64,000 nt of DNA. Source: an uncultured Verrucomicrobiota bacterium. GTDB taxonomy: Bacteria > Verrucomicrobiota > Kiritimatiellia > RFP12 > UBA1067. Of this stretch, positions 1 through 64,000 are shown piece by piece (within the stretch, counting starts at the first letter, position 1; every line of letters begins with the position of its first letter). Under the pieces are notes generated by a model. It was given only the letters and a program-made list of their open reading frames with translations. It had not been told where the DNA came from and did no database searches. The stretch spans positions 4,323-68,322 of the forward strand of contig CAMNBZ010000012.1 in the NCBI GenBank assembly GCA_946533675.1, given 5' to 3'. The translations under genes and the position numbers were made by a program.

Positions 1-765
1 AGCCGGTCCTCGACCTCGGTCATGAACTTCAGCACGCGCGGCCGGATCGCGCCGAAGTAGTGGTCGTCGAGCTGCTGGTGCTTCGCGGGCGCCGCGCCGA
101 AGACCGTCCGCCCCGTCTGCAGCAGGTCGGGCCGCTTCAGGTAGAACGCGCGGTCGATGAGGAAGTACTCCTGCTCCGCGCCGAGCGTGATCGACACGTG
201 CGCGCCCGGCTTGCCGAACTTCTTCATGAGCCGCTCGGTCGCGCGCGTCACCGCCTGGATCGAGCGCAGCAGCGGCGTCTTCATGTCGAGCGCCGCGCCC
301 GTGTAGGCGCAGAACGCCGTCGGGATGCAGAGCGTCGCGCCGTTCGCGTGGCGCTTGATGAACGCGGGGCTCGTCGGGTCCCACGCCGTGTAGCCGCGCG
401 CCTCGAAGGTCGACCGGAGGCCGCCCGAGGGGAACGAGCTCGCGTCCGTCTCGCCGCCGATCAGGTTCTTGCCGCTGAAGCGCTGCACCGCCGCGGCCGG
501 GCCCGTCGGCTCCAGGAACGCGTCGTGCTTCTCGGCCGTGCCGCCCGTCATCGGCTGGAACCAGTGCGTGAAGTGCGTCGCGCCGTTCTGCAGCGCCCAC
601 TCCTTCATCCCGTGCGCCACCTCGTCCGCGATCGACGGATCGAGCGGCTTCGAGTCCTTCATCGTCGCGATCAGCTTCGCCGCGACGGTCTTGGGCAGGA
701 AGGCGTGGATCGCCTTCTCCGAGAACACGTCCTCGCCGTACGACTTCAAGCTCGTGTCGGTCATG
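1..765 (-). CDS. glnN: Glutamine synthetase type III (GlnN), N-terminal part; gene continues beyond window start
   Basis: Reverse-complement translation of 1..765 gives [19 protein letters not shown]...[21 protein letters not shown]..., which matches the GSIII N-terminal domain. AAGGAGA RBS upstream of the ATG at ~763-765. No stop inside the window. Confidence 0.75.
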
Positions 766-774
766 CTCGTCTCC

Positions 775-1614
775 TTAAAACACCCGGTTGTCGATGAGCC
801 GCGTCTTTCCGTCGTACGCGGCGACGAGGACGCACGTCCCCTTTCCGATCGCCCTGCGCGGCGCGAGCGTCGTCGCGTCGACGCAGGCGACGTAATCGAC
901 CTTCAGCCCCGCCTTCTCCAGCTTCTTCGCGATCGCGCCCGTCGTGACGCGGCGGCCCTTCGCGTCGGTGAAGGTCTGCGCGTCGATCTCGCCCAGCGCG
1001 CGCGAAATCGCGAGCGCCCGCTCCTTCTCCTCGGCGCTCAGGTACGTGTTGCGCGACGAGCGCGCGAGGCCCGTCGGCTCGCGGACGATGGGCGCGACGA
1101 CGATCTCGAGGTCGAAGTTGAGGTCGCGCACCATCCGCTTGATGACCTGCGCCTGCTGGTAGTCCTTCTGTCCGAAGACCGCGAAGGTCGGATGCGCGAG
1201 GTTGAAGAGCTTGGCGACGACCGTGCAGACGCCGCGGAAGTGGCCCGGCCGCCGCGCGCCGCAGAGGCCCGCCGACAGCGTCTCCTCGTTGACGTAGACC
1301 GAGTGGCCGTCCAGGTACATGTTCGCCGGCGTCGGGAAGAAGACCGCCGTCGCGCCCGCCGCGCGGCACTTGGCGAGGTCGGCCTTCTCGTCGCGCGGAT
1401 AGGTGGCGTAATCCTCGTTCGGCCCGAACTGCACGGGATTGACGAAGACGCTCACGACGATCTCGTCCGCGCCCTTCTTCTTCGCCGCCGCGATGAGCGA
1501 CAGGTGCCCCTCGTGGAGGTAGCCCATCGTCGGCACGAGCGCGACCTTCTTGCCCGCGAGACGGCGCGCCGCCGCCCATTTCTGCAACTTCTTCGGTTCG
1601 CGAAAGATCTTCAT
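775..1614 (-). CDS. panC: Pantoate--beta-alanine ligase
   Basis: Internal Met of track ORF 775..1911. [13 protein letters not shown]...[18 protein letters not shown]...FGQKDYQQ... are canonical PanC motifs. The stop is followed immediately by the glnN RBS and start. Confidence 0.9.
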
Positions 1615-2453
1615 TCCGCCAGTCCTTTCAGCAATGCGATTTCTTCCTTGTAGCCCTGCAGGTCGCAGGGCGTCTCCAGATAAAACGGCAGCGCGCGCAG
1701 CGCCGGATGGTTCACGATGCGACGGAACGCCGCGAGCCCGATCCTGCCCTTGCCGATCTTCTCGTGGCGGTCCTTGTGCGCCGCGCGCACGTTCATCGAA
1801 TCGTTGAGGTGGATCGCCTTGAGGCGCTTGAGGCCCACGACGCGGTCGAATTCGGCGAGCACGCCGTCCAAATCGCCGACGATGTCGTAGCCGCCGTCCC
1901 AGACGTGGCACGTGTCGAGACAGACGCCGAGCGGCGGCGCGCCCGCGCCCTCGACCCGGTCGATGATGGCGCGGATCTCCTCGAAGTTCCGGCCGATCTC
2001 GCTGCCCTTGCCCGACATCGTCTCGAGGAGCACCGTCGTCGACGGCGCGCCGCCGACGTTGGCGAAGACCTTCAGGAGCAGGTCGCAGATGTTCGCGATG
2101 CCCTGCTCCGCGCCGAGCCCGACGTGCGAGCCGGGATGGAAGTTGTAGAGCGCGCCGGGCGTGGCTTCAAGCCGCGTCAGGTCATCGGTGAAGACGGATT
2201 CGGCGAAGTCGCGGATGCGCGCGTCGCCCGAGGCCGCGTTGAGCGTGTAGGGCGCGTGCGCGAGGATGGGGCCGATGCCTTCCTTTGCGGCAAAGTCCCT
2301 GAACGCCGCCGCATCCGCCTTGTCGAGCGGCTTGGCGGCGCCGCCGCGCGGATTGCGGGTAAAGAACTGGAAGACGTTGGCGCCGATCGACAGGGCCGTC
2401 TGCGCCATCGCCACGTACCCGCCGCTGGACGACAAGTGACACCCGATTTTCAT
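1611..2453 (-). CDS. nfo: Endonuclease IV (apurinic/apyrimidinic endonuclease)
   Basis: 280 aa. MKIGCHLSSSGGY..., ETMSGKGSEIG and HLNDS are Nfo/xylose-isomerase-like TIM-barrel signatures. Its TGA overlaps the panC ATG (ATGA). Confidence 0.85.
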   Translation of the reverse strand: MKIGCHLSSSGGYVAMAQTALSIGANVFQFFTRNPRGGAAKPLDKADAAAFRDFAAKEGIGPILAHAPYTLNAASGDARIRDFAESVFTDDLTRLEATPGALYNFHPGSHVGLGAEQGIANICDLLLKVFANVGGAPSTTVLLETMSGKGSEIGRNFEEIRAIIDRVEGAGAPPLGVCLDTCHVWDGGYDIVGDLDGVLAEFDRVVGLKRLKAIHLNDSMNVRAAHKDRHEKIGKGRIGLAAFRRIVNHPALRALPFYLETPCDLQGYKEEIALLKGLAE

Positions 2454-2504
2454 AGGGGATATAGTATATCATTTTTTTGCGGCCGCGGGGAACCGCAGCT
2501 CTCG

Positions 2505-2565
2505 GCTTCTAGGATTCTAGACTTCTAGAACAGTGAGCGCAGCGAACGGTCTAGACTCCTAGCCC
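2505..2565. repeat. CTAG/TCTAGA-rich repeat cluster
   Basis: TTCTAGGATTCTAGACTTCTAGAAC...GGTCTAGACTCCTAG. The same words recur at 42656-42695. Confidence 0.65.
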
Positions 2566-2569
2566 CCCC

Positions 2570-3814
2570 TTACCGGATCACGGAGCGGCGGAGCGACGCG
2601 GCGTTGACGAGGTTGAGGAGATACGCGGCGACGAGCATCGCCACCACCGCCGTGTAGCCGCCGAAATGCCGCGACACGAACAGCGACGCCTGGTTGCCGG
2701 CGAGTCCCGCGAAGCCCCAGGCGGAGAGAACCGCGCCGTGGATCTTCGAAATGTTCGTCATGCCGTAGTGGTCCGCGAGGATCGCGGGAATGACCGAAAA
2801 GCCCGCGCCGTAGCAGGCGTTGATGACGAGGAGCGCGAGGCCGATCACCGGCGGCCAGAAGCTGAGCGTCATGATGCCCGCCGAGATCGCCAGGATGACG
2901 AGCAGGATGTTGATGCGGCGCGCGAGGCGGTCCGACCACCACGCGAAGAGGAAGCGGCCGCCGCCGTTCATGAGGCCGCACGCGGCGATGATGGCCGTCA
3001 CGAGCCCGTCCGAATAGCCGACCGCCGGCTCGACCATCATCTGCTTGGCGAGCGGAATGAGGCAGAGGCCCGCCGAGATGTTGAGGAACATGAAGAGCCA
3101 CGCGCGCAGGAAGAACGTGTCCTTGACGAGCTGCACGTACTTGAACTCGAGGCTCGCGATGCCGTGGCCGAAGCTCTGCACCTGGATCTTCGGCTTCTTC
3201 AGCAGGAACGCCGCGACCGCCATCGGCACGGCGTAGTAGGCCGCGAACGCATAGAAGACGTGCGCGATCGCGAGCCCGCCCTCCCCGACCTTGAAGTAGT
3301 CGTAGAAGCCGAGGAAGCGCAGCGAGAAGAGCGACGCGGGGCCGCCGAAGCCGAAGCCCTTGTAGACGATCGTCGAGAGCGTCGAGCCGAGGCCGAACGA
3401 GATGATCGGCAGCGCCGCCGCGATCGCCTTGTGCTCGGGGAACCACAGCATCATCGTCTTGACGGGCGAGATGTAGATGATGCCCGTGCCCGTGCCGACG
3501 AGAAAGCCGTAGCCGAGATAGATGAGCGCGAGCGACTTGACCGTCACGCCCAGCGCCGTCACGCACAGGCCCGACAGGAAGAGCGACGTGCCGACGATGG
3601 TGGAGACGCGGATGTTGCGCTCGACGATCTTGCCGAAGAACGCCGCGCCCATGCCGAGGAAGAAGATGCCGAGCGAGAACGCGAACTGCACCTCCTTCTG
3701 CGTCGAGCCGATGGCGTTCGCGATCTCCGTGGAGAAGTTCGTGAACGCATAGATCTGACCCACGGAAACCGCGAGCATAAACGCCGGGAGAACCGCCCGA
3801 ATGAACCTTTTCAT
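2570..3814 (-). CDS. MFS transporter (oxalate/formate antiporter-like family)
   Basis: 414 aa, 12 predicted TM helices, hydrophobic MFS-like sequence (…GAGFSVIPAILADHYG…). Alternate-frame R-rich ORFs were rejected. Confidence 0.75.
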   Translation of the reverse strand: MKRFIRAVLPAFMLAVSVGQIYAFTNFSTEIANAIGSTQKEVQFAFSLGIFFLGMGAAFFGKIVERNIRVSTIVGTSLFLSGLCVTALGVTVKSLALIYLGYGFLVGTGTGIIYISPVKTMMLWFPEHKAIAAALPIISFGLGSTLSTIVYKGFGFGGPASLFSLRFLGFYDYFKVGEGGLAIAHVFYAFAAYYAVPMAVAAFLLKKPKIQVQSFGHGIASLEFKYVQLVKDTFFLRAWLFMFLNISAGLCLIPLAKQMMVEPAVGYSDGLVTAIIAACGLMNGGGRFLFAWWSDRLARRINILLVILAISAGIMTLSFWPPVIGLALLVINACYGAGFSVIPAILADHYGMTNISKIHGAVLSAWGFAGLAGNQASLFVSRHFGGYTAVVAMLVAAYLLNLVNAASLRRSVIR

Positions 3815-3994
3815 GTTTGCACCATCCTTTTTCGGAAAATGATGCCCAGACGAGCGGCAACGAACGTCCGCAGTTCATGTGGTTGACTCCACTCAGGACA
3901 CGCGCCCCTTCTCGTCAGTCCTGCGAACGGTGGAAAGTATACCAAATCTTGTGCGGCAATGCAACAGGGGACACAAGAAATTGTGGGTGGGATC

Positions 3995-4885
3995 TTATTT
4001 CCGGAAGCGGTGCGTGGCGACGCCCTTCATCTGGAGCGCCTCGGCCTCGCCCAGGATGCCGATCTCGCGGATGCCGGGCGTGTCGATCACCATCGCGCCC
4101 GACGGCAGCAGCGCGAGCTCGCGCGATGTCGTCGTGTGCCGCCCCTTGCCGCTCCACTCCTGGATTTCCTGCGTCGCGGCCCACTCCTCGCCCGCGAGCG
4201 TGTTGAGCAGCGTCGACTTGCCGACGCCCGACGAGCCGATGAAGGCGAGCGTGCGCCCCGGCCGCGCGTAGGCGCGCACCGCGTCGAGCCCCTCGCCCGT
4301 GTGGCAGGAGATTTCGAGGATCGGCGCGCGGCCCGCGACCGTCGCGCGGAGGTCGTCCAGAAACACGTCGTCCCCGTCCTCGCGCAGATCGACCTTCGTG
4401 ACGACGACGACCGCCTCCGCCTCGCCCATGTCCGCGGCGAGCGTCAGGTAGCGGTCGATGCGCGCGGTGGAGAAGTCCTCGTTCAGCGACATCATGATGA
4501 AGAGCGTGTCGAAGTTGACGGCCAGCGTCTGCGACTTGCGCCGCGCGGTCGGGTCCTTGCGCGCGAAGTGCGAGAAGCGCGGCAGCAGCTCCGTGATCAT
4601 CGACTCGCCCTGCGCGTTGTAGCGGAAGCGCACGAAGTCGCCCGTGATCGGCCGCGGCGACTCGTCCGCGCCGCGCGCGCGCGTCTCGATGTTCGCCGCC
4701 CGGCCCGCGACGAGCCGCGCTTTCGTCGCCTTGCCCGCGAACGCCGACTTCTTGCGGCGCGCGAGGATCTCGCCGGGCGCCTCGTTGCAGACGAGATGGT
4801 AGTAGTCGCCGTGCGCGCTGACGACGCGCGCGACGCCGGCCGCGGCACTTTCGCCGCGCCAGCCGAACTGCTCCAGGCGCGTCAC
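3995..4885 (-). CDS. rsgA: Ribosome small subunit-dependent GTPase A
   Basis: FIGSSGVGKSTLLN...SGKGRHTTT...DTPG motifs, an OB-fold N-terminus (VVSAHGDYYHLV), and C-terminal Zn-binding cysteines. Start assigned to the GTG at 4883-4885, which overlaps the upstream TGA (GTGA). Confidence 0.8.
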   Translation of the reverse strand: MTRLEQFGWRGESAAAGVARVVSAHGDYYHLVCNEAPGEILARRKKSAFAGKATKARLVAGRAANIETRARGADESPRPITGDFVRFRYNAQGESMITELLPRFSHFARKDPTARRKSQTLAVNFDTLFIMMSLNEDFSTARIDRYLTLAADMGEAEAVVVVTKVDLREDGDDVFLDDLRATVAGRAPILEISCHTGEGLDAVRAYARPGRTLAFIGSSGVGKSTLLNTLAGEEWAATQEIQEWSGKGRHTTTSRELALLPSGAMVIDTPGIREIGILGEAEALQMKGVATHRFRK

Positions 4886-5871
4886 GGCCGGCGGCCCTCG
4901 ACGGCCGTGAGGTGGAACGCGCGCACCATGCATTCGCCGAGAAGCACGATCTGCCAGCTCATGTACAGCCACGCGAGCACGATCGGCAGGAACGCGAACG
5001 AGCCGTAGAGCGCGGACGAGCGGGCGACGCCCACCTGCGCGACGGCGCAGATCTTCATCCACGCGCCGAACAGGACGGCCGTGATCATGCCGCCCTTCGC
5101 CGCGTCCTTGAAGTCCACGCGGCAGTTGGGCAGCGTCGAGAAGAGGAAGGCGAAGTCGAGCGTCGCGAACGTCAGCGCGATGACGACGCGGAAGAGCGTG
5201 GAGTCGAGGAACCAGATGAGGCCGGCCGAAACCCACTCAGTCAGCCACGTCGCGCCGAGCGTGGCGAGGATGACGTTCTTGACGATGTTGAGGATCGGCA
5301 GCGACATGGCCAGCGCGCCGATCACGGGCAGGATGATGACGACGGAGAGGTAGATGAGCGCGCGTTTCCAGATCGCGCGCGGCTTGGGCACCTCCCAGAT
5401 CTCGTTGAAGCTCACCTCCACCATGCCGATCGAGCTGATGACCGTCCACAGGAGGAAGACGAAGCCGATCCAGCCGAGCGTGCCCACGTCGAAGCGGTCG
5501 ATGCGCGCGAAGAGCGCGTCGGAGAGCTGCCGCGCCTGGCGGCCGAGGTCCTGCGCCACCTCGCGGCGGGCGCAGCGCGTCTCCTCGTCCGTCGCGGCGA
5601 CCTGCGCAAGCTCGTCGTCCTGGCTCTGTTCGATGTTGACGATCATCGCGTCGATCCGCTCGTTGATGTGGCGGCGCACGAGGTCGTCGACGTTGCACGC
5701 CTTCGCCGCGAGAAGCAGGATGCAGAGGATCGGCACCATCGCCAGCATCGAGAAGTAGGTCAGCCCCGCCGCGTGCATCGAGCAGTGGTTGTCGAGGAAG
5801 CTGGCGATCACCAGCTTGCCCCAGTGGACCGGACGGACGCGGTCGAGCCGCGCGTTGAGTTTCTTCAGCAT
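4882..5871 (-). CDS. YihY/BrkB family inner-membrane protein
   Basis: 329 aa. The LTYFSMLAMVPILCILL motif and multi-TM architecture are typical of the YihY/virulence factor BrkB family. Confidence 0.7.
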   Translation of the reverse strand: MLKKLNARLDRVRPVHWGKLVIASFLDNHCSMHAAGLTYFSMLAMVPILCILLLAAKACNVDDLVRRHINERIDAMIVNIEQSQDDELAQVAATDEETRCARREVAQDLGRQARQLSDALFARIDRFDVGTLGWIGFVFLLWTVISSIGMVEVSFNEIWEVPKPRAIWKRALIYLSVVIILPVIGALAMSLPILNIVKNVILATLGATWLTEWVSAGLIWFLDSTLFRVVIALTFATLDFAFLFSTLPNCRVDFKDAAKGGMITAVLFGAWMKICAVAQVGVARSSALYGSFAFLPIVLAWLYMSWQIVLLGECMVRAFHLTAVEGRRP

Positions 5872-5878
5872 GGCGGTA

Positions 5879-6715
5879 TTAGAGCAGATTTCCCGTCAGG
5901 AGCCCGAGCGAAACGCCGGCGACGTACAGCGTCGCGAGGATCGCGAGGTTCTCCTTCAGGTTGCGGTTGGTGCGGAAAAGGACGATGAGCCCGAGCCCCG
6001 AGCCCGTGAACGAGCTCGCCATCAGCGCGCCCGCGCTCATCGCGCCCTGGCAGTAGAGCTCCGCGCCCGCGACCGACACGGCGCAGTTGGGGATGAGCCC
6101 GAGCGCGCCCGCGAGCAGTTCGCCCGTCACCGGCGCGTTCAGCCGGAGCGCCTGGAGCGACTCCTCGCCGAAAAAGTGCAGGCACAGCTCGATCGCGCCC
6201 GAGACGAGGACGATGAAGCCGAAGATCTCCGCCGTGTGGATGAGCGCCGGCACGACGATGCCCTTGTGCGCGCGGCAGCTGCAGTGGCTGTGCGCGCACA
6301 GCTCCTCCACCGACACCGCGCGGCGGAAGTGCCGCGCAAACGTCAGCACCGCGTTCACCGAGAAGCCGACGAGCACGCCCGCCGCGACCTTCAGCAGGAC
6401 GATCTTCACCATCAGCGCCGCCGGCACCTGCTTCGAGATGAGGACGGGAATCAGCTCGTCGGACGTCGCGAGAAACACCGCGAGGAGCGTCCCCACGGTC
6501 ACGACGCCGCCCGCGTAGAACGAGGCGGCCGCCGCCGACACGCCGCACTGCGGGATCGCCCCCGCAAGGCCGCCCGCGAGGGGCCCCACCGACCGCGCGC
6601 GCTCCAGGAAGCGCTCCAGCGCGCCGCCCGCCCGCGCCTCCACCGCCTCCAGCACCAGATAGGTGCCGAAGAGGAACGGCAGCAGCATCAACGTTTCTTC
6701 AATGAATTCCCACAT
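5879..6715 (-). CDS. Polytopic membrane permease with Cys-rich loop (possible ArsP/DUF2899-like metal(loid) exporter)
   Basis: Start placed at M14 (MWEFIEETL...) because the extended -10 box TGCTATAAT (6724-6732) lies 8 nt upstream and falls inside the longer ORF. About 8 TM segments and a HSHCSCRAH motif. Confidence 0.5.
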   Translation of the reverse strand: MWEFIEETLMLLPFLFGTYLVLEAVEARAGGALERFLERARSVGPLAGGLAGAIPQCGVSAAAASFYAGGVVTVGTLLAVFLATSDELIPVLISKQVPAALMVKIVLLKVAAGVLVGFSVNAVLTFARHFRRAVSVEELCAHSHCSCRAHKGIVVPALIHTAEIFGFIVLVSGAIELCLHFFGEESLQALRLNAPVTGELLAGALGLIPNCAVSVAGAELYCQGAMSAGALMASSFTGSGLGLIVLFRTNRNLKENLAILATLYVAGVSLGLLTGNLL

Positions 6716-6723
6716 GGTGCGTA

Positions 6724-6732
6724 TTATAGCAC
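6724..6732 (-). promoter_or_regulatory. Extended -10 promoter TGCTATAAT, 8 nt upstream of the ATG (leaderless)
   Basis: One member of a recurrent TGnTATA(A/C)T family. Others sit at about 2465, 7014, 9696, 10901, 11045, 14358, 19915, 22589, 28448, 35724, 39512, 42025, 45090, 49845, 51580, 58483 and 61402. Confidence 0.5.
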
Positions 6733-6808
6733 ATCGCGCGTGCGCGCGGGGCACAAAAAAAGACGCGGCAGAAACGCCGCGCCTTGACTGTGCGCCGTGA
6801 CACGCGGC

Positions 6809-6979
6809 TTACGCCGCCGCAATCGCCTCGCAGGGGCACTGCGCCGCGCACGCGCCGCAATCGACGCACTTCTCGGCGTCGACCGTGTAAGGCGTGCCCT
6901 CCGCAATCGCACCGACCGGGCAGGCCGACGCGCAGCCGCCGCACGCAACACACTTCTCGCCGTCAATCTTCATCGCCAT
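6809..6979 (-). CDS. 2x[4Fe-4S] ferredoxin (56 aa)
   Basis: MAMKIDGEKCVACGGCASACP...EKCVDCGACAAQCPCEAI carries two CxxCxxCxxxCP motifs. AGGAGAA RBS. TGCTATACT promoter at ~7014-7022. Confidence 0.7.
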   Translation of the reverse strand: MAMKIDGEKCVACGGCASACPVGAIAEGTPYTVDAEKCVDCGACAAQCPCEAIAAA

Positions 6980-7053
6980 GGTTTTTCTCCTGTTGGGTTT
7001 TGTTGATGGGTGAAAGTATAGCACACCGCACGCCAGATAGTCCAGTCTAAGAT

Positions 7054-8436
7054 TCACCCGCGCGGCGCAGCGGCCGAACGGCGGCCGAGCGGCGACGCGG
7101 TCCGGCCCGCCGCCGGTTCGCGCGCGAGCGCCGCGGCGACCTCCGCCGCGCGCATCGGCTCGACGACGCGCGGGCGGTCGAAACCCGTGACGTGGATGGC
7201 CGGCAGCGGCCGCGCCGGGCAGACATGCTCGCACGCGCCGCAGCCGGTGCACCTGTCGCGGTCGACGACCGGGAAGCCCTCGACGAGGTGGATCGCGCCG
7301 TAGGGGCACTTGCGCGAACACGCCGTGCACGGCACGCCCTCCGTCTCGCGCAGGCACCGTTCGCGCGTCCAGACCGCGTAGCCCACGTGGACGTCGCGCT
7401 TGGGCAGCGATCCCAGGTCGCGGAGCGCCCCCGCCGGGCACGCCTTGGCGCACGCGTACGCGCAGCCGGGGCGGCAGGAACCGTAGCGGAAATCCATCTC
7501 GGGCTGGCCGAACGTCTTGAGCGCCGTCGAGGGCTTGAGGCAGTCGCCGGGGCAGCGCGCGATGCAGAGCCCGCACCCGACGCACAGCTTCCCGAAGGTC
7601 GCGCGCGGCGCCGCGCCCGGCGGCAGCACGGACGCTTCGCGCGCCGGAATGCCGGGGAGCGACACCTCCGCGAGACCGCCATCCGTCGTCTTCTCCACGG
7701 CTTCCGCCGCCGCCAGCAGCGCGACGCCCTTCAGCACCTCGCGCCGCGTCACGCCGTCCGCCGCCGCATCCTGCGGCGCGTCTTTCGCCGCGTCCTTCGG
7801 CGGCGGCTTCGGGAAGCACGCGCGGCAGTTCGCGCAGCCCGGCCCGACCTTGTGGCAGAGGAGCGACCTGCGGGACAGGAGGTTGAAGAGCGTCCCCATC
7901 GGGCAGATGAAGTTGCACCAGATCCGCCCCTTGCCGATGAGCGCCAGCGCCATCACCACCGCAAACGGCCCGACCGCAAGCAAAGTGGCGAGGTTCTTCG
8001 TGGAGATGGCCGGGCTGTGCCCGGCCACACCCGCCACCGCCTTCCCGAAGATCGAATACGGCGTCAGCGCCCACGCAAGGCCGCCGAACCCGGCGACGCC
8101 CAGCACCACGTAGAGCGCGAGCACCGTCCAACGCACCTTCTGCTGCACCGGCGTTTCGGGCAGCCGCGTGCAGACGCGCCGCACGTGCTTCTTCGGCTCC
8201 TTCAGCCAGTTGACGAACGACTGGAGAATCCCGAGCGGGCAGAGGAAACCGCAGAAGAACCGCCCGACGAGCGGCGTCAGCAGCAGGACAACGAGAAACG
8301 CATACGTCGGCGCGGGCTGGATCTTGCAGAGCCACGGCAGCGCCGCGTCCACCGCCTTGACGCCCGTGCCGACGAACGCGAGCGTCACGCCCGCGACCAT
8401 CGCCGCCGCCAGCAGGATTTTCAGCGTCTTCTTCAT
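7054..8436 (-). CDS. Membrane-bound polyferredoxin (NapH/MauN-like 4Fe-4S binding protein with extra ferredoxin domains)
   Basis: Real start is MKKTLKILL... inside the 844-aa track ORF; the upstream portion is an alternate-frame artefact. FFCGFLCPLG and CNFICPMG motifs, TM helices, and C-terminal CxxCxxCxxxCP clusters. Its ATG overlaps the upstream TGA. Confidence 0.7.
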   Translation of the reverse strand: MKKTLKILLAAAMVAGVTLAFVGTGVKAVDAALPWLCKIQPAPTYAFLVVLLLTPLVGRFFCGFLCPLGILQSFVNWLKEPKKHVRRVCTRLPETPVQQKVRWTVLALYVVLGVAGFGGLAWALTPYSIFGKAVAGVAGHSPAISTKNLATLLAVGPFAVVMALALIGKGRIWCNFICPMGTLFNLLSRRSLLCHKVGPGCANCRACFPKPPPKDAAKDAPQDAAADGVTRREVLKGVALLAAAEAVEKTTDGGLAEVSLPGIPAREASVLPPGAAPRATFGKLCVGCGLCIARCPGDCLKPSTALKTFGQPEMDFRYGSCRPGCAYACAKACPAGALRDLGSLPKRDVHVGYAVWTRERCLRETEGVPCTACSRKCPYGAIHLVEGFPVVDRDRCTGCGACEHVCPARPLPAIHVTGFDRPRVVEPMRAAEVAAALAREPAAGRTASPLGRRSAAAPRG

Positions 8437-9689
8437 TTCAGCACCTCGTCTTTCAGTTCGTCGATCCACTTGTCGATGGCCGCGAGCTCCGCGGGGATGT
8501 CGATCATCTGCGGACAGTGCGGCTTGCAGCGGTTGCAGCCGATGCAGTGGTCCGCGCGCCGCAGCTCCTCCGGCACCGCGCGGGCGTAGTCGCGCAGCGC
8601 CTCCTTCGCGGTCGGCGGCTTCTCGGCCGTCAGGATCTTGTTGCGGAACGTGAGGATGGACGGGATGTCGAGCCCGTACGGGCACGGCATGCAGTAGTCG
8701 CACTGGTTGCACGGGATCGTCTTCTGCCCGAGGTAGGCGACCGCCGCGCGCTCGAGCGCCGCGAGCTCCTCCGCGCTGCACGGCTTCAGCGGCGAGAACG
8801 TCGCGATGTTCTCGCGGATGTGCTCCGTGCGCGTCATGCCCGAGAGGACGCACATCACGTTCGGGTACGTGCCGCAGAAGCGCATCGCCCACTTCGCGAG
8901 CGACGCCTCGGGATCGAGCGGCGCGAGCTCCTTCGCGAGCGCGTAGTTGTAGCGCGCGAGCCGGCCGCCGAGGAGCGGCTCCATGATGACGACGGGGATC
9001 TTCAGCTCCGTCAGCGCGTTGTAGAGGTATTCCGCGTCGAGGTTGCGGGCGTTGACCGCCTTCGCGTGCTTCCAGTCGACGTAGTTCATCTGGATCTGGC
9101 AGAAGTCCCACCTGTACTGATCGTGGTGCGCGAGGCACCAGTCGAACGCCTTGGGGTCGCCGTGGTAGGAGAAGCCCAGGTTGCGGATGCGCCCCGCCGC
9201 GCGCAGCTCCGCACACCAGTCGAGCGCGCCGTTGTCGAGGTAGCGCGGCTTGAACGCGCCCTCGAAGCCGCCGTTGCCGATGGCGTGCAGAAGGTAGTTG
9301 TCGATGTAGTCCGTGCGCAGGAAGCGCAGCGAATCCTCGAACATCTTCTGCGACGCGGCGAGCGGATACTGCTGCGGCGCGAAGTTCGACAGCTTCGTCG
9401 CGAGGATGTAGTCGCCGCGGTCGTAGCCCGAGGCGGCCAGCGCCTCGCCGAGCCGCGCCTCCGACTGGCCCCGGCAGTAGGCGGGCGACGTGTCGAAGTA
9501 GTTGACGCCCGCGTCCAGCATCATCCTGACCTGGCGGTTCAGCTCGTCCTGGTCGATCGCGGAGCTGTCGTAGCCGGCCTGCACCCACGTGTTGGCGTGG
9601 CCGCCGGCGACGGTCGGCATCCGCATCGCGCCATAGCCCAGAAGCGACACCTTCCGGCCGTCGGCGGCAAATCGGTAAGTCATGCTCAT
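8433..9689 (-). CDS. Aldo/keto reductase-family oxidoreductase with C-terminal 4Fe-4S domain (COG1453-like)
   Basis: An AKR barrel (GYGAMR...YFDTSPAY...) followed by CNQCDYCMPCPYG...CIGCNRCKPHCP. Start at MSMTYRF (M13) because TGCTATAAT at 9696-9704 lies 6-7 nt upstream, implying a leaderless transcript. Confidence 0.75.
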   Translation of the reverse strand: MSMTYRFAADGRKVSLLGYGAMRMPTVAGGHANTWVQAGYDSSAIDQDELNRQVRMMLDAGVNYFDTSPAYCRGQSEARLGEALAASGYDRGDYILATKLSNFAPQQYPLAASQKMFEDSLRFLRTDYIDNYLLHAIGNGGFEGAFKPRYLDNGALDWCAELRAAGRIRNLGFSYHGDPKAFDWCLAHHDQYRWDFCQIQMNYVDWKHAKAVNARNLDAEYLYNALTELKIPVVIMEPLLGGRLARYNYALAKELAPLDPEASLAKWAMRFCGTYPNVMCVLSGMTRTEHIRENIATFSPLKPCSAEELAALERAAVAYLGQKTIPCNQCDYCMPCPYGLDIPSILTFRNKILTAEKPPTAKEALRDYARAVPEELRRADHCIGCNRCKPHCPQMIDIPAELAAIDKWIDELKDEVLK

Positions 9690-9739
9690 GACGGAATTAT
9701 AGCAAGATTCCGCCGCCGCGTCCACAACTTAGCCAAAGT

Positions 9740-10893
9740 TTATTTTGGGCGGCGGGCGGCGGCGCCCGGGAGCCGCACGTTCACCCGCGGATCGCCGTAG
9801 AAGATCGTCGCGTCGCGGTCCCACTCCAGCCCCGCCTTCTCGCGCGCGTCCGCCCAGTCGCCGGTCGCCAGCTTGCGCAGCAGCCGCTCGTTCGCCTCGA
9901 AATAGCTTTCGACGAGCGAGCGCTCGCCGTCGGCGAAGAGCCGCCACGTCGTCCAGCCGACGAACCCGAACCACGTCGGCTTGAAGTAGCCGACGAACTG
10001 GTTCACCTTGCCGAACGACAGCGCGGTCATCACCATGTCGTCCGCGGCGACGTGGTTGGCGATGAGGCAGTTCCCGGCGGCCAGCCACACCTTTTCCCGT
10101 GCGGGCGCGGCCAGCGGCACCGGCTCGCCGCCCGCCGCCGGCGGCCACGACGTCGCGTAGAACCGCCCGCCCTTCGCGAGAATCGCGCCCTGCGAGAACG
10201 GCATCTCCAGATTGCGTTCCGTCGCGTGCGCGCTCGTCAGCACCACGTCCGGATCGAGCCGCCGCCAGGCCTCGGCGAAGACGGGCGAAAGCGACTGCGT
10301 CGAGGACGCGCGCACGATCGTGCCGTCGGCCGCCTTCTCCCACCATTCGCCCTTCGGGAAGGCGTCCGAGAGGACCGCGACCGGCCCCGGCACGACATTC
10401 GCGTCCACGCCGGTCGTCGCCAGCAGCCGTTCCGGCGCCTCCGGCGCGCGCGAACGCGCGATGCGCAGCGCGGTCGCGGCGTCGGGCCCCGTCACGAGGC
10501 CGTAGTAGGCGTCGTCGTACGGGTCGTCGTCGAGCGCGCGCATGAGGCGCTTGAGGGAGAGGAACGTCGGCTCGTCCACCTCGTCCGGCCGCAGGACGAA
10601 CGCCACGTAGCGCGGCTGGACGGCGCGGAGCGCGGCGGCGGCGTTCGTCGGCGCGACGGTGAAGACGGCGGTCCGCGTCTCGTCGCGATGCTTCTCGGCG
10701 AGCGCGTCGGCGACCGCGCGCCAGCTCGGTTCGGCGGCGGTTTCGGGCGACAGGACGATTGCGTAGACCGGCCGCGGCAGGTCGCGCGCGAGCGTGGCGT
10801 CGGGATCCGCGCGCAGGGGCGCGGCCGCCCGTGCGAGCGCCAGCACGGCAGCAGTCTTCAGTCCAATCTCCATCGTCTTCAGTCCAATCTTCA
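9740..10893 (-). CDS. Secreted hypothetical protein
   Basis: N-terminal signal peptide (…TAAVLALARAAAPLRA). No recognised motif. The start lies 7 nt downstream of TGATATAAT. A 21-bp tandem duplication is present at the 5' end. Confidence 0.5.
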
Positions 10894-10914
10894 TGCGTGA
10901 AATTATATCAGATT

Positions 10915-11040
10915 TCTGCGGGGTCTGTCCCCGCGAATTTAGGAAAAGGACATCGGACATCAGACTTCGAAACGGCAAAGCCCTCCGCCGTGGCCTCAAC
11001 ATTGAAGTCAGAAGTCCGAAGTCTGAAGTCAAAAATTGCG
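10915..11040. repeat. Dispersed ~125-bp repeat element, copy A (contains the hairpin GGGGTCTGTCCCC and a GAAGTC[AC]GAAGTC tail)
   Basis: About 80% identical to 42251-42378. Lies in the divergent promoter region between the gene at 9740..10893 and hrpA. Confidence 0.7.
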
Positions 11041-11044
11041 GAAT

Positions 11045-11053
11045 ATGATATAC
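11045..11053 (+). promoter_or_regulatory. Extended -10 promoter TGATATACT for hrpA (AATATGATATACT also precedes the DEAD-box gene at 14355-14366)
   Basis: 13 nt to the hrpA ATG. An identical 13-mer sits upstream of the DEAD-box gene at 14377. Confidence 0.5.
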
Positions 11054-11066
11054 TTTCGCTCGCTTC

Positions 11067-14000
11067 ATGACGAACGACAGCACCATCGACTTCAACTACA
11101 ACCGCGAGCTTCCGATCTGCGCCCATCGGGAGGAGATCCTGTCGCTCCTCAAGTCGCATCCGGTCGTCATCGTCTGCGGCGACACGGGCTCGGGCAAGAC
11201 GACCCAGCTGCCGAAGATGGCGATGGAGCTGGGCCTCGCGCGCATCGCCTGCACCCAGCCGCGCCGCCTCGCCGCCGTCACCGTCGCCACGCGCGTCGCC
11301 GCCGAGCTCAAGACGCCCCTCGGCGCGCTCGTCGGCTACCAGCACCGCTTCGCCCGCGCCCTCTCCGCCACGACGCGCGTCAAGTTCATGACCGACGGCG
11401 TGCTTCTCGCGGAAACGCGCGCCGATCCGCTCCTCCGGGCGTACGACGCGATCATCATCGACGAGGCGCACGAGCGCACGCTCAACGTCGACTTCCTCCT
11501 CGGCATCCTCAAGCGCATCCTCGCGCGCCGCCGCGACCTGAAGGTCATCGTCTCGTCCGCGACGCTCGACACGGAAAAGTTCGCCCGCTTCTTCGACGGC
11601 GCGCCCGCCGTCGTCGTGCCCGGCCGCCTCTTCCCCATCGACATCCGCTACCGCCCGCCCGCCGACGGCGAGGAGGCCGACCTGCCGCGCGACATCGCCG
11701 CCGCCCTGCGCACGCTGCCGCCCGCCGACGACGTGCTCGTCTTCCTGCCGGGCGAGCGCGACATCCGCGAGACGGCCGACCACCTCGCGCGCTCGCCCTT
11801 CCACCGCGGCGACGACGTGATTCCGCTCCTCGCGTCGCTCCCGGCCGCCGAGCAGCAGCGCGCGTTCCGCCCGTCGCCGAAGCGCCGCGTCATCCTGGCG
11901 ACCAACGTGGCGGAGACCTCCGTGACGATCCCCGGCATCCGCGCCGTCATCGACTCGGGCCTCGCGCGCCTGTCGCGCTACGTCCACCGCACGCAGATCC
12001 AGCGCCTCCAGATCGAAGGCATCTCGCAGGCGAGCGCCCGCCAGCGCGCGGGCCGCTGCGGCCGCGTCGGCCCCGGCATCTGCATCCGCCTCTATTCCGA
12101 AGAGGATTTCCGCGCGCGCGAGGCGTACACGCCGCCCGAGGTCCTGCGCAGCTCGCTCGCGGGCGTGATCCTGACGATGCTCGACCTGCGCCTCGGCGAG
12201 ATCGACCGCTTCCCCTTCCTCGATCCGCCACGCCCGACGATGGTGCGCGCGGGCCTGCGCGAACTGCTGGAGCTCGGCGCGATCGGGCACGACAGGCAGC
12301 CCGGCGACGCGCGCGTCGTCCTGACGCGGATCGGCCGCGCCCTTGCGCGCATCCCCGTCGAACCGCGCCTCGCGCGCATGCTGCTCGCCGCCGCCGACCG
12401 CGCGACGCTCCCGTCGGCGCTGCCCGTCGTCGCGGCGATGAGCTGCGACGATCCCCGGCGGCGGCCCGTCGACGAGAAGGAGCGCGCCGACCAGGCGCAC
12501 GCGCCCTTCCGCGTGCAGGGCTCCGACTTCCTCGGCACGCTCAAGCTCTGGCGCTGGTGGCAGGAGCAGGCGGACCGCCTCTCGCAGACGCAGCTGCGCC
12601 GCCTCGCGACGAAGACGTACCTTTCCTATCCCAAGCTGCGCGACTGGCAGAACCTCGTCCGCCAGCTGACCGATCTCGCCCGGCGCCTGAAGCTCGACGT
12701 CGTGAACGACAACGGCGGGCCGGACGCGCTCCACCAGGCGCTGATGTCGGGCCTCCTCGGCCGCCTCGGCCATCTCGACCCCGAGCGGCCGGAATACCGC
12801 GGCGCGCACGCGCTGCGCTTTGCGCTCCATCCGGGCTCCATCCTCGCGAAAAAGCGGCCCGACTGGATCATGGCGGGCGAACTCGTCGACACGTCGCGCC
12901 TCTTCGCGCGCCACGCGGCGACGATCGACCCGCGCTGGATCGAGCGCGTGGCGGGCGACATCTGCAAGCGCAGCTACCGCGATCCGCAGTGGGACGCGGA
13001 GCACGGCTTCGTCCGCGCGCTGGAGCAGGTGACGCTCTACGGCCTTGTCATCGTCCCCGGCCGCCGGCGCGACTTCAGCCGCATCGACCCCGTGACCGCG
13101 CGCCGGCTCTTCATCCTGCACGCGCTCGTCCTCGGCGAATTCCCGCATCCGCCCGCGCCCGTGCGCGAGAACCTCCGGCTGATCGCCGAACTGCGCCGCC
13201 GCGCCGAACGCCGCCGCCGTCCCGAGCTGATGGACCTCGACCGGCTCGCCGCCTTTTTCGACGCGGCCGTGCCCGCGCCGATCGTCTCGTGCGGCGAGCT
13301 CAAGAAGTGGCTCTACGCGGCGACGCCGGCCGAACACGCGCGCTTCCGCCTGAAGCCGGCCGAATGGCTGACGGACGCGGGCGCGTCGTCCACCGACTTT
13401 CCCGAGACGATCCGCCTCGGCAACGCGCAAATCCGCCTCACCTACCGCCACACGCCCGACGATCCCGAGACGGACGGCATCACCGCGACCGTCAAGGAAA
13501 GCGACGCGCCGCTCCTGCGCCGCTGGCGCGCCGACTGGCTCGTGCCGGGCTTGCTGCCGGAAAAGGTCGCCTTCCTGCTCGGCGCGCTCCCCTCCGCGCA
13601 CCGGCGGCTGCTCCTGCCGATCGCGGACACGACGGCGATCCTCCTGCCGCTCCTGAAGCCGGGCGACGAGCCGCTGACGGACGCGCTGCGGCGCATCCTC
13701 AAGGAGCACAACGGCATCCGGCTGCCGGTCGACGCGTTCGAGTCGATCAAGCTGCCGCCGCACCTGCGGATGCGCTTCTGCGTCCGTTCGGACGACGGAA
13801 AGACGACGCTCGTCGAAACGCGCGAGCTCAACGAGATCTTCCGAACGTGCCATGTGCCGCCGCCGCCACCGCCCGCGCCCCACGCGAGCGCCGCCGAGAT
13901 CAAGAAGATCGAGATGGACGTTCAGCGGCTCCTCTGGAAAGCGTCGACGCTGCCGCAGGACATCTACGACGCCATCGAAACGCAGGTGGCGTGGCTGACG

Positions 14001-14324
14001 TTCCCGGAGTGGGCGCGGTACGTGCCGGCGGCGCGCATCGCGGATTATCCGCGCTACTTCAAGGCGATCCAGGTGCGCATCGACCGCGCGCGCCTCAACC
14101 CCGCCTCCGACCGCAGGAAGGAAGAGCGTTTCGCGCCCTTCTGGGAGCAGTACCTCGACGCGGCGACGCGCGGCGTGAAGCTCGCGAGCCGCGCCGCGTT
14201 CGACGACTACCGCTGGCTGCTCGAAGAGTACCGCATCAGCCTCTTTGCGCAGGAGCTGGGCACGGCGGTGCCGGTCAGCCCCCAGCGCCTCGAGATCAAG
14301 TGGCTCGAAGCGACCGAAGGCTAG
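11067..14324 (+). CDS. hrpA: ATP-dependent RNA helicase HrpA (DEAH-box)
   Basis: 1085 aa. GDTGSGKTTQLP, DEAHER, SATLD and the HA2/OB C-terminal region are present. Confidence 0.85.
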   Translation: MTNDSTIDFNYNRELPICAHREEILSLLKSHPVVIVCGDTGSGKTTQLPKMAMELGLARIACTQPRRLAAVTVATRVAAELKTPLGALVGYQHRFARALSATTRVKFMTDGVLLAETRADPLLRAYDAIIIDEAHERTLNVDFLLGILKRILARRRDLKVIVSSATLDTEKFARFFDGAPAVVVPGRLFPIDIRYRPPADGEEADLPRDIAAALRTLPPADDVLVFLPGERDIRETADHLARSPFHRGDDVIPLLASLPAAEQQRAFRPSPKRRVILATNVAETSVTIPGIRAVIDSGLARLSRYVHRTQIQRLQIEGISQASARQRAGRCGRVGPGICIRLYSEEDFRAREAYTPPEVLRSSLAGVILTMLDLRLGEIDRFPFLDPPRPTMVRAGLRELLELGAIGHDRQPGDARVVLTRIGRALARIPVEPRLARMLLAAADRATLPSALPVVAAMSCDDPRRRPVDEKERADQAHAPFRVQGSDFLGTLKLWRWWQEQADRLSQTQLRRLATKTYLSYPKLRDWQNLVRQLTDLARRLKLDVVNDNGGPDALHQALMSGLLGRLGHLDPERPEYRGAHALRFALHPGSILAKKRPDWIMAGELVDTSRLFARHAATIDPRWIERVAGDICKRSYRDPQWDAEHGFVRALEQVTLYGLVIVPGRRRDFSRIDPVTARRLFILHALVLGEFPHPPAPVRENLRLIAELRRRAERRRRPELMDLDRLAAFFDAAVPAPIVSCGELKKWLYAATPAEHARFRLKPAEWLTDAGASSTDFPETIRLGNAQIRLTYRHTPDDPETDGITATVKESDAPLLRRWRADWLVPGLLPEKVAFLLGALPSAHRRLLLPIADTTAILLPLLKPGDEPLTDALRRILKEHNGIRLPVDAFESIKLPPHLRMRFCVRSDDGKTTLVETRELNEIFRTCHVPPPPPPAPHASAAEIKKIEMDVQRLLWKASTLPQDIYDAIETQVAWLTFPEWARYVPAARIADYPRYFKAIQVRIDRARLNPASDRRKEERFAPFWEQYLDAATRGVKLASRAAFDDYRWLLEEYRISLFAQELGTAVPVSPQRLEIKWLEATEG

Positions 14325-14376
14325 CGCGCGGCCGCCGTCCCGTTCGCGGGCGAAATATGATATACTGCGCGGCACT

Positions 14377-15714
<1,338 letters not shown>

Positions 15715-15716
15715 GG

Positions 15717-15738
15717 CCGCCGCGCGCGGCGCGCGCCG
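15717..15738. terminator. GC-rich inverted repeat between convergent DEAD-box helicase and plsY genes (possible bidirectional terminator)
   Basis: GGCCGCCGCGCGCGGCGCGCGCC forms an imperfect GC stem-loop. There is no U-tract, which is typical for high-GC genomes. Confidence 0.3.
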
Positions 15739-16377
15739 TCAGGCCGGCTTGCCCTTGAAGAGGTAGATCTTGTTCTCGCTGCCGGCGACGAGCCGCGCAA
15801 TGTTCGAGCGGTGCTTGTAGATCACGAAGAGCGCGATCACGGAGATGAGGATCGCCTGCGGCAGGCTGCGCCCGACGCCGCAGAACGTCCCGCCCGTCAG
15901 GAACGGCACCCACACGCCGACGGCGAGAAACGCCGCCGCGAGGCACGAGCCGAGCGAAATGTAGTGGAAGAGCGCGAAGACGACCGCGAAGAGCGCGAAC
16001 GCGACGCCCACCAGCGCGGGCACGAGCGCGACAAGCATGCCGAACGCCGTCGCCACGCCCTTGCCGCCCTTGAACTTCATGTACGGCGTGAGCATGTGGC
16101 CGACGACGCACATCACGCCGACCGCGAGCGGCAGCCACGCGACGTCCGGCGCGCACGCCTTCGCGAGGAGCGTCGGCACGAGGCCCTTCAGGAAGTCGCA
16201 CGCGAACGCGAGCAGCCCCCACTTCCTGCCGACGGTGCGGAAGACGTTCGTCGCGCCGATGTTCTTCGAGCCGACGGTGCGCACGTCCACGCCGCGCATC
16301 CTGCCGATGAGGAAGCCAAACGGGATCGCGCCGACGAGATACGCGCCGACGAGCCACAGGATGCACTCAAGTGTCAT
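15739..16377 (-). CDS. plsY: Glycerol-3-phosphate acyltransferase PlsY
   Basis: 212 aa membrane protein. GSKNIGATN and FKGGKGVAT motifs. Confidence 0.85.
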   Translation of the reverse strand: MTLECILWLVGAYLVGAIPFGFLIGRMRGVDVRTVGSKNIGATNVFRTVGRKWGLLAFACDFLKGLVPTLLAKACAPDVAWLPLAVGVMCVVGHMLTPYMKFKGGKGVATAFGMLVALVPALVGVAFALFAVVFALFHYISLGSCLAAAFLAVGVWVPFLTGGTFCGVGRSLPQAILISVIALFVIYKHRSNIARLVAGSENKIYLFKGKPA

Positions 16378-16395
16378 TTTCCGCTCCTTTCGTTC

Positions 16396-16812
16396 CTAGT
16401 GTTTCAGAAATTTCTTCATCTCCGCCGGCAGCAGGTTCGCCGCGTCGAGATCGGCGAGGTCGCGCCACTCGAACTCGATCCAGTCCTCCTGCGCCGTCGC
16501 CGCCGTGCCGGGCGGCACGGTCAGCGCGTAGACGAGATTGATTTCGGCGTGGGGCCTGCCGTGCTGGACGAACGCATTTTCAACGACGCCCAGCAGCTCG
16601 CCCACGTCGGATTCGACGCCCAGCTCCTCGCGCACCTCGCGCGCGAGCGCTTCGCGGCCCTTCTCGCCGAATTCGATGTGGCCGCCCGGCAGATACGTCG
16701 TCGCGCCGCCCTTCGCGCGGCAGAGCAGCACCTTGCCGTCCTGCACGCACACGCCGCGGGCGATCGTCTCGATGCCCGCGAGCTCATATTCGGGAAAGGT
16801 TCCGTCCGCCAT
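16396..16812 (-). CDS. NUDIX hydrolase
   Basis: 138 aa. Nudix box GGHIEFGEKGREALAREVREELG. Confidence 0.75.
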   Translation of the reverse strand: MADGTFPEYELAGIETIARGVCVQDGKVLLCRAKGGATTYLPGGHIEFGEKGREALAREVREELGVESDVGELLGVVENAFVQHGRPHAEINLVYALTVPPGTAATAQEDWIEFEWRDLADLDAANLLPAEMKKFLKH

Positions 16813-16814
16813 GG

Positions 16815-18518
16815 TCAGATGTGGTTCGGGGTTTCGATGCCGAGGAGATTGAGGCCCGTCTTCAGGATGTCGCCGAAGAGCGCGCAGAGCCTGAGCCGCG
16901 CGGCGCGCACCGCCGGCTCGCTCTTGAGGATCGGCGAATTCTGGTAGAAGCTCGAATAGAGCTGCGCCGTCTGGAAGAGGTAGTCGGCCAGCACGCTCGG
17001 CTTGTACGCCTCCGCCGCGCGCACGACCGCACCCGGGAACTCCAGCAGCTGCAAAGCCAGGCGCTTTTCAGAAGGCGTAGCCACCCTAAACAATCCATCC
17101 TTGGGCAGGGGTTCGGGGGCGCCAGAGCCCCCGTCCGTTCCGCCCTCCCCCGCCTTCTCCATCAGCGAGCAGACGCGCGCATAGGCGTATTGCAGATACG
17201 GCCCGGAATTGCCTTCGAGTGCGAGCGCCTTGTCCCAGTTGAAGTCGATGGCCGTCGCCGGATCGTGCGAAAGGTCGGCGTACTTCACCGCGCCGATGCC
17301 GATCTGCTCGGCCAGCTGCTCGTCGCCGCCGCGCGGCGCGACAATGGCGAGGCTGCGGCGCACCGCTTCGCGCAGCAGGTCGTCGAGCTTGATCAGGTTG
17401 CCTTCGCGCGTCGAGATCGCCTTGCCCTGGTAGCTCATGAGGCCGAACGGCACGTGTACGAGCTTCACCGTGTGGCCCATCTTCGCGGCGATCGAGAAGA
17501 ACTGCCTGAAGTGGAGCTGCTGGCGGTCGTCGGTCACGTAGATGATGCGCTCGGGGTGGTAGTCGGCGACGCGGCTCTCCACGCACGCGAGGTCGCTCGT
17601 CGTGTAGTTGTAGCCGCCGTCCGACTTGCGCACGATGGCGACGCCCAGCTTCTCCGCGTCGAGGTTGACGATGAGCGCGCCCTCCGATTCCTCCGCGAGC
17701 CCCATCCGGCGCAGCTTCTCCACCACGCCTGGCATCATCGCGTTGTAGTAGCTTTCGCCGCGGTAGGTGTCGAACTTGACGCCGAGCTTTCGGTACATGC
17801 GCTCGAACTCGCCGATCGAGATGTCGATGAAGCGCTTCCACAGGGCGAGGTTCTCCGCGTCGCCCTGCTGGAGTTTGACGAGTTCCGCGCGGCACGCATC
17901 CTTCCAGACGCCGTCCGGCTCCTTCGCCTTCGCCGCGCTCAGGACGTAGCACTTCTCCAGCGTCGCGACCGTCAGGTTGGCACGCTCCTCGTCCGTCAGG
18001 CAGTCGCGGTAGCCCTTGATGAGAATGCCGAACTGCGTGCCCCAGTCGCCCAGGTGGTTGTCGGCGACGACCGTGTAGCCGAGCGCGCGGAAGATGCGGT
18101 CGAGCGCGCAGCCGATCACCGTCGAGCGGATGTGCCCGATGTGCATCTGCTTGGCCGCGTTCGGGCTCGAATAGTCGATGACGACCGTCTTTCCCGCGCC
18201 GCGCGGCGGGATGCCGCAGCGGGGCTGCGCGCTGAGCGTCGCGAGCTGCGCGTTGAGCCACGCCGCCGAGACGGTCAGGTTGAGGAAGCCGGGCCCGGCG
18301 ATCTCGACCTTCTCGAACGCCGCCCGGTCCAGCGCGGCGACGACCTTCGCGGCCACCTCGCGTGGATTCGTCTTCATCTTCTTCGCGAGCTTCAGCGCGT
18401 CGTTGCACTGGTAGTCGCCGAACTTGGGATCGGTCGCGGGCAGCACGCGCACGCCGGAGAAGTCTTCACCGGGGAACGCCGCCGCGAAGGCCGCCTGGAG
18501 AGTTTCGTCAAGCGTCAT
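16815..18518 (-). CDS. argS: Arginine--tRNA ligase
   Basis: 567 aa. Class I HIGH (PNAAKQMHIGH) and the ArgRS N-terminal and anticodon-binding domains. Confidence 0.9.
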   Translation of the reverse strand: MTLDETLQAAFAAAFPGEDFSGVRVLPATDPKFGDYQCNDALKLAKKMKTNPREVAAKVVAALDRAAFEKVEIAGPGFLNLTVSAAWLNAQLATLSAQPRCGIPPRGAGKTVVIDYSSPNAAKQMHIGHIRSTVIGCALDRIFRALGYTVVADNHLGDWGTQFGILIKGYRDCLTDEERANLTVATLEKCYVLSAAKAKEPDGVWKDACRAELVKLQQGDAENLALWKRFIDISIGEFERMYRKLGVKFDTYRGESYYNAMMPGVVEKLRRMGLAEESEGALIVNLDAEKLGVAIVRKSDGGYNYTTSDLACVESRVADYHPERIIYVTDDRQQLHFRQFFSIAAKMGHTVKLVHVPFGLMSYQGKAISTREGNLIKLDDLLREAVRRSLAIVAPRGGDEQLAEQIGIGAVKYADLSHDPATAIDFNWDKALALEGNSGPYLQYAYARVCSLMEKAGEGGTDGGSGAPEPLPKDGLFRVATPSEKRLALQLLEFPGAVVRAAEAYKPSVLADYLFQTAQLYSSFYQNSPILKSEPAVRAARLRLCALFGDILKTGLNLLGIETPNHI

Positions 18519-18536
18519 GTTGTCGTCTTTTCCTCT

Positions 18537-19904
18537 TTACTTGCCGACGTTCAGGACCTTGAAGCCCGTCGTGCGCAGCGCCGCCGCGTCGAGGCAGTTG
18601 CGCGTGTCGAAGACGAGCGCGGGCTTGCGCATCGACCGGTAGATCTTCGCCCAGTCGAGCGCCGCGTACTCCTTCCAGTCGGTCATCACGATCACCGCGT
18701 CGGCGTCCTTCGCCGCCTTGTACGGATCCTTCACGTAGTCGATGCCCTCCAGCCCCGCGAGGTCGATCCGGGCGTTGTCGAGCGCCTTGGGATCGGTGAT
18801 CGCCATGCGCACGCGCTCCTCGTTCAGGAGCCGCACCACCTTGCCCGCCGGCGTCTCGCGCGTGTCGCCCGTATCGGCCTTGAACGCGAAGCCGAAGATG
18901 GCGATCTTCTTGTTGGCGAGCGTGTTGAACATCTCCTTGAACAGGCGCGAGACGATGCGCTCCTGCTGGTGGTCGTTCATCTTGATGACGCCCGCCCAGT
19001 ATTCCGCCGCCGTGTGCAGCCCGAACGATTCGCACAAATAGACGAGGTTCAGGACGTCCTTCTTGAAGCAGCTGCCGCCGAAGCCGGGGCCCGCCTTCAG
19101 GAACTTCGCGCCGATGCGGTGGTCCGCGCCCATCACGCGCGCGACCTCGTCCACGTCCGCGCCCGTCGCCTCGCAGAGGCCCGCGATGGCGTTGATCGAG
19201 CTGACGCGCTGCGCCAGCATCGCGTTCGCGGCGAGCTTCGTCAGCTCCGCGCTCCAGACGTTCGTCGTCAGGATCTTCTCGCGCGGCACCCACCGGCCGC
19301 CCGGGCCCGCGTAGATGTCGACGAGGGCCGCGACCGCCGCGTCGCCCGCCGGTGTCTTCGGCCCGCCGATCAGCACGCGGTCGGGCGCGAGGAGGTCCTT
19401 GATCGCCGTGCCTTCCGCGAGGAATTCGGGGTTGCTCAGGACCGTGAACGCCGGGCCGCCGTCGCCGCAGTTGAGGATCGCGTCCATCGCCGCCGCCGTG
19501 CGCACGGGCAGCGTCGACTTCTCGACGATGATCTTGTCGCCCGTCGCGACCTTCTTGATGTTGCGCGCCGTCGCCTCCCAGTACTGGAGGTCGCTCGCGC
19601 GGCCCGCGCCGCGCCCGAACATCTTGGTCGGGGTGTTCACGCCAACGAAGACGATGTCGCAGTCCTTCACCGCCTTGTCGATGTCGGTCGAGAAGAAGAG
19701 GTTTTTGCCGCGCACCTCCCGGACGATCTCCACGAGACCGGGCTCGTAGATGGGCAGCGCGTAGTTCTTCGAGTTCCACGCCGCGATGCGCTTGGCGTTG
19801 ATGTCGACGACGATGACCTTGCGGTCGGGGTTCATCTTGGCGATGACCGCCATGGTGGGCCCGCCGATGTAGCCGGCGCCGATGCAGACGATGTTCTTGT
19901 TCAT
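18537..19904 (-). CDS. ugd: UDP-glucose 6-dehydrogenase
   Basis: 455 aa. N-terminal Rossmann fold (VCIGAGYIGGPT) and catalytic GFGGSCFKKD. Confidence 0.85.
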   Translation of the reverse strand: MNKNIVCIGAGYIGGPTMAVIAKMNPDRKVIVVDINAKRIAAWNSKNYALPIYEPGLVEIVREVRGKNLFFSTDIDKAVKDCDIVFVGVNTPTKMFGRGAGRASDLQYWEATARNIKKVATGDKIIVEKSTLPVRTAAAMDAILNCGDGGPAFTVLSNPEFLAEGTAIKDLLAPDRVLIGGPKTPAGDAAVAALVDIYAGPGGRWVPREKILTTNVWSAELTKLAANAMLAQRVSSINAIAGLCEATGADVDEVARVMGADHRIGAKFLKAGPGFGGSCFKKDVLNLVYLCESFGLHTAAEYWAGVIKMNDHQQERIVSRLFKEMFNTLANKKIAIFGFAFKADTGDTRETPAGKVVRLLNEERVRMAITDPKALDNARIDLAGLEGIDYVKDPYKAAKDADAVIVMTDWKEYAALDWAKIYRSMRKPALVFDTRNCLDAAALRTTGFKVLNVGK

Positions 19905-20027
19905 ACGGGTGCGTAGTATATCATATTTTACCGCCCGAGGCGCGCCCGGCCGTCTACCCGCTAAAGGGGATTGTGGACGCGCGGGCGAAATGGTATACTC
20001 TCCGCCCGTTAAACAGGAGGAACAAAC

Positions 20028-22181
20028 ATGACACGTTCAGTTCGCCAAATCTTCGCGCTCGCCGCCGTCGCCGCGGCGCTTCCCGCCCTCGCCGCGCTTG
20101 AGCTCGGCGCGCCGTTCACCGACGGCGCGGTGCTCCAGCGGGACACGCCGCTGCGGATCTGGGGCCGCGCCGACGCCGGCTCCACCGTCGCCGTCACCTT
20201 CGGCGAAAAGTCCTGGACGACGACGGCGGGCACGGACGGCGCATGGCGGCTCACCCTGCCGCCGATGGCCGCCTCCGCCGAGCCGCGCACGCTGAACGTC
20301 ACCTCCGCCGCCTACGCCGGCGCGGAGCCGAACGCGGCGCTCGCCGTGCATGACATCCTCGTCGGCGAGGTGTGGATCGTCTCGGGCCAGTCGAACATGG
20401 AATGCCCGATCTGGGGCGAGAACCCGCGCTTCCGCGACGGCAAGGGCGCGCTGATGGTGTCGATGACGCACCTGCCCGACGTGCGCTTCGTCAAGAACGC
20501 GCGCGCCGCCGCCGCCGAGCCGCAGGCCGTCAAGGCGACGTGGCTCAAGTTCGAGCCCGCGAGCTTCGACTACACGAAATTCGAGCACCGCCTGCCCCTT
20601 TCGGCGATCGCGTTCTACTTCGCGCGCGAACTGCACGCGGCGCTCGGCGTGCCCGTCGGCATCGTCGACTCGACCTGGGGCGGCACGGGCATCGACGGGT
20701 GGATTCCCGAATGCGGCCTCGCCGCGTCCGACGAGCCGCGCGTCAAGGCGCTCGCCGCGAGCCGCGGGCGCGGCTGCCAGAACGCGAAGACGCTCTGGAA
20801 CGCGATGGTCGACGCCTACGCGCCCATGTCGTTCCGCGCGATGGCGTGGTACCAAGGCTGCGCGAACGCCGGACGCGATCCGGAGCTCTACGCGGCCAAG
20901 CTGAAGGCGCTGCGGGACGGGTGGGCCGCGCGCTTCGAGAAGGCGGACCTGCCAATCTACATCTTCCAGCTCGCGCCGTACAAGCAGTCGTGGTGGGACA
21001 TCTGGAAGGCGCAGGAGCAGTACGCCGCGTCCGAGCCGCGCGCGGCGCTAATTCCGCTCTTCGATGCCGGCAACTACAACGACATCCACCCGAACGACAA
21101 GGAGACGGCCGCGCAGCGCCTGCTCGCCGCCGCGCTGTCGCGCGAATACGGCTTCAAGGGGATCGCGCCCGCGCCGGCGGCCGTGAAGTCATGGAAGATC
21201 GACGGCGGCAAGTTCGCGCTCGAATTCGGCGGCTGCCATTCGCTCTACGTCTACACGCCCGACGCGCGGCCGTGCGCCGCGTTCGAGATCACGGGCGCGG
21301 ACGGCAAGTGGCAGCCGGCCGTGATCGACCAGTACGAGCGGCCGTCCAAGCACTTCAGCCGCAAGATCACCGTTTCGTCCGCCGCCGTGCCGGAGCCGAA
21401 GGCGCTCCGGTACTGCCACGCGCGGCCATTCACCGGCACGCTCTACGGCGACAACGCCCTTCCCGTCGCGCCGTTCGAGCTGATCGATCCGTCGTACGAC
21501 AAAACGACGCGCGAGTCGACGCTCCTGCCCGTGCCGGCGAACGCCGATCCGGAAGGCTGGTGGATGAAGCGCCACGCGGAGAAGCTCGCGGAAATCGCCG
21601 CGAACAAGGACCGCCGCTACGACATCGTGATGCTCGGCGACTCGATCACGCACTTTATGGAATCGAAGCCGGAGCGCGGCGGCGAGGCGTACGCGCAGTT
21701 CACGAAGGATTACAAGGTGCTCAACCTCGGCTACGGCGGCGACCGCACGGAGAACGTCATCTGGCGCGAGCTGAACGGCGAACTGGACGGCTACCGCGCG
21801 AAGCTCTTCACGGTGATGATCGGCACGAACAACAACGACTGGGGCGACAGCGACCCGGAGCACGTGTCGTACGGCATCCGCCGCGTGCTGATGATGATCC
21901 GCGAGAAGCAGCCGCAGGCGAAGATTCTGCTCGTCGCGATCACGCCGCGCGGCAAAACCGCCGCGGACCCGGCGAACCAGAAGAACATCCGCACGAACTA
22001 CGCGGCGAAGCAGCTGGCGAACGGGCAGAGCATCGTCTGGCTGGACGTGGGCGACAAGTTCCTGGGGCCGGACAAGAACCTCAAGCCGGGCCTGACGGGC
22101 GACAATCTGCATCCGAACGAAGCGGGCTACCGCGTCTTCCTCGACGCCCTCCGCCCCGCGATCGAAGGTCTGCTCAAATGA
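20028..22181 (+). CDS. Secreted carbohydrate esterase: sialate O-acetylesterase-like (SASA) domain fused to SGNH/GDSL hydrolase domain
   Basis: Signal peptide. The SASA-like block contains GQSNM. The C-terminal block contains VMLGDSIT...GYGGDRT...HPNEAGY, which are the SGNH blocks I, II and V. Confidence 0.7.
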   Translation: MTRSVRQIFALAAVAAALPALAALELGAPFTDGAVLQRDTPLRIWGRADAGSTVAVTFGEKSWTTTAGTDGAWRLTLPPMAASAEPRTLNVTSAAYAGAEPNAALAVHDILVGEVWIVSGQSNMECPIWGENPRFRDGKGALMVSMTHLPDVRFVKNARAAAAEPQAVKATWLKFEPASFDYTKFEHRLPLSAIAFYFARELHAALGVPVGIVDSTWGGTGIDGWIPECGLAASDEPRVKALAASRGRGCQNAKTLWNAMVDAYAPMSFRAMAWYQGCANAGRDPELYAAKLKALRDGWAARFEKADLPIYIFQLAPYKQSWWDIWKAQEQYAASEPRAALIPLFDAGNYNDIHPNDKETAAQRLLAAALSREYGFKGIAPAPAAVKSWKIDGGKFALEFGGCHSLYVYTPDARPCAAFEITGADGKWQPAVIDQYERPSKHFSRKITVSSAAVPEPKALRYCHARPFTGTLYGDNALPVAPFELIDPSYDKTTRESTLLPVPANADPEGWWMKRHAEKLAEIAANKDRRYDIVMLGDSITHFMESKPERGGEAYAQFTKDYKVLNLGYGGDRTENVIWRELNGELDGYRAKLFTVMIGTNNNDWGDSDPEHVSYGIRRVLMMIREKQPQAKILLVAITPRGKTAADPANQKNIRTNYAAKQLANGQSIVWLDVGDKFLGPDKNLKPGLTGDNLHPNEAGYRVFLDALRPAIEGLLK

Positions 22182-22184
22182 TCC

Positions 22185-22540
22185 TGACGGGGGGAAAACT
22201 GACTGGGGGAAGCGTTGACTGGGGGAAGCGGCGTCCCGCCGCTTTAATCAAAAAAAAACTACGCATCTCGCCCTGACTGGGAGAAGCTTGACTGGGGGAA
22301 GCGGCGTCCCGCCGCTTTGGTCAAAAAAACGCTACGCACCTCGCCCTGACTGGGAGAAGCTTGACTGGGGGAAGCGGCGTCCCGCCGCTTTGGTCAAAAA
22401 AACGCTACGCACCTCGCCCTGACTGGGAGAAGCTTGACTGGGGGAAGCGGCGTCCCGCCGCTTCTTTTCCTTTTTGTAACAAGCGGCGAGACGCCGCTTC
22501 CCCCAGTCAACGCTTCCCCCAGTCGATTTCCCCAGTCATC
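22185..22540. repeat. REP-like array: ~73-bp unit x3-4 (each with GACTGGGGGAAGC direct duplicates and the hairpin AAGCGGCG-TCC-CGCCGCTT), ending in an inverted copy
   Basis: Period of 73 bp between 22270, 22343 and 22416. A perfect 8-bp stem hairpin. The last module (22466-22525) is the reverse complement of the first. Confidence 0.85.
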
Positions 22541-22603
22541 AGTCGCACTTCCAATCACATTTTCACCTTGCTTTCCGCAGAGTGCTTTTGCTAAAATCGT
22601 GTC

Positions 22604-23284
22604 ATGTGCGAACACGATTCCGAATCGATTCCCTTTGACGCAGCGTCCGAGAACAGGAATCCCCGTTTCATGTCGCGTGAAAGGGAAGTCACAAAGCGAA
22701 GCGCCAATCTCCCGCATTGGGAACAGGGCGACACCTGCGTTTTCGTGACCTTTCGCCTTGCCGATTCCATTCCCGAAAACACGATAGGACGGTTGAAGGA
22801 GGAGCGAGACGACTGGCTGGCCCAACATGCTAAGCCTTGGGACGACGAAGAGAAAAAGGAATATATCACAGCTTTCGGCAATGTGCTGGAGAAATGGCTG
22901 GACGACGGACTCGGCTCCTGCGCGCTCGGACAACCTGACAATCTTGCAATGATGTGCGACGCGATGCGTCACTTCGACGGCAAACGCTATGTCTTGTACG
23001 CATTTGCGGTGATGCCCAACCACGTGCATGCGCTGTTCAGCCCGATCGGCGATTTCTCCGCAAGCGGGATTCTCCATTCATGGAAGAGCTTCACCGCGCA
23101 CAAAGCCAGACGCACAAACGGCGATTCCGGTCCGTTCTGGCAGAAAGAAAGCTGGGATCGGCTGATCCGCGACGACCGCCATTTTGCGAATGTCGTCAAG
23201 TACATCGCGAGGAATCCGCGCAATGCCGGCGGTGTCGGCTATGCGTATGTGAGAGCTGACCTTCTCCACCACACCTCGCCCTGA
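22604..23284 (+). mobile_element. REP-associated tyrosine transposase (RAYT / IS200-like Y1 HUH transposase)
   Basis: 226 aa. ANLPHWEQGDTCVFVTFRL, HUH motif MPNHVHALF, and catalytic Tyr context NVVKYIARNP. Flanked on both sides by REP arrays. Leaderless start 6 nt after TGCTAAAAT. Lower GC than the surroundings. Confidence 0.75.
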
Positions 23285-23460
23285 CTGGGGGAAGGGCTGA
23301 CTGGGGGAAGCGGCGTCCCGCCGCTTCTGTCAAAACGCTACACTCCTCGCCCTGACTGGGGGAAGCGGCGTCCCGCCGCTTCTTTATAAAATTGAACTTT
23401 TCCTTTTTGTAGCAAGCGGCGAGACGCCGCTTCCCCCAGTCAACGCTTCCCCCAGTCATC
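23281..23460. repeat. REP-like array (second flank of the RAYT), terminal inverted module identical to 22466-22525
   Basis: Copies of GACTGGGGGAAGCGGCGTCCCGCCGCTT, then TTTTCCTTTTTGTA[A/G]CAAGCGGCGAGACGCCGCTTCCCCCAGTCAACGCTTCCCCCAGTC. Confidence 0.85.
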
Positions 23461-23487
23461 AGCCAACCTCAAGAAACCGTTTTCCCC

Positions 23488-23507
23488 TATCCCCGCGTGC
23501 GGGGATA
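23488..23507. promoter_or_regulatory. Palindrome TATCCCCGCG-T-GCGGGGATA, 61 nt upstream of PATR gene 1
   Basis: Perfect 9-10 bp arms. The same motif recurs at 26055-26076, upstream of the paralogous gene. Confidence 0.5.
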
Positions 23508-23567
23508 CCGCGCCGCGGCCAAAAAAGATACAATATCGGCATCAATCCACAAAGGAGAGGGATCACC

Positions 23568-26036
23568 ATGCGTTCAGACAAACTGTTTCTCGCAATCGCG
23601 CTCGCAACAACGGCGGCAAACGGCGCAAAACTGACCGTCTCGGCAGACGGCGTCAATCTCGACGGCACACCGCTTGCGGACAGAAAGCTGACCAAGAACA
23701 CAGAGGTTGCTGAACTGGAAATATCAGGCGGACAACTTGATCTGGCCGGACATAATTTGACCTTTAACGGAACCGTCAACGCGCTGAACATCCACACTGA
23801 TGCATCAGCATCCATCAACAGTAGTATAAGCGAGGGCGAGCCAGCGGTTATTAAGTTTAAATTTACAGACGGAGCGCGGCGGTTCGCAGGCGATCTGCTA
23901 AAACCCATAACGTTTAAGGGCAATCTGACGCTTGAACTTAATGGCCTGTCCACCGGCGGAAAGTGGCTTTTTGGTGGCAATGAAGCTGACAACCCCCATA
24001 ACAACAAGCACATAGGCGGCACAATTTTTGACCAATATTACATCAGTGCCGGTGCAGATATTAATACAGTCGCAAACTACGCCCGCTTTGGTGGAAACAT
24101 AAACAATAAGGTCCACAGCACTGATTTAGGGGAAGGACCTGTCACACTTAAAAATGGTTCTATGTTGGTGTATACTGGCCCTGATGACAAGATTCAACCA
24201 TGGACCAAACTTATTGCCGTAAATGAATCTGCTAATTCATACACGAATGTTCTCAGACTTGAGAATCGAATGGTGCTAACAGGCACATCTGTCGAGGTGG
24301 ACGAATATTCAAGGCTGATGATTGCAACTAAGAACAAATATCTGGCTTGGACTAACGATTTTTCCAAGGTTCGCGGGTGGCTTGGGTTCTGTGGTGAATA
24401 TTCAAGTTCTATTCGCGCGGTGTTCACGGGCACAGAAAATGTCGGTTTCCCCAATGCTCATGTTCAGGTGTTCGAGCCTGACAAGGAAGATAAGGGAATC
24501 AAGCAAGTTTATCAACTTCGGTTTGAATCCAAACAGGATGTGCCAATTAAAATCGGAGAACTTTCAACGCCCGACACTGTAAAACAAGCAACTACAAATG
24601 TTGTTATCGTTAATGTCAGCGGGGCAACACGGACGTTGGAAATAGGAGGGCTTGGAACCGATTCAACATTCTACGGCAAGATTTCTGCAAATGGCGCTTC
24701 TGGACTTAATGTCACGAAGGTCGGCCAAGGCACGCTCACTCTCGGTGGCGAAAACACCTATACCGGCGACACAACTGTATCTGCAGGCACATTGAAGGTT
24801 CAAATGCTGACCTCAGGGGCATGGCCAACCGGAAAATTTACTGTAGAAAACGGTGCAAAGCTTGAATTGACGCTTCGTAACAACAGTTCTACGCGCCTGG
24901 GTGATGACGGATGCCGCAACATACCGACTGGCAGCACCATCAATTTTTCAGCAACGAACCCAAGTTATTTGCCTCGACTCGGGGCTGTAGAGGACTTTAT
25001 AGGGATTATTAATTTCATAGATTCGGATGAGACTGTGACAGCTGTTGGATTTGTGAAAGAAGACAACTATACTTATGGCAGCAATGATATTTCATGGGGA
25101 ATCCTCGGAGAACCCACAGCAAGAAAGGTTCTTTTCCATGTTGACGCAAATACTAATGCAAAAGTCAACATGGGTGCATTTAACATGCCGAGCGAGAATG
25201 CGGTTCTCTATTGCAAACCAAGCACGCAAACCACGTTTAATATTGGCGCACTCAATACGGATAGCTACATCAACGGATGGATTACCGCACGAACTGCCAC
25301 AAGCAAAATCGAGATAAATCATACAGGCTCAGGCACACTTACACTTGGAAAAGATTTCAAGACAACTGTTTGTGACATACAAGGAACGCCGATTACATAT
25401 AACGACGATGCAAAGGCCGATGTCACGATTAACATCAAGAGCGGCGCCCTCGTCAATTACGCGGATCTTTCCAAAATTAATTTGAAGGTGCAGAGTGGTA
25501 CAACAATTGTCAATTACGGGACATTGGGTGCTGTTGAGCTGTATAAGTATGAGAACGATGGCTCGACCATCACTACCGTTGCAAGAATGGATGCAGAGGG
25601 GAAGATAACCTATGCGATGAACTCTGGTCGTGCGGTGGAAATTGCCAAATTGGCATATAAATATTCAAACGATGAACTTGCCTCAAATTATGACTCTTAC
25701 TTTGAAACAAAAGTGACATCAAACGGCGACAACGCCTACACCTATGAAATAACGCTTAAGGACGAAGCAAAACCCACGATTGGGGCGGGAAGTGACGGCC
25801 AGGCCGCGACAATTGAAGGCCAGAGCATCAAATTCAACCATGAGAAGATGAATCTGAAGCCGGGGCTGTATTATGCGATCAGCGCGAAGGAAAAACCGGA
25901 CGAGGAAGCAACGGCAGATTCCTACAAGCTCTATACGACGGAGAACGCCAGCAACTTCTCGCTTTCGGCTGATTTGCCGGAAAGCGGGGTCAAGTACTAC
26001 AAGGTGCTGGTCAGCGATAATGAAAACGGGAAGTGA
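23568..26036 (+). CDS. Large secreted protein with autotransporter-associated beta-strand (PATR) repeats
   Basis: 822 aa. Signal peptide MRSDKLFLAIALATTAANGA. Repeats of the form GxGTLTLGGENTYTGDTTVSAGTLKV. No detectable C-terminal beta-barrel. GC is ~50%, against ~68% for the window. Confidence 0.7.
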   Translation: MRSDKLFLAIALATTAANGAKLTVSADGVNLDGTPLADRKLTKNTEVAELEISGGQLDLAGHNLTFNGTVNALNIHTDASASINSSISEGEPAVIKFKFTDGARRFAGDLLKPITFKGNLTLELNGLSTGGKWLFGGNEADNPHNNKHIGGTIFDQYYISAGADINTVANYARFGGNINNKVHSTDLGEGPVTLKNGSMLVYTGPDDKIQPWTKLIAVNESANSYTNVLRLENRMVLTGTSVEVDEYSRLMIATKNKYLAWTNDFSKVRGWLGFCGEYSSSIRAVFTGTENVGFPNAHVQVFEPDKEDKGIKQVYQLRFESKQDVPIKIGELSTPDTVKQATTNVVIVNVSGATRTLEIGGLGTDSTFYGKISANGASGLNVTKVGQGTLTLGGENTYTGDTTVSAGTLKVQMLTSGAWPTGKFTVENGAKLELTLRNNSSTRLGDDGCRNIPTGSTINFSATNPSYLPRLGAVEDFIGIINFIDSDETVTAVGFVKEDNYTYGSNDISWGILGEPTARKVLFHVDANTNAKVNMGAFNMPSENAVLYCKPSTQTTFNIGALNTDSYINGWITARTATSKIEINHTGSGTLTLGKDFKTTVCDIQGTPITYNDDAKADVTINIKSGALVNYADLSKINLKVQSGTTIVNYGTLGAVELYKYENDGSTITTVARMDAEGKITYAMNSGRAVEIAKLAYKYSNDELASNYDSYFETKVTSNGDNAYTYEITLKDEAKPTIGAGSDGQAATIEGQSIKFNHEKMNLKPGLYYAISAKEKPDEEATADSYKLYTTENASNFSLSADLPESGVKYYKVLVSDNENGK

Positions 26037-26054
26037 GCCCCCCCATGCGCCCTG

Positions 26055-26076
26055 CTATCCCCGCGAGCGGGGATAG
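26055..26076. promoter_or_regulatory. Palindrome CTATCCCCGCG-A-GCGGGGATAG, 57 nt upstream of PATR gene 2
   Basis: Perfect 10-bp arms. Paralogous to the site at 23488-23507. Confidence 0.5.
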
Positions 26077-26132
26077 CGCGAAGCGCAAAAAAATATTAAA
26101 CTATATGTGTCAATCAACCAAGGAGGGTTTCC

Positions 26133-28289
26133 ATGCGTTCAAACAAACAGATTCTCGCAATCGCGCTCGCAACAGCGGCAATGACCGTAACAGAGCTGTG
26201 GGCGGCAGACTTGAAGGTCAGCGCTGACCGAAAGCTGGAAATTACGTCCGCAACCTCATACGAGAACCTCATTCTGGAGAACGGCGCGACGCTGACGCTG
26301 ACTTCTAACGGAAACGTCCTCGAAATCACCGGCGCAATCAGCGGCACGGGGACGATCGAGCTGAACAAGGGCAAGATCGGAATTGTCGCCGACGTGCCTT
26401 CGACGGTCGCGTGGAAGATTACCGGCACAGGAACCACTTCTGCCGAAAACCGCATCATTTCGCGCGTCGCAGGGAGCGACAACATCAAGAAGATCAAAGG
26501 TCCGCTGACAGGAACGGGAAGCGTCCGCGTAATGGGAGGACCTGCAAGTGGCATCGGCGGCATATCGGTCGCGGGCGACAACAGCAATTTCGAAGGCAAA
26601 CTCATCATCGGGAAAAATTCCTACAACCGCCTGGGCGCATCGACGGCCGGCGGCGCGGAAATGTCGCTCGAATACGACGGCAACTCCGGCAACGATGGAT
26701 CGCCCGATTTCGGCGGCGGAACGCTGGAATTCGGCTCGATCTACACCACTTCGCGCACGACGGAAGGTTATCCGTGGCGTTTCAACGACGGCGACTACAC
26801 CCTCAAAGTCGGCGCGCTCAACAAGGACAACGACCGCATCAGCATCAAGCTCGGCGAAAGCAACGCCACGACCGGCAAGGTGCGCATCGAAAAGGTCGGC
26901 ACGGGAACGCTTGAACTCTGGAACGTGAACAACCGCAACGGCATTGACATCAACGGCGGAACTGTTCTCGTCACCTCCGACGGTGCGCTTGCCAACGGCA
27001 AAGGAGACATCACCTTCGGCGGCGGCACGCTGAAATACGGTGTCAACGCGTGGGCGGACGACGGCACGGCACTCGCAACGCCCGCCCCCGTCACGACCGA
27101 CTATTCTGCGCAGATCAAAAATTCAACGGCAGCAATCGCCATCGACACCGGCGACAACGATATCATTTTTAATACCGCTCTGGCCGCATCAAACGTTGGC
27201 GGACTCGTGAAGCTCGGCGGCGGCACGCTCGAAGTGAAGGGAGATAATGCGTATAGCGGCAAGACGATCGTCTCCAACGGCACATTGAAGGTTGCATTCA
27301 AATACTACACAGAAGAAGGTCTGACAGGTCGCATGTTCGAAGCGGAAGCCGGTGCGAATCTTGAAGTGACCATGACCAGCCATTTGTCAAATCGCCACGC
27401 CTCCGAATCCAGCCTTCTCAACATCTTCCCGGATGGATCGACCTTGAACTTCATTGAGGACGATACCCGCGGCATGCCGCGTTTCACCAATGCCGCGAAA
27501 CTGAAAGGAACCGTCAACTTCCTGAACGACAAGGACAACACGACCTCTGGTGGCGGCTTTGTCGGCAGCGTGGCAGAGCTGGGCAGCAATGACATCGACT
27601 GGGGCATTCTGGGCGCCCCGGAAACACTGACCCGTGTGTTTGACATTGAGTCTGCTGCGAGCGGCGGCACGATCTATTTCGGAAATCTGCGCATGCCCTC
27701 CCAGAACGCCGAAGTGTACATGAAGCGCAAAGCGATATTCAAGGTCGGTGCCTTGGGGAAAGAGGGATCTGTCAACGGCACCCTCCTCATGGGGAACAAC
27801 AACGATTTCACATGGAACCAGGTCGGCGGCAAGATGACGTTTGGAAACAGCTTCAAAGTTGTCACCACCGGCTCTGCAACCTTCAACTTTGATGCAGGAG
27901 AAGTCGTCAACAACGCAAACCTTTCCGACTATACGGTTTCGCTCGCGGACGGCGTGACGCTTTCCGGCGCGGGTACGTGGCCGGCGAACATGATGCTGCC
28001 GGCGAGCTACCGGGTCGCGGCAATCGATCCTGTGGACGGCGCGACACCCCCGACGCTCGACCTCGACGTCGACTTCTCCAAGGCGACGCTGGACAATCGG
28101 CCGACGAAAGAAACGGTCACAACGCTCGACACCGAGAAGACCTACAAGATCTTCGCGGCAAAGTCGATCGCCAACTGGACCACGGCCGAAATCGCCGTGC
28201 GGCCGAACGGCCGGTGGAAAGTCGTCCAGCGGGGCGACAGCCTTGTTCTCAAGTTCTTCCACAAGGGCTTCGCCGTCATTCTTCGCTGA
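26133..28289 (+). CDS. Large secreted PATR-repeat protein, paralog of 23568..26036
   Basis: 718 aa. Conserved signal peptide MRSNKQILAIALATAAM. Block GGGTLEVKGDNAYSGKTIVSNGTLKV. Low GC. Confidence 0.7.
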   Translation: MRSNKQILAIALATAAMTVTELWAADLKVSADRKLEITSATSYENLILENGATLTLTSNGNVLEITGAISGTGTIELNKGKIGIVADVPSTVAWKITGTGTTSAENRIISRVAGSDNIKKIKGPLTGTGSVRVMGGPASGIGGISVAGDNSNFEGKLIIGKNSYNRLGASTAGGAEMSLEYDGNSGNDGSPDFGGGTLEFGSIYTTSRTTEGYPWRFNDGDYTLKVGALNKDNDRISIKLGESNATTGKVRIEKVGTGTLELWNVNNRNGIDINGGTVLVTSDGALANGKGDITFGGGTLKYGVNAWADDGTALATPAPVTTDYSAQIKNSTAAIAIDTGDNDIIFNTALAASNVGGLVKLGGGTLEVKGDNAYSGKTIVSNGTLKVAFKYYTEEGLTGRMFEAEAGANLEVTMTSHLSNRHASESSLLNIFPDGSTLNFIEDDTRGMPRFTNAAKLKGTVNFLNDKDNTTSGGGFVGSVAELGSNDIDWGILGAPETLTRVFDIESAASGGTIYFGNLRMPSQNAEVYMKRKAIFKVGALGKEGSVNGTLLMGNNNDFTWNQVGGKMTFGNSFKVVTTGSATFNFDAGEVVNNANLSDYTVSLADGVTLSGAGTWPANMMLPASYRVAAIDPVDGATPPTLDLDVDFSKATLDNRPTKETVTTLDTEKTYKIFAAKSIANWTTAEIAVRPNGRWKVVQRGDSLVLKFFHKGFAVILR

Positions 28290-28312
28290 CAGCGTAAATG
28301 GTGAAGCGTTCA

Positions 28313-28392
28313 CTGACTGGGGGAAGCGGCGTCCCGCCGCTTGCTAAAAAGGAGAAGGTTCAGATTACGAAGCGGCGGGACGCCGCTTCTCC
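28313..28392. repeat. REP pair (direct + inverted copy of GACTGGGGGAAGCGGCGTCCCGCCGCTT)
   Basis: CACTGACTGGGGGAAGCGGCGTCCCGCCGCTT ... AAGCGGCGGGACGCCGCTTCTCCCAGTCA, lying between PATR gene 2 and the histidine kinase. Confidence 0.8.
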
Positions 28393-28462
28393 CAGTCACC
28401 AGTTCATCTCCCGGTCATCTGTCGCCCTTCACATTGCCTGTTAGTTTTGGTAAAATTGTCGC

Positions 28463-29848
28463 ATGACGCTTAAGACCAGAATTCTCGTCACCCTCGCCTT
28501 CGCCGCGGCCCTCGGCCACGGCGAGGTGCTTTTCACCACCAACGACGCGCCCGCGCGCGTGGAAGGCGTGGCCGTCTGGCACCGGCCCGCCGACCAGTAC
28601 TACTACCTCCTCGACGACGCGGGCGGCGCGTGGCGAATCCGCAACGCCGATGGCCGGGTGCTGATCCGTCCGGGCGACCGCGTGCGCGTCGAGGGCGTCA
28701 AACCCAGGGGTTCGGCCCGCCCGCGCATCGAACGCGCGACGACCGAGAAGATCGGCACGGGCAGCCTCCCCGAACCGATCGAGATGACGGTCGACGAGAT
28801 GTACGCGGTCGGCGACGACGGCGAGGCGGGCCGCCGCGCGTGGTACGCGCGCCTCGTGGCGGTGCGCGGCATCGTCACCGACATCAACCGCCGCGAGACA
28901 TACACGCAGATCCTCCTCGGGCCCAAGAGCCGCTCCGTCCAGATCGCCCTGCCGATCCGCTGGAGCGATCCCCTTCCCAAGGGTCTCGCGTTCGGCGCGT
29001 TCGTGCGCGTGCGCGGCATCGGCCACTACGACCCGCTGCCGCCGGACCACAAGGGCGCGGTGACCGGGCTCGTGAACTTCAGCGTCTACCCCGAGCGCCT
29101 CGCCGACCTCCAGATTCTCGACGAGGCCCCCTTCTGGACGCCGCTGAAAATCTTCGCCGCCTGCACCGCGTTCGCGTTCGTAATGCTCGGCGTCGTCGCG
29201 CTCGTCCTGCGCGCGCGCGTACGCGACCGCATCGCCGCGGACGCCGCGCGGCGCGAACGGCTCCGGCTCACGAGCGAGCTGCACGACAACTTCCAGCAGC
29301 TGCTCGCCGGATGCATGTTCCGCCTCGGCGCGGCGATGGGCAAGGTCGGGAAGGACGACGACGCGGCGCGCGCCCAGCTGGAGCTGCTGCGCAACTCGCT
29401 CAACCACACGCAGTCTTCCCTGCGCTCCGCGCTGTGGGGGCTGACGGAGGAGGCGGAAGGCCCCGCCGCGCTCTCGGAACTCTTCAGGTACGCCGCGAGC
29501 CGGCTGCCGCAGTGGACGGGCATCGTCCATTTCACGGTGCGCGGGCGCGAGCGCGCCGTCGCGCGCAAGTGCTCCGGCTCGCTCCTGCTCATTCTCCAGG
29601 AGGCCGTCGGCAACGCCCTCCGTCACGGCGGCGCGAAGCGCGTCGACGTCATCGTCGACTTTCTGGACAACGCCCTGGTCTTCGGCGTCCGGGACGACGG
29701 CTGCGGTTTCGACAGCCGCACGCCGCCGAAGAGCGGGCATCTCGGGCTGGTGACGATGCGCCAGCACGCGGAAGGCCTCGGCGGCACGCTGACCGTCGTC
29801 AGCCGCGAGGGCGAAGGAACAACCGTGACGGTCAGGATACCTCTATGA
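28463..29848 (+). CDS. Sensor histidine kinase (NarL/HisKA_3 type) with N-terminal periplasmic domain
   Basis: 461 aa. Signal peptide/TM, a periplasmic domain, a second TM, the H-box LTSELHDNFQQLL, and a HATPase region (N box ...NALRHG...). Leaderless start 6 nt after TGGTAAAAT. Confidence 0.8.
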   Translation: MTLKTRILVTLAFAAALGHGEVLFTTNDAPARVEGVAVWHRPADQYYYLLDDAGGAWRIRNADGRVLIRPGDRVRVEGVKPRGSARPRIERATTEKIGTGSLPEPIEMTVDEMYAVGDDGEAGRRAWYARLVAVRGIVTDINRRETYTQILLGPKSRSVQIALPIRWSDPLPKGLAFGAFVRVRGIGHYDPLPPDHKGAVTGLVNFSVYPERLADLQILDEAPFWTPLKIFAACTAFAFVMLGVVALVLRARVRDRIAADAARRERLRLTSELHDNFQQLLAGCMFRLGAAMGKVGKDDDAARAQLELLRNSLNHTQSSLRSALWGLTEEAEGPAALSELFRYAASRLPQWTGIVHFTVRGRERAVARKCSGSLLLILQEAVGNALRHGGAKRVDVIVDFLDNALVFGVRDDGCGFDSRTPPKSGHLGLVTMRQHAEGLGGTLTVVSREGEGTTVTVRIPL

Positions 29849-30447
29849 CGAAGATTGTGATTATCGACGACCACCCCGTCGTGCGCGACGGCATGTCCGC
29901 CATGCTCGAAAACGAAAGCGACTTCTCGGTCGTCTGCGCCGCGAAGTGCGGCGAGGACGCCGTGGACTACGTGCGCCGCCACGGCGCGCCCGACATCGTC
30001 GTCAGCGACATCCGCATGCCGGGGCTGGACGGCTTCGAGACGCTCGCGCGCCTGAAGCGCTTCTTTCCGGATATCCGCGTGCTGCTGCTCGCGGGGATGC
30101 CGCTGAGGATCGAGGAGGAGAAGGCGCGCGCGGCCGGGGCGCGCGGCTACCTGCCGAAAAGCCTCGACTGGGAGCGCCTCGTCGCGGCGATCCGCCTCGC
30201 GGCGCAGGACGGCGGCTTCATCGCCGACGACTTCGACGAGCCGAAGGTCGGACCGCTCAGCCGACGCGAGATCGAGGTGCTCACCTACATCGCCCAGGGC
30301 AAGACGCACGAGGAGATCGGGATGATCGGCGACATCAGCGCGGAGACGGTGCGCACGCACATGAAGAGCATCTTCCGCAAGCTCGACTGCACCAACGCGC
30401 CGGCGGCCGTTTCGCGCGCCTACGAGCTCGGCATCCTGCGCGCCTAG
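29845..30447 (+). CDS. Response regulator, NarL/LuxR family
   Basis: 200 aa. Receiver domain with phospho-acceptor D in VVSDIRMPGLDG, plus a LuxR HTH. Its ATG overlaps the histidine kinase TGA. Confidence 0.85.
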   Translation: MTKIVIIDDHPVVRDGMSAMLENESDFSVVCAAKCGEDAVDYVRRHGAPDIVVSDIRMPGLDGFETLARLKRFFPDIRVLLLAGMPLRIEEEKARAAGARGYLPKSLDWERLVAAIRLAAQDGGFIADDFDEPKVGPLSRREIEVLTYIAQGKTHEEIGMIGDISAETVRTHMKSIFRKLDCTNAPAAVSRAYELGILRA

Positions 30448-31598
30448 TCCTGCGCGCGGACGAGCGCGGCGGCGAACGCGCCGTCGCAGCCGGAGTCGAA
30501 CGGGATCGACTCCTTCTCGTCGACGCGCGTGAAGTCGGGATGGCGCGCGAGAAACGCGGCGACCTGCTCCTGGTTCTCCTCCGGCTCGTTCGAGCACGTC
30601 GAATAGACGAGCCGACCGCCCGGCGCCACGCGCGCGGCCGCCACGTCCAGAATCTCCGCCTGGAGGCGCACGAGCGCCATCATCTTCTCTTCGCTCCAGC
30701 TCCAGCGCGCGTCGGGACGCCGCCGCAGCACGCCTGTGTTGCTGCACGGCGCGTCGACAAGCACCTTGCGGAACGTCTGCGCCGGCGGCTCGCCCGTGAC
30801 GGCGACGGCCGCGAGCTGCAGCCGCTTCAGATTCTCCGCCAGGCGCGCGCGCCGCTTCGGATTCACCTCGCACGCCGTCACCGCCGCGCCGCGCCACGCG
30901 AGCTGGACCGTCTTGCCGCCCGGCGCCGCGCAGAGGTCCAGCACCGTCTCGCCCGGCTGCGCGTCCATCAGCTCGACGGCGAGGCGCGTGCCCGGATCCT
31001 GCACGATGAAGTCTCCCGCCGCAAAACCCTCCGCGTCCTCGACGCGCTTGCCGCGCGGCAGCTTCTCGAACCGGTCGCCGGGCCGGTACGCGAGGAACGT
31101 CTCGGCCGGCTGGTTGTGCCAGACCATGAGCTTTTCCGCGTCCGCCGCGCCGAAGCGCGCCGACCAGCGGCGGGCCAGCGCGTTCGGAAAGCTCTCGCGG
31201 ACCTCCGCCGGCGCGGCGGCGATCAGCAGGCGCATCTCCTCGCGGCGGCGGATCAGGTTGCGCAGGACCGCGTTGACGAGCTTCGGCACGTTCATGTTGA
31301 GGCTCTCGCGCGCGGCGGCCACCGTCTCGTTCACGGCGGCGTAGTCGGCGACGGCCGGCATGTACAGGATCTGCGCCGCGCCGATGTAGAGCAGCGCCTC
31401 CATCTCGCCCTTCGGCCAGCGCGGCACGAATTCGCCGAGGACGCGCCGCAGGGGCCTGAGCCGCCGGAGGACCGTGTAGACGAGGTCCTGCACAAAGGCG
31501 CGGTCCGGGCCCGCCGGCAGCAGGGACGAGGGAAATTCCTTGGTGATCAGCCAGCGCGCGAAAATCGACGCGGCGACGCGACGCGAGTTCGTCTTCAT
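30444..31598 (-). CDS. rsmB: 16S rRNA (cytosine-C5)-methyltransferase RsmB/Sun family
   Basis: Start at MKTNSRR. An NusB-like N-terminal domain. SAM-binding DLCAAPGGKT, and catalytic DAPCS and YSTCS motifs. ATGA overlap with the ClC stop. Confidence 0.8.
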   Translation of the reverse strand: MKTNSRRVAASIFARWLITKEFPSSLLPAGPDRAFVQDLVYTVLRRLRPLRRVLGEFVPRWPKGEMEALLYIGAAQILYMPAVADYAAVNETVAAARESLNMNVPKLVNAVLRNLIRRREEMRLLIAAAPAEVRESFPNALARRWSARFGAADAEKLMVWHNQPAETFLAYRPGDRFEKLPRGKRVEDAEGFAAGDFIVQDPGTRLAVELMDAQPGETVLDLCAAPGGKTVQLAWRGAAVTACEVNPKRRARLAENLKRLQLAAVAVTGEPPAQTFRKVLVDAPCSNTGVLRRRPDARWSWSEEKMMALVRLQAEILDVAAARVAPGGRLVYSTCSNEPEENQEQVAAFLARHPDFTRVDEKESIPFDSGCDGAFAAALVRAQD

Positions 31599-33034
31599 GA
31601 TGAATGCACGGGGGAAGCCTCGCGGTTGTGGACCTGGCTGCGGTAGAGCGTCCAGCCGTTGTTGAGCCAGAAGCTGATGCAGCACACCCACATCGCGGGC
31701 AGCAGGTGGTGGTGGTTGCCGCTGATCTCCGCCACCATGACGATGGCGGTGAGCGGAATGCGGATCGCGCTCGCGAGGAAGCCCGCCATGCCGACGAGCG
31801 CGAACGCCGCCGGATGGATGCCCATCGACGCGGGCAGGACGCGCGAGAAGAAGAGCCCGACCGCCGCGCCCAGCGTGCCGCCGCAGACGATGGCCGGCGC
31901 GAAGACGCCCGCCGAGCCGCCCGAGCCGACCGTGCACGACGTCGCGATGGCCTTCATGAAGAAGAAGCAGACGAAACCCGTGATCGTCAGCGGCCCGAAG
32001 TCCGCGAAAAGATCGCTCTGGCCCGCCGTGAACGACGCCTGGATGACGGAATAGCTCGGCCCGAGGATGTCGGGGAAGAAGAAGCCGATCACGCCTGTCA
32101 GGAGGCCGCCCGTCGCGACGACGGCCCAGCGCGGCAGGGGAGACTCCGCGAACTTGCGCTCGGCGAACCGGAAGCAGTAGATGTAGAAGCGCACGCCGAA
32201 GACGATCGCCACGGCGAGAATGAAGTACGGGATGAGCCACAGGCTGTTGTGGAAGGCGATGTCCGGCATGACGAAGAGGGGATCCCAGCCGAAGAAGCAG
32301 GCGAAGATCGCGTAGCTGACCGTGCTCGCGATGAAGGATGGCAGCACCGCCTCGTATTCGATGTCGCTCGACGAATAGAAGATCTCGAAGCCGAAGATCG
32401 CGCCCGCGAGCGGCGCCTGGAAGAGCGCGGAGATGCCGGCCCCGAGACCCGCCGCCATCAGGACGCGCCGCGCGCGCACCGTGAGGTTGAACGCACGCGC
32501 GACCATGCTGCCGCACGCCGCGCCGAGGAGCGTGACCGGGCCCTCGTAGCCGCCCGAGCCGCCGCAGCCAACCGTCAGCACCGAGGCGACCGACTTGACC
32601 GGGATGACCGCGCCGGGGATGTAGCCGTCCGACTGGTGGTAGGCGCGCACGGCGCTGTCGGTGCCGCGCGCCATTTCGAGCCGCCGGCCGATCTTCAGGA
32701 GGAAGTAGCCCGCGACCGCGCCGAGCGCGGGCAGGACGACGAGCAGCCACCGGCGCCCGTCCATCAGCGCCTCGGCCGAATACATCCGCCCGATCGCCGC
32801 GCCGTCGGGGAGGCGGCTCATCGCCGCGTGGTGGCCGAGCCCCTCCATGAACAGCTTCTGCGCCGCGTCGATCAGGTAGCGGAAGGCGACGACCACGACG
32901 CCCGTGAACGCGCCCACGAGCGCGGATTCGACGAAGTAGCGCCCCGTCCGGATCGACATGCCCTCCCCCGCCAGAAAGAACTTCCAGCTGGAGCGGGAGA
33001 GGTCGCGGGCGAATCTGGGTAGGAGGCGCTTCAT
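31595..33034 (-). CDS. ClC family chloride channel / H+-Cl- antiporter
   Basis: Start at MKRLLPRF (M106 of the track ORF). GCGGSGGYEGP and GVFAP selectivity-filter motifs. 10-12 TM segments. Confidence 0.8.
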   Translation of the reverse strand: MKRLLPRFARDLSRSSWKFFLAGEGMSIRTGRYFVESALVGAFTGVVVVAFRYLIDAAQKLFMEGLGHHAAMSRLPDGAAIGRMYSAEALMDGRRWLLVVLPALGAVAGYFLLKIGRRLEMARGTDSAVRAYHQSDGYIPGAVIPVKSVASVLTVGCGGSGGYEGPVTLLGAACGSMVARAFNLTVRARRVLMAAGLGAGISALFQAPLAGAIFGFEIFYSSSDIEYEAVLPSFIASTVSYAIFACFFGWDPLFVMPDIAFHNSLWLIPYFILAVAIVFGVRFYIYCFRFAERKFAESPLPRWAVVATGGLLTGVIGFFFPDILGPSYSVIQASFTAGQSDLFADFGPLTITGFVCFFFMKAIATSCTVGSGGSAGVFAPAIVCGGTLGAAVGLFFSRVLPASMGIHPAAFALVGMAGFLASAIRIPLTAIVMVAEISGNHHHLLPAMWVCCISFWLNNGWTLYRSQVHNREASPVHSS

Positions 33035-33042
33035 CGCGCGCC

Positions 33043-34401
33043 TCAGCCGAAGAACGCCTTGTAGAGCGCGCGCACGGCGGCGTCGCGGTCCTTCACGCGG
33101 ATCGCGATCATGAAGCTCACCTCGCTCGATCCCTGGTTGACCATCGAGATGTTGATGCCCGCCGACGCGAGCGCGAGGCACGCCTTCGCGAACATGCCGG
33201 CCGTGTAGCACATGCCCTCGCCGACGACCATCAGCAGCGAGAGGTCGCGGTCGATGCTGACGCTGTCGGGCTTCAGCTCGCGCTGGATGTGCTGGACGAC
33301 GCGGCGCTCCTTCTCCTTGGGCAGCGCCTGCGACTTGACGATCACGCACTGCGAGTCGACGCCCGAGGGCATGTGCTCGTAGGCGATGCCCTCGTCCTCG
33401 AGGATCGCCAGGAGCCGCCGGCCGAAGCCGATCTCGCGGTTCATCAGGTACTTGTCGACGACGATGTTGCAGAACCCTTCCGCCGCCGCGATGCCGACGA
33501 CCGTGCCCGGCACCACGCGCCGCGACTGCACAATCATCGTGCCGGGCTCGCTCGGGTGGTTCGTGTTGCGGATGTTGATCGGGATGCGCGCGCGCACCGC
33601 CGGGATCACCGCGTCGTCGTTGAAGACGCCGAAGCCCGCGTAGGCAAGCTCGCGCATCTCGCGGTAGGTCATCGTCGGAATGCCCTCCCTGACCTCGCTG
33701 ACGATGCGCGGATCGACGGGATAGACCGAGTCGACGTCCGTGAAGTTCTCGTAGACGTCGGCGCAGACGGCCGCCGCGAGGATCGAGCCCGTGATGTCCG
33801 AACCGCCGCGCGGGAACGTCGCGACCTTGCCCTCCTTCGTATAGCCGAAGAAGCCGGGGTAGATGACGATGCCCTCGAAGTTCGAGAACGCGCGCGCGAG
33901 CGTCGCGTAGCTCGCGGGATCGAGCTGCGCGTCGCCGAAGCGGCCCGTCAGCGTCATGCCCGTCTCCTTCGGGCTCGCGTAGCGCGCCTTCTTGCCGCGC
34001 GCGACGAACGCCTCCGCGACGAGCTTGGCGTTGTTGTCCTCGCCCGCCGCCTTCAGGAGGTCCATGAACTCGTCCGGCGCGAGCGTCGCGACCTGGGCAA
34101 GGCGGTCCATCAGGTCCATCTCGATCCGGCGGACGATCTCGCCGCCGAGCTTGAGCGTGTCCGCCATCTCGGCGTAGCGCTCGACGACCGCGCCGAACTG
34201 GCGGTCGGTGTTCTCGCCCGCGAGCGCCGTGTTCGCGAGATCGATCAGGAGGTCCGTCACCTTCGTGTCGCCCGAATGGCGCTTGCCGGGCGCGGACACG
34301 ACGACGATCCGCCGCGCGGGATCCGCGAGGACGATGTCGATGACCTTGTTGAGCTGCGCCGCGTTCGCGAGCGACGACCCGCCGAATTTACAGACTTTCA
34401 T
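33043..34401 (-). CDS. lysC: Aspartate kinase
   Basis: 452 aa. MKVCKFGGSSLA... and C-terminal ACT domains. Confidence 0.85.
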   Translation of the reverse strand: MKVCKFGGSSLANAAQLNKVIDIVLADPARRIVVVSAPGKRHSGDTKVTDLLIDLANTALAGENTDRQFGAVVERYAEMADTLKLGGEIVRRIEMDLMDRLAQVATLAPDEFMDLLKAAGEDNNAKLVAEAFVARGKKARYASPKETGMTLTGRFGDAQLDPASYATLARAFSNFEGIVIYPGFFGYTKEGKVATFPRGGSDITGSILAAAVCADVYENFTDVDSVYPVDPRIVSEVREGIPTMTYREMRELAYAGFGVFNDDAVIPAVRARIPINIRNTNHPSEPGTMIVQSRRVVPGTVVGIAAAEGFCNIVVDKYLMNREIGFGRRLLAILEDEGIAYEHMPSGVDSQCVIVKSQALPKEKERRVVQHIQRELKPDSVSIDRDLSLLMVVGEGMCYTAGMFAKACLALASAGINISMVNQGSSEVSFMIAIRVKDRDAAVRALYKAFFG

Positions 34402-34402
34402 T

Positions 34403-35698
34403 TCAGAGCATCCTCAGTTTCACGGGCGCGCCGCCGACGACGCCGCTCGCTTCGATTTCCTTCAACGCCGCCTCGAGGTCGGCCGCCTTCGCCGCATGCG
34501 TCAGCACGACGACCGGCACCGGCTCGTTGCCGACGCCGCCGGCCTTCTGGCTCGCCGCCGAGATGCTGACGGAATGGCTGCCGAGGATCGTCGCGATCGT
34601 GCCGAACGCGCCCGCCTTGTCGGCGACGAGGAAGCGGATGTAGAAGCGCGAGGCGATCTCGCCCGCCGCGCGGAGCTTGACCGCGCCCTCGGCGTAGTTC
34701 GGAATGCCGCGCGCGTAGCGCGTCTCGCCGTGCGCGAGGTTGCGCGCGATGTCGCCGATGTCGCCGACGACGGTCGAGGCCGTCGGCGCGCGGCCCGCGC
34801 CGCGCCCGTAGTACATCGTGTAGTCGCTCATGTCGCCCTTCACCATCGCGGCGTTGAACGCGTCGTTGACGTTCGAGAGCATGTGCGAATACGGCACGAG
34901 CGTCGGGTGCACGCCCACCTCCACCTCGTCGCCGTGGCGCGCGACGACCGCGAGGAGCTTGATGCGGTAGCCGAAGTCGGCGGCGTACTTCACGTCCTCG
35001 CCCGCGAGGTTGCGGATGCCCTCGACCTGCACCTGGTCCATCCGGGGCTGGAAGCCGAACGCGAGCGCCGCGAGGATGCACGCCTTGTGCGCCGTGTCGA
35101 AGCCGTCGATGTCGAGGCTCGGGTTCGCCTCCGCGTAGCCGAGCTTCTGCGCGTCCTTGAGGACGGCGTCGAACGGCAGGCCCTCGTTCTCCATGCGCGT
35201 GAGGATGTAGTTGCACGTGCCGTTCAGGATGCCGTGGATCGACTCGATGTCGTTGCCGGCGAGCCCTTCGCGCAGGACGCGGATGATCGGGATGCCGCCG
35301 CCCACGGACGCACCGAAGTAGATGTCCACGCCGTTCGCCGCGGCCGTGTCGAAAATCTCCCGGCCGTATTCCGCCAGCAGCTTCTTGTTGGCGGTGACGA
35401 CGCACTTCTTGGCGTTGAGCGCCGCGAGGACGAGCGTGCGGGCGATGCCCGTGCCGCCGATCGTCTCGACGACGATCTGGATGCCGTCGTCGGCGATGAC
35501 CGCGCCCGCGTCCGTCGTGAGCGTGCCGGCCGGGACCGCGACGCCGCGGTCCGTCGTGATGTCGAGGTCCGCGATCTTCTTCAGGACGATATCCACGTCC
35601 AGACGCTTCGCCATCACCTCGCGATGCTTGAGGAGGCCCTCCGCGACGCCCGCGCCGACGGTGCCGAATCCCAGTATGCCAACGCCAATCTGCTTCAT
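34403..35698 (-). CDS. hom: Homoserine dehydrogenase
   Basis: 431 aa. GILGFGTVG Rossmann fold, a catalytic domain, and a C-terminal ACT domain. Confidence 0.9.
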   Translation of the reverse strand: MKQIGVGILGFGTVGAGVAEGLLKHREVMAKRLDVDIVLKKIADLDITTDRGVAVPAGTLTTDAGAVIADDGIQIVVETIGGTGIARTLVLAALNAKKCVVTANKKLLAEYGREIFDTAAANGVDIYFGASVGGGIPIIRVLREGLAGNDIESIHGILNGTCNYILTRMENEGLPFDAVLKDAQKLGYAEANPSLDIDGFDTAHKACILAALAFGFQPRMDQVQVEGIRNLAGEDVKYAADFGYRIKLLAVVARHGDEVEVGVHPTLVPYSHMLSNVNDAFNAAMVKGDMSDYTMYYGRGAGRAPTASTVVGDIGDIARNLAHGETRYARGIPNYAEGAVKLRAAGEIASRFYIRFLVADKAGAFGTIATILGSHSVSISAASQKAGGVGNEPVPVVVLTHAAKAADLEAALKEIEASGVVGGAPVKLRML

Positions 35699-35794
35699 CT
35701 ATTTGGTCTTTCTTGACTTGAATTTGAATAGTATATCATAAATGCGCCGTCTCGGGCGCACGCGATTTTCCCGTGCGCTGTTAGACCGCCCTCT

Positions 35795-38275
35795 TCAGGA
35801 AACCGCCTCACGTCGCTTGCGAGTCGCCACCGCCGTCAGCGGATCTTCCGGCCAGGCGTGCTTGGGGTAGCGCCCGCGCATATCCTTGCGCACCAGCTGG
35901 TAGCCTTCGCGCCAGAAACCGGCCAGATCCTTCGTGATCTGGATCGGCCGCTGCGCCGGCGAAAGCAGCGTCATGACGATCGGCACGCGCCCGCCCGCCA
36001 CCTTCGGCGTCTGCATGAGCCCGAAGCACTCCTGCAGGCGCACCTGCACCGTCGGCTCGTCGCCTTCGTAATGGATCATCATGCGGCTGCCGCTCGGCAC
36101 CTCCATGCGCGCGGGCGCGAGGCGGTCCAGTTCGCGGCGGTCGTGCCCCGCCTCGGCCAGCAGATAGTCGAAGACCGCGAAGAGGTCGAGCCGCTCCAGA
36201 TCCTTCCATTTCGTCATCCCGCCGATGAATCCCGCAAGCGCGTCCAGGATGCGTTCATCCGTCGGTTCGGGCCATCCCGTGGGGTCTGTCCCCACGTTCC
36301 TCGTGGGGTCAGACCCTTCCGAAACTTCAAAAACACGGCCTAAAAACGCAATTCTGGCACGATATTGAAGCGATTCCTTCGTCCAGCACGGCAGATTGGC
36401 GACGCCCTTCTGCCGGATGCCGTCCAACAGCGCGCGCGCCACCTCGTCCCCGCGGCGCGCCAGTTCGGCGGGCGACGTCACCGGCCGTTCGTCCATCACC
36501 ATCTCGCCGAGCTTGCGCCGCACGACGCACTTGACGCGCTCCTCACGCCGGTCCCACGCGCAAAAGTCCTCTTCCGTCAGCCGGTCGCCGAAGAGGCCGA
36601 CGATCTCCGCCTCGTCGATGGGGCAGGCGAGAAACACCTTGGCGTCGCCCGGCCGGTCGTCGACCTCGCAGACGACGAGATACGGCGCTTTCGCGAGCGC
36701 GTCGCTCGATTCCAGGTACGCGCCGCGCCCCGACACCATCCGGAACGTCCCGTTCCCGCGGTTCTTCGCCACGCGATCGGGATAGGCGCGCGCCAGAAGC
36801 GCCCCTTCCGATTCCGCCGCGCCGCCGCCGCGCCGCGCGGGCGCGTGCAGAAATTTCTTCGCCAGCCGCAGCACGCGGCTCGAATACGGGCGGTTCGGCG
36901 TCTCGCGCACCTCGTCGAGCACCTTGCGGATGTCCGTCTCGCGCGTCTTCGCCCCCTCCTCGATGATGGCCGCGAGGAGCGCCGCCGTCTCGCCGCCGCT
37001 GCCGAGAACCATGTTCGCGAGGCGCGGATGCATCGGCAGCTTCGCCATCGCCTCGCCCTTCTTCGTCAGCCGCCCGTCCGCCGCGATCGCGCCCAGCAGC
37101 TTCAGCAGTCCCGCCGCCTGATCCCACGCGCTCGCCGGCGGCACCGTCAGCCACGGCAGATCCTCCCGCCGCCGCGCGCCCCACGCCGCGCTCGTCAGCA
37201 CGAGCGCGCAGAGATCCGCGTCGAGGATTTCGGGATTCATCTTCTTCGGCCGCGACAGATTCTCGCCCGCGTCCCACAGCCGGTAGCAGACGCCCGCGCG
37301 CACGCGTCCCGCGCGTCCGCGCCGCTGCTCCGCGCGGTCCATCGACAGCGGCACCGTCTTGAGCCCGCTCATGCCCGTCGTCGGCGAAAAGCGCGGAATG
37401 CGCATGAGCCCCGAATCGATGACGACCGAAATGCCCGGCAGCGTCACCGACGTTTCCGCGAGGCTCGTCGCCAGGATCACCTTCCGCCGCCCGCCCATCT
37501 CGAAGACGCGGTCCTGCGCCTCCTTCGGCAGCGACCCGTACAAAGGCAGGATGTCGCACCGCGGCACTTCTGCCGCGCCGCGCGCCGCCTGCAGCTCCTG
37601 CAGCGCCGCCTCCGCACGGCGGATTTCGCCCTCGCCCGGCAGGAAGCAGAGGATGTCGCCGTCCGATTCCTTCAGCGCGCGCACCACCGCCGCGCTCATC
37701 GACAGGTCGCCGAGATACTTCGTCTCGACCGGGAACATCCGCCCGTCGGCGTGGATTTTCGCGACGTCCGCGCCGAGGTGCGCCGCCACCTCGTCCGCGT
37801 CCAGCGTCGCCGACATCACGACGAGCCGCAGGTCCTCGCGCAGCGCGCGCTTCGTCTCGAGCGCCAGCGCAAAGCTCGTGTCGCACGCGAGCGAGCGTTC
37901 GTGGAATTCATCAAAGATGACGAGCCCGACGTCCGCAAGCTCCGGGTCGTTCAGGAGCCGCTGCGTGAGCAGCCCCTCGGTGACGATCTCCAGCCGCGTC
38001 GCCGCGCCGACCTTGCGCTCCAGCCGCACCTGGTAGCCGACGGTGCCGCCGACCGCTTCGCCGAGCTTGTGCGCGATGAACGACGCGCACGTGCGCGCCG
38101 CCAGCCGCCGCGGTTCGAGCATCACGATCTTCTTGCCGCCGAGCCACGGCGCGTCGAGAAGCGCGGGCGGCACGCACGTCGTCTTGCCGCTGCCGGGCGG
38201 CGCCGTCAGGACGACGTCGCGCCCCGCCGCGAGCGCGCGCCGGATGTCGCCCAGCTTCTCCTCGACCGGGAACAT
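35795..38275 (-). CDS. hrpB: ATP-dependent helicase HrpB (DEAH-box)
   Basis: Start at MFPVEEKLGD. APPGSGKTT, DEFHER, SATLD and the HrpB C-terminal domain. The upstream part of the 1197-aa track ORF is an alternate-frame artefact. Confidence 0.85.
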   Translation of the reverse strand: MFPVEEKLGDIRRALAAGRDVVLTAPPGSGKTTCVPPALLDAPWLGGKKIVMLEPRRLAARTCASFIAHKLGEAVGGTVGYQVRLERKVGAATRLEIVTEGLLTQRLLNDPELADVGLVIFDEFHERSLACDTSFALALETKRALREDLRLVVMSATLDADEVAAHLGADVAKIHADGRMFPVETKYLGDLSMSAAVVRALKESDGDILCFLPGEGEIRRAEAALQELQAARGAAEVPRCDILPLYGSLPKEAQDRVFEMGGRRKVILATSLAETSVTLPGISVVIDSGLMRIPRFSPTTGMSGLKTVPLSMDRAEQRRGRAGRVRAGVCYRLWDAGENLSRPKKMNPEILDADLCALVLTSAAWGARRREDLPWLTVPPASAWDQAAGLLKLLGAIAADGRLTKKGEAMAKLPMHPRLANMVLGSGGETAALLAAIIEEGAKTRETDIRKVLDEVRETPNRPYSSRVLRLAKKFLHAPARRGGGAAESEGALLARAYPDRVAKNRGNGTFRMVSGRGAYLESSDALAKAPYLVVCEVDDRPGDAKVFLACPIDEAEIVGLFGDRLTEEDFCAWDRREERVKCVVRRKLGEMVMDERPVTSPAELARRGDEVARALLDGIRQKGVANLPCWTKESLQYRARIAFLGRVFEVSEGSDPTRNVGTDPTGWPEPTDERILDALAGFIGGMTKWKDLERLDLFAVFDYLLAEAGHDRRELDRLAPARMEVPSGSRMMIHYEGDEPTVQVRLQECFGLMQTPKVAGGRVPIVMTLLSPAQRPIQITKDLAGFWREGYQLVRKDMRGRYPKHAWPEDPLTAVATRKRREAVS

Positions 38276-38280
38276 CGCGC

Positions 38281-39504
38281 CTACATCGCGGCGGCGAGCG
38301 CGGCGGCGAATTCGGAGCACTTGACTTCCGTCGCGCCCTCCATCTGCCGCGCGAAATCGTACGTCACCGTCTTGGCGGCGATCACCTTGTCCATCGCGGC
38401 GAGCACGAGGTCCGCCGCTTCGGTCCAGCCCATGTAGCGGAGCATCATCTCGCCCGAGAGGATGAGCGAGCCGGGGTTCACCTTGTCGAGGTTCGCGTAC
38501 TTCGGCGCGGTGCCGTGCGTCGCCTCGAAGACCGCGACGCCCGTCTGGTAGTTGATGTTCGCGCCCGGCGCGATGCCGATGCCGCCGACGGTCGCCGCGA
38601 GCGCGTCGGAGACGTAGTCGCCGTTCAGGTTCAAGGTCGCGATCACGTCGTATTCGGCGGGGCGCGTCAGGATCTGCTGGAGGAACGCGTCGCAGATGCA
38701 GTCCTTGACGGTGATCGTGCGGCCCGTCTTCGGATTTTTGAATTCGCACCACGGCCCCTTGTCGATCAGCGTCGCACCGTACTCGCGCTGCGCGAGTTTG
38801 TAGCCCCAGTCGCGGAACGCGCCCTCGGTGAACTTCTGGATGTTGCCCTTGTGGACGAGCGTCACCGACCTGCGGTCGTTCGCGATCGCGTAGTCGAGCG
38901 CCGCGCGCACGAGCCGCTCCGTGCCCTCGAGCGAAACCGGCTTGATGCCGATGGACGCCGTCTCGGGAAAGCGGATCTTCGTCACGCCCATCTCGCCGAT
39001 CAGGAACTTCTTCACCTTCTCGACCTCGGGCGTGCCGTTCATCCATTCGATGCCCGCGTAGATGTCCTCCGTGTTCTCGCGGAAGATCACCATGTCGGTC
39101 AGCTCCGGGCGCTTCACCGGGCTGGGCACGCCCTTGAAGTAGCGCACGGGCCGGAGGCAGACGTAAAGGTCCAGCTCCTGGCGCATCGCCACGTTGATGG
39201 AGCGGATGCCGCCGCCGACGGGCGTCGTCAGCGGGCCCTTGATGGAGACGAGGCAGTCGCGGCATGCGTCCAGCGTCGCCTGCGGCAGCCACTCGCCCGT
39301 CGCCTTGAACGCCTTCTCGCCCGCCAGCACTTCCTTCCAGTCGATTTTCCGCGCGCCGCCGTAGGCCTTCGCGACCGCCGCGTTCCACACGATCATCGCC
39401 GCGCGCGTGATGTCGGGCCCCGTGCCGTCGCCCTCGATGTACGGAATGATCGGATTCGCGGGAACATTCAGCTTCCCGCCCGCAAGTGTAATCTTTTCGC
39501 TCAT
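38281..39504 (-). CDS. icd: Isocitrate dehydrogenase (NADP+)
   Basis: 407 aa, with canonical prokaryotic homodimeric IDH sequence. Leaderless start 7 nt after TGATATACT (39512-39520). Confidence 0.9.
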
Positions 39505-39511
39505 GGGAGGT

Positions 39512-39520
39512 AGTATATCA
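39512..39520 (-). promoter_or_regulatory. Extended -10 promoter TGATATACT, 7 nt upstream of the icd ATG (leaderless)
   Basis: Read from the sequence. No SD-like sequence fits in between. Confidence 0.5.
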
Positions 39521-39584
39521 CATTCCGTGTCCGCCCCTCAACCGTCCGCGCGCACCGTGGTAATTTACTGTGGTAATCATGTCT

Positions 39585-39645
39585 GCCCCCGTAGCCATCT
39601 TGCGGGGACAGACCCCAACCAACATTGACATTTATCAACTCCGAG
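39585..39645. repeat. Dispersed repeat element, partial inverted copy C (GCGGGGACAGACCCC + AACCAACATTGACATTT)
   Basis: Reverse complement of the hairpin module, joined to the ACATT module shared with 42183-42224. Confidence 0.6.
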
Positions 39646-39914
39646 CGTTTGGGCTCCCGCGACCGCTCCGCCGCTTCGCGTTTTTCAACGGCTGTTCAGG
39701 TTGGGTCAGCATCTTTAGAGGCTGCCTTCGGCAGGTAAGACGACCCGCCTTCAGACACGAGGTGGTCGGAAGGAAACCTCCTCCAGCCACAAATAGACAT
39801 TTCTCATCAGCTACAGAACAATTTCACATGCGAAGCAGAACGAATTGCGCGAAGTGGTAACGAAAGCCCAGCTGCTCGGAGTTAATTAAAAACAGGGGAA
39901 CCGCGCCCGTAATC

Positions 39915-40002
39915 ACGAACATGCGTATTCACAATCGCGAACATGCGTATTCACGAACGCGGACATGCGTGTTCACGATCACGGACATGCGTGTTCGGGC
40001 CC
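39915..40002. repeat. Four tandem 22-bp repeats, core GAACATGCGT(A/G)TTC
   Basis: Units at 39915, 39937, 39959 and 39981. Each has GAACA...TGTTC/TATTC inverted half-sites. Confidence 0.7.
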
Positions 40003-40187
40003 GCAGAATTATGTCGCACAAATGGCTGACGTGCCGACCGACGGACTCGGCCGCATCTTCCAGACATATTCTCGCGCAGATTCATCAGGACTTGCAGTCT
40101 ATCAAAACTACTTTGACCGTATCACTTCGACCGTATCACAAGGGTCTGACCCTCGCAGTCCACTCCACCCCATCCTCCTTTTACTGC

Positions 40188-42011
40188 TTACTGCCTCGCA
40201 AGCCTTGCAAAGCCGCCCTTCGGCACGGCAAGGCGGCGAATCCCCTTCGCTACATCCACCGAGCCTCCGGCGCTTCTGCCGAACGTGTCGAACACCTGCG
40301 CCGAAACATCTTCATCCACTTCGACGACGACCGAACCCTCACCGCTGCCGTTCAATATCCAGACAGGCTTTCCAGCCCCGCCGACACGAACAACATGATC
40401 GGCCGCATACACGCCGAATATCCGCTCGGCGTCGCTCTCGCCGCAGAGAACCGGATAGCCCGACTCGGGCGCAACTCCCCGGAAAGCGCCGCGCTGAAGC
40501 GCATCGCGGTGGTGTTCGGCAAAGCGCACCCAGTGGCCGATCATCTCCAGATGGTCCGGCGGCAGATCTGAGAGCATCATCGAATACTGGACCGTGCCGA
40601 ACATGGAGGAAAGAACTGTGCACGCAGCCTCTTCGACAGGTGTCGCTACATTCCATTCCAGCATATCGCCGTGCACCGCCGCGCCGCCGGATGTAAGGCG
40701 CAGGTCGGCGACACGCACTCGGTTGGCCTGCCTGTCGCCCGGGCAGTCGCCGGCGCGCAGCATCGTCGCATACTGCGCCACCGCAGGACCAATGTAGTTC
40801 TGCCGGAACTCTATGAGGACATCGGGATCGTTGGCCTTGAGCCTGCGGACGATTTCGTCGAGAAGCGCCTTTACAGCCTCCGGAACCGTGCGAATGTCGC
40901 GTCCGGCGTATCCGTCGGCGACGGCGGGGTCCTCCCCGCGAACCGAAAAGCTGTCGATGAAGTCGAGTTTGAAGCCGTCCAGCCCCCATTCGCGCTGCGC
41001 CTTTTCGTAGATTCCCGCGAGGAAATCGCGCACCTCCGGGAAACGCGGATCAAGCACGCTGGCGCGGGCGTTCTTGTTGTAATAGAGATACTTTCCTTTG
41101 AACCGCCCGTAGTTCGCCGACTTCTCGCCGACGAACGGCACCGAATACCACAGCATGTACCTGAGACCAAGTGCCTGCACGCGCTTTACATGCGCCGCCA
41201 TATAGGGGAAACGCCGCTTCGAGACCTGCCAGTCGCCGCAGTATGCATAACCGCGCGAGGTATCGTCCGTCTGCCACCCGTCATCGACAATGATCGTCTT
41301 CATACCGAGCGATGCTGCGATCTTCGCCTCTGCCTCGATCTTTTCGGCCGTCACGTCCTGATGGAACTGATACCATGTGGAATAGAGCGGCGCAAACGCA
41401 GCATCGGGCGCAGACGGTTCGGCAAGCGCGTTCTCGCGGCGCATCCACGCGACGGCGTCGCGGACGGCGTCGCTCCAGAAGACGTCACGCCGGTCTATGC
41501 GCAGCGTCACAGCATATTCGGCGCGGGGCGCTTCAGGAACTCGAAAGAACTCGAAATCCACCTTCGCCTCGCACCCTTCCTCGCGCAGGCGGATGCCGAA
41601 CGACACATCGCGCAGAACCTCGCCCGCCGCGACCGTGAGGCTGTTGCGGTCGGCACAGTCTTTCGCACAGACGAGCGGCGTCGAAACGGCGAGGTTCGAG
41701 TCGTAGAGTTTTTCCCAGTCGACGCGTATGCCCGAAGCGCCGCCTCTGCGCATGAACGCCGTCCACACGTTATGCGCCCCGCCCTGCGGCAGCGCAAACG
41801 ATACGGAGAATCTCGGCGGCCGAGCGCTTTCGGCGGAGCGCATCTTCACACGATACTCGCAAACTCCCCCGTCAACGGCGGCGAGCTCGCCGACGATGGT
41901 CCAGCCCCCGCGCTCCGCACATTCAATGCGCGGCTCCAGCGCCGCAGCCTCAAGCGCCACCACAGCCATCGCCGCAACCAGCATGGATTTCAATTTCATC
42001 GTCATCATCAT
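40188..42011 (-). CDS. Secreted alpha-galactosidase-like glycoside hydrolase (clan GH-D, GH36/GH27-like)
   Basis: 607 aa. Signal peptide. IIVDDGWQ, a KLDFID block, and a TIM-barrel region. Confidence 0.65.
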   Translation of the reverse strand: MMMTMKLKSMLVAAMAVVALEAAALEPRIECAERGGWTIVGELAAVDGGVCEYRVKMRSAESARPPRFSVSFALPQGGAHNVWTAFMRRGGASGIRVDWEKLYDSNLAVSTPLVCAKDCADRNSLTVAAGEVLRDVSFGIRLREEGCEAKVDFEFFRVPEAPRAEYAVTLRIDRRDVFWSDAVRDAVAWMRRENALAEPSAPDAAFAPLYSTWYQFHQDVTAEKIEAEAKIAASLGMKTIIVDDGWQTDDTSRGYAYCGDWQVSKRRFPYMAAHVKRVQALGLRYMLWYSVPFVGEKSANYGRFKGKYLYYNKNARASVLDPRFPEVRDFLAGIYEKAQREWGLDGFKLDFIDSFSVRGEDPAVADGYAGRDIRTVPEAVKALLDEIVRRLKANDPDVLIEFRQNYIGPAVAQYATMLRAGDCPGDRQANRVRVADLRLTSGGAAVHGDMLEWNVATPVEEAACTVLSSMFGTVQYSMMLSDLPPDHLEMIGHWVRFAEHHRDALQRGAFRGVAPESGYPVLCGESDAERIFGVYAADHVVRVGGAGKPVWILNGSGEGSVVVEVDEDVSAQVFDTFGRSAGGSVDVAKGIRRLAVPKGGFARLARQ

Positions 42012-42182
42012 TACTGTTGCAGTATATCATATTTCCGCGCCAGATGGCAATCATCAGCGCAAACCGAGCAAAGCTCCGCAGTTTGCCATAATAACGGACA
42101 CTCTCAACAAAGGCAGATGAGGTTTCGGACGACCTCGTTTGCCAAATACTGGACACTATGTGTAAAATGGAAAATTGGGGAG

Positions 42183-42378
42183 AGACCCTAATCAACATTT
42201 ACATTTTGTCGCATTCAAACTCCTTTCTGGAATATTATCGCCTTTTCAGCCGGGGTCTGTCCCCGCAAATTGGGGAGAAGGACTTCGGACATCTGACTTC
42301 AGATTTCGAAACTGCAAAGCCCTCCCCTTCGACCTCAACTCTGAAGTCTGAAGTCCGAAGTCTGAAGTCCAAAATGTG
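42183..42378. repeat. Dispersed repeat element, copy B (composite: ACCCTAATCAACATTTACATTT module + GGGGTCTGTCCCC module)
   Basis: 42251-42378 matches copy A. 42183-42224 matches 39610-39642. Confidence 0.7.
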
Positions 42379-42529
42379 TCCTCACGATCGCAGGCAAGTT
42401 TCATTTTCTGCCTTTATCTTATCATTTATCTTCGTTTGCTGTCAAGCGCGCGGGCGCCGCGCCACGGCGGAAGAAGGCCCTATTGCCCCCTTCAATCCTA
42501 ACAAACGAAAATCGCGCGAAAAGATTTCA

Positions 42530-42850
42530 GAGAAATTTCTAGATCGCTCGCGTTGCTCGCTTCGCTAGAGGGCTAGACCGCGCGCGTTGCTCGCTTCGCT
42601 AGAACGCCCGCTCACGCGGGCTAATCTAGAACGCGCGGCGTGGCCGCGCTAATCTAGAATTCTAGAATACTAGACTTCTAGACTCCTAGAAACCTATTGC
42701 TCCGGCAATTAAAGGGTTTGATTTGCATCAGGGAGGGACGGGCTCTGTCCCGTCCGTCATATGTGGCCGCGACGGAGCGCGGCCCTCCCAATGAATCAAC
42801 CCCATTTGTTGCCGTTTCTATAGAATCCTAGCCCCCCTCGACTTCTAGAG
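42530..42850. repeat. CTAG/TCTAGA-rich repeat cluster with direct repeats and GC hairpins
   Basis: CGCGTTGCTCGCTTCGCTAGA occurs twice, GCTAATCTAGAA twice, and CTAGACTTCTAGACTCCTAG once. Hairpins GCCCGC-TCAC-GCGGGC, GCGCGGC-GTG-GCCGCGC, GGACGGG-ctctgt-CCCGTCC and GGCCGCG-acggag-CGCGGCC. Confidence 0.65.
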
Positions 42851-43112
42851 CCCGAGTATCGCGGGCGGGGCGCGGGAAGTCGGCCCGGGCACGTCAAGAG
42901 CGACCCTCCGCGAGGCTCGCACCAACGCGCGCTCAGGTCAGTGGTCGCTCTTTCCGAGCGAGGCGATTCAAGAGGCCGAGCGATGAGCCGGGCCGATCTT
43001 CCCACGCACAGCCCGCCACCACTCTTCGGACTTTTGAAGGGGTCCTGCAAAAACTTCTGAGCGAGCATCTTCCCCACTGCGCGCCGCATGAAACGAGAAA
43101 GGACACCGGGCT

Positions 43113-43799
43113 TCAGGCGAAGGTCACGCGGACGGGGCCGTGCATGCGCCAGCACGCGCGCACATCGTCGACCGTCGGCGCGACGTAGATCGGCGTCGCC
43201 TGGTGGCGGAACCACGTGTCCTGCCGCTTGGCGAGCTGGTACGTGCGCGTCAGAATCTTGTCGCGGTCGTCCCCGTCGCGGTAGCCGATCGCGCGCGACG
43301 CCGTCCGCGACCAGACGGGATAGCGCGCCTTGAGCCGCCGCTTCTCCTCCGCCAGCCCCGCCATGAACATGTCGTCGAGCCGCGCGGCGATGCGCGCGCG
43401 CACGACGGCGCGGTCGATCTGGATGACGGGATAGGCCGGCGGCGGCATCGTCCAGGCGCGGTCGAGCCCGCGCAGGAGCGCCGAGAAGTAGAGCCCCGTG
43501 CCGCCGACGATGATGAGCGGCCGGTCGCGCGGCACGTCGCGGACCCACGCCGCCGCCGCACGCAGCCACGCGCCCGACGAGAATTCCTCGGCGGGCGTGA
43601 CGAGATCGACGCCGCCCATGCCGAACTCCTCGATCTCCGCGCGCGGCGGCTTGGCGGTGCCGATGTCCATGCCCTTGTAGACGAGCATCGAATCGGCGCT
43701 CAGGATGCGCGCGCCCATTTCGCGCGCGAGCGCCGCGGCGATGGCGCTCTTGCCGCTCGCGGTCGGGCCCGCGAGGATGTAGGCGTCACGCTCCAGCAT
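43113..43799 (-). CDS. miaA: tRNA dimethylallyltransferase
   Basis: 228 aa. P-loop GPTASGKS. LIIVGGTGLY. Confidence 0.8.
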   Translation of the reverse strand: MLERDAYILAGPTASGKSAIAAALAREMGARILSADSMLVYKGMDIGTAKPPRAEIEEFGMGGVDLVTPAEEFSSGAWLRAAAAWVRDVPRDRPLIIVGGTGLYFSALLRGLDRAWTMPPPAYPVIQIDRAVVRARIAARLDDMFMAGLAEEKRRLKARYPVWSRTASRAIGYRDGDDRDKILTRTYQLAKRQDTWFRHQATPIYVAPTVDDVRACWRMHGPVRVTFA

Positions 43800-44277
43800 G
43801 TTTCTTCTCGCCGCCGAACGACAGGAGGAGCAGCAGCCCCGCCGCGACGCTGATGTAGACGTCGGCGAGGTTGAAGCAGGGAAAGTGGTGGACGCCCCAG
43901 TGGAAATCGAGGAAGTCGATCACGTAGCCGCGCACGGCGCGGTCGAGGAGGTTGCCGAGGATGCCGGCGTAGACCAGCCATTCGGCGACGCGCCCCGCGA
44001 CGCGGCGCGCGCCCGTCGCGGCCGTCTGGAAGAGCTCGCGCCGCTGCCAGACGAGAACGGCGAGCGCGACGACGGCGAACGCCGCGAGCGGCCACACCTG
44101 CCCCTGGAAAAGGCCCCACGCCGCACCGCGGTTCTCCACGTAGGCGAGGTTGAAGAAGCCGGGCACGACGGAAACCGCCGCTTCGCCTTTCAGGCGGGCG
44201 GCGGCGAGCTCCTTGGTGATCGCGTCGGCGAGCGCGAGGTTCGCGACGACGGCGAAGATGGTGACGAACGTGCGCAT
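43786..44277 (-). CDS. lspA: Lipoprotein signal peptidase (signal peptidase II)
   Basis: Start at MRTFVTIF. Four TM segments. The NRGAAWG and FNLAD motifs. Confidence 0.8.
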   Translation of the reverse strand: MRTFVTIFAVVANLALADAITKELAAARLKGEAAVSVVPGFFNLAYVENRGAAWGLFQGQVWPLAAFAVVALAVLVWQRRELFQTAATGARRVAGRVAEWLVYAGILGNLLDRAVRGYVIDFLDFHWGVHHFPCFNLADVYISVAAGLLLLLSFGGEKKHAGA

Positions 44278-45047
44278 CAGACGCGGTTGCGCTCCAGCTC
44301 GCTCTGGCACTCCATGCAGGTGAGCACGAACGGCTGGTTGACGAGGCGCGGCTTGCGGATGAGCTGGCCGCAGTGCGTGCAGACGCCGTAGGTGCCGTCG
44401 TCGATGCGGTGCAGCGCCTCCTCGATCTGCTGGATGATGCGGTTGATGTTGCCCATCTGGCCGAGCGCCTGCAGGCGCAGCGTCTGGTTGGTGCCGTCGC
44501 CGCCGTCGGCCTCGTGGTCCTCGGCCTCGTTGAAGCCCGTCGCCTTCATCGCGTTCACGCCGCTGAGCGCGCGCTCGCGCTCGGCGAGGAGGCGCTTGCG
44601 GAAATCCTTGAGGTCCGCCTCGGGGAACTGCGCCGTCTCCTTGCCCTGCTTGCGCGTCGTCGGGCGGCGCGACAGGCGGATCGCCGTCTCGCTTGCCTGC
44701 TTGTCGGCGTCGATCTTCGCCGAGCGCGCCTTCATCGCCTGCGCGATGCTCTGAGCCATCGCCGCCGCCTTCGCGGTGTCGATGGGGTTGATCGGCTCGA
44801 CCGTCGGCTTGACGACGACCGTCGGCTTGCGGATGATGCGCGGCGGGACGCGGTTGGGATTCTTGTCCTTCTTGATCTTGATCGGCGGATCGTCCAGATT
44901 GACCACGATCTTCCGCGCCGCCGGCGCGGCGGGCTTCTTCGCCACCGCGGGCTTCTTCGCCGCGGGCGCTTTCTTCGGCGCCGGCTTCTTCGCCGCCGGT
45001 GCCTTCTTGGCGGGCGTCTTCGTCTCGTTCTTAATCGTGAAAGCCAT
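44277..45047 (-). CDS. dksA: DksA/TraR-family zinc-finger transcription factor with N-terminal Lys/Ala/Pro-rich histone-H1-like tail
   Basis: 256 aa. N-terminal AKKAPAAKKPAPKKAPAAKKPAVAKKP repeats. C-terminal CTHCGQ...CMECQ C4 zinc finger preceded by a coiled-coil. GAAAGGAGG RBS. Confidence 0.65.
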   Translation of the reverse strand: MAFTIKNETKTPAKKAPAAKKPAPKKAPAAKKPAVAKKPAAPAARKIVVNLDDPPIKIKKDKNPNRVPPRIIRKPTVVVKPTVEPINPIDTAKAAAMAQSIAQAMKARSAKIDADKQASETAIRLSRRPTTRKQGKETAQFPEADLKDFRKRLLAERERALSGVNAMKATGFNEAEDHEADGGDGTNQTLRLQALGQMGNINRIIQQIEEALHRIDDGTYGVCTHCGQLIRKPRLVNQPFVLTCMECQSELERNRV

Positions 45048-45139
45048 GTCGGGCCTCCTTTCAGTTGGTCGTCAAATTCATTCCGGCGCGCATTATATCA
45101 AAAATTGTCATCTTTGGGGCGAACAATTCCTCGCCGTCG

Positions 45140-45838
45140 TCACACGCCGAGAGCCGCCGCGAGGCGCGCGGTGAGCGCGACGGCGTGGCGGTGGTCGTTC
45201 GCGCCTTCGGGCACGATCGTTTCGCGGTACGCGAGGCGGATGCGGATGATGCGATCTCCGACGTCCCACCACGGCTGGCCCTTCGCCAGCACGACGGGAT
45301 CGTAGTCGATGCGGTAGACGTCGATCGGCGCGCGCGTCGCGAGCGCGAGCCGCGCGGCCCCGCGGTGGAGCTTCGCGCCGCCGCGCGTCCCCTGCGGGAA
45401 GATGACGACATTCACGCCGCGCGCGAGGCAGCCGCGCACCTCCTCGACCGTCCGCGTCGCGCCGGTGTCGTTGGCGATGAACACCTTGCGGACGACCGCC
45501 GACAGAAACGGATTGCGCTTCGCCGCCGCCTTCACGATGCAGACCGCGTCCGGCAGCTGCGCGAGAAGCACGCAGATGTCGATGAGCGAAACGTGGTTCA
45601 TCACGACGAGCCGCCCGGTCGCGCGCCTGACGCCGACGGCCTCGACCGTGTAGAGCCCCGTCACGCGCGCGAGCGCGACGAAGAGCCGGTAGCCGAAGCG
45701 CACGCCGACGCGTCCCCACGCGCGCGGCACGCACGGCAGCGGCAGGAGCAGCGCGAACGGCAGGGCGCAGAGCCCGTAGGCGAGAAAGAACGCCCCGGAG
45801 AGCAGCGCGCGCGGCAGACGGATTCCGGGGCGGGTCAT
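45140..45838 (-). CDS. plsC: 1-acyl-sn-glycerol-3-phosphate acyltransferase
   Basis: 232 aa. The NHVSLID (HX4D) and FPQGTR motifs. Confidence 0.8.
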   Translation of the reverse strand: MTRPGIRLPRALLSGAFFLAYGLCALPFALLLPLPCVPRAWGRVGVRFGYRLFVALARVTGLYTVEAVGVRRATGRLVVMNHVSLIDICVLLAQLPDAVCIVKAAAKRNPFLSAVVRKVFIANDTGATRTVEEVRGCLARGVNVVIFPQGTRGGAKLHRGAARLALATRAPIDVYRIDYDPVVLAKGQPWWDVGDRIIRIRLAYRETIVPEGANDHRHAVALTARLAAALGV

Positions 45839-45848
45839 GACGGCGGGC

Positions 45849-46450
45849 TTACTTCTTGCCGCCCGACAGCGCCAGACGGATGATCGTTTCGGTGTCCTTC
45901 ACGTCCGGGTTGCGCGCGAGCACGTCGCCGACCATCTTGTTCGCCGTCTCCTCGTTGAAGCCGAGCGCGGCGAGCGCGAGGATCGCGTCGCGCAGAATCG
46001 GCGCCTCGGACGCCTTGCCGCCGCCGCGCTGCGTCGCCGCCAGCGCCTCGATGGCGTTCACCTTGTCCTTCAGCTCCAGGCAGATCTTCTCCGCCGTCTT
46101 CTTGCCGACGCCCTTGATGGACGAGAGACGCTTCGCGTTGCCCGAGGCGATGGCGAGCGACAGCTCCCCCACCGAACCGCCCGAGAGGATCGCGAGCGCG
46201 ATCTTCGGGCCGACGCCCGAGACGGCCGTCAGCTTCGCGAACATCTCGCGCTCGGCAACGGTCGCGAACCCGAAGAGCGTTTCATCGTCCTCGCGCACGA
46301 CATGGCAGACGAGCAGCTTCACCTCGCCGCCGACCTTCGGCAGGCGGTCGAAGGTGGACAGCGGGATCAGCACCTCGTAGCCGAGCCCCGCCGCCTCGAC
46401 GACGACGTGCGTCGGATCCTTTTCCGCCAGCGTGCCCCGGACGTATGCGA

Positions 46451-46454
<4 letters not shown>
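45849..46454 (-). CDS. ruvA: Holliday junction branch-migration protein RuvA
   Basis: Start at MIAYVRGTL. An OB fold, two HhH motifs (GVGPKIA and GVGKKTA), and domain III. ATGA overlap with the valS stop. Confidence 0.85.
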
Positions 46455-49252
<2,798 letters not shown>

Positions 49253-49271
49253 TGTCTCGCCTGTCTTCTCG

Positions 49272-49817
49272 TTAAATCTTCAGCAGGTCCGCGAGCGCGG
49301 CGTTCTTGCGGCGGATCTCCTCGTTCGTCAGCCCCTCGATCTCGTGCGGGAACACGATCCAGTCATTGCCGACGTCGCGCACGTAGTAGTCGGGCACGAT
49401 GTCCGTTTTGTTCTTCTCCGGCTTCCAGTAGACGCACGCCAGGCGCATGTCCACGCCCTTCGCGTCCATGCGCGTGTGCACGGCCTTCGCCGTCTTGCCC
49501 GTGTCGAAGACGTCGTCGACGACGAGCACCTTGTCGCCCGGGCGCATCATGCCGAAGATCTCCTCGCCGAGCGTGAAGATGACCTCGCCCGCGTTCTCGC
49601 CGATGCCCGTGTAGCTCGCGCACTTGAGCGGGATGTGCTGGATGTTCCAGCCCACGACCTTGAAGAACTCGTGCATCGACACGCCGACCGACGCGCCGCC
49701 GCGCCACAGCGCGATGAGCAGGTCGGGCTTCCAGCCCGACTCCTTGACCGCCGCCGCCAACCGCCACGAGTCCAGCATGAACTCGTCCGCCGAGAGATAT
49801 TGCTTTTCCATCGTCAT
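49272..49817 (-). CDS. gpt: Xanthine-guanine phosphoribosyltransferase-like PRTase
   Basis: 181 aa. PRPP-binding VLVVDDVFDTGKTA. Overall similar to Gpt. Confidence 0.65.
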   Translation of the reverse strand: MTMEKQYLSADEFMLDSWRLAAAVKESGWKPDLLIALWRGGASVGVSMHEFFKVVGWNIQHIPLKCASYTGIGENAGEVIFTLGEEIFGMMRPGDKVLVVDDVFDTGKTAKAVHTRMDAKGVDMRLACVYWKPEKNKTDIVPDYYVRDVGNDWIVFPHEIEGLTNEEIRRKNAALADLLKI

Positions 49818-49859
49818 CGTTTTCCGTTCAACCTTGAACTGTATAGTATATCAAATCCG

Positions 49860-50621
49860 TCAGTTGCGCGTCACGTCGACGTCATCGTCATCGCCGCCGT
49901 AGGGCGGGGGCGAGACGTGCGCGCGGTAGTCCTGGAAATCCCAGGCGGCCTCCATCCGCGCCTGCAGATATTCGCGGTACCCTTCCTGCCAGATCATCCA
50001 CGCGATGAGCAGCCGCACGAAGCCCCAGCTGCCGCCCGCGAAGACGGCGTGCAGGCCCGAGAGGCCCAGCAGGATCGCGAACGCGCGCCCGACCCACATC
50101 GCGACGAGCGTCGCCCGGGGGCGCGAGAGGAACGCGCGCAGCACCGAGCGGAAGATGCGCCCGCCGTCGAGCGGAAAGCCCGGCAGCAGGTTGAACGCGC
50201 CAAGCATCAGGTTCATCCACATGAGGTACGAGAGCGTGAAGTAGCCCCAGTGCGTGAACGACGGCAGGACGACGAGCGCCGTGAAGCCGAGCCCCGCGAG
50301 GAGGAAGCTGACGAGCGGGCCCGCGAGCGCGGTCACGAGCTCCTGCGACGCCTTGCGCGGCAGCGCGATCAGCGACGCGCAGCCGCCCAGGAGCGAGATC
50401 GTGATGTCGCGCGTCGGGTAGCCGAACGCGCGCGCGGTCAGCGCGTGGCCGAGCTCGTGCGCGACGACCGACACGGCGAGGACGAGCGCGGCGGTGAGGC
50501 CGTAGCTGAACGCGCCGAACGAGTTGATGAAGAAGAGGAGCAGGATCGCGAACGAGAGATCGACATAGAGCGGAATGCCGAAGAGTTCGCAGAGGTGGAA
50601 TTTCCGGGGAAAGACGGGCAT
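49860..50621 (-). CDS. Site-2 protease family (M50) membrane metalloprotease
   Basis: Start at MPVFPRKF. HELGHAL zinc motif. LPGFPLDGGR. Confidence 0.75.
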   Translation of the reverse strand: MPVFPRKFHLCELFGIPLYVDLSFAILLLFFINSFGAFSYGLTAALVLAVSVVAHELGHALTARAFGYPTRDITISLLGGCASLIALPRKASQELVTALAGPLVSFLLAGLGFTALVVLPSFTHWGYFTLSYLMWMNLMLGAFNLLPGFPLDGGRIFRSVLRAFLSRPRATLVAMWVGRAFAILLGLSGLHAVFAGGSWGFVRLLIAWMIWQEGYREYLQARMEAAWDFQDYRAHVSPPPYGGDDDDVDVTRN

Positions 50622-50625
50622 CGTT

Positions 50626-51567
50626 TTATTCCTTGACCGACTTGAGCACCGCGTAGCCGCGGCGCTTGATGATTTCAACCGTGGGGAAATACGTCTTCTG
50701 GACGGGCTCGAGCCCCGCCGCGTTCTTGCAGACGGTGTAGCAGACGCCGCCGGGCTTCAGCGCGCGCACGGCCGTCTGGAGGAAGACGTCGGCGATGCGG
50801 TAGTCCGAGTAGTACGGCGGATTGCCGACGAAGACGTCGAAGGTGCCGTCCATCCGCGCGGGCGTGCCGTTGTCGGACAGGATCACCTCGGCGGCGAAGC
50901 CGAAGTTCCGCGCGTTCACGTTCGCCGCCTCCACGGCGCGCGCGTGCGAATCGACCAGCACGAGGTCCGCGCCCGGCACCACGCTCCGGACGAGAAAGCC
51001 GACGAGGCCGCAGCCGCAGCCCATGTCCAGCAGCCGCACGTTCCGCCCGGCCAGTTCGCGCGCCGCCACTTCCGCGAGCGCGAGGCCGCCCTCGTCCTGC
51101 CGGCGGTGGCAGAAGCAGCCGGGGAAGCTCGTGAACGTCAGCACGGGGCCGCCCGGCACGGACGACGGCCACGTGGCCGAAAAGTCGCGCACGCGCGTCG
51201 GATCGGCGGCGATCTTCTGCAGGAGGTCGTTGCGGTCGCGCGCCTTCCCCTCGAAGTCGAGCTCGAACCGGGGCGGCTTCAGCTCGCCGCCGAGCCGCTG
51301 CGCGATCTCCTGCAGGAGGTCGAGCGACAGTTCGCCGCTCATCCGCTTCGGGCCTGTCTTGAACCTGATGACGTCCCACGGTCCCTCGGGCAGGTGCGGT
51401 GCGCAGATCGCGCGCGCGTGGTGCACCTTCTCGATCGCGTGGCGGTGGTAGATGTCGAGCGTGTGGCACGTGACGTCGGGCGTCAGCCACGACGCCGTCG
51501 TCTCCCTGCCGCGCCGCCCCTTCTCGAAGAGGTCGGCCGCCCGATAGCCTACCAGCAATGTCTTCAT
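50626..51567 (-). CDS. Class I SAM-dependent rRNA (guanine-N2) methyltransferase, RsmC/RlmG-like
   Basis: 313 aa. LDMGCGCGLVG (SAM motif I) and VGNPPY (N-methyltransferase motif IV). Confidence 0.65.
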   Translation of the reverse strand: MKTLLVGYRAADLFEKGRRGRETTASWLTPDVTCHTLDIYHRHAIEKVHHARAICAPHLPEGPWDVIRFKTGPKRMSGELSLDLLQEIAQRLGGELKPPRFELDFEGKARDRNDLLQKIAADPTRVRDFSATWPSSVPGGPVLTFTSFPGCFCHRRQDEGGLALAEVAARELAGRNVRLLDMGCGCGLVGFLVRSVVPGADLVLVDSHARAVEAANVNARNFGFAAEVILSDNGTPARMDGTFDVFVGNPPYYSDYRIADVFLQTAVRALKPGGVCYTVCKNAAGLEPVQKTYFPTVEIIKRRGYAVLKSVKE

Positions 51568-51627
51568 ATCACGTATGGTCAGTTATTATAACAAATCCCG
51601 TCCGCCTCCCGCAAGGCAGCGCGCGCC

Positions 51628-52953
51628 TCAATCCTCGACTGGCCGCCCCAGACGGCCGTTGGCGTTGAGGCGGCGGATCGTCTCCGCCGCGAACCGCGCC
51701 TGGTCGGCGAACGAAAGGCGCACCGGCAGCCCGGACGGAAGGCCCAGGTGCGCGAGGACGATCTTCAGGATCGTCGCCGGGTGCTCGAAGTGCGCGGTCA
51801 GGAGCATACCGAGCGCCAGATAGACGCCGCCCATCGGCGCAATCCCCGCGCAGACCGTCCGGCCCTTCACGTCGCCGCGGCTGAAGCGCGTCTCCATGAG
51901 GAACAGCTCCTCGCCCGTCAGGAGGTTGCGGCACCTGACGCCGACGCCCGCCTTGACGGACAGCACCTCCAGCCATGCGTAGCGGTAGTTCGCGAAGTAG
52001 GCGGCCGCGGCGCGGTCGTAGTCGTCCAGCTCGGCCGTCCGCTTCAGGATGCGCCGGATCGCCGGTTCGCCGTGCTGGTCGTCCATCATCGCGGCAAAGT
52101 CGCCCGCCACCATATCCTGCCTCGGATCAAGCAGAAAACCCGTTTCGGAATCAATGTCCAACCCCAGCCGCCGGGCGGCGTCACGCCGCTCGTTCGGCGT
52201 CAGTTCATTCATCACGACATGACGGACGAACTCCTGCGTGACGATCCGGACGCCCTCGTAATCGTACAGGACCTGCTCGCGTTTCGCCGCGTCTTTGACA
52301 AACTTGAAGTCGATCGGCCCCGTGTCCTGCGCCGGCGGCAGCTCCTCGATCTTGATCGGCTCGCCCGCCTCCTCGTCAAGCGCATCCCCGTCTTCGTCGC
52401 CCGCGTCTCCTTCATCTGCGCCGTCTTCGTCCGCGTCGTCAAGGGACTCGAATTCAAAGAATGTCTCCTCGTCCAGAGGCGGATAGTCGATCTCCCTGAA
52501 ATGATCCCTGGCGGCCGCGAGGCGCTCACTGACGAGCCGGTCCAGCTCCTCGTCCGTCGGCGGCGGGTCGGCGACATTCGCGCCCGCGGCGGCATCGGCA
52601 AGCGAAACACGGGCGATCAGGCGCTCGCCGGTGCGGAAATCGCATCCCGCCGTAAAACAGCAGCCGAATGCGTCCAGCAACGCGTCGATCTCGCTCCCGT
52701 CACCCTCCTCGCAAGCGGCCACCCGGGCCAGGAACCCGTCGAGCTCATCTTCGCCCAGCGGCTCGGAGACGGGCGCGTCATGATCCGGCGCATACCTGTT
52801 GTAGATGTCGCGGAACTCGCCGTAGCTCAGCACACCGTGCAGATTGACCGCCGCGTTGAGGCAGCGCAGCAAGAACACCTCACGCGCGTCGAAGCCTTCC
52901 GCGCGCCACGCGCTCTCGTCGGGATCGCCGATGCGGTCAGTTGGATTTTTCAT
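51628..52953 (-). CDS. Hypothetical protein with central poly-acidic region
   Basis: Start at MKNPTDRIG. The longer track ORF start lies in a low-GC, non-coding-looking region. A D/E-rich linker. No recognised domain. Confidence 0.45.
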   Translation of the reverse strand: MKNPTDRIGDPDESAWRAEGFDAREVFLLRCLNAAVNLHGVLSYGEFRDIYNRYAPDHDAPVSEPLGEDELDGFLARVAACEEGDGSEIDALLDAFGCCFTAGCDFRTGERLIARVSLADAAAGANVADPPPTDEELDRLVSERLAAARDHFREIDYPPLDEETFFEFESLDDADEDGADEGDAGDEDGDALDEEAGEPIKIEELPPAQDTGPIDFKFVKDAAKREQVLYDYEGVRIVTQEFVRHVVMNELTPNERRDAARRLGLDIDSETGFLLDPRQDMVAGDFAAMMDDQHGEPAIRRILKRTAELDDYDRAAAAYFANYRYAWLEVLSVKAGVGVRCRNLLTGEELFLMETRFSRGDVKGRTVCAGIAPMGGVYLALGMLLTAHFEHPATILKIVLAHLGLPSGLPVRLSFADQARFAAETIRRLNANGRLGRPVED

Positions 52954-53264
52954 TCGCGCGCTTCCTTGAGTGAAACTGAGTTGCCAAGAAATCCGTAATT
53001 GCCTCCTGTGTTGCCTCAGTGAACAAACACGAGGCAACAATCCGATCCTGCCAGACGCTATAGACATGCGTCTCCGTAACGCAATAAGGCGCGGCGGGAT
53101 CATTGATCCACATGCGACCGCCACAGACACATCCACATTCATCCGTCATCCATGACATTGAATCTGCATTCGACTTTGCCACGGACAGAAAAGCATCTGG
53201 CGACGCCTCGATCGCCTTACGCCTCGACTCCACGAAACGGACCGTCTGTTCGCCGCCCGACATC

Positions 53265-54140
53265 TCAGCAAGCCAAATCAAGCGGCAGGTCGGAAATATC
53301 CTTGAGCCGTTTGCCGTCAATCATGTTGTTCAACAAAATCATCGCCTCGCCACGACTCCTCGACGAACACGTGCGCACGGCGTCAAGCAATTCATAAAGC
53401 GCAAAATGATAGACGCAGTCAATGTCGCCGGTCCCGAGCGCAAGCGAAGCGATACGCGACGGCGACGGCTCGGCCGTGACAACCACAATGTGCGGCACGC
53501 GCCCCTTTCTGTCACGCATGAGATTAAGCGCCTCGGTTCTGCTGTTCTGCGCGCGGTCGCTTCGCATGGTCCATTTCGCCGATATCGACGCGTGCAAGAT
53601 GTCCCTGCCGCCGTTGCTCTTGCGAAGGTCGGCCCTTTTGCAAAGCGTATCATCAACAAAAGCGTCCAGTTTATTGATTTCCGCATCTTCACACAATCCG
53701 CGCGACACAATCACATCGGGAGACACCAAATAGTCGTTTCCAAGCGCCGTCTGTAGTTTCGGGTTGTTGCGGACGGCCTCCGCAAGGTAGAACAAGTGCT
53801 CGTATTGAGCAAAGTCGGCGGTTTTGATCTTGCTTTTGTTGCCAAGACGCGCAACCGTCCATTTCCCCGGTCGCAGATTCTGAAGCTTAGGGAAAGTCGC
53901 AGCTACGAAATCCGCCACCGCCCCTTCAAAATCCGCTCCCGCAGTCTGCCCCTTCTTCTTTTTCGCGACAGTCTGTGCGCCGAGCGTCTTGGCGATACAC
54001 GTCGCAAGAGCGCAGGAAAACTCGTTTTTCCGGTCTGCATTCGAGGCAACGCCTGTCGTGTCAAAGCAGAGAATCTTCCGCGAAACAAGCGCCTGATGAA
54101 AAGCGCTGCGCGCCTGTGCAAAAACGATCTTACGCGTCAT
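53265..54140 (-). CDS. Type II restriction endonuclease, NgoMIV family (predicted GCCGGC specificity)
   Basis: Start at MTRKIVF with an AGGAGG RBS. GVASNAD, RPGKW, FAQYEHL, LHASISAKWTMRSDRAQN, GRVPHIVVVTAEPSPSRI and ALGTGDIDCVYHFALYEL resemble NgoMIV as recalled. Low GC. Overlaps the methyltransferase stop by 11 nt. Confidence 0.65.
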   Translation of the reverse strand: MTRKIVFAQARSAFHQALVSRKILCFDTTGVASNADRKNEFSCALATCIAKTLGAQTVAKKKKGQTAGADFEGAVADFVAATFPKLQNLRPGKWTVARLGNKSKIKTADFAQYEHLFYLAEAVRNNPKLQTALGNDYLVSPDVIVSRGLCEDAEINKLDAFVDDTLCKRADLRKSNGGRDILHASISAKWTMRSDRAQNSRTEALNLMRDRKGRVPHIVVVTAEPSPSRIASLALGTGDIDCVYHFALYELLDAVRTCSSRSRGEAMILLNNMIDGKRLKDISDLPLDLAC

Positions 54141-55653
54141 TTTTAAGGCACCTCCTGATCTGAATCCCGACAGCCTTTGCAACGGGCGGCGGGAATGCGT
54201 TTCCTATCATGCGGCAAGCGGCCGTCTTGCGGTTGCCAAAAAACCAACCGGGCGGGAAACCCTGAATCCGTGCTATCATCTCCTTGGTCAACTTCGGGCT
54301 GCCGACAAAGTCCTTTGCCGGCGGTTCGTTTGCGATACCAAGGCCATCGACACCGAGTTCCGCCCATGCGCGGCGCGCGCGCGTCGGCCCGAGGTCAGGG
54401 CCGCCGTGCTTCTTGCTGCCGCCGACAATGGTTGGCGCGATCTTATCAGCCTTGGCGACCCATTCATCAAGGCCACGCCATCCATTCGCACCCATGAGCT
54501 CTTTGAGCGCCTTCCCTACCGTCGGGGCGGCCTGACGATTCACCGCAGGATATGCGAACGCCCCTTTTTCATCGTTGCGGATGCCAACGATCACAACCCT
54601 TGGACGAATCTGCGGGACGCCATAGTCGCTTGCCTGGAGCAGCTTGATGTCGGCACGATAGCCCAAGCGCCTGATTGCAGTCAAAATGCTGTTGCGATAA
54701 CCCTCAAACTTCGGATCAAGGAAGCCGCGCACATTCTCAAGCATCACCGCACGCGGACGCATCTCCGCAATCAACCGGATCGCCTGCGGGAAGAGGTCGC
54801 GCTCGTCATCCGCCCCCAACTGCTTCGATGCAACCGAAAACGGCGGGCACGGGACACCGCCAGCCAGCAGATCGATGCCTTGGTAAGGCGTGCCATCAAA
54901 ATCATGCACATCACCGCAGATGACGTTCCAGTCGGGCTTGTTTTCCCTCAGCACCTTGCAATAATCATGCTCATACTCGACAAGCGCCACATGCCTGAAT
55001 CCGGCGCGATCAAGGCCGAGCGCCTGCCCGCCCGCTCCCGCACATATCTCGACGCACGTCAACTCGCCATCTCTTCTCGCCGCGCCAACCAGACTGCGGG
55101 CAATTTGAAGGCCATAGTCAAAGCCGTCGTTCGTCTGAAAGAAATCGTCCTGAACCGGATTGAAGGTCGTGGCGGATTTCCAGCGCTTGACGTAGGGCTT
55201 CAGGCAATCGAAGACGTACGGCATCGACTTTCCGCCCGTGACGGGATAGGGCTTCGAGTAGAACGCCTCGTCGATCTTCACGCACGGGCAGCGCGCCGAG
55301 CTGACATAGACGTTCGCCGACCTGCGCCCCAGAAGCTTCGCGGGCGTCGCCTCGGCGACCAGCTCGTACAGCGCATATTTCTCGCCGTGCGGCCGCGCGG
55401 CCGGCGAATAGCCGCTCCGCGTCAGCGCCGCACCGTCCGTCACCTCCTTGAATTTCGCCGTGAACGCATAGTTCGGCTTCCCTTCGGCAAACAGCACGAC
55501 TCCCGAAATCTTTTCGTGGAAGGCCAGTTTGCCGCATTTCGGCAGCGGCAGATTGTAGAGCCGTTTCTCTGCGATCCACCGCTCGTTCGCAGGGCGATAG
55601 GTCCCTACGAGCACCGTGGCGTCAGCCGAGGCCGATTTGCGGGAAGCAGCCAT
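54130..55653 (-). CDS. DNA (cytosine-5)-methyltransferase with ~190-aa N-terminal extension of unknown function
   Basis: The C-terminal 310 aa carry ICAGAGG (motif I), GVPCPPFS (IV), ENV (VI), QIRPRV (VIII) and GNAFPPPVAKAVG (X). There is no stop across the N-terminal extension. Only 7 nt separate it from the gltX stop. Confidence 0.8.
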   Translation of the reverse strand: MAASRKSASADATVLVGTYRPANERWIAEKRLYNLPLPKCGKLAFHEKISGVVLFAEGKPNYAFTAKFKEVTDGAALTRSGYSPAARPHGEKYALYELVAEATPAKLLGRRSANVYVSSARCPCVKIDEAFYSKPYPVTGGKSMPYVFDCLKPYVKRWKSATTFNPVQDDFFQTNDGFDYGLQIARSLVGAARRDGELTCVEICAGAGGQALGLDRAGFRHVALVEYEHDYCKVLRENKPDWNVICGDVHDFDGTPYQGIDLLAGGVPCPPFSVASKQLGADDERDLFPQAIRLIAEMRPRAVMLENVRGFLDPKFEGYRNSILTAIRRLGYRADIKLLQASDYGVPQIRPRVVIVGIRNDEKGAFAYPAVNRQAAPTVGKALKELMGANGWRGLDEWVAKADKIAPTIVGGSKKHGGPDLGPTRARRAWAELGVDGLGIANEPPAKDFVGSPKLTKEMIARIQGFPPGWFFGNRKTAACRMIGNAFPPPVAKAVGIQIRRCLKNDA

Positions 55654-55659
55654 CGTCCG

Positions 55660-56985
55660 TCAGCCGCAAAGCGTGTCCGCCGCCCGCTGGAGGCGCGCGA
55701 GCGTCTTGTCCTTGCCGAGGAGCTGGAGCATTTCAAAGAGGCCGATGCCTTCGCCGCGGCCCGAGACCGCGACGCGGATCGGATGGACCCACGGCCCCAT
55801 GCCGTTGCCCTGCGAGAGGCCCTTGACGACCGCCTCGAGCGCGGGCGCCGTCCAGTCGGCGACGGCACCGAAGCGCTGGATGAGGTCGAGCAGGATGTCC
55901 TTCACGCCCGGCTTCTTCAGCCGCTTCTCCACCGCCTTCTCGTCAAACGGGAAGTCGTCGGAGACGAAGCAGCGGATCGCCGCCGGAATGTCGTTCAGGA
56001 ACTTGGTGCGCACCTGAAGCTGCTCGGCGAGATAGTTCCACCAGGCGGCATCGTGCTCGGGGACGCGAGACGTGAGAGTGGAGACGCGGTTCTTGATCTC
56101 TTCCACGAACTGCGCAAGGGGGATCTTCTTGATGTACTCGCCGTTCATCCACGCGAGCTTCTTCGGGTCGAACATCGCGGCGGTGACGTGGACCTTCTCC
56201 AGCTCGAAGAGCTCGATCATCTCTTCGCGCGTCAGCACCTCGCGGTCGTCGCCCGGGTTCCAGCCGAGCAGCAGCAGGTAGTTGAAGAGCGCCTCGGGGA
56301 GATACCCCTGCTCGCGGTACTCGCCGACGAACGCCGCGCCGTCGCGCTTCGAGTAGGGCTTGCCCTGCTGGTTGACGATCATCGACAGGTGCCCGTACTT
56401 CGGCACCGGCGCGCCGAGCGCCTTGAAGATGCAGATGTGCTTGAACGTGTTCTCCACGTGGTCGTCGCCGCGGATGATGTGCGTCACGCGCTGGTCGATG
56501 TCGTCGACGACGTTCGCGATGTGGAAGATCGGCGAGCCGTCGGAGCGGACGATCGCGAAGTCCGGAATGTCCTCGGCCTTCTTGGCCATGTGGCCCTTGA
56601 CGATGTCGTCGAATTCGATGACGCCCTCCTTCGGCATCCGGAACATCGTCACGACGCCCGTCTTGCCGTCGCGCGACGTCTTCTCGACCTTGTAGGCGTG
56701 GCCCGAGGCGAGCAGCCGGTCGACGGCCTCCAGATGGCGCTTGACGTTCTTCGTCTGGTAGAAGACCTCCTCGTCCCAGTCGAGGCCGAGCCACTTCATG
56801 CAGTCGAAGAGGACGGCGATGGCCTCGGGCGTGGAGCGCTCGAGATCCGTGTCCTCGATGCGCAGCAGGAACCTGCCGCCCGTGTGGCGCGCGAACAGCC
56901 AGTTGTAGATGGCCGCGCGGATGTTGCCGATATGCACCTTGCCCGTCGGCGACGGCGCAAAGCGAACGCGAATGTCGTTGTTCAT
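55660..56985 (-). CDS. gltX: Glutamate--tRNA ligase
   Basis: Start at MNNDIRVRFAPSPTGKVHIGN (HIGH). KMSKS-like region. The upstream part of the track ORF is an artefact. AGGAGAG RBS. Confidence 0.9.
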   Translation of the reverse strand: MNNDIRVRFAPSPTGKVHIGNIRAAIYNWLFARHTGGRFLLRIEDTDLERSTPEAIAVLFDCMKWLGLDWDEEVFYQTKNVKRHLEAVDRLLASGHAYKVEKTSRDGKTGVVTMFRMPKEGVIEFDDIVKGHMAKKAEDIPDFAIVRSDGSPIFHIANVVDDIDQRVTHIIRGDDHVENTFKHICIFKALGAPVPKYGHLSMIVNQQGKPYSKRDGAAFVGEYREQGYLPEALFNYLLLLGWNPGDDREVLTREEMIELFELEKVHVTAAMFDPKKLAWMNGEYIKKIPLAQFVEEIKNRVSTLTSRVPEHDAAWWNYLAEQLQVRTKFLNDIPAAIRCFVSDDFPFDEKAVEKRLKKPGVKDILLDLIQRFGAVADWTAPALEAVVKGLSQGNGMGPWVHPIRVAVSGRGEGIGLFEMLQLLGKDKTLARLQRAADTLCG

Positions 56986-58454
56986 TTCTTTTTCTCTCCT
57001 TGACAGTGGGGACAGTGCGCACAGTGGTAGCTGTCGCCCGTGACGGCGACGTCGCGGCCCGTCCAGCAGTAGGTGCACAGGTGATCTTCCGGCAGGCCGA
57101 TCGCCTTGATGAGATCGTCGATGCGCTGGAACGCGAGCGAGGTCAGGTTCAGCTTCTCGCGGATGAACTCGACCATGTTCGCGTAGTCGGGGCTGTCGGG
57201 ATCCGTGTACTTCGCGAGATCCGCGCCCTCGCCCTCGTGCCCGCGCACGTAGCGCCGCGTGATGAGGTCGTAGACGCTCTTCGAGCGCGAGAAGTTGAGG
57301 AAGAGGCAGGGATAGACGAGCGGCGGGCACGCGATGCGCATGTGCGTCTCCTTGCAGCCGAGCGCATAGAGCCGCGCCGCCTGCTTGCCAAGCTGGGTAC
57401 CGCGCACGATCGAGTCGTCGCAGAAGACGAGCTTCTTGTCCTTGATGAGCCCGGGGATCGAGATGAGCTTCATCGACGCGACGTGCTCGCGCTGGCGCTG
57501 GTCCTGCGGCATGAACGAGCGCGCCCACGTCGGCGTGTACTTGACGAACGGCCGCGAGAACTTGATGCCCGCCTCGTGCGCGTAGCCGAGCGCGTGGGAC
57601 GTGCCCGAGTCGGGGATGCCGCACGCCGCGTCCGCGTCCGTCGGCGTCCGCCGCGCGAGCGCGCCGCCGCAGCGGTAGCGCGTCATCTCGACGTTGCGCC
57701 CCTCGTAGGTCGAGGCCGGATAGCCGTAGTAGACCCAGAGGAACGAGCAGATCGCCATCTTCTTTCCCGGCTCGACGAGCGTGATGTCGGCCTCGGGCGT
57801 CAGCTCCGCGACTTCGCCCGGCCCGAGGTCGCGCACGTAGTCGTAGCCGAGGTTCGGCAGCGCGCAGCTTTCCATCAGCGCGATCATCGCGCCGTCCTTC
57901 TTGCCGAGGATGACCGGCGTGCGGCCCCAGCGGTCGCGCGCGGCGTAGAGCCGCCCCTTCTCGTCCACGATGAGGAGCGAGCAGCTGCCCTTGACCTTCG
58001 CCTGCACGTACTTGATGCCGTCGATGAGCGTGGCCTGGCTCGCGATCAGCGCGGAGACGACCTCGGTCGGCCCGACCATGCCGCTCGTCGTGGAGAACTG
58101 GAGCTGCATGTTGCTGTTGGTGAAGAGCTCCGTCTTCAGCTCGTCGATGTTGGAGATCATCCCGACGGTGACGATGGCGAAGGTGCCGAGCTTCGAGCAC
58201 ATGACGAGCGGCTGCGGGTCGGTGTCGGAGATGACGCCGATGCCGACCGCGCCCGCGAAGCGCGCGAAGTCGCCCTCGAACTTCGAGCGGAACGGCGCGT
58301 TCTGGATGTTGTGGATCGAGCGCTGGAAGACGCCGTCCGGCTTCAGCACCGCCAGGCCGCCGCGGTGCGTGCCGAGGTGGGAATGGTAGTCCGTGCCGAA
58401 GAACAGATCGCTCACGCAATCCGACTTGGTGATCACTCCGCAAAATCCGCCCAT
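56982..58454 (-). CDS. purF: Amidophosphoribosyltransferase-like (class II glutamine amidotransferase + PRTase, Fe-S type)
   Basis: 490 aa. MGGF propeptide followed by the nucleophile Cys (CGV). PRPP motif LVFCDDSIVRGTQ. C-terminal Cys cluster CTYC...CAHCPHC. ATGA overlap with the gltX start. Confidence 0.7.
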   Translation of the reverse strand: MGGFCGVITKSDCVSDLFFGTDYHSHLGTHRGGLAVLKPDGVFQRSIHNIQNAPFRSKFEGDFARFAGAVGIGVISDTDPQPLVMCSKLGTFAIVTVGMISNIDELKTELFTNSNMQLQFSTTSGMVGPTEVVSALIASQATLIDGIKYVQAKVKGSCSLLIVDEKGRLYAARDRWGRTPVILGKKDGAMIALMESCALPNLGYDYVRDLGPGEVAELTPEADITLVEPGKKMAICSFLWVYYGYPASTYEGRNVEMTRYRCGGALARRTPTDADAACGIPDSGTSHALGYAHEAGIKFSRPFVKYTPTWARSFMPQDQRQREHVASMKLISIPGLIKDKKLVFCDDSIVRGTQLGKQAARLYALGCKETHMRIACPPLVYPCLFLNFSRSKSVYDLITRRYVRGHEGEGADLAKYTDPDSPDYANMVEFIREKLNLTSLAFQRIDDLIKAIGLPEDHLCTYCWTGRDVAVTGDSYHCAHCPHCQGEKKK

Positions 58455-58531
58455 AGAACCTCCTGAAAATGAAGTAAGTAGTATATCAAAAATCAGCTGG
58501 ATGGCTCAAGCCTGAAGGGCTGGAGACGCAG

Positions 58532-58600
58532 GACGCAGTGGACGTCCTGCGTCACAGGCTCTTCAAGCCTGTGACACCCGTCAAGCCTGTGACACCCGTC
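58532..58600. promoter_or_regulatory. Palindromes plus 2x18-bp direct repeat between recJ 3' end and the purF-like promoter
   Basis: GACGCAGTGGACGTCCTGCGTC, TCACAGGCTCTTCAAGCCTGTGA, and CAAGCCTGTGACACCCGT x2. Confidence 0.45.
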
Positions 58601-60302
58601 AGTCCTGGACGCGGAGATCGACGAGGCGCAGTTCGACGTGCGGCTCGCCGTAGGCCGAGATCTCGATCGTGAAGCGCACGTCAAAGGGGTGTGCGGCGTT
58701 GCGGTGGAGCTCCTCGGCCAGCGTGCCGTGGTTCCACCAGACGCCGCGCGGCACGTCGGAGCTGTAGAAGCAGACCTGGAGGTGCCGACCGTCCGCGCCG
58801 AGCTGCCGCGCCTCGCTCAGGTACACGCCCTTCAGGCCGAACACCGGCTCGGGATTGCCTTCGCCGAACGGTTCGAGCGTCTGCACCCATTCGGCGAAAT
58901 CAAGCGTCAGATCCCGGCCCGTCACCCACGCGTCGACGTAATCGACGCCCTTCGCGTCGCACGCGCGCGCCGCGCGCTGCCCCGCGCACGCCGCGCGGAA
59001 GAGCCGCTTGAATTCGTCGAACGCGCCCTCCCTGACCGAGAAGCCGCCCGCCGCCGCATGGCCGCCGTAGCGCGTGAGCGCGGCCGCCGACGCGACGAAG
59101 GCGTCGCGGACGTTGTAGCCCTCGGGCGCGCGCGCGGAGCCGTGGCCGTCGACCGCGATCGCGACCGGCACGGCATGGTCGGGCTTGAGCTTCTCCAGGA
59201 TGCGCGAGGCGACAATGCCCGCGACGCCCTGGTGCGCGCCCTCGAGCGCGATGACCTGCGCCGGCGCGTCCGGCTCGATCTGCTCCAGCGCCGCGTTCGT
59301 CATCTGCTGTTCGATCGACTTGCGCTCCGTGTTGTGGAGATCCACCGTCAGGGCCAGCCGCCGCGCCGCCTCGCGCTCGCCGGCCAGGATCAGGTTGAGC
59401 GACTCGATGCCGCTCGCCATCCGCCCCGCCGCGTTGATGCGCGGGCCGAGGAGGAAGCCGAAATCCTTGGCGGTCAGCTTCGGCTGCGCGGCGCGGGAGG
59501 CGCGCGCGTACAGTTCCTTCAGACCCGTCGGCGCCCACGCATGGAAGCGCGCGAGCGCCTCGGAGACGAGCAGGCGGTTCTGGCCGGTGAGCGGCATGAT
59601 GTCCGTCACCGTCGCGAGCCCCGCGAGGACGAGCAGCTCGCCGCCGACCTTCGGGCCCGTGTAGCGGCCCTCCGCCTTCGCCGCGTCCAGCAGCTCCTTC
59701 GCGAGGAGAAACGCGACGCCCGCGCCGCACAGGCTCTCGAGCGACGGCGGCGCGGCGACCTTGGGGTTGACGATCGGGCACGCGGGCAGCTCGTCGCCCG
59801 GCAGGTGGTGGTCGGTCACGACGACGTCGATGCCCTTGGCCGCGAAGTCCGCGACTTCCCGGACCGCGTTGATGCCGTTGTCGACGGTGATGACGAGCCG
59901 GACGTCGGGGAATTCGGCGAGGAGCCGCGCGATCGACGCGGCGGTCATGCCGTAGCCCTCCGTCAGCCGCTCGGGGATGAGCGGCGCGACGTTTGCGCCG
60001 ACCGCCGCGAGCGCCTTGACGAGAATCGCCGTCGCGCACACGCCGTCGCAGTCGTAGTCGCCGAAGACGACGATACGCGCGCCCGTGCGCACGTGGCGCA
60101 GGATCGTCCGCACTGCGTCGGTGACGCCGGGCAGATCCGCGGGCCGCGCCAGATGGGCGAGCGACGGCGCGAAGAACGCGGCCGCCTCCGCGACGGAAAC
60201 GCCGCGCACGGCCAGCAGCCGCGCCTGCAGCGGCGTATAGCCGGCCGCCACCAGCGCGTCGATGTCCGCCGCGTCTACGCGCCGCTCTTCCCAACGGGCC
60301 AC
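58599..60302 (-). CDS. recJ: Single-stranded-DNA-specific exonuclease RecJ
   Basis: 567 aa. DHH motifs (FGDYDCDG and VVTDHH) and a DHHA1 domain. Confidence 0.85.
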   Translation of the reverse strand: MARWEERRVDAADIDALVAAGYTPLQARLLAVRGVSVAEAAAFFAPSLAHLARPADLPGVTDAVRTILRHVRTGARIVVFGDYDCDGVCATAILVKALAAVGANVAPLIPERLTEGYGMTAASIARLLAEFPDVRLVITVDNGINAVREVADFAAKGIDVVVTDHHLPGDELPACPIVNPKVAAPPSLESLCGAGVAFLLAKELLDAAKAEGRYTGPKVGGELLVLAGLATVTDIMPLTGQNRLLVSEALARFHAWAPTGLKELYARASRAAQPKLTAKDFGFLLGPRINAAGRMASGIESLNLILAGEREAARRLALTVDLHNTERKSIEQQMTNAALEQIEPDAPAQVIALEGAHQGVAGIVASRILEKLKPDHAVPVAIAVDGHGSARAPEGYNVRDAFVASAAALTRYGGHAAAGGFSVREGAFDEFKRLFRAACAGQRAARACDAKGVDYVDAWVTGRDLTLDFAEWVQTLEPFGEGNPEPVFGLKGVYLSEARQLGADGRHLQVCFYSSDVPRGVWWNHGTLAEELHRNAAHPFDVRFTIEISAYGEPHVELRLVDLRVQD

Positions 60303-60311
60303 CGGTCCGCC

Positions 60312-61337
60312 TCAAATCTTGACTTCATGGCACCAGCCGCGCGTGTCCGGGATCTCGCCGTACTGGATGCCCTGGACGGTCTGGTACAGCTTGAGGAGCG
60401 TCGGGTGCACCTCGTCCGCAGCGGAGATCCGAATCACGTCGCTCCCGCGCGTGATCTCCCACACGGGCGTGATCACGACGGCCGTGCCGAGCGCGGCGAC
60501 GGCGACGAAATCGCGGATCTCCTCGTACGGGATCGGGCGGCGCTCGACGGTCATGCCGAGATCCTCCGCCGCCTCGCGCAGCGAGAGATTCGTGACCGAC
60601 GGCAGCACCGAGCAGGAGTCGGGCGTGACATATTTTCCGTCCTTCGTGATGCCGAGGAAGTTCGAGGTGGAGAATTCCTCCACGTACTTGTGCTCCTTCG
60701 CGTCGAGGTAGAGTTCGACAGGCCAGCCGTCGTGCTTGGCCTTCTCGTGCGCGAAGAGCGACGCGGCGTAGTTGCCGCCGACCTTGACGTCGCCCATGCC
60801 GTGCGGCGCGGCGCGGTCCCAGTCGTCGAGGATGACGGCGCGCACGGGCTTGAGGCCGCCCTTGTAGTACGCGCCCACCGGCATGACCATCACGAGGAAG
60901 GTGTACTCCTTCGCGGGTGCGACGCCGATCTGCGGGCCGGTGCCGATGAGGAGCGGGCGCAGGTAGAGCGAGCCGCCGGTGCCGTAGGGCGGCACGAACT
61001 CCTCGTTCGCCGCGACGATCCGGTCGAGCGCCTCGATGAACATCTCCTCGGGCACGGGCGGCATGACGCACCGCACGGCCGTGCGGTACATGCGCCGCGC
61101 GTTCTCGCCGGGGCGGAAGATGACAACCCGGCCCGACTTCTGGCGGAAGGCCTTGATGCCCTCGAAGCACTCCTGCCCGTAGTGGAGGCAGCTCGCGCCG
61201 ATGTGCATCGTGATGTACGGATCCTTGACGAATTCGAGCGGGCCCCACTTGCCGTCCTTCCACACCGCGCGGATGTGGCAGTTGACGTCCGAGAAGCCGA
61301 AACCGAGACTCGCCCAGTCGATATCTGTCCTTGGCAT
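60312..61337 (-). CDS. ilvE: Branched-chain amino acid aminotransferase
   Basis: 341 aa with fold-type IV PLP enzyme sequence (…EGIKAF…, …TSNF…). Confidence 0.9.
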   Translation of the reverse strand: MPRTDIDWASLGFGFSDVNCHIRAVWKDGKWGPLEFVKDPYITMHIGASCLHYGQECFEGIKAFRQKSGRVVIFRPGENARRMYRTAVRCVMPPVPEEMFIEALDRIVAANEEFVPPYGTGGSLYLRPLLIGTGPQIGVAPAKEYTFLVMVMPVGAYYKGGLKPVRAVILDDWDRAAPHGMGDVKVGGNYAASLFAHEKAKHDGWPVELYLDAKEHKYVEEFSTSNFLGITKDGKYVTPDSCSVLPSVTNLSLREAAEDLGMTVERRPIPYEEIRDFVAVAALGTAVVITPVWEITRGSDVIRISAADEVHPTLLKLYQTVQGIQYGEIPDTRGWCHEVKI

Positions 61338-61447
61338 TGTTAATCCTTATTTTGTTGTTTTGTTTTTTGTTTAAAAGTTTTCTGAAAGTCGTTGACGGAT
61401 AGTATATCACATTCTGCCGCCGGATGGGAACAGCGGGCGGCGGCGCT

Positions 61448-64000
61448 TCACTCGAGATACGTGCCGCGGAACCAGATCTTGTGGCCCTTGAGCTCCGGCC
61501 CGAAATAGAAGCCGGGATCGGTCGGCACGTTGTAGCCGTTGTTCTGCGTCAGCACCGAGAGGCGGTAGATCGGATCCTCCAGGAACGTGTGGAAGCGGTA
61601 GGGCGTGTCGTGCGGCGAGAGGTAGGCGCGGATCGCGCGGTTGTCGCGGCGCGTCAGGAGAATCTCCTCGCGCCAGTCGCCGAAGAGGTCGGCGATCAGG
61701 CACGGGCAGCCCTTCGTCGAATGGTTGGAATGGACGTTCGGCGGCGCGCCCTCGGGCCGCACGTCGAGCTCCTCGGCGTAGGTGATGCTCCGCCCCTTGA
61801 CGGAATAGCCCTTGATGACGCTGCCGCCCGAATACGCCGAGCGCGTCAGGTCGCCGCGCCACCAGATGCCGAAGCGGAGCATGCTGTAGTAGTGGTCCGT
61901 CGGCTTGGGCTTCGGGTCGGCGTGCCGCTGCCCCGTCGACGCGGAGTAGACGCCGCAGTGCGTGCCCGAGAAGAGCTCCACGCCGGGCTGGTCGGGGTCG
62001 ATGTCCATCGCGTTGCAGCTGCCCGTGTCCTTCGGCCCGTGCGTCCAGAAGTGCAGCCGCCCCGACTGCGCGTCGAAGAGCGAGACGCCGAACGGGCTGT
62101 TCTCGTGGCACGTCCACACCTGGAGCCCGCGCACCGTCGGCGCGCTCTGGATGAGGTGGAGCGCGTCGCCGTGGCCCATGCCCGTCGTGTAGAGGCCCTG
62201 CCCGTCGTGGTCCACGACCATGTGGCCGTAGATGATCTCGTCCTTGCCGTCGAAGTCCACGTCGCCGACGCGCAGGTTGTGGAAGCCCTGCCCGCCGTAG
62301 CCCCACCAGCGCGGCTCGTCGGAGCAGAAGTACCAGCGCTCCTTCAGCTTCCCGTCGACGAGGTCGTACGCGCACAGGCACGTGCGCGAGTAGTAGCCGC
62401 GGCACATGATGACGCTCGGGTGCACGCCGTCGAGGTAGCCCACCGCCGCGAGCATGCGGAACGCCTGGTTGCCGGGGTTGCGGCTCGACCATTCGCGGTT
62501 GACCGCGCGCTCGTCGTCCGCGATGCCCCGCCTGTCCGTCCCCTCCCGCGCGCGCGCCTCCGCCGCCGCGCGCCGCGCCGGGTCGCTGAGGACGTCGGGC
62601 TTGAACGGCACCGAATCGATCGCCGCGCCCGTCGCGCCGTCGAACGCCGTCACGTAGTTGTGCGCCCAGAGGATGTGCGCGCCGGGGAGGATCTTGCGCC
62701 AGTCGACCGCCGCGTCGCCGATGACCCTGCCGCGGCCGTCCACCGTGCCGTCCGCCGTGCGGCAGACGACCTCCGCCCGGCCGTCGCCGTCGAAGTCCGC
62801 CACCATCACCGGCACGTAGTGCGAGCCCGAGCGGATGTTCGGCCCGAGGTTGATCTTCCAGAGGCTGCGGTTCGTGCCGTCCAGCTTCACGCCCTCGATC
62901 CACGTGTCGCCCGTCTTGTGCCACGACGAGTTGTCGCCGCCGTTCGTCGGCCACCAGATGACGACGAGGTCGTATTCGCCGTCGCCGTCCAGGTCGCCGA
63001 TGGAGCAGTCGTAGGGGATGTGCGCGATCCGCGCGCCGTCGGGCATCACCGTGTCCGGCGGCGGCGTCAGCTCGATGTCGAAGGAACCGACGGGCGCGTT
63101 CGCCGGGAGCGTCCACGACCCGCCGACCTTGAACGCCGCCTCGCGCGCGCCGAGGACGGCGCGCACCTCGTATTTCGTCGCCTTGCCCGTCCACGGCGTC
63201 CGGTAGTAGGTGACGTCGGCGATCGGCGCGCCGTTCAGCCGCCTGCCGTTCGCGTAGACGTTGAACGCGATGTTCGTCGGATCGCTCGACTTGTAGCGCC
63301 AGCCGATCATGACCTCCTTCTCCGTCTGCCGCACGGCGTAGACGCCGCGCCCCATGCGCTCCTTCTGCATGTGCCTGAGCCGGTAGCCGGTCGTCGGCTG
63401 CGGGAAGGCGTCCGGCCCCACGTTCGTCGCGCCCGGCTGCGACTCGATCACCCGGGCGCCCGGAGCCTTGACGATCTTCCCGACGACATTCGCCGAGACG
63501 CACTTGAGCGTCGCGCCCTTCGCGAGCTCGATCGTGCCGCCCCACGTCGCCGCCGGGCCGAGCACGAGCGTCGACTCGCTGGCGACCGTCAGCCGGCCCG
63601 TCGCCCCGTCGCACGGATACTGGAGGCCCAGCACGCCCTCGCCCGTCTTGACGAGGTTGCCGTCGCCTTCGAACGACGCGCGGACGAGGAGCTGCCGGTT
63701 GACGATGAGCCGGCTCGTGCCGCTCAGGCGGATCGGCGCGCCCGACTTGACGAACGTCGGCTCGAAGCTGAGGAGCGCGCCGCCCGAGAAGACGACCTCG
63801 TTCGTCCGCGCCCGCGCGTAGTTGGAGTCGAACACGAAGCCGCCCGCGCCGAGCGCGAACTGGCCGCCGGCCGCGAGCTCGAAGCGCTTCTCGCCGCCGA
63901 TGCCGCACTGCGCGAGGACGCCTTTCGCGTAGAGGCGCCTTTCGCCGTCCCGGCCGATCAGGATCTCTTCGGGAATCTCGTAGCCGAGGCGCAGCACCGA
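61448..64000 (-). CDS. Rhamnogalacturonan lyase (PL11 family), N-terminus beyond window end
   Basis: FG-GAP and beta-propeller repeats with DLDGDGEYDL and DFDGDGRAEV. The C-terminal domain resembles YesW/YesX. The ORF runs to the window edge. Confidence 0.65.
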   Translation of the reverse strand, partial: SVLRLGYEIPEEILIGRDGERRLYAKGVLAQCGIGGEKRFELAAGGQFALGAGGFVFDSNYARARTNEVVFSGGALLSFEPTFVKSGAPIRLSGTSRLIVNRQLLVRASFEGDGNLVKTGEGVLGLQYPCDGATGRLTVASESTLVLGPAATWGGTIELAKGATLKCVSANVVGKIVKAPGARVIESQPGATNVGPDAFPQPTTGYRLRHMQKERMGRGVYAVRQTEKEVMIGWRYKSSDPTNIAFNVYANGRRLNGAPIADVTYYRTPWTGKATKYEVRAVLGAREAAFKVGGSWTLPANAPVGSFDIELTPPPDTVMPDGARIAHIPYDCSIGDLDGDGEYDLVVIWWPTNGGDNSSWHKTGDTWIEGVKLDGTNRSLWKINLGPNIRSGSHYVPVMVADFDGDGRAEVVCRTADGTVDGRGRVIGDAAVDWRKILPGAHILWAHNYVTAFDGATGAAIDSVPFKPDVLSDPARRAAAEARAREGTDRRGIADDERAVNREWSSRNPGNQAFRMLAAVGYLDGVHPSVIMCRGYYSRTCLCAYDLVDGKLKERWYFCSDEPRWWGYGGQGFHNLRVGDVDFDGKDEIIYGHMVVDHDGQGLYTTGMGHGDALHLIQSAPTVRGLQVWTCHENSPFGVSLFDAQSGRLHFWTHGPKDTGSCNAMDIDPDQPGVELFSGTHCGVYSASTGQRHADPKPKPTDHYYSMLRFGIWWRGDLTRSAYSGGSVIKGYSVKGRSITYAEELDVRPEGAPPNVHSNHSTKGCPCLIADLFGDWREEILLTRRDNRAIRAYLSPHDTPYRFHTFLEDPIYRLSVLTQNNGYNVPTDPGFYFGPELKGHKIWFRGTYLE

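Follow-up and report, generated by a model that had tools for sequence, protein, structure and literature searches.

A probable REPtron from a rumen Kiritimatiellae bacterium: a RAYT-type transposase gene between dispersed REP hairpins

The locus described here is very probably a REPtron, in which a single-copy, chromosomal and vertically inherited RAYT gene, coding for a TnpAREP-like HUH-Y1 transposase and following the pattern of domesticated RAYTs, lies between its cognate REP hairpins. The 64-kb stretch of DNA that was analysed, hereafter the window, belongs to a rumen bacterium of the class Kiritimatiellae, of the PVC group. A PVC host had been proposed in an earlier reading of the sequence alone (hereafter the sequence-only reading), and the sharing of the REP with Kiritimatiellae MAGs bears this out. 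The same reading supposed that RAYT/REP systems were undocumented in this superphylum, which is not the case, as GTAG REPs and RAYTs of Opitutus terrae and Planctomycetes were described in 2013 (Di Nocera et al., PMC3733652). The system is therefore of a known kind, found in a new lineage and ordinary in its properties; it leaves the understanding of REP/RAYT systems unchanged and adds a well-documented REPtron from Kiritimatiellae, a class for which our literature search found no mention of REPs.

The RAYT gene and its product

The features of the locus are listed below, with their coordinates in the window and their strand.

22199-22463 (+), left-flank tandem array, 3.6 units of 73 nt, 96% identity
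22201, 22275, 22348, 22421 (+), starts of the foot-only 13-mers of the left array
22481-22524 (-), inverted REP 22481-22508 and foot-only copy 22512-22524
22568-22597 (+), putative RAYT promoter: -35 TTGCTT at 22568-22573, 18-nt spacer, extended -10 TGcTAAAAT at 22589-22597
22604-23284 (+), RAYT gene (HUH/Y1 transposase), a 226-aa ORF carrying MPNHVHAL and YIARNP
23283-23381 (+), right flank: foot-only copy 23283-23295, REP 23299-23326, REP 23354-23381
23397-23457 (-), second 61-nt module: inverted REP 23414-23441, foot-only copy 23445-23457
28315-28397 (both orientations), distal REPIN: REP(+) 28315-28342, REP(-) 28370-28397; fold -39.3 kcal/mol, z -10.7
22217, 22290, 22363, 22436, 23299, 23354, 28315 (+), starts of 28-mer REP copies, at most one mismatch
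22481, 23414, 28370 (-), starts of 28-mer REP copies, at most one mismatch

The ORF and both of its motifs are as the sequence-only reading had described them, and, judging from sequence comparison and a predicted structure, the product is a RAYT-type HUH/Y1 transposase. The match to Y1 and RAYT models anticipated by that reading was found: Pfam Y1_Tnp (PF01797) aligns with residues 127-201 at 26.8 bits, above the gathering threshold of 23 bits, and the top NCBIfam model is REP_Tyr_transpos (NF047646; E 7e-18, 64.9 bits). This last score falls short of the equivalog cut-off of 80, which sets the protein apart from the enterobacterial equivalogs. The same score, taken with a helical insertion of ~50 aa that follows strand 1, precedes helix A and has no counterpart in E. 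coli TnpAREP, shows that it is not an orthologue of the characterised TnpAREP. Among its PDB sequence matches, the only transposase is 4ER8, which is E. coli TnpAREP, and H140, H142 and Y200 align with the corresponding motifs of that structure. An AF2 model (pLDDT 86, pTM 0.81) also placed 4ER8 first in the Foldseek ranking (E 2.8e-6), followed by the ISDra2, IS608 and IS200 transposases.

The HUH motif corresponds to H140-V-H142, followed by W179-Q180, D185-R186 and the catalytic Tyr200 within YIARNP; H140, H142, W179, R189 and Y200 are invariant across 40 homologues. The pattern Y-x-x-x-N-P, which YIARNP fits, is the signature of class 2 (TnpAREP) TnpAY1 proteins, while IS200 has Y-x-x-x-Q (PMC6006769). 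The nearest annotated orthologue bears the label "hypothetical protein", and a PADLOC run on the window protein gave no match.

The promoter listed above is proposed from conservation, since TTG..TT and TGCTAnAAT are kept upstream of all four RAYT orthologues compared; a strict sigma-70 consensus scan called no promoter for the gene. The ATG lies 6 nt past the putative -10 element, which suggests a leaderless mRNA.

The REP unit, its layout and its dispersal

Allowing one mismatch, the window contains ten copies of the 28-mer GACTGGGGGAAGCGGCGTCCCGCCGCTT, compared with none in 100 shuffles, in agreement with the flanking arrays of the sequence-only reading. All ten copies fall within 6 kb of the window, and the three clusters that they form are all intergenic. 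Seven further partial copies around the RAYT gene retain only the foot (13-mer, at most one mismatch).

A comparison of 141 copies modified the original description of a 28-nt unit with a perfect 8-bp hairpin: the hairpin is indeed perfect, but the unit measures 31 nt and consists of a 9-nt foot, TGACTGGGG, a 9-bp stem and a TCC or TCT loop, with conservation dropping off sharply at both ends. The conserved unit reads T-GACTGGGG-GAAGCGGCG-TCY-CGCCGCTTC. Double compensatory changes are found at stem positions 7 (GC to CG, 8 copies), 4, 8 and 3. As ssDNA, the single hairpin folds with -11.6 kcal/mol (z -4.2); the values of the inverted doublets lie between -38.6 and -39.7 kcal/mol, at a z of about -10.7. 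Rfam has no match over threshold, and the sub-threshold, miRNA-like ones correspond to generic long hairpins.

Each 73-nt unit of the left array contains, in order, a foot-only copy, a full REP and an A-rich spacer ending in CTACRCAYCTCGCCC. The last REP of the array (22436-22463) and the inverted REP that follows it (22481-22508) form a REPIN-like doublet (fold -38.6 kcal/mol, z -10.7), and a second doublet on the right flank is formed by the REP at 23354-23381 and the inverted REP at 23414-23441 (fold -39.7 kcal/mol, z -10.8). The sequence-only reading had the two flanks ending in an identical inverted module of ~60 bp; the module is real, although its copies (22464-22524 and 23397-23457) are 61 nt long, 98% identical and in direct repeat, each holding an inverted REP. 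The gene and its right flank overlap, given that the TGA stop codon (23282-23284) doubles as the TGA of a foot-only copy. The further pair reported 5 kb away is the distal REPIN, which occupies the intergenic region separating the second PATR gene from a histidine kinase gene.

When species-representative genomes were scanned for the REP, 8 Kiritimatiellae-type MAGs proved to have 83 stretches bearing it, which together contain about 150 units arranged as 55 singlets, 22 convergent doublets and tandem arrays. The repeat is thus a real REP family dispersed genome-wide in at least 8 related genomes, as the sequence-only reading had foreseen for the 28-mer, and some of its copies occupy orthologous positions across MAGs. 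The 32 adjacent +/- pairs are spaced 55-60 nt from start to start (mode 58), and 22 of them are stand-alone doublets. Among the relatives, MAG202 has no fewer than 56 units, and SIG88 and Tb.RUG.298 have at least 32 apiece, these being lower bounds taken from blocks of fragmented MAGs. The RAYT is present once in the window and once per genome among the REP-bearing blocks. It was not found in the analysed blocks of three of the eight REP-rich MAGs (Tb.RUG.298, CAMOCC and UBA3624), where incompleteness or loss could account for its absence.

A foot-anchored search found the hairpin after 152 feet. We also considered whether foot-only copies might be dispersed genome-wide and rejected this idea, as the 89 nine-mers without a hairpin (one mismatch, 660 kb, both strands) are about what chance predicts, with an estimate of roughly 140; the only significant foot-only copies are the 13-mers adjoining the RAYT gene.

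If it works as E. coli TnpAREP and IS608 do, the enzyme presumably acts on transiently single-stranded DNA, where it would bind both the 9-bp REP hairpin and the conserved 5' foot, with H140 and H142 holding a divalent metal. The cleavage chemistry and the cleavage site would likewise be those of the analogues: Tyr200 would cut the strand and form a 5'-phosphotyrosine link, and rejoining to another 3'-OH would move or copy REP singlets and inverted doublets (REPINs) around the chromosome, making the RAYT the presumable spreader of these REPs.

Inheritance of the locus and alternative explanations

The RAYT gene occupies a syntenic locus in at least three species, beside a neighbour gene that is 90% identical, and the order of a SASA/GDSL esterase gene, the RAYT gene and a PATR gene is maintained in SIG88 and JAZQGX. 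Four species (those of the window and of the loci L029, L034 and L056) share the same layout, in which a left flank running from a direct to an inverted REP is followed by the RAYT gene and two direct REPs; an inverted REP closing the right flank is present only in the window and L034. Between species, dS ranges from 0.6 to 1.1 and dN/dS from 0.14 to 0.27, the latter indicating purifying selection on the orthologues. Vertical inheritance together with purifying selection is the housekeeping-like behaviour by which domesticated RAYTs are recognised in Proteobacteria, and the window gene shows it too.

The sequence-only reading had considered the RAYT and its REPs foreign to the host, and a recently acquired mobile element would explain the GC content of the gene (~56%) and its GC3 of 0.67, compared with 0.92-0.93 in the flanking core genes, as well as its position at the border of a 6-kb stretch of lower GC. 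However, the four orthologues have the same GC content at the same locus and are under purifying selection, the REP family is common to 8 or more species-level MAGs and has copies in orthologous places, and the low GC of the 6-kb stretch is mostly due to two hypervariable PATR genes. Searches with the RAYT gave no match among phages and one weak match among 72,556 plasmids. The claim of foreignness is not upheld, and we consider a recent acquisition very improbable.

We attach similarly little credence to the proposal that the hairpins are primarily regulatory elements of the host (terminators, mRNA stabilisers or protein-binding sites) and that the gene is not their mobiliser. The REP at 22436-22463, with its T-rich spacer, scores as an intrinsic terminator directly 3' of the esterase gene, and secondary roles of REPs are reported in other bacteria (PMC3733652), but a T tail accompanies only one of the ten window copies, and the three terminators found do not exceed the level of the shuffles (2.2 expected). 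Furthermore, termination makes no use of the conserved single-stranded foot of 9 nt, about a third of the copies are inside genes, and the pairing of gene and repeat is repeated in the four species and at about 60 distant loci with different hairpins and a related foot. A secondary, exapted regulatory role is compatible with the REPtron explanation.

An autonomous insertion sequence of the IS200/IS605 type, of which the hairpins would be the subterminal ends of a self-moving transposase, would have the same Y1/HUH fold and would account for the hairpins that flank the gene and for the 61-nt module repeated in each flank. Such an element is hard to reconcile with one copy per genome at a locus that remains syntenic despite the dS values given above, with a hairpin present about 150 times without the gene, or with a class 2 YxxxNP motif in place of the YxxxQ typical of IS200. 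The NCBIfam IS200 model scores only 19.3 bits on the protein against a cut-off of 55, no tnpB is present, and plasmid and phage matches are nearly and entirely lacking, respectively, which makes this explanation highly improbable.

A CRISPR-like or other spacer-repeat array lying beside a transposase gene by chance would fit the 28-nt palindromic repeat and the regular 73-nt period, but it is refuted to the point of negligible likelihood because the "spacers" share 96% identity, and the repeats, moreover, occur in either orientation and are scattered through many genomes as singlets and doublets, with no cas genes nearby and no Rfam match at threshold.

Relation to known systems, foot variation and REPs in reading frames

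The REPtron of E. coli K-12 (TnpAREP, also RayT or YafM, PDB 4ER8; Quentin subclass 2.2, Bertels Group 2; REP/BIME repeats) shares with the window locus the HUH and single-Tyr fold, the WQ...R guide-binding segment, YxxxNP, and a gene, apparently in single copy, that has REPs of both orientations in its flanks; the REPs, dispersed in the E. coli genome and, for the window type, in the related genomes, are hairpins with a conserved 5' single-stranded foot. The two proteins are only about 18% identical, however; the window protein lacks the inhibitory C-terminal tail and has D185-R186 where TnpAREP has E100-H101. The window stem, of 9 perfectly paired bp, contrasts with a long bulged one in E. 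coli, and the window foot is TGACTGGGG rather than GTAG.

The RAYT/REPIN systems of Pseudomonas (Bertels Group 3, Quentin subclass 2.5; P. putida REP TGTGGGAGCGGGC...) resemble it in their short perfect stem, their REPINs (inverted doublets) at fixed spacing and their vertical inheritance, and also have Asp for E100 and sometimes Arg for H101 (Quentin et al.). Their foot is of the form xTGGGAG, and the published P. putida foot is GTGGGAG (PMC2817692). The window foot, TGACTGGGG(G), has CTGG where the canonical tag has GTGG, and the canonical 5' GT[AG]G (or CGTC) tag is absent from it; a minority of copies have GGGAG, and the variant GACTGGGAGAAGC matches in TGGGAG. On its sequence, the foot CTGGG[G/A]G can be read as a variant of the known Pseudomonas foot. 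Pseudomonas differs in phylum, in the first foot base (G, where the window has C) and from the GGGGG of most window copies, and its RAYT is set apart, according to the descriptions, by the longer window protein with its N-terminal LPHWxQ...FVTFRLADS module.

Opitutus terrae (Verrucomicrobia), which is also in the PVC superphylum, has GTAG-17 to GTAG-20 REPs with GC-rich stems and a ...GCGTCCCGC... apex, and many of its REPs and REP dimers are in frame inside genes, helicase genes included (PMC3733652); the in-frame peptide is GTGVPPV there and TGGSGVPPL here. The likeness is drawn from the REPs, and the class, the stem and the foot sequences are different.

In terms of motifs, the window RAYT fits best with subclass 2.7 of TnpAY1 (Quentin et al. 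2018), characterised by [ND]HVH, WQ, YI[LR][NQ]NP, a median of 213 aa, a long variable N-terminus and no C-terminal extension; the window protein has NHVH, WQ, YIARNP, Asp/Arg at the E100/H101 positions, 226 aa and no C-terminal domain. Unlike the window foot, the REPs of this subclass are described with canonical GT[AG]G. The IS200/IS605 TnpA proteins (IS608, ISDra2) share the fold, the catalytic chemistry and the recognition of hairpin ssDNA with a 5' guide (PMC3479197), but these elements are multi-copy and autonomous, with YxxxQ and often tnpB.

Of 94 homologous loci (37-56% identity), about 60 are flanked by hairpin families of their own, in which the foot is GT[AG]G or GG[AG]G. The hairpin AAGCGGCG-TCC-CGCCGCTT recurs with a canonical GTAG foot beside two of these distant homologues (L096 and L092), and this recurrence, together with the resemblance of the window foot to that of P. 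putida, removes the earlier suggestion of a novel REP type. Residue 186 (Arg/His) is associated with the second foot base (G/T) in a proportion of 23/3 against 2/30 (Fisher 7e-11). A neighbour-joining tree of the homologues splits into two large clades, and the changes that arose independently are few (Fitch: 7 for the residue, 4 for the foot), and the exceptions are three Arg proteins with GT feet and two His proteins with GG feet. Few changes and these exceptions led us to reject the covariation as proof of a recognition code; the pairing appears to be a clade-level association. The same hairpin with the feet GTAG, GGAG and CTGGGGG across homologues constitutes a comparative series that could guide specificity experiments, together with the change between Arg and His at the residue whose E. 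coli TnpAREP counterpart reads the foot.

In the related genomes, 54 of 154 REP units are inside predicted genes where the coding fraction is 0.73, so that they are depleted from genes and far from excluded. Five of the six REP reading frames are open, tandem periods within genes are multiples of three, and about a third of the copies are in frame in real genes, such as those for alpha-2-macroglobulin, GH2 and HrpB. The HrpB helicase gene has an in-frame REP in two species and none in the window's orthologue when compared at the protein level, a difference between orthologous sites that speaks for REP mobility; at 73% identity, the nucleotide alignment of occupied and empty sites is too diverged to place the insertion ends. 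A comparison of a candidate empty site at window positions 3880-3960 with L064 and L015, in which a REP adjoins the orthologous gene, gave no clean boundary, because these intergenic regions are not alignable. The Rickettsia palindromic elements (RPEs) are also tolerated in frame in functional genes; they differ in their CGTC tag and in having no known linked RAYT in that genome. That this RAYT clade and its REPs are adapted to life inside reading frames, beyond intergenic sites, is a doubtful proposition that we would nevertheless keep in view. If in-frame REPs were selected, beyond being tolerated, the RAYT could serve DNA-processing or defence enzymes as an embedded ssDNA-nuclease domain or, alternatively, be a gene-internal mobile cassette.

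On the same doubtful view, the hypervariable PATR adhesin segment of the window (23.5-28.4 kb), which is bracketed by REPs, could be a hotspot of REP-promoted variation.

A side observation that bears on the in-frame reading is that related RAYT cassettes are embedded in frame in restriction-modification genes: in relatives, REP, RAYT and REP are read through as a single uninterrupted ORF with genes of the type I HsdR, type III Mod and MmeI types.

The RAYT gene and its REP arrays

The sequence-only reading described a transposase ORF with two hallmark motifs, lying between arrays of a 28-nt repeat, and this description is borne out. The ORF and the spacers in the flanking arrays that resemble its end are located as follows.

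22604-23284, + strand: RAYT ORF, 226 aa, containing MPNHVHAL and YIARNP
22255-22290: RAYT-end-like spacer
22328-22362: RAYT-end-like spacer
22401-22435: RAYT-end-like spacer
23330-23362: RAYT-end-like spacer

The window contains 10 copies of the 28-mer, GACTGGGGGAAGCGGCGTCCCGCCGCTT, when up to one mismatch is allowed, and 100 shuffles contain none; five copies lie to the left of the RAYT gene, three to the right, and the remaining two form an inverted pair at 28315-28397. The full units are accompanied by seven further partial copies that consist of the foot only (13-mer GACTGGGGGAAGC, up to one mismatch), and matches to this 13-mer total 17, where 0.1 are expected. The top strand of the REP is TGACTGGGGGAAGCGGCGTCCCGCCGCTTC. 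Folded as single-stranded DNA, one unit reaches -11.6 kcal/mol (z -4.2), and the inverted doublets about -39 kcal/mol (z about -10.7). To the left of the gene, a 73-nt unit is repeated 3.6 times in tandem at 96% identity, and a 61-nt module is present in two copies that are 98% identical (22464-22524 and 23397-23457). All three REP clusters of the window are intergenic.

A foot-only REP copy supplies the stop codon of the RAYT gene (TGA, 23282-23284), and the spacer that precedes the REPs of the flanking arrays (CTACRCAYCTCGCCC-TGACTGGG) is similar to the final ~20 nt of the ORF. The shared TGA and this likeness to the 3' end of the gene suggest that the arrays have grown by duplication of the gene-end/REP junction.

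A conserved, promoter-like element, TTGCTT-18 nt-TGcTAAAAT, is located 6 nt 5' of the RAYT ATG and suggests a leaderless transcript. A TAAAAT box stands 6 nt before the ATG of both the RAYT gene (22589-22606) and the histidine kinase gene (28440-28465) that lies downstream of the distal REPIN (inverted REP doublet). No Shine-Dalgarno sequence is visible upstream of either gene, and both mRNAs may be leaderless.

The REP family in related genomes

A REP pattern scan of one genome per species returned 83 stretches, all from eight MAGs whose labels are Kiritimatiellae, Lentisphaerae or Verrucomicrobia; a number of these MAGs come from ruminant guts. The fetched blocks contain about 150 REP units with up to three mismatches, including 56 in MAG202, 32 in SIG88 and 32 in Tb.RUG.298. 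The window repeat, as had been anticipated, belongs to a dispersed REP family, which is genome-wide in the related MAGs where it was counted. Besides tandem arrays, they form 55 singlets and 22 convergent doublets, whose two starts lie 55-60 nt apart (mode 58). An alignment of 141 copies shows a sharp start and end of conservation and defines the unit T-GACTGGGG-GAAGCGGCG-TC[C/T]-CGCCGCTTC, with the TCT-loop variant representing about half of the family's copies. A foot-anchored search found the hairpin after 152 feet, with doubly compensated stem changes at position 7 (GC to CG, 8 copies) and also at positions 3, 4 and 8.

In the related genomes, 54 of 154 REP units are inside predicted genes, compared with a coding fraction of 0.73. 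Examples of REPs in frame within long real genes, among others, are L030:3095-3180, L050:1741-1871, L003:1255-1340, L022:3309-3394, L037:4542-4569 and L063:7259-7286 (loci of other genomes or metagenomes). The 18 intragenic REPs inspected have a coding signature in the same frame on either side, and Pfam domains are found on both sides of the REP in an alpha-2-macroglobulin, a GH2 enzyme and the HrpB helicase. Of the six reading frames of the REP, five are open; 20 of 23 tandem spacings are divisible by three, as are those inside genes, and the encoded peptides are of the type TGGSGVPPL...KRRDAASPS. These in-frame REPs of Kiritimatiellae MAGs resemble the intragenic REPs of Opitutus terrae and can be likened to the RPEs of Rickettsia. 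In MAG202 and Tb.RUG.298 the HrpB gene has an in-frame REP (peptide DWGKRRLAAS) that the window orthologue (35819-38273) lacks, a pattern consistent with REP mobility.

Several copies carry longer identical flanks, GGTGGCCGTT-REP-AAGATATCTCACGCAGAGGCGCGGAGAAGC... (L001:7355-7470, L002, L005, L006 and L021), and seem to belong to a larger repeat that is dispersed in MAG202, SIG88 and Tb.RUG.298. A run of ACTAAC/ACTAGC hexamers adjoins the REP at L015:4900-5000 and L064:2900-3020 (MAG202 and Tb.RUG.298); in the window, the orthologous intergenic stretch (3880-3960) has no such run.

Inheritance of the locus and its relation to known systems

The repeat and its transposase had been read as foreign to the host, which is contradicted by syntenic orthologues of the same GC content, by purifying-range substitution ratios and by near-absence from mobile elements. 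The RAYT orthologues of the related MAGs JAZQGX (L034), SIG88 (L029) and MAG202 (L056) are 95.6%, 74% and 75% identical, respectively. In JAZQGX the PATR genes are retained, as is the histidine kinase. The SIG88 gene lies between a SASA/GDSL esterase orthologue (90% identical) and a PATR gene. All four species share one layout, with REP+...REP- about 115-125 nt 5' of the start and REP+ REP+ right after the stop; the closing REP- after the gene is found only in the window and in JAZQGX. The four orthologues have about 56% GC and a GC3 of 0.63-0.68, and pairwise dN/dS is 0.14-0.27 at a dS of 0.6-1.1. A search of 72,556 plasmids with the RAYT gave one weak match, to a megaplasmid, and a phage search gave none. 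The window RAYT has the housekeeping-like pattern that PMC5581495 describes in domesticated RAYTs. An identical protein is encoded on a contig of GCA_002449695.1.

The reduced GC content at 22-28 kb comes mostly from two hypervariable PATR genes (47% and 58% GC). These encode PATR-repeat surface proteins (23568-28289), with REP clusters at either end, whose amino acid identity between species is 34-65%, compared with 90-95% for the flanking genes; the pair may be a hypervariable adhesin locus. A separate lower-GC patch (53-55 kb), with no linkage to the RAYT locus, holds a gene for a C-5 cytosine DNA methylase (54130-55653, - strand).

Relatives of the RAYT in public data number at least 4,802. 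We examined 94 loci: the window, two orthologues, 11 contigs from an exact-protein look-up and 80 metagenome loci. At about 60 of them, recurrent GC-rich hairpins with a conserved GT[AG]G or GG[AG]G foot flank the gene on one or both sides. The REP type had been considered novel, a view that does not hold: the hairpin of locus L096 is exactly that of the window, AAGCGGCG-TCC-CGCCGCTT, and L092 has its TCT-loop variant, both on a canonical GTAG foot. Given that published P. putida REPs start with TGTGGGAG (PMC2817692), the window foot, CTGGG[G/A]G, reads as a variant of an already known type. L099 (50% identity) combines CTG[A/C]TGGGGG with the TCT-loop hairpin. Where the residue at the position of E. 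coli TnpAREP H101 is Arg, 23 feet are GG and 3 GT; where it is His, 2 are GG and 30 GT. This association is suggestive of a recognition code, and is not independent evidence for one, since the two states are largely two clades.

A RAYT with its own REPs had also been considered worth documenting in a PVC-like host; REP/RAYT systems of PVC bacteria have been known since 2013 from Opitutus terrae, Rhodopirellula baltica and Planctomyces, with many REPs intragenic (PMC3733652). The window locus is a further instance of this known kind, from Kiritimatiellae, for which our literature search found no mention of REPs. The SIG88 orthologue is annotated as 'hypothetical protein'.

The transposase, and homologous cassettes in restriction-modification genes

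In the HMM check that had been proposed, the protein matches Y1 and RAYT models: it clears the Pfam Y1_Tnp cut-off (26.8 bits, threshold 23), and among NCBIfam models REP_Tyr_transpos scores best (E 7e-18; 64.9 bits, under the equivalog cut-off of 80), with the IS200 model at just 19 bits. The sole transposase among its PDB sequence matches is E. coli TnpAREP (4ER8). An AlphaFold2 model built with 40 homologues (pLDDT 86, pTM 0.81) also matches 4ER8 best, followed by the ISDra2, IS200 and IS608 transposases. H140, H142, W179, D185, R189 and Y200 are invariant in the homologue alignment, and an N-terminal NLPHWxQ...FVTFRLADS module is common to the family, as is a helical insertion of ~50 aa, which is absent from E. 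coli TnpAREP. Quentin et al. (PMC6006769) define class 2 (TnpAREP) by the Y-x-x-x-N-P motif, and YIARNP places the window RAYT there. At the level of motifs rather than HMM assignment, subclass 2.7 fits best: the protein has NHVH, WQ and YIARNP, carries Asp-Arg where TnpAREP has E100/H101, and is without a C-terminal extension.

Binding and cleavage by E. coli TnpAREP need both the hairpin and the 5' GTAG, of which A3 and G4 are thought to pair with the C|T cleavage site (PMC3479197). By analogy, the window RAYT would bind the top-strand hairpin and TGACTGGGG on single-stranded DNA, and the cut by Tyr200 would fall in a CT or CC dinucleotide, for which the conserved CT of the foot (TGA-CT-GGGG) is a candidate; strand rejoining after the cut would then spread REPs and REPINs.

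In relatives, the REP-RAYT-REP cassette is fused in one continuous ORF with a restriction-modification (R-M) gene, an arrangement of which we found no mention in the searchable literature.

L160:199-2586: cassette and type I HsdR gene, one ORF
L100:34-2460, and L120: cassette and type III Mod gene, one ORF, just after the FAGSGTT motif
P0071 (homologue protein): cassette and MmeI-type protein, one ORF, with the MmeI C-terminal domain

At L085, L089, L095 and L103 the cassette sits between R-M genes (mod/res or hsdR/hsdS). Such embedded cassettes probably explain the JGI label 'type I restriction enzyme R subunit' on several homologues.

Follow-up and report, generated by a model that had tools for sequence, protein, structure and literature searches.

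The data are best explained by an 18-bp inverted repeat, (A/C)T(C/A)CCC-N6-GGGGAT, that stands immediately upstream of the -35 position in three promoters of the window (the whole 64-kb stretch of DNA that was analysed), those of a carbohydrate esterase gene and of two genes for PATR-repeat proteins, PATR1 and PATR2. We consider it probable that this box is a dimer operator beside the -35 position and the site of the NarL-type response regulator encoded next to the PATR genes. The sequence-only reading had suggested an operator for a dimeric regulator, possibly this one, and the comparative data supported the suggestion. The support rests on half-sites and a -10 spacing that were conserved in eight lineages when the surrounding DNA was not, on the linkage of the box to the kinase-regulator pair, and on the arrangement in lineage L139 described below.

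Boxes and promoters in the window

Two palindromes were located on the forward strand, one upstream of each PATR gene, as had been claimed. Copy 1 (Box P1, TATCCCCGC-GT-GCGGGGATA) lies at 23488-23507 and copy 2 (Box P2, CTATCCCCGC-GA-GCGGGGATAG) at 26055-26076; the latter can be written as (C)TATCCCCGC-GA-GCGGGGATA(G), with its inner part at 26056-26075. The search of the window for TATCCCCGC-NN-GCGGGGATA returned exactly two matches, and still only those two when up to 3 mismatches were allowed, compared with 0.04 matches expected from shuffled sequences; none of 100 shuffles reached two. The arms were perfect over 9 nt in copy 1 and 10 nt in copy 2, in agreement with the 9-10 nt given earlier, but the centre, earlier taken as 1 nt, was 2 nt in both copies. 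Between the full palindrome and the ATG we counted 60 nt for copy 1 and 57 nt for copy 2, which bears out the range of 57-61 nt. The statement that the motif has no further copy in the window held for the full palindrome but not for its core, ATCCCC-N6-GGGGAT, of which a degenerate third copy occurs at 19954-19971.

The 18-nt core occupies 23489-23506 in Box P1 and 26057-26074 in Box P2, and ends 61 nt before the ATG of PATR1 and 58 nt before that of PATR2. A -10-like hexamer follows 22 nt after the core in both promoters, TACAAT (23529..23534, +) for PATR1 and TAAACT (26097..26102, +) for PATR2; throughout, the -10 element was assigned from sequence alone. No -35-like hexamer was present in the PATR1 promoter, where TACCGC stands at that position, and the sigma-70 consensus scan called no full promoter at PATR1. 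Both PATR promoters of the window are without a -35 hexamer and without a TG extension, which fits dependence on an activator. PATR1 (23568..26036, +) encodes a secreted protein of 822 aa with a PATR repeat, in which no autotransporter barrel was detected, and PATR2 (26133..28289, +) encodes a secreted protein of 718 aa with PATR repeats. The N-terminal peptide MRS(D/N)K(L/Q)(F/I)LAIALAT, described earlier as common to the two, was present in both proteins.

The two palindromes are not independent, as each stands at the head of a 5' module, about 125 nt long, that has been duplicated (23487..23615 for PATR1 and 26055..26180 for PATR2, both +). The modules are homologous from the box to about codon 16, a stretch that takes in the spacer, the -10 element, the ribosome-binding site (AAGGAG at 23552-23557 in the PATR1 module) and the first ~16 codons. 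No further PATR gene or module was found in the window.

We also observed a third, weaker site that the sequence-only reading had overlooked and whose geometry matches that of both PATR boxes. This site, Box E (CTACCCgctaaaGGGGAT; 19954..19971, +), carries a degenerate core with the half-sites CTACCC and GGGGAT around gctaaa, and was the sole other match in the window with at most 2 mismatches. It belongs to the esterase promoter, in which an extended -10-like element, TGgTATACT (19991..19999, +), was read from the sequence and is conserved in the related lineages L125, L126 and L140. Box E is separated by exactly 22 nt from the hexamer of this element (TGG-TATACT) and by 56 nt from the ATG at 20028. 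The gene (20028..22181, +) encodes a secreted SASA and GDSL carbohydrate esterase with a visible signal peptide and Pfam matches to SASA, Lipase_GDSL_2 and Lipase_GDSL, and we propose it as a member of the regulon.

Conservation of the core across lineages

Comparison with eight related lineages showed that only the outer half-sites, (A/C)T(C/A)CCC-N6-GGGGAT, are conserved, the inner 6 nt being variable. Among 12 non-redundant sites from these lineages, T2, C4-C6, G13-G16 and A17 were invariant and T18 was present in 11, while N6 and the flanks had almost no information content. The element found at these sites is an inverted repeat with a fixed half-site spacing suited to a dimer. The sites orthologous to Box E in L125, L126, L140 and L131 kept the half-sites and the -10 element, and their N6 and spacer diverged.

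The position of the box relative to the core promoter elements was likewise fixed. Measured from the box end, a TAnnnT hexamer, in many cases with TGn before it, followed after 22 nt in 11 of an initial set of 14 copies, and also in L159 and L160. Three lineages had a slightly longer gap, of 23 nt in L131 and L139 and of 24 nt in L133. From the box to the ATG the distance was 56-63 nt, and 78 nt in L133, giving an overall range of 56-78 nt.

These results favour the core, ATCCCC-N6-GGGGAT, as the recognised element, but not the whole 20-22 bp palindrome to which this role had been assigned. The 9-10-bp palindromes of the PATR copies owe their perfection to GC-rich inner bases, which are a lineage-specific feature; both PATR boxes have these inner bases in common because the two promoters arose by duplication of a single 5' module. 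Similarly, the operator attributed to the two PATR paralogs is common to them but not confined to them, as the esterase promoter has one too. A second small GC palindrome after the box (CCGCGcCGCGG or GCGCgaaGCGC) was not conserved in L125 or beyond.

The orthologous loci, 141 kb in total, contained 12 matches to the box with at most 2 mismatches, every one of them with promoter geometry. Eight of the 12 had at most 1 mismatch, compared with about 0.14 expected from the rate in unrelated DNA (1 match with at most 1 mismatch in 994 kb). The core was kept in lineages where identity between PATR proteins is no more than 40-47% and other intergenic DNA is unalignable, and also upstream of non-homologous genes (esterase and GH97). 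A scan of a genome collection with the loose pattern TATCCCCGC-N(1-5)-GCGGGGATA returned at least 120 loci; the matches listed were all single hairpins in unrelated taxa (e.g. Vibrio, Sphingomonas and Clostridia), and none of them came from the source genome or carried the 5' module.

The adjacent two-component pair and competing readings

PATR2 is followed by a sensor histidine kinase gene (28463..29848, +; Pfam HisKA_3 and HATPase_c) and a response regulator gene (29845..30447, +; Pfam receiver and GerE/LuxR-type HTH, NarL/FixJ class), whose product is the candidate box binder. In the kinase, residues 7-25 form a signal peptide or a transmembrane segment, about 200 aa are periplasmic, and another transmembrane segment covers 229-250. 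The promoter of the kinase gene itself is TTCACA-17-TGgTAAAAT (28428-28456); no box was found upstream of this operon, and there was no sign of autoregulation. Across five orthologues of the regulator (52-87% identical), D8, D9, D55, K105 and the recognition helix ETVR[ST]H.K were invariant; as to co-variation of regulator and box, neither one varies. The closest solved structures were DesR, VraR and NarL for the whole regulator, and EsrB, QscR and LiaR for its DNA-binding domain, with QscR, CviR and RhlR as the LuxR-family members among the closest domains. Matched against NarL, the whole protein gave an E value of about 1e-19, and its DNA-binding domain on its own one of 8.5e-4.

HisKA_3 and GerE genes were found beside box-bearing genes in the window and in L123, L125, L126, L130, L133/L136, L139, L159 and L160; the orthologous pair adjoins box-bearing genes in seven of the eight lineages. 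Gene order and companion genes differ among these loci (GH95, GH43, GH92, GH97 and esterase). In L139, the box precedes a GH97/arabinofuranosidase gene, which is followed by the kinase and a regulator 69% identical to that of the window, and there is no PATR gene. Since the box stands before GH97 and not before a PATR gene in this lineage, it goes with the regulator rather than with the PATR genes. Literature searches on PATR genes and two-component regulation found nothing relevant.

The box could be a genuine operator and yet be bound by another dimeric transcription factor encoded elsewhere, with the adjacent pair controlling something else. We regard this as unlikely. It would account for the exception of L131/L161, where two boxes precede a GDSL esterase gene and a PATR gene and no HisKA_3/GerE pair occurs within 22 kb, and for the kinase-regulator operon without a box of its own. 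However, no regulatory gene pair other than HisKA_3/GerE recurs next to box-bearing genes, and this one does so in those seven lineages despite the shuffled gene order. Box and pair also occur together at the non-PATR gene of L139, and an inverted repeat of 18-20 bp suits a GerE-type HTH dimer.

We infer that the box is bound by the regulator of the adjacent pair. The periplasmic-sensing HisKA_3 kinase (28463-29848) would phosphorylate the GerE/NarL-type regulator (29845-30447), and the regulator dimer would occupy the box. RNA polymerase would then most likely be recruited by the regulator, as an activator next to the -35 position, to promoters without a usable -35, and a small regulon of secreted glycan-related proteins would be turned on. 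If transcription starts about 7 nt past the -10 hexamer, as we assume, the box would lie at roughly -35 to -52; this predicted start, like the nature of the kinase signal, is something we infer. Binding probably activates rather than represses. Most related promoters have an extended -10 element and may work without an activator, and therefore the candidate regulator may instead act as a repressor.

It is quite improbable that the palindrome serves as a hairpin, whether as a terminator without a U-tract, an insulator, a stabiliser of the 3' end of the upstream gene (PATR1, or the esterase gene in L125) or a leader attenuator. The PATR copies fold well as RNA (-12.8 and -21.8 kcal/mol, z down to -3.9), and two boxes closely follow a stop codon, Box P2 starting 19 nt past that of PATR1 and the L125 box 12 nt past that of the esterase gene. 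This stability is not conserved, however, as the esterase and L131 sites gave z values of -0.02 to -1.8. Compensatory change was absent (74% paired cells, against 70.6% for shuffled sequences); where the left arm has changed, pairs are simply lost, as happens in 4-7 of the 12 sites. Conservation applies to the sequence and to its spacing from the -10 element, neither of which a terminator needs, and a start past the -10 element, if correct, leaves the box out of the downstream mRNA. Neither at the gathering threshold nor with E values up to 1 did the boxes match any family in Rfam 15. These results give no support to the paralog-specific hairpin or attenuator that had been offered as an alternative to the operator. 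An intrinsic (Rho-independent) terminator was also considered and rejected, as there is no T-run (U-run) on either strand, the terminator scan called neither site and the stem stability is not conserved. The only Rfam matches were sub-threshold, miRNA-like and located on REP hairpins.

It is very improbable that the palindrome has no function and that its copies are alike only because the 5' module was recently duplicated or underwent gene conversion, or that it is a REP-like or recombination site at a cassette boundary: both copies do lie inside the duplicated module, and the locus is a mosaic hotspot adjoined by a RAYT gene with REP repeats, but the core persists among lineages with such divergent PATR proteins and before esterase and GH97 genes, the neighbouring REP differs in sequence, strain-to-strain homology runs through the box on both sides and hence leaves no junction, no recombinase gene is nearby, and the central dinucleotides differ (GT, GA and CA). 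A REP/REPIN element was rejected as a candidate, as the 141 kb of related loci hold only promoter-positioned copies and the RAYT gene (22604-23284) is flanked by a different repeat, TGACTGGGGGAAGCGGCGTCCCGCCGCTT. Site-specific recombination sites, of which hix/gix-like 12-2-12 sites are examples, were rejected as well; no serine or tyrosine recombinase gene stands beside the boxes, and the sole transposase-like gene is the RAYT gene.

The 5' module heads different gene bodies in L123 and L126. The PATR2 module is 98% identical to the module of gene 2 in L123, where the gene bodies are unalignable, and strains with 98% identical flanks carry one or two PATR genes with unalignable middles. In L126, a chimera between the two PATR slots was found. 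The gene body of PATR1 has a GC content of 43-48% compared with 68-70% for the genome, and looks foreign. We tentatively suggest, as a possibility we would not favour, that box, promoter and signal-peptide module form a constant head for expression and secretion, below which PATR bodies are swapped by homologous recombination. If this were true, the locus would be a population-level system for varying surface proteins. It would also lie within a polysaccharide-utilisation locus of a new, non-Bacteroidota type, in which PATR proteins would be the regulated surface components that bind glycans or serve adhesion.

Relation to known regulatory systems

The analysis provides a concrete candidate regulon in an uncultured bacterium of the gut or rumen, consisting of an 18-bp box, three promoters and a candidate two-component system. 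It would bring PATR-repeat surface proteins together with carbohydrate esterases and glycoside hydrolases under a common sensor, and offers a way into the regulation of glycan-degradation and adhesion loci beyond the well-studied Bacteroides systems. A dimer of the NarL/LuxR class beside the -35 position is a textbook mechanism; the value of the proposal lies in annotation and hypothesis, not in a new principle.

In the NarL 7-2-7 site, two inverted TACYYMT heptamers are separated by 2 bp. The box differs from this strict arrangement in having CCCC-N6-GGGG instead of CCCC-N4-GGGG, so that its half-sites are 2 bp further apart. In other respects the system resembles NarL/NarP, the nitrate/nitrite regulators of E. 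coli (NarL C-terminal domain-DNA complex, PDB 1JE8): it combines a receiver and a GerE-type HTH with a HisKA_3-class kinase partner, and its sites are inverted repeats for a dimer, dimer binding being what we propose here. NarL output domains bind as dimers to inverted heptamers, and the sites used for activation lie at -38 to -49; napF and yeaR are activated by NarL from about these positions (PMC4549865). The half-sites found here, (T)ATCCCC or CTACCC, resemble the half-site TACCCCT of the engineered NarL site TACCCCTAAAGGGGTA (PMC4549865). The regulator is nevertheless a distant relative of NarL, with Arg in the recognition helix where NarL-type relatives usually have Lys, and its proposed targets are secreted glycan-related proteins rather than respiratory enzymes.

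LuxR-type proteins use 20-bp palindromes centred at -42.5 (PMC4471428). Like the lux box, the element described here is a 20-bp palindrome that would be centred at about -42.5, beside the -35 position, with a GerE/LuxR HTH dimer as its proposed ligand. Unlike LuxR/TraR, the candidate binder is a phosphorylation-controlled response regulator and not an acyl-homoserine-lactone receptor, and the half-site sequence is unrelated to that of the lux box.

Bacteroides polysaccharide-utilisation loci are controlled by local sensor-regulators, for example hybrid two-component systems. The present locus resembles them in that a membrane sensor adjoins secreted glycoside hydrolases, esterases and surface proteins with a common promoter motif. 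It differs in having a classical two-protein HisKA_3/GerE system and no SusC/SusD genes. The PATR beta-strand-repeat proteins stand where such loci would have surface glycan-binding proteins, and we speculate that they play a surface glycan-binding role themselves.

Paired palindromes in a duplicated 5' module

The two neighbouring secreted PATR-repeat genes, PATR1 (822 aa, 23568-26036) and PATR2 (718 aa, 26133-28289), each have a palindrome 5' of the gene, and 3' of them lie genes for a HisKA_3 histidine kinase (28463-29848) and for a response regulator that combines a receiver domain with a GerE-type helix-turn-helix (HTH; 29845-30447). The window sequence reads TATCCCCGC-GT-GCGGGGATA at 23488-23507 (arms of 9 nt) and CTATCCCCGC-GA-GCGGGGATAG at 26055-26076 (arms of 10 nt). 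We searched for TATCCCCGCNNGCGGGGATA with up to 3 mismatches and found these two matches only in 64 kb; 0.04 were expected from shuffled controls, and two were reached in 0 of 100 shuffles. The results confirmed the palindrome pair described in a sequence-only reading, with the correction that the centre is 2 nt in both copies, not 1 nt; the N-terminal peptide that it reported for both proteins is also present.

Alignment of the two upstream regions showed that homology starts exactly at the palindrome and continues across an A-run, a -10-like hexamer, an RBS and ~16 codons before it collapses, the proteins sharing just 33% identity, over their C-terminal ~270 residues. Within this ~125-nt module, identity is 92-95% in the palindromic box and the signal-peptide codons and about half in the 22-nt spacer. 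Because homology extends from the box through ~16 codons, the identity of both full palindromes is partly inherited by duplication, and the perfect palindromy and identity of the PATR copies are a product of the duplicated module. No further PATR gene or module copy was found within the window.

Starting from PATR2 homologues, we located syntenic loci in related genomes that come from metagenome collections of rumen and gut, and MAG GCA_002449695.1 matched the window. The esterase-kinase-regulator frame is constant in these loci and holds 1 or 2 PATR genes of 691-822 aa; the flanks share 98% identity with the window, and the middles of the PATR genes are unalignable. The palindrome stands at the same position before every PATR gene, its small variation confined to the outermost base and the central four bases.

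The PATR slot itself (window 23616-28289 against loci L123, L125, L126 and L137) is hypervariable by strain, with conserved 5' modules and 3' ends around unalignable middles. In L126, gene 1 is chimeric, combining a slot-1 promoter with a PATR2-like body (84% identity) and a PATR1-like 3' end. The PATR1 body (window 24000-26000) has 43-48% GC vs 68-70% for the genome, and its 5' module and last ~540 nt are native-looking, suggesting that the body is a foreign or strongly divergent insert within a native frame. PATR2-type C-termini (window 28230-28289; L125, L127, L160) carry a conserved basic and hydrophobic tail that PATR1 lacks, ending in LVLKFFHKGFAVILR, LVLKYSKKAFVIILR or RVKNGFMIRFH before the stop; this tail may serve in sorting or anchoring. 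We consider strain-level PATR mosaicism under a constant regulated 5' module a side finding of greater interest than the proposed operator.

The conserved core and its promoter position

In a distant comparison, among PATR homologues at 40-47% identity whose intergenic DNA is otherwise unalignable, the boxes read ATCCCCtgtaaaGGGGAT (L129/L130), CTACCCgatttcGGGGAT (L131), ATCCCCttttgaGGGGAA (L133), TTCCCCcgcgagGGGGAT (L159) and ATCCCCcataaaGGGGAT (L160), which gives (A/C)T(C/A)CCC-N6-GGGGAT as the conserved element. T2, C4-C6, G13-G16 and A17 are invariant in 12/12 non-redundant sites, and there is almost zero information in the N6 or in the flanks. Judged from sequence comparison, the window copies owe their perfect palindromy to GC-rich inner bases that are peculiar to the PATR module of this lineage.

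Scanning the window for the core with up to 2 mismatches gave one additional match, CTACCCgctaaaGGGGAT at 19954-19971 (box E), a count that is not significant because 3 were found vs 2.16 expected. The claim that the motif occurs nowhere else in the window thus stands for the full palindrome and falls for the core. Box E lies 56 nt 5' of the ATG (20028) of a SASA/GDSL esterase gene and exactly 22 nt 5' of TGgTATACT; orthologous esterase promoters (L125, L126, L140, L131) have kept the half-sites and the -10 element, and their N6 and spacer have diverged. In 141 kb of orthologous loci we found 12 matches with up to 2 mismatches, all 12 in promoter geometry and none elsewhere. Unrelated bacterial DNA (994 kb) gave no exact match to the core, one match with one mismatch and 35 with two; at up to 1 mismatch, the orthologous loci had 8 matches vs ~0.14 predicted from the unrelated-DNA rate.

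Of the 14 first-tabulated copies, 11 have exactly 22 nt between the box end and a TAnnnT hexamer, as do L159 and L160, the exceptions being L131 and L139 (23 nt) and L133 (24 nt). Recognisable -35-like TTG hexamers start at the box 3' edge in TTGTGG (esterase), TTGGCA (L133) and TTGAGG (L159). The window PATR1 and PATR2 promoters have no -35-like hexamer (TACCGC in its place) and no TG extension, and neither was called by a sigma-70 consensus scan. On the assumption of a transcription start ~7 nt past the -10 hexamer, the box would occupy about -35 to -52.

Several side observations concern these promoters. Box E lies within a divergent intergenic region that includes window 19904-19953, and the UDP-glucose dehydrogenase gene on the opposite strand (18537-19904) has an apparent -10 element of its own, TGATATACT, ~31 nt away; box E might therefore influence both promoters. 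In L126, ~740 nt are missing from the SASA part of the esterase (L126 6409-6430 = window 20171-20907) and the gene caller gave just a 376-aa GDSL protein, so this esterase may be truncated or a pseudogene. At L140 6991-7006, the 5' part of the esterase is fused directly to the 3' part of the response regulator (window 20285 / 30228) at a metagenome-contig junction with 8-9 nt of microhomology (CGAGCCG); ~9.9 kb is absent, comprising the esterase body, RAYT, both PATR genes, the kinase and the N-terminal regulator part, and the junction may reflect either a natural deletion or a chimeric assembly. In L133 (9950-10041), a weaker box-like TTCCCTaaaatgTGGGAT, spotted by eye and with three mismatches to the core, lies 23 nt 5' of TGATAGAAT before the gene of a 926-aa protein without a Pfam match, which may be an additional regulon member in that lineage.

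Hairpins, repeats and recombination sites

The box could instead be an RNA hairpin or terminator, a hairpin or attenuator being the alternative offered in the sequence-only reading. As RNA, the PATR copies do fold well (-12.8 and -21.8 kcal/mol), but stability varies among sites, the esterase and L131 sites folding like shuffled sequence (z -0.02 to -1.8), and no U-run follows the boxes 3' on either strand. A pair count over 12 sites showed no compensatory change: paired cells made up 74% vs 70.6% in shuffled sites, a value reached in 55 of 500 shuffles, and variable left-arm positions were unpaired in 4-7 of the 12 sites. These results argue against the alternative. In the loci compared, there was also no support for a known RNA family (no Rfam match at the boxes), a REP element (the local RAYT-flanking repeat TGACTGGGGGAAGCGGCGTCCCGCCGCTT is a different sequence) or a recombination site (strain-to-strain homology extends past the box in both directions, the sites have no recombinase gene close by and their central dinucleotides are not the same).

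The RAYT-like transposase is a 226-aa ORF (22604-23284, + strand) whose Pfam match to Y1_Tnp (IS200-like) exceeds the curated cut-off. It is flanked by inverted clusters of the ~29-nt hairpin repeat TGACTGGGGGAAGCGGCGTCCCGCCGCTT (22192-22533, 23281-23458 and 28314-28405), and together they look like a RAYT with its REP elements. In L126, whose flanks are 98% identical, the RAYT gene is absent and the repeats are still present. Elsewhere, a ZMP/ZTP riboswitch (RF01750; 3837-3932, minus strand) scored 54.4 bits vs a gathering score of 39.

The two-component system and known operators

The kinase-regulator pair adjoins box-bearing genes in the window, L123, L125, L126, L130, L133/L136, L139, L159 and L160, upstream in some loci and downstream in others, and the accompanying genes differ between loci (GH95, GH43, GH92, GH97, an alginate-lyase-like gene, esterase). 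The L139 locus has no PATR gene; its order is box, 23 nt, TGgTATCAT, a GH97/arabinofuranosidase gene, then kinase and regulator, the latter 69% identical to the window regulator. The box therefore tracks the two-component system, not the PATR genes. L131/L161 is an exception: a GDSL esterase gene and a PATR gene are preceded by boxes there, and no pair occurs within 22 kb.

In five orthologous regulators at 52-87% identity, the residues for phosphorylation (D8, D9, D55 and K105) are all retained, and the HTH, with its recognition helix ETVR[ST]H.K, hardly varies. This DNA-binding domain is of the ordinary LuxR/GerE HTH type, with EsrB, QscR, LiaR and VraR as closest solved relatives, and has Arg where the aligned relatives shown have Lys. 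The kinase promoter, TTCACA-17-TGgTAAAAT, is separate and without a box. The kinase has a signal peptide/transmembrane segment at residues 7-25, a transmembrane segment at 229-250 and, between them, a ~200-aa periplasmic region (window 28463-29150) with weak OB-fold-like Pfam matches only (DUF5818 here; tRNA_anti-codon in the L133 orthologue).

From these sequence data, the box is probably the operator of the neighbouring response regulator. The earlier proposal of a shared operator for a dimeric regulator is thus supported, with a functional core shorter than the palindrome and three sites instead of two. A phosphorylated regulator dimer would bind the box beside the -35 position and activate the promoters of the esterase and the two PATR surface proteins; activation is favoured over repression, with less confidence than the operator identity.

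A literature search found no paper linking PATR genes to such a regulator. NarL output domains bind as dimers to inverted heptamers, e.g. TACCCCTAAAGGGGTA, and NarL activates napF and yeaR from sites at ~-38 to -49 (PMC4549865); LuxR homologues use 20-bp palindromes centred at -42.5 (PMC4471428). The box arrangement would work like these NarL/FixJ/LuxR-class operators. It is not a strict NarL 7-2-7 site, given the extra 2 bp between its half-sites, nor a lux box, since the regulator belongs to the phosphorylation-controlled response regulators and not to the quorum-sensing signal receptors.
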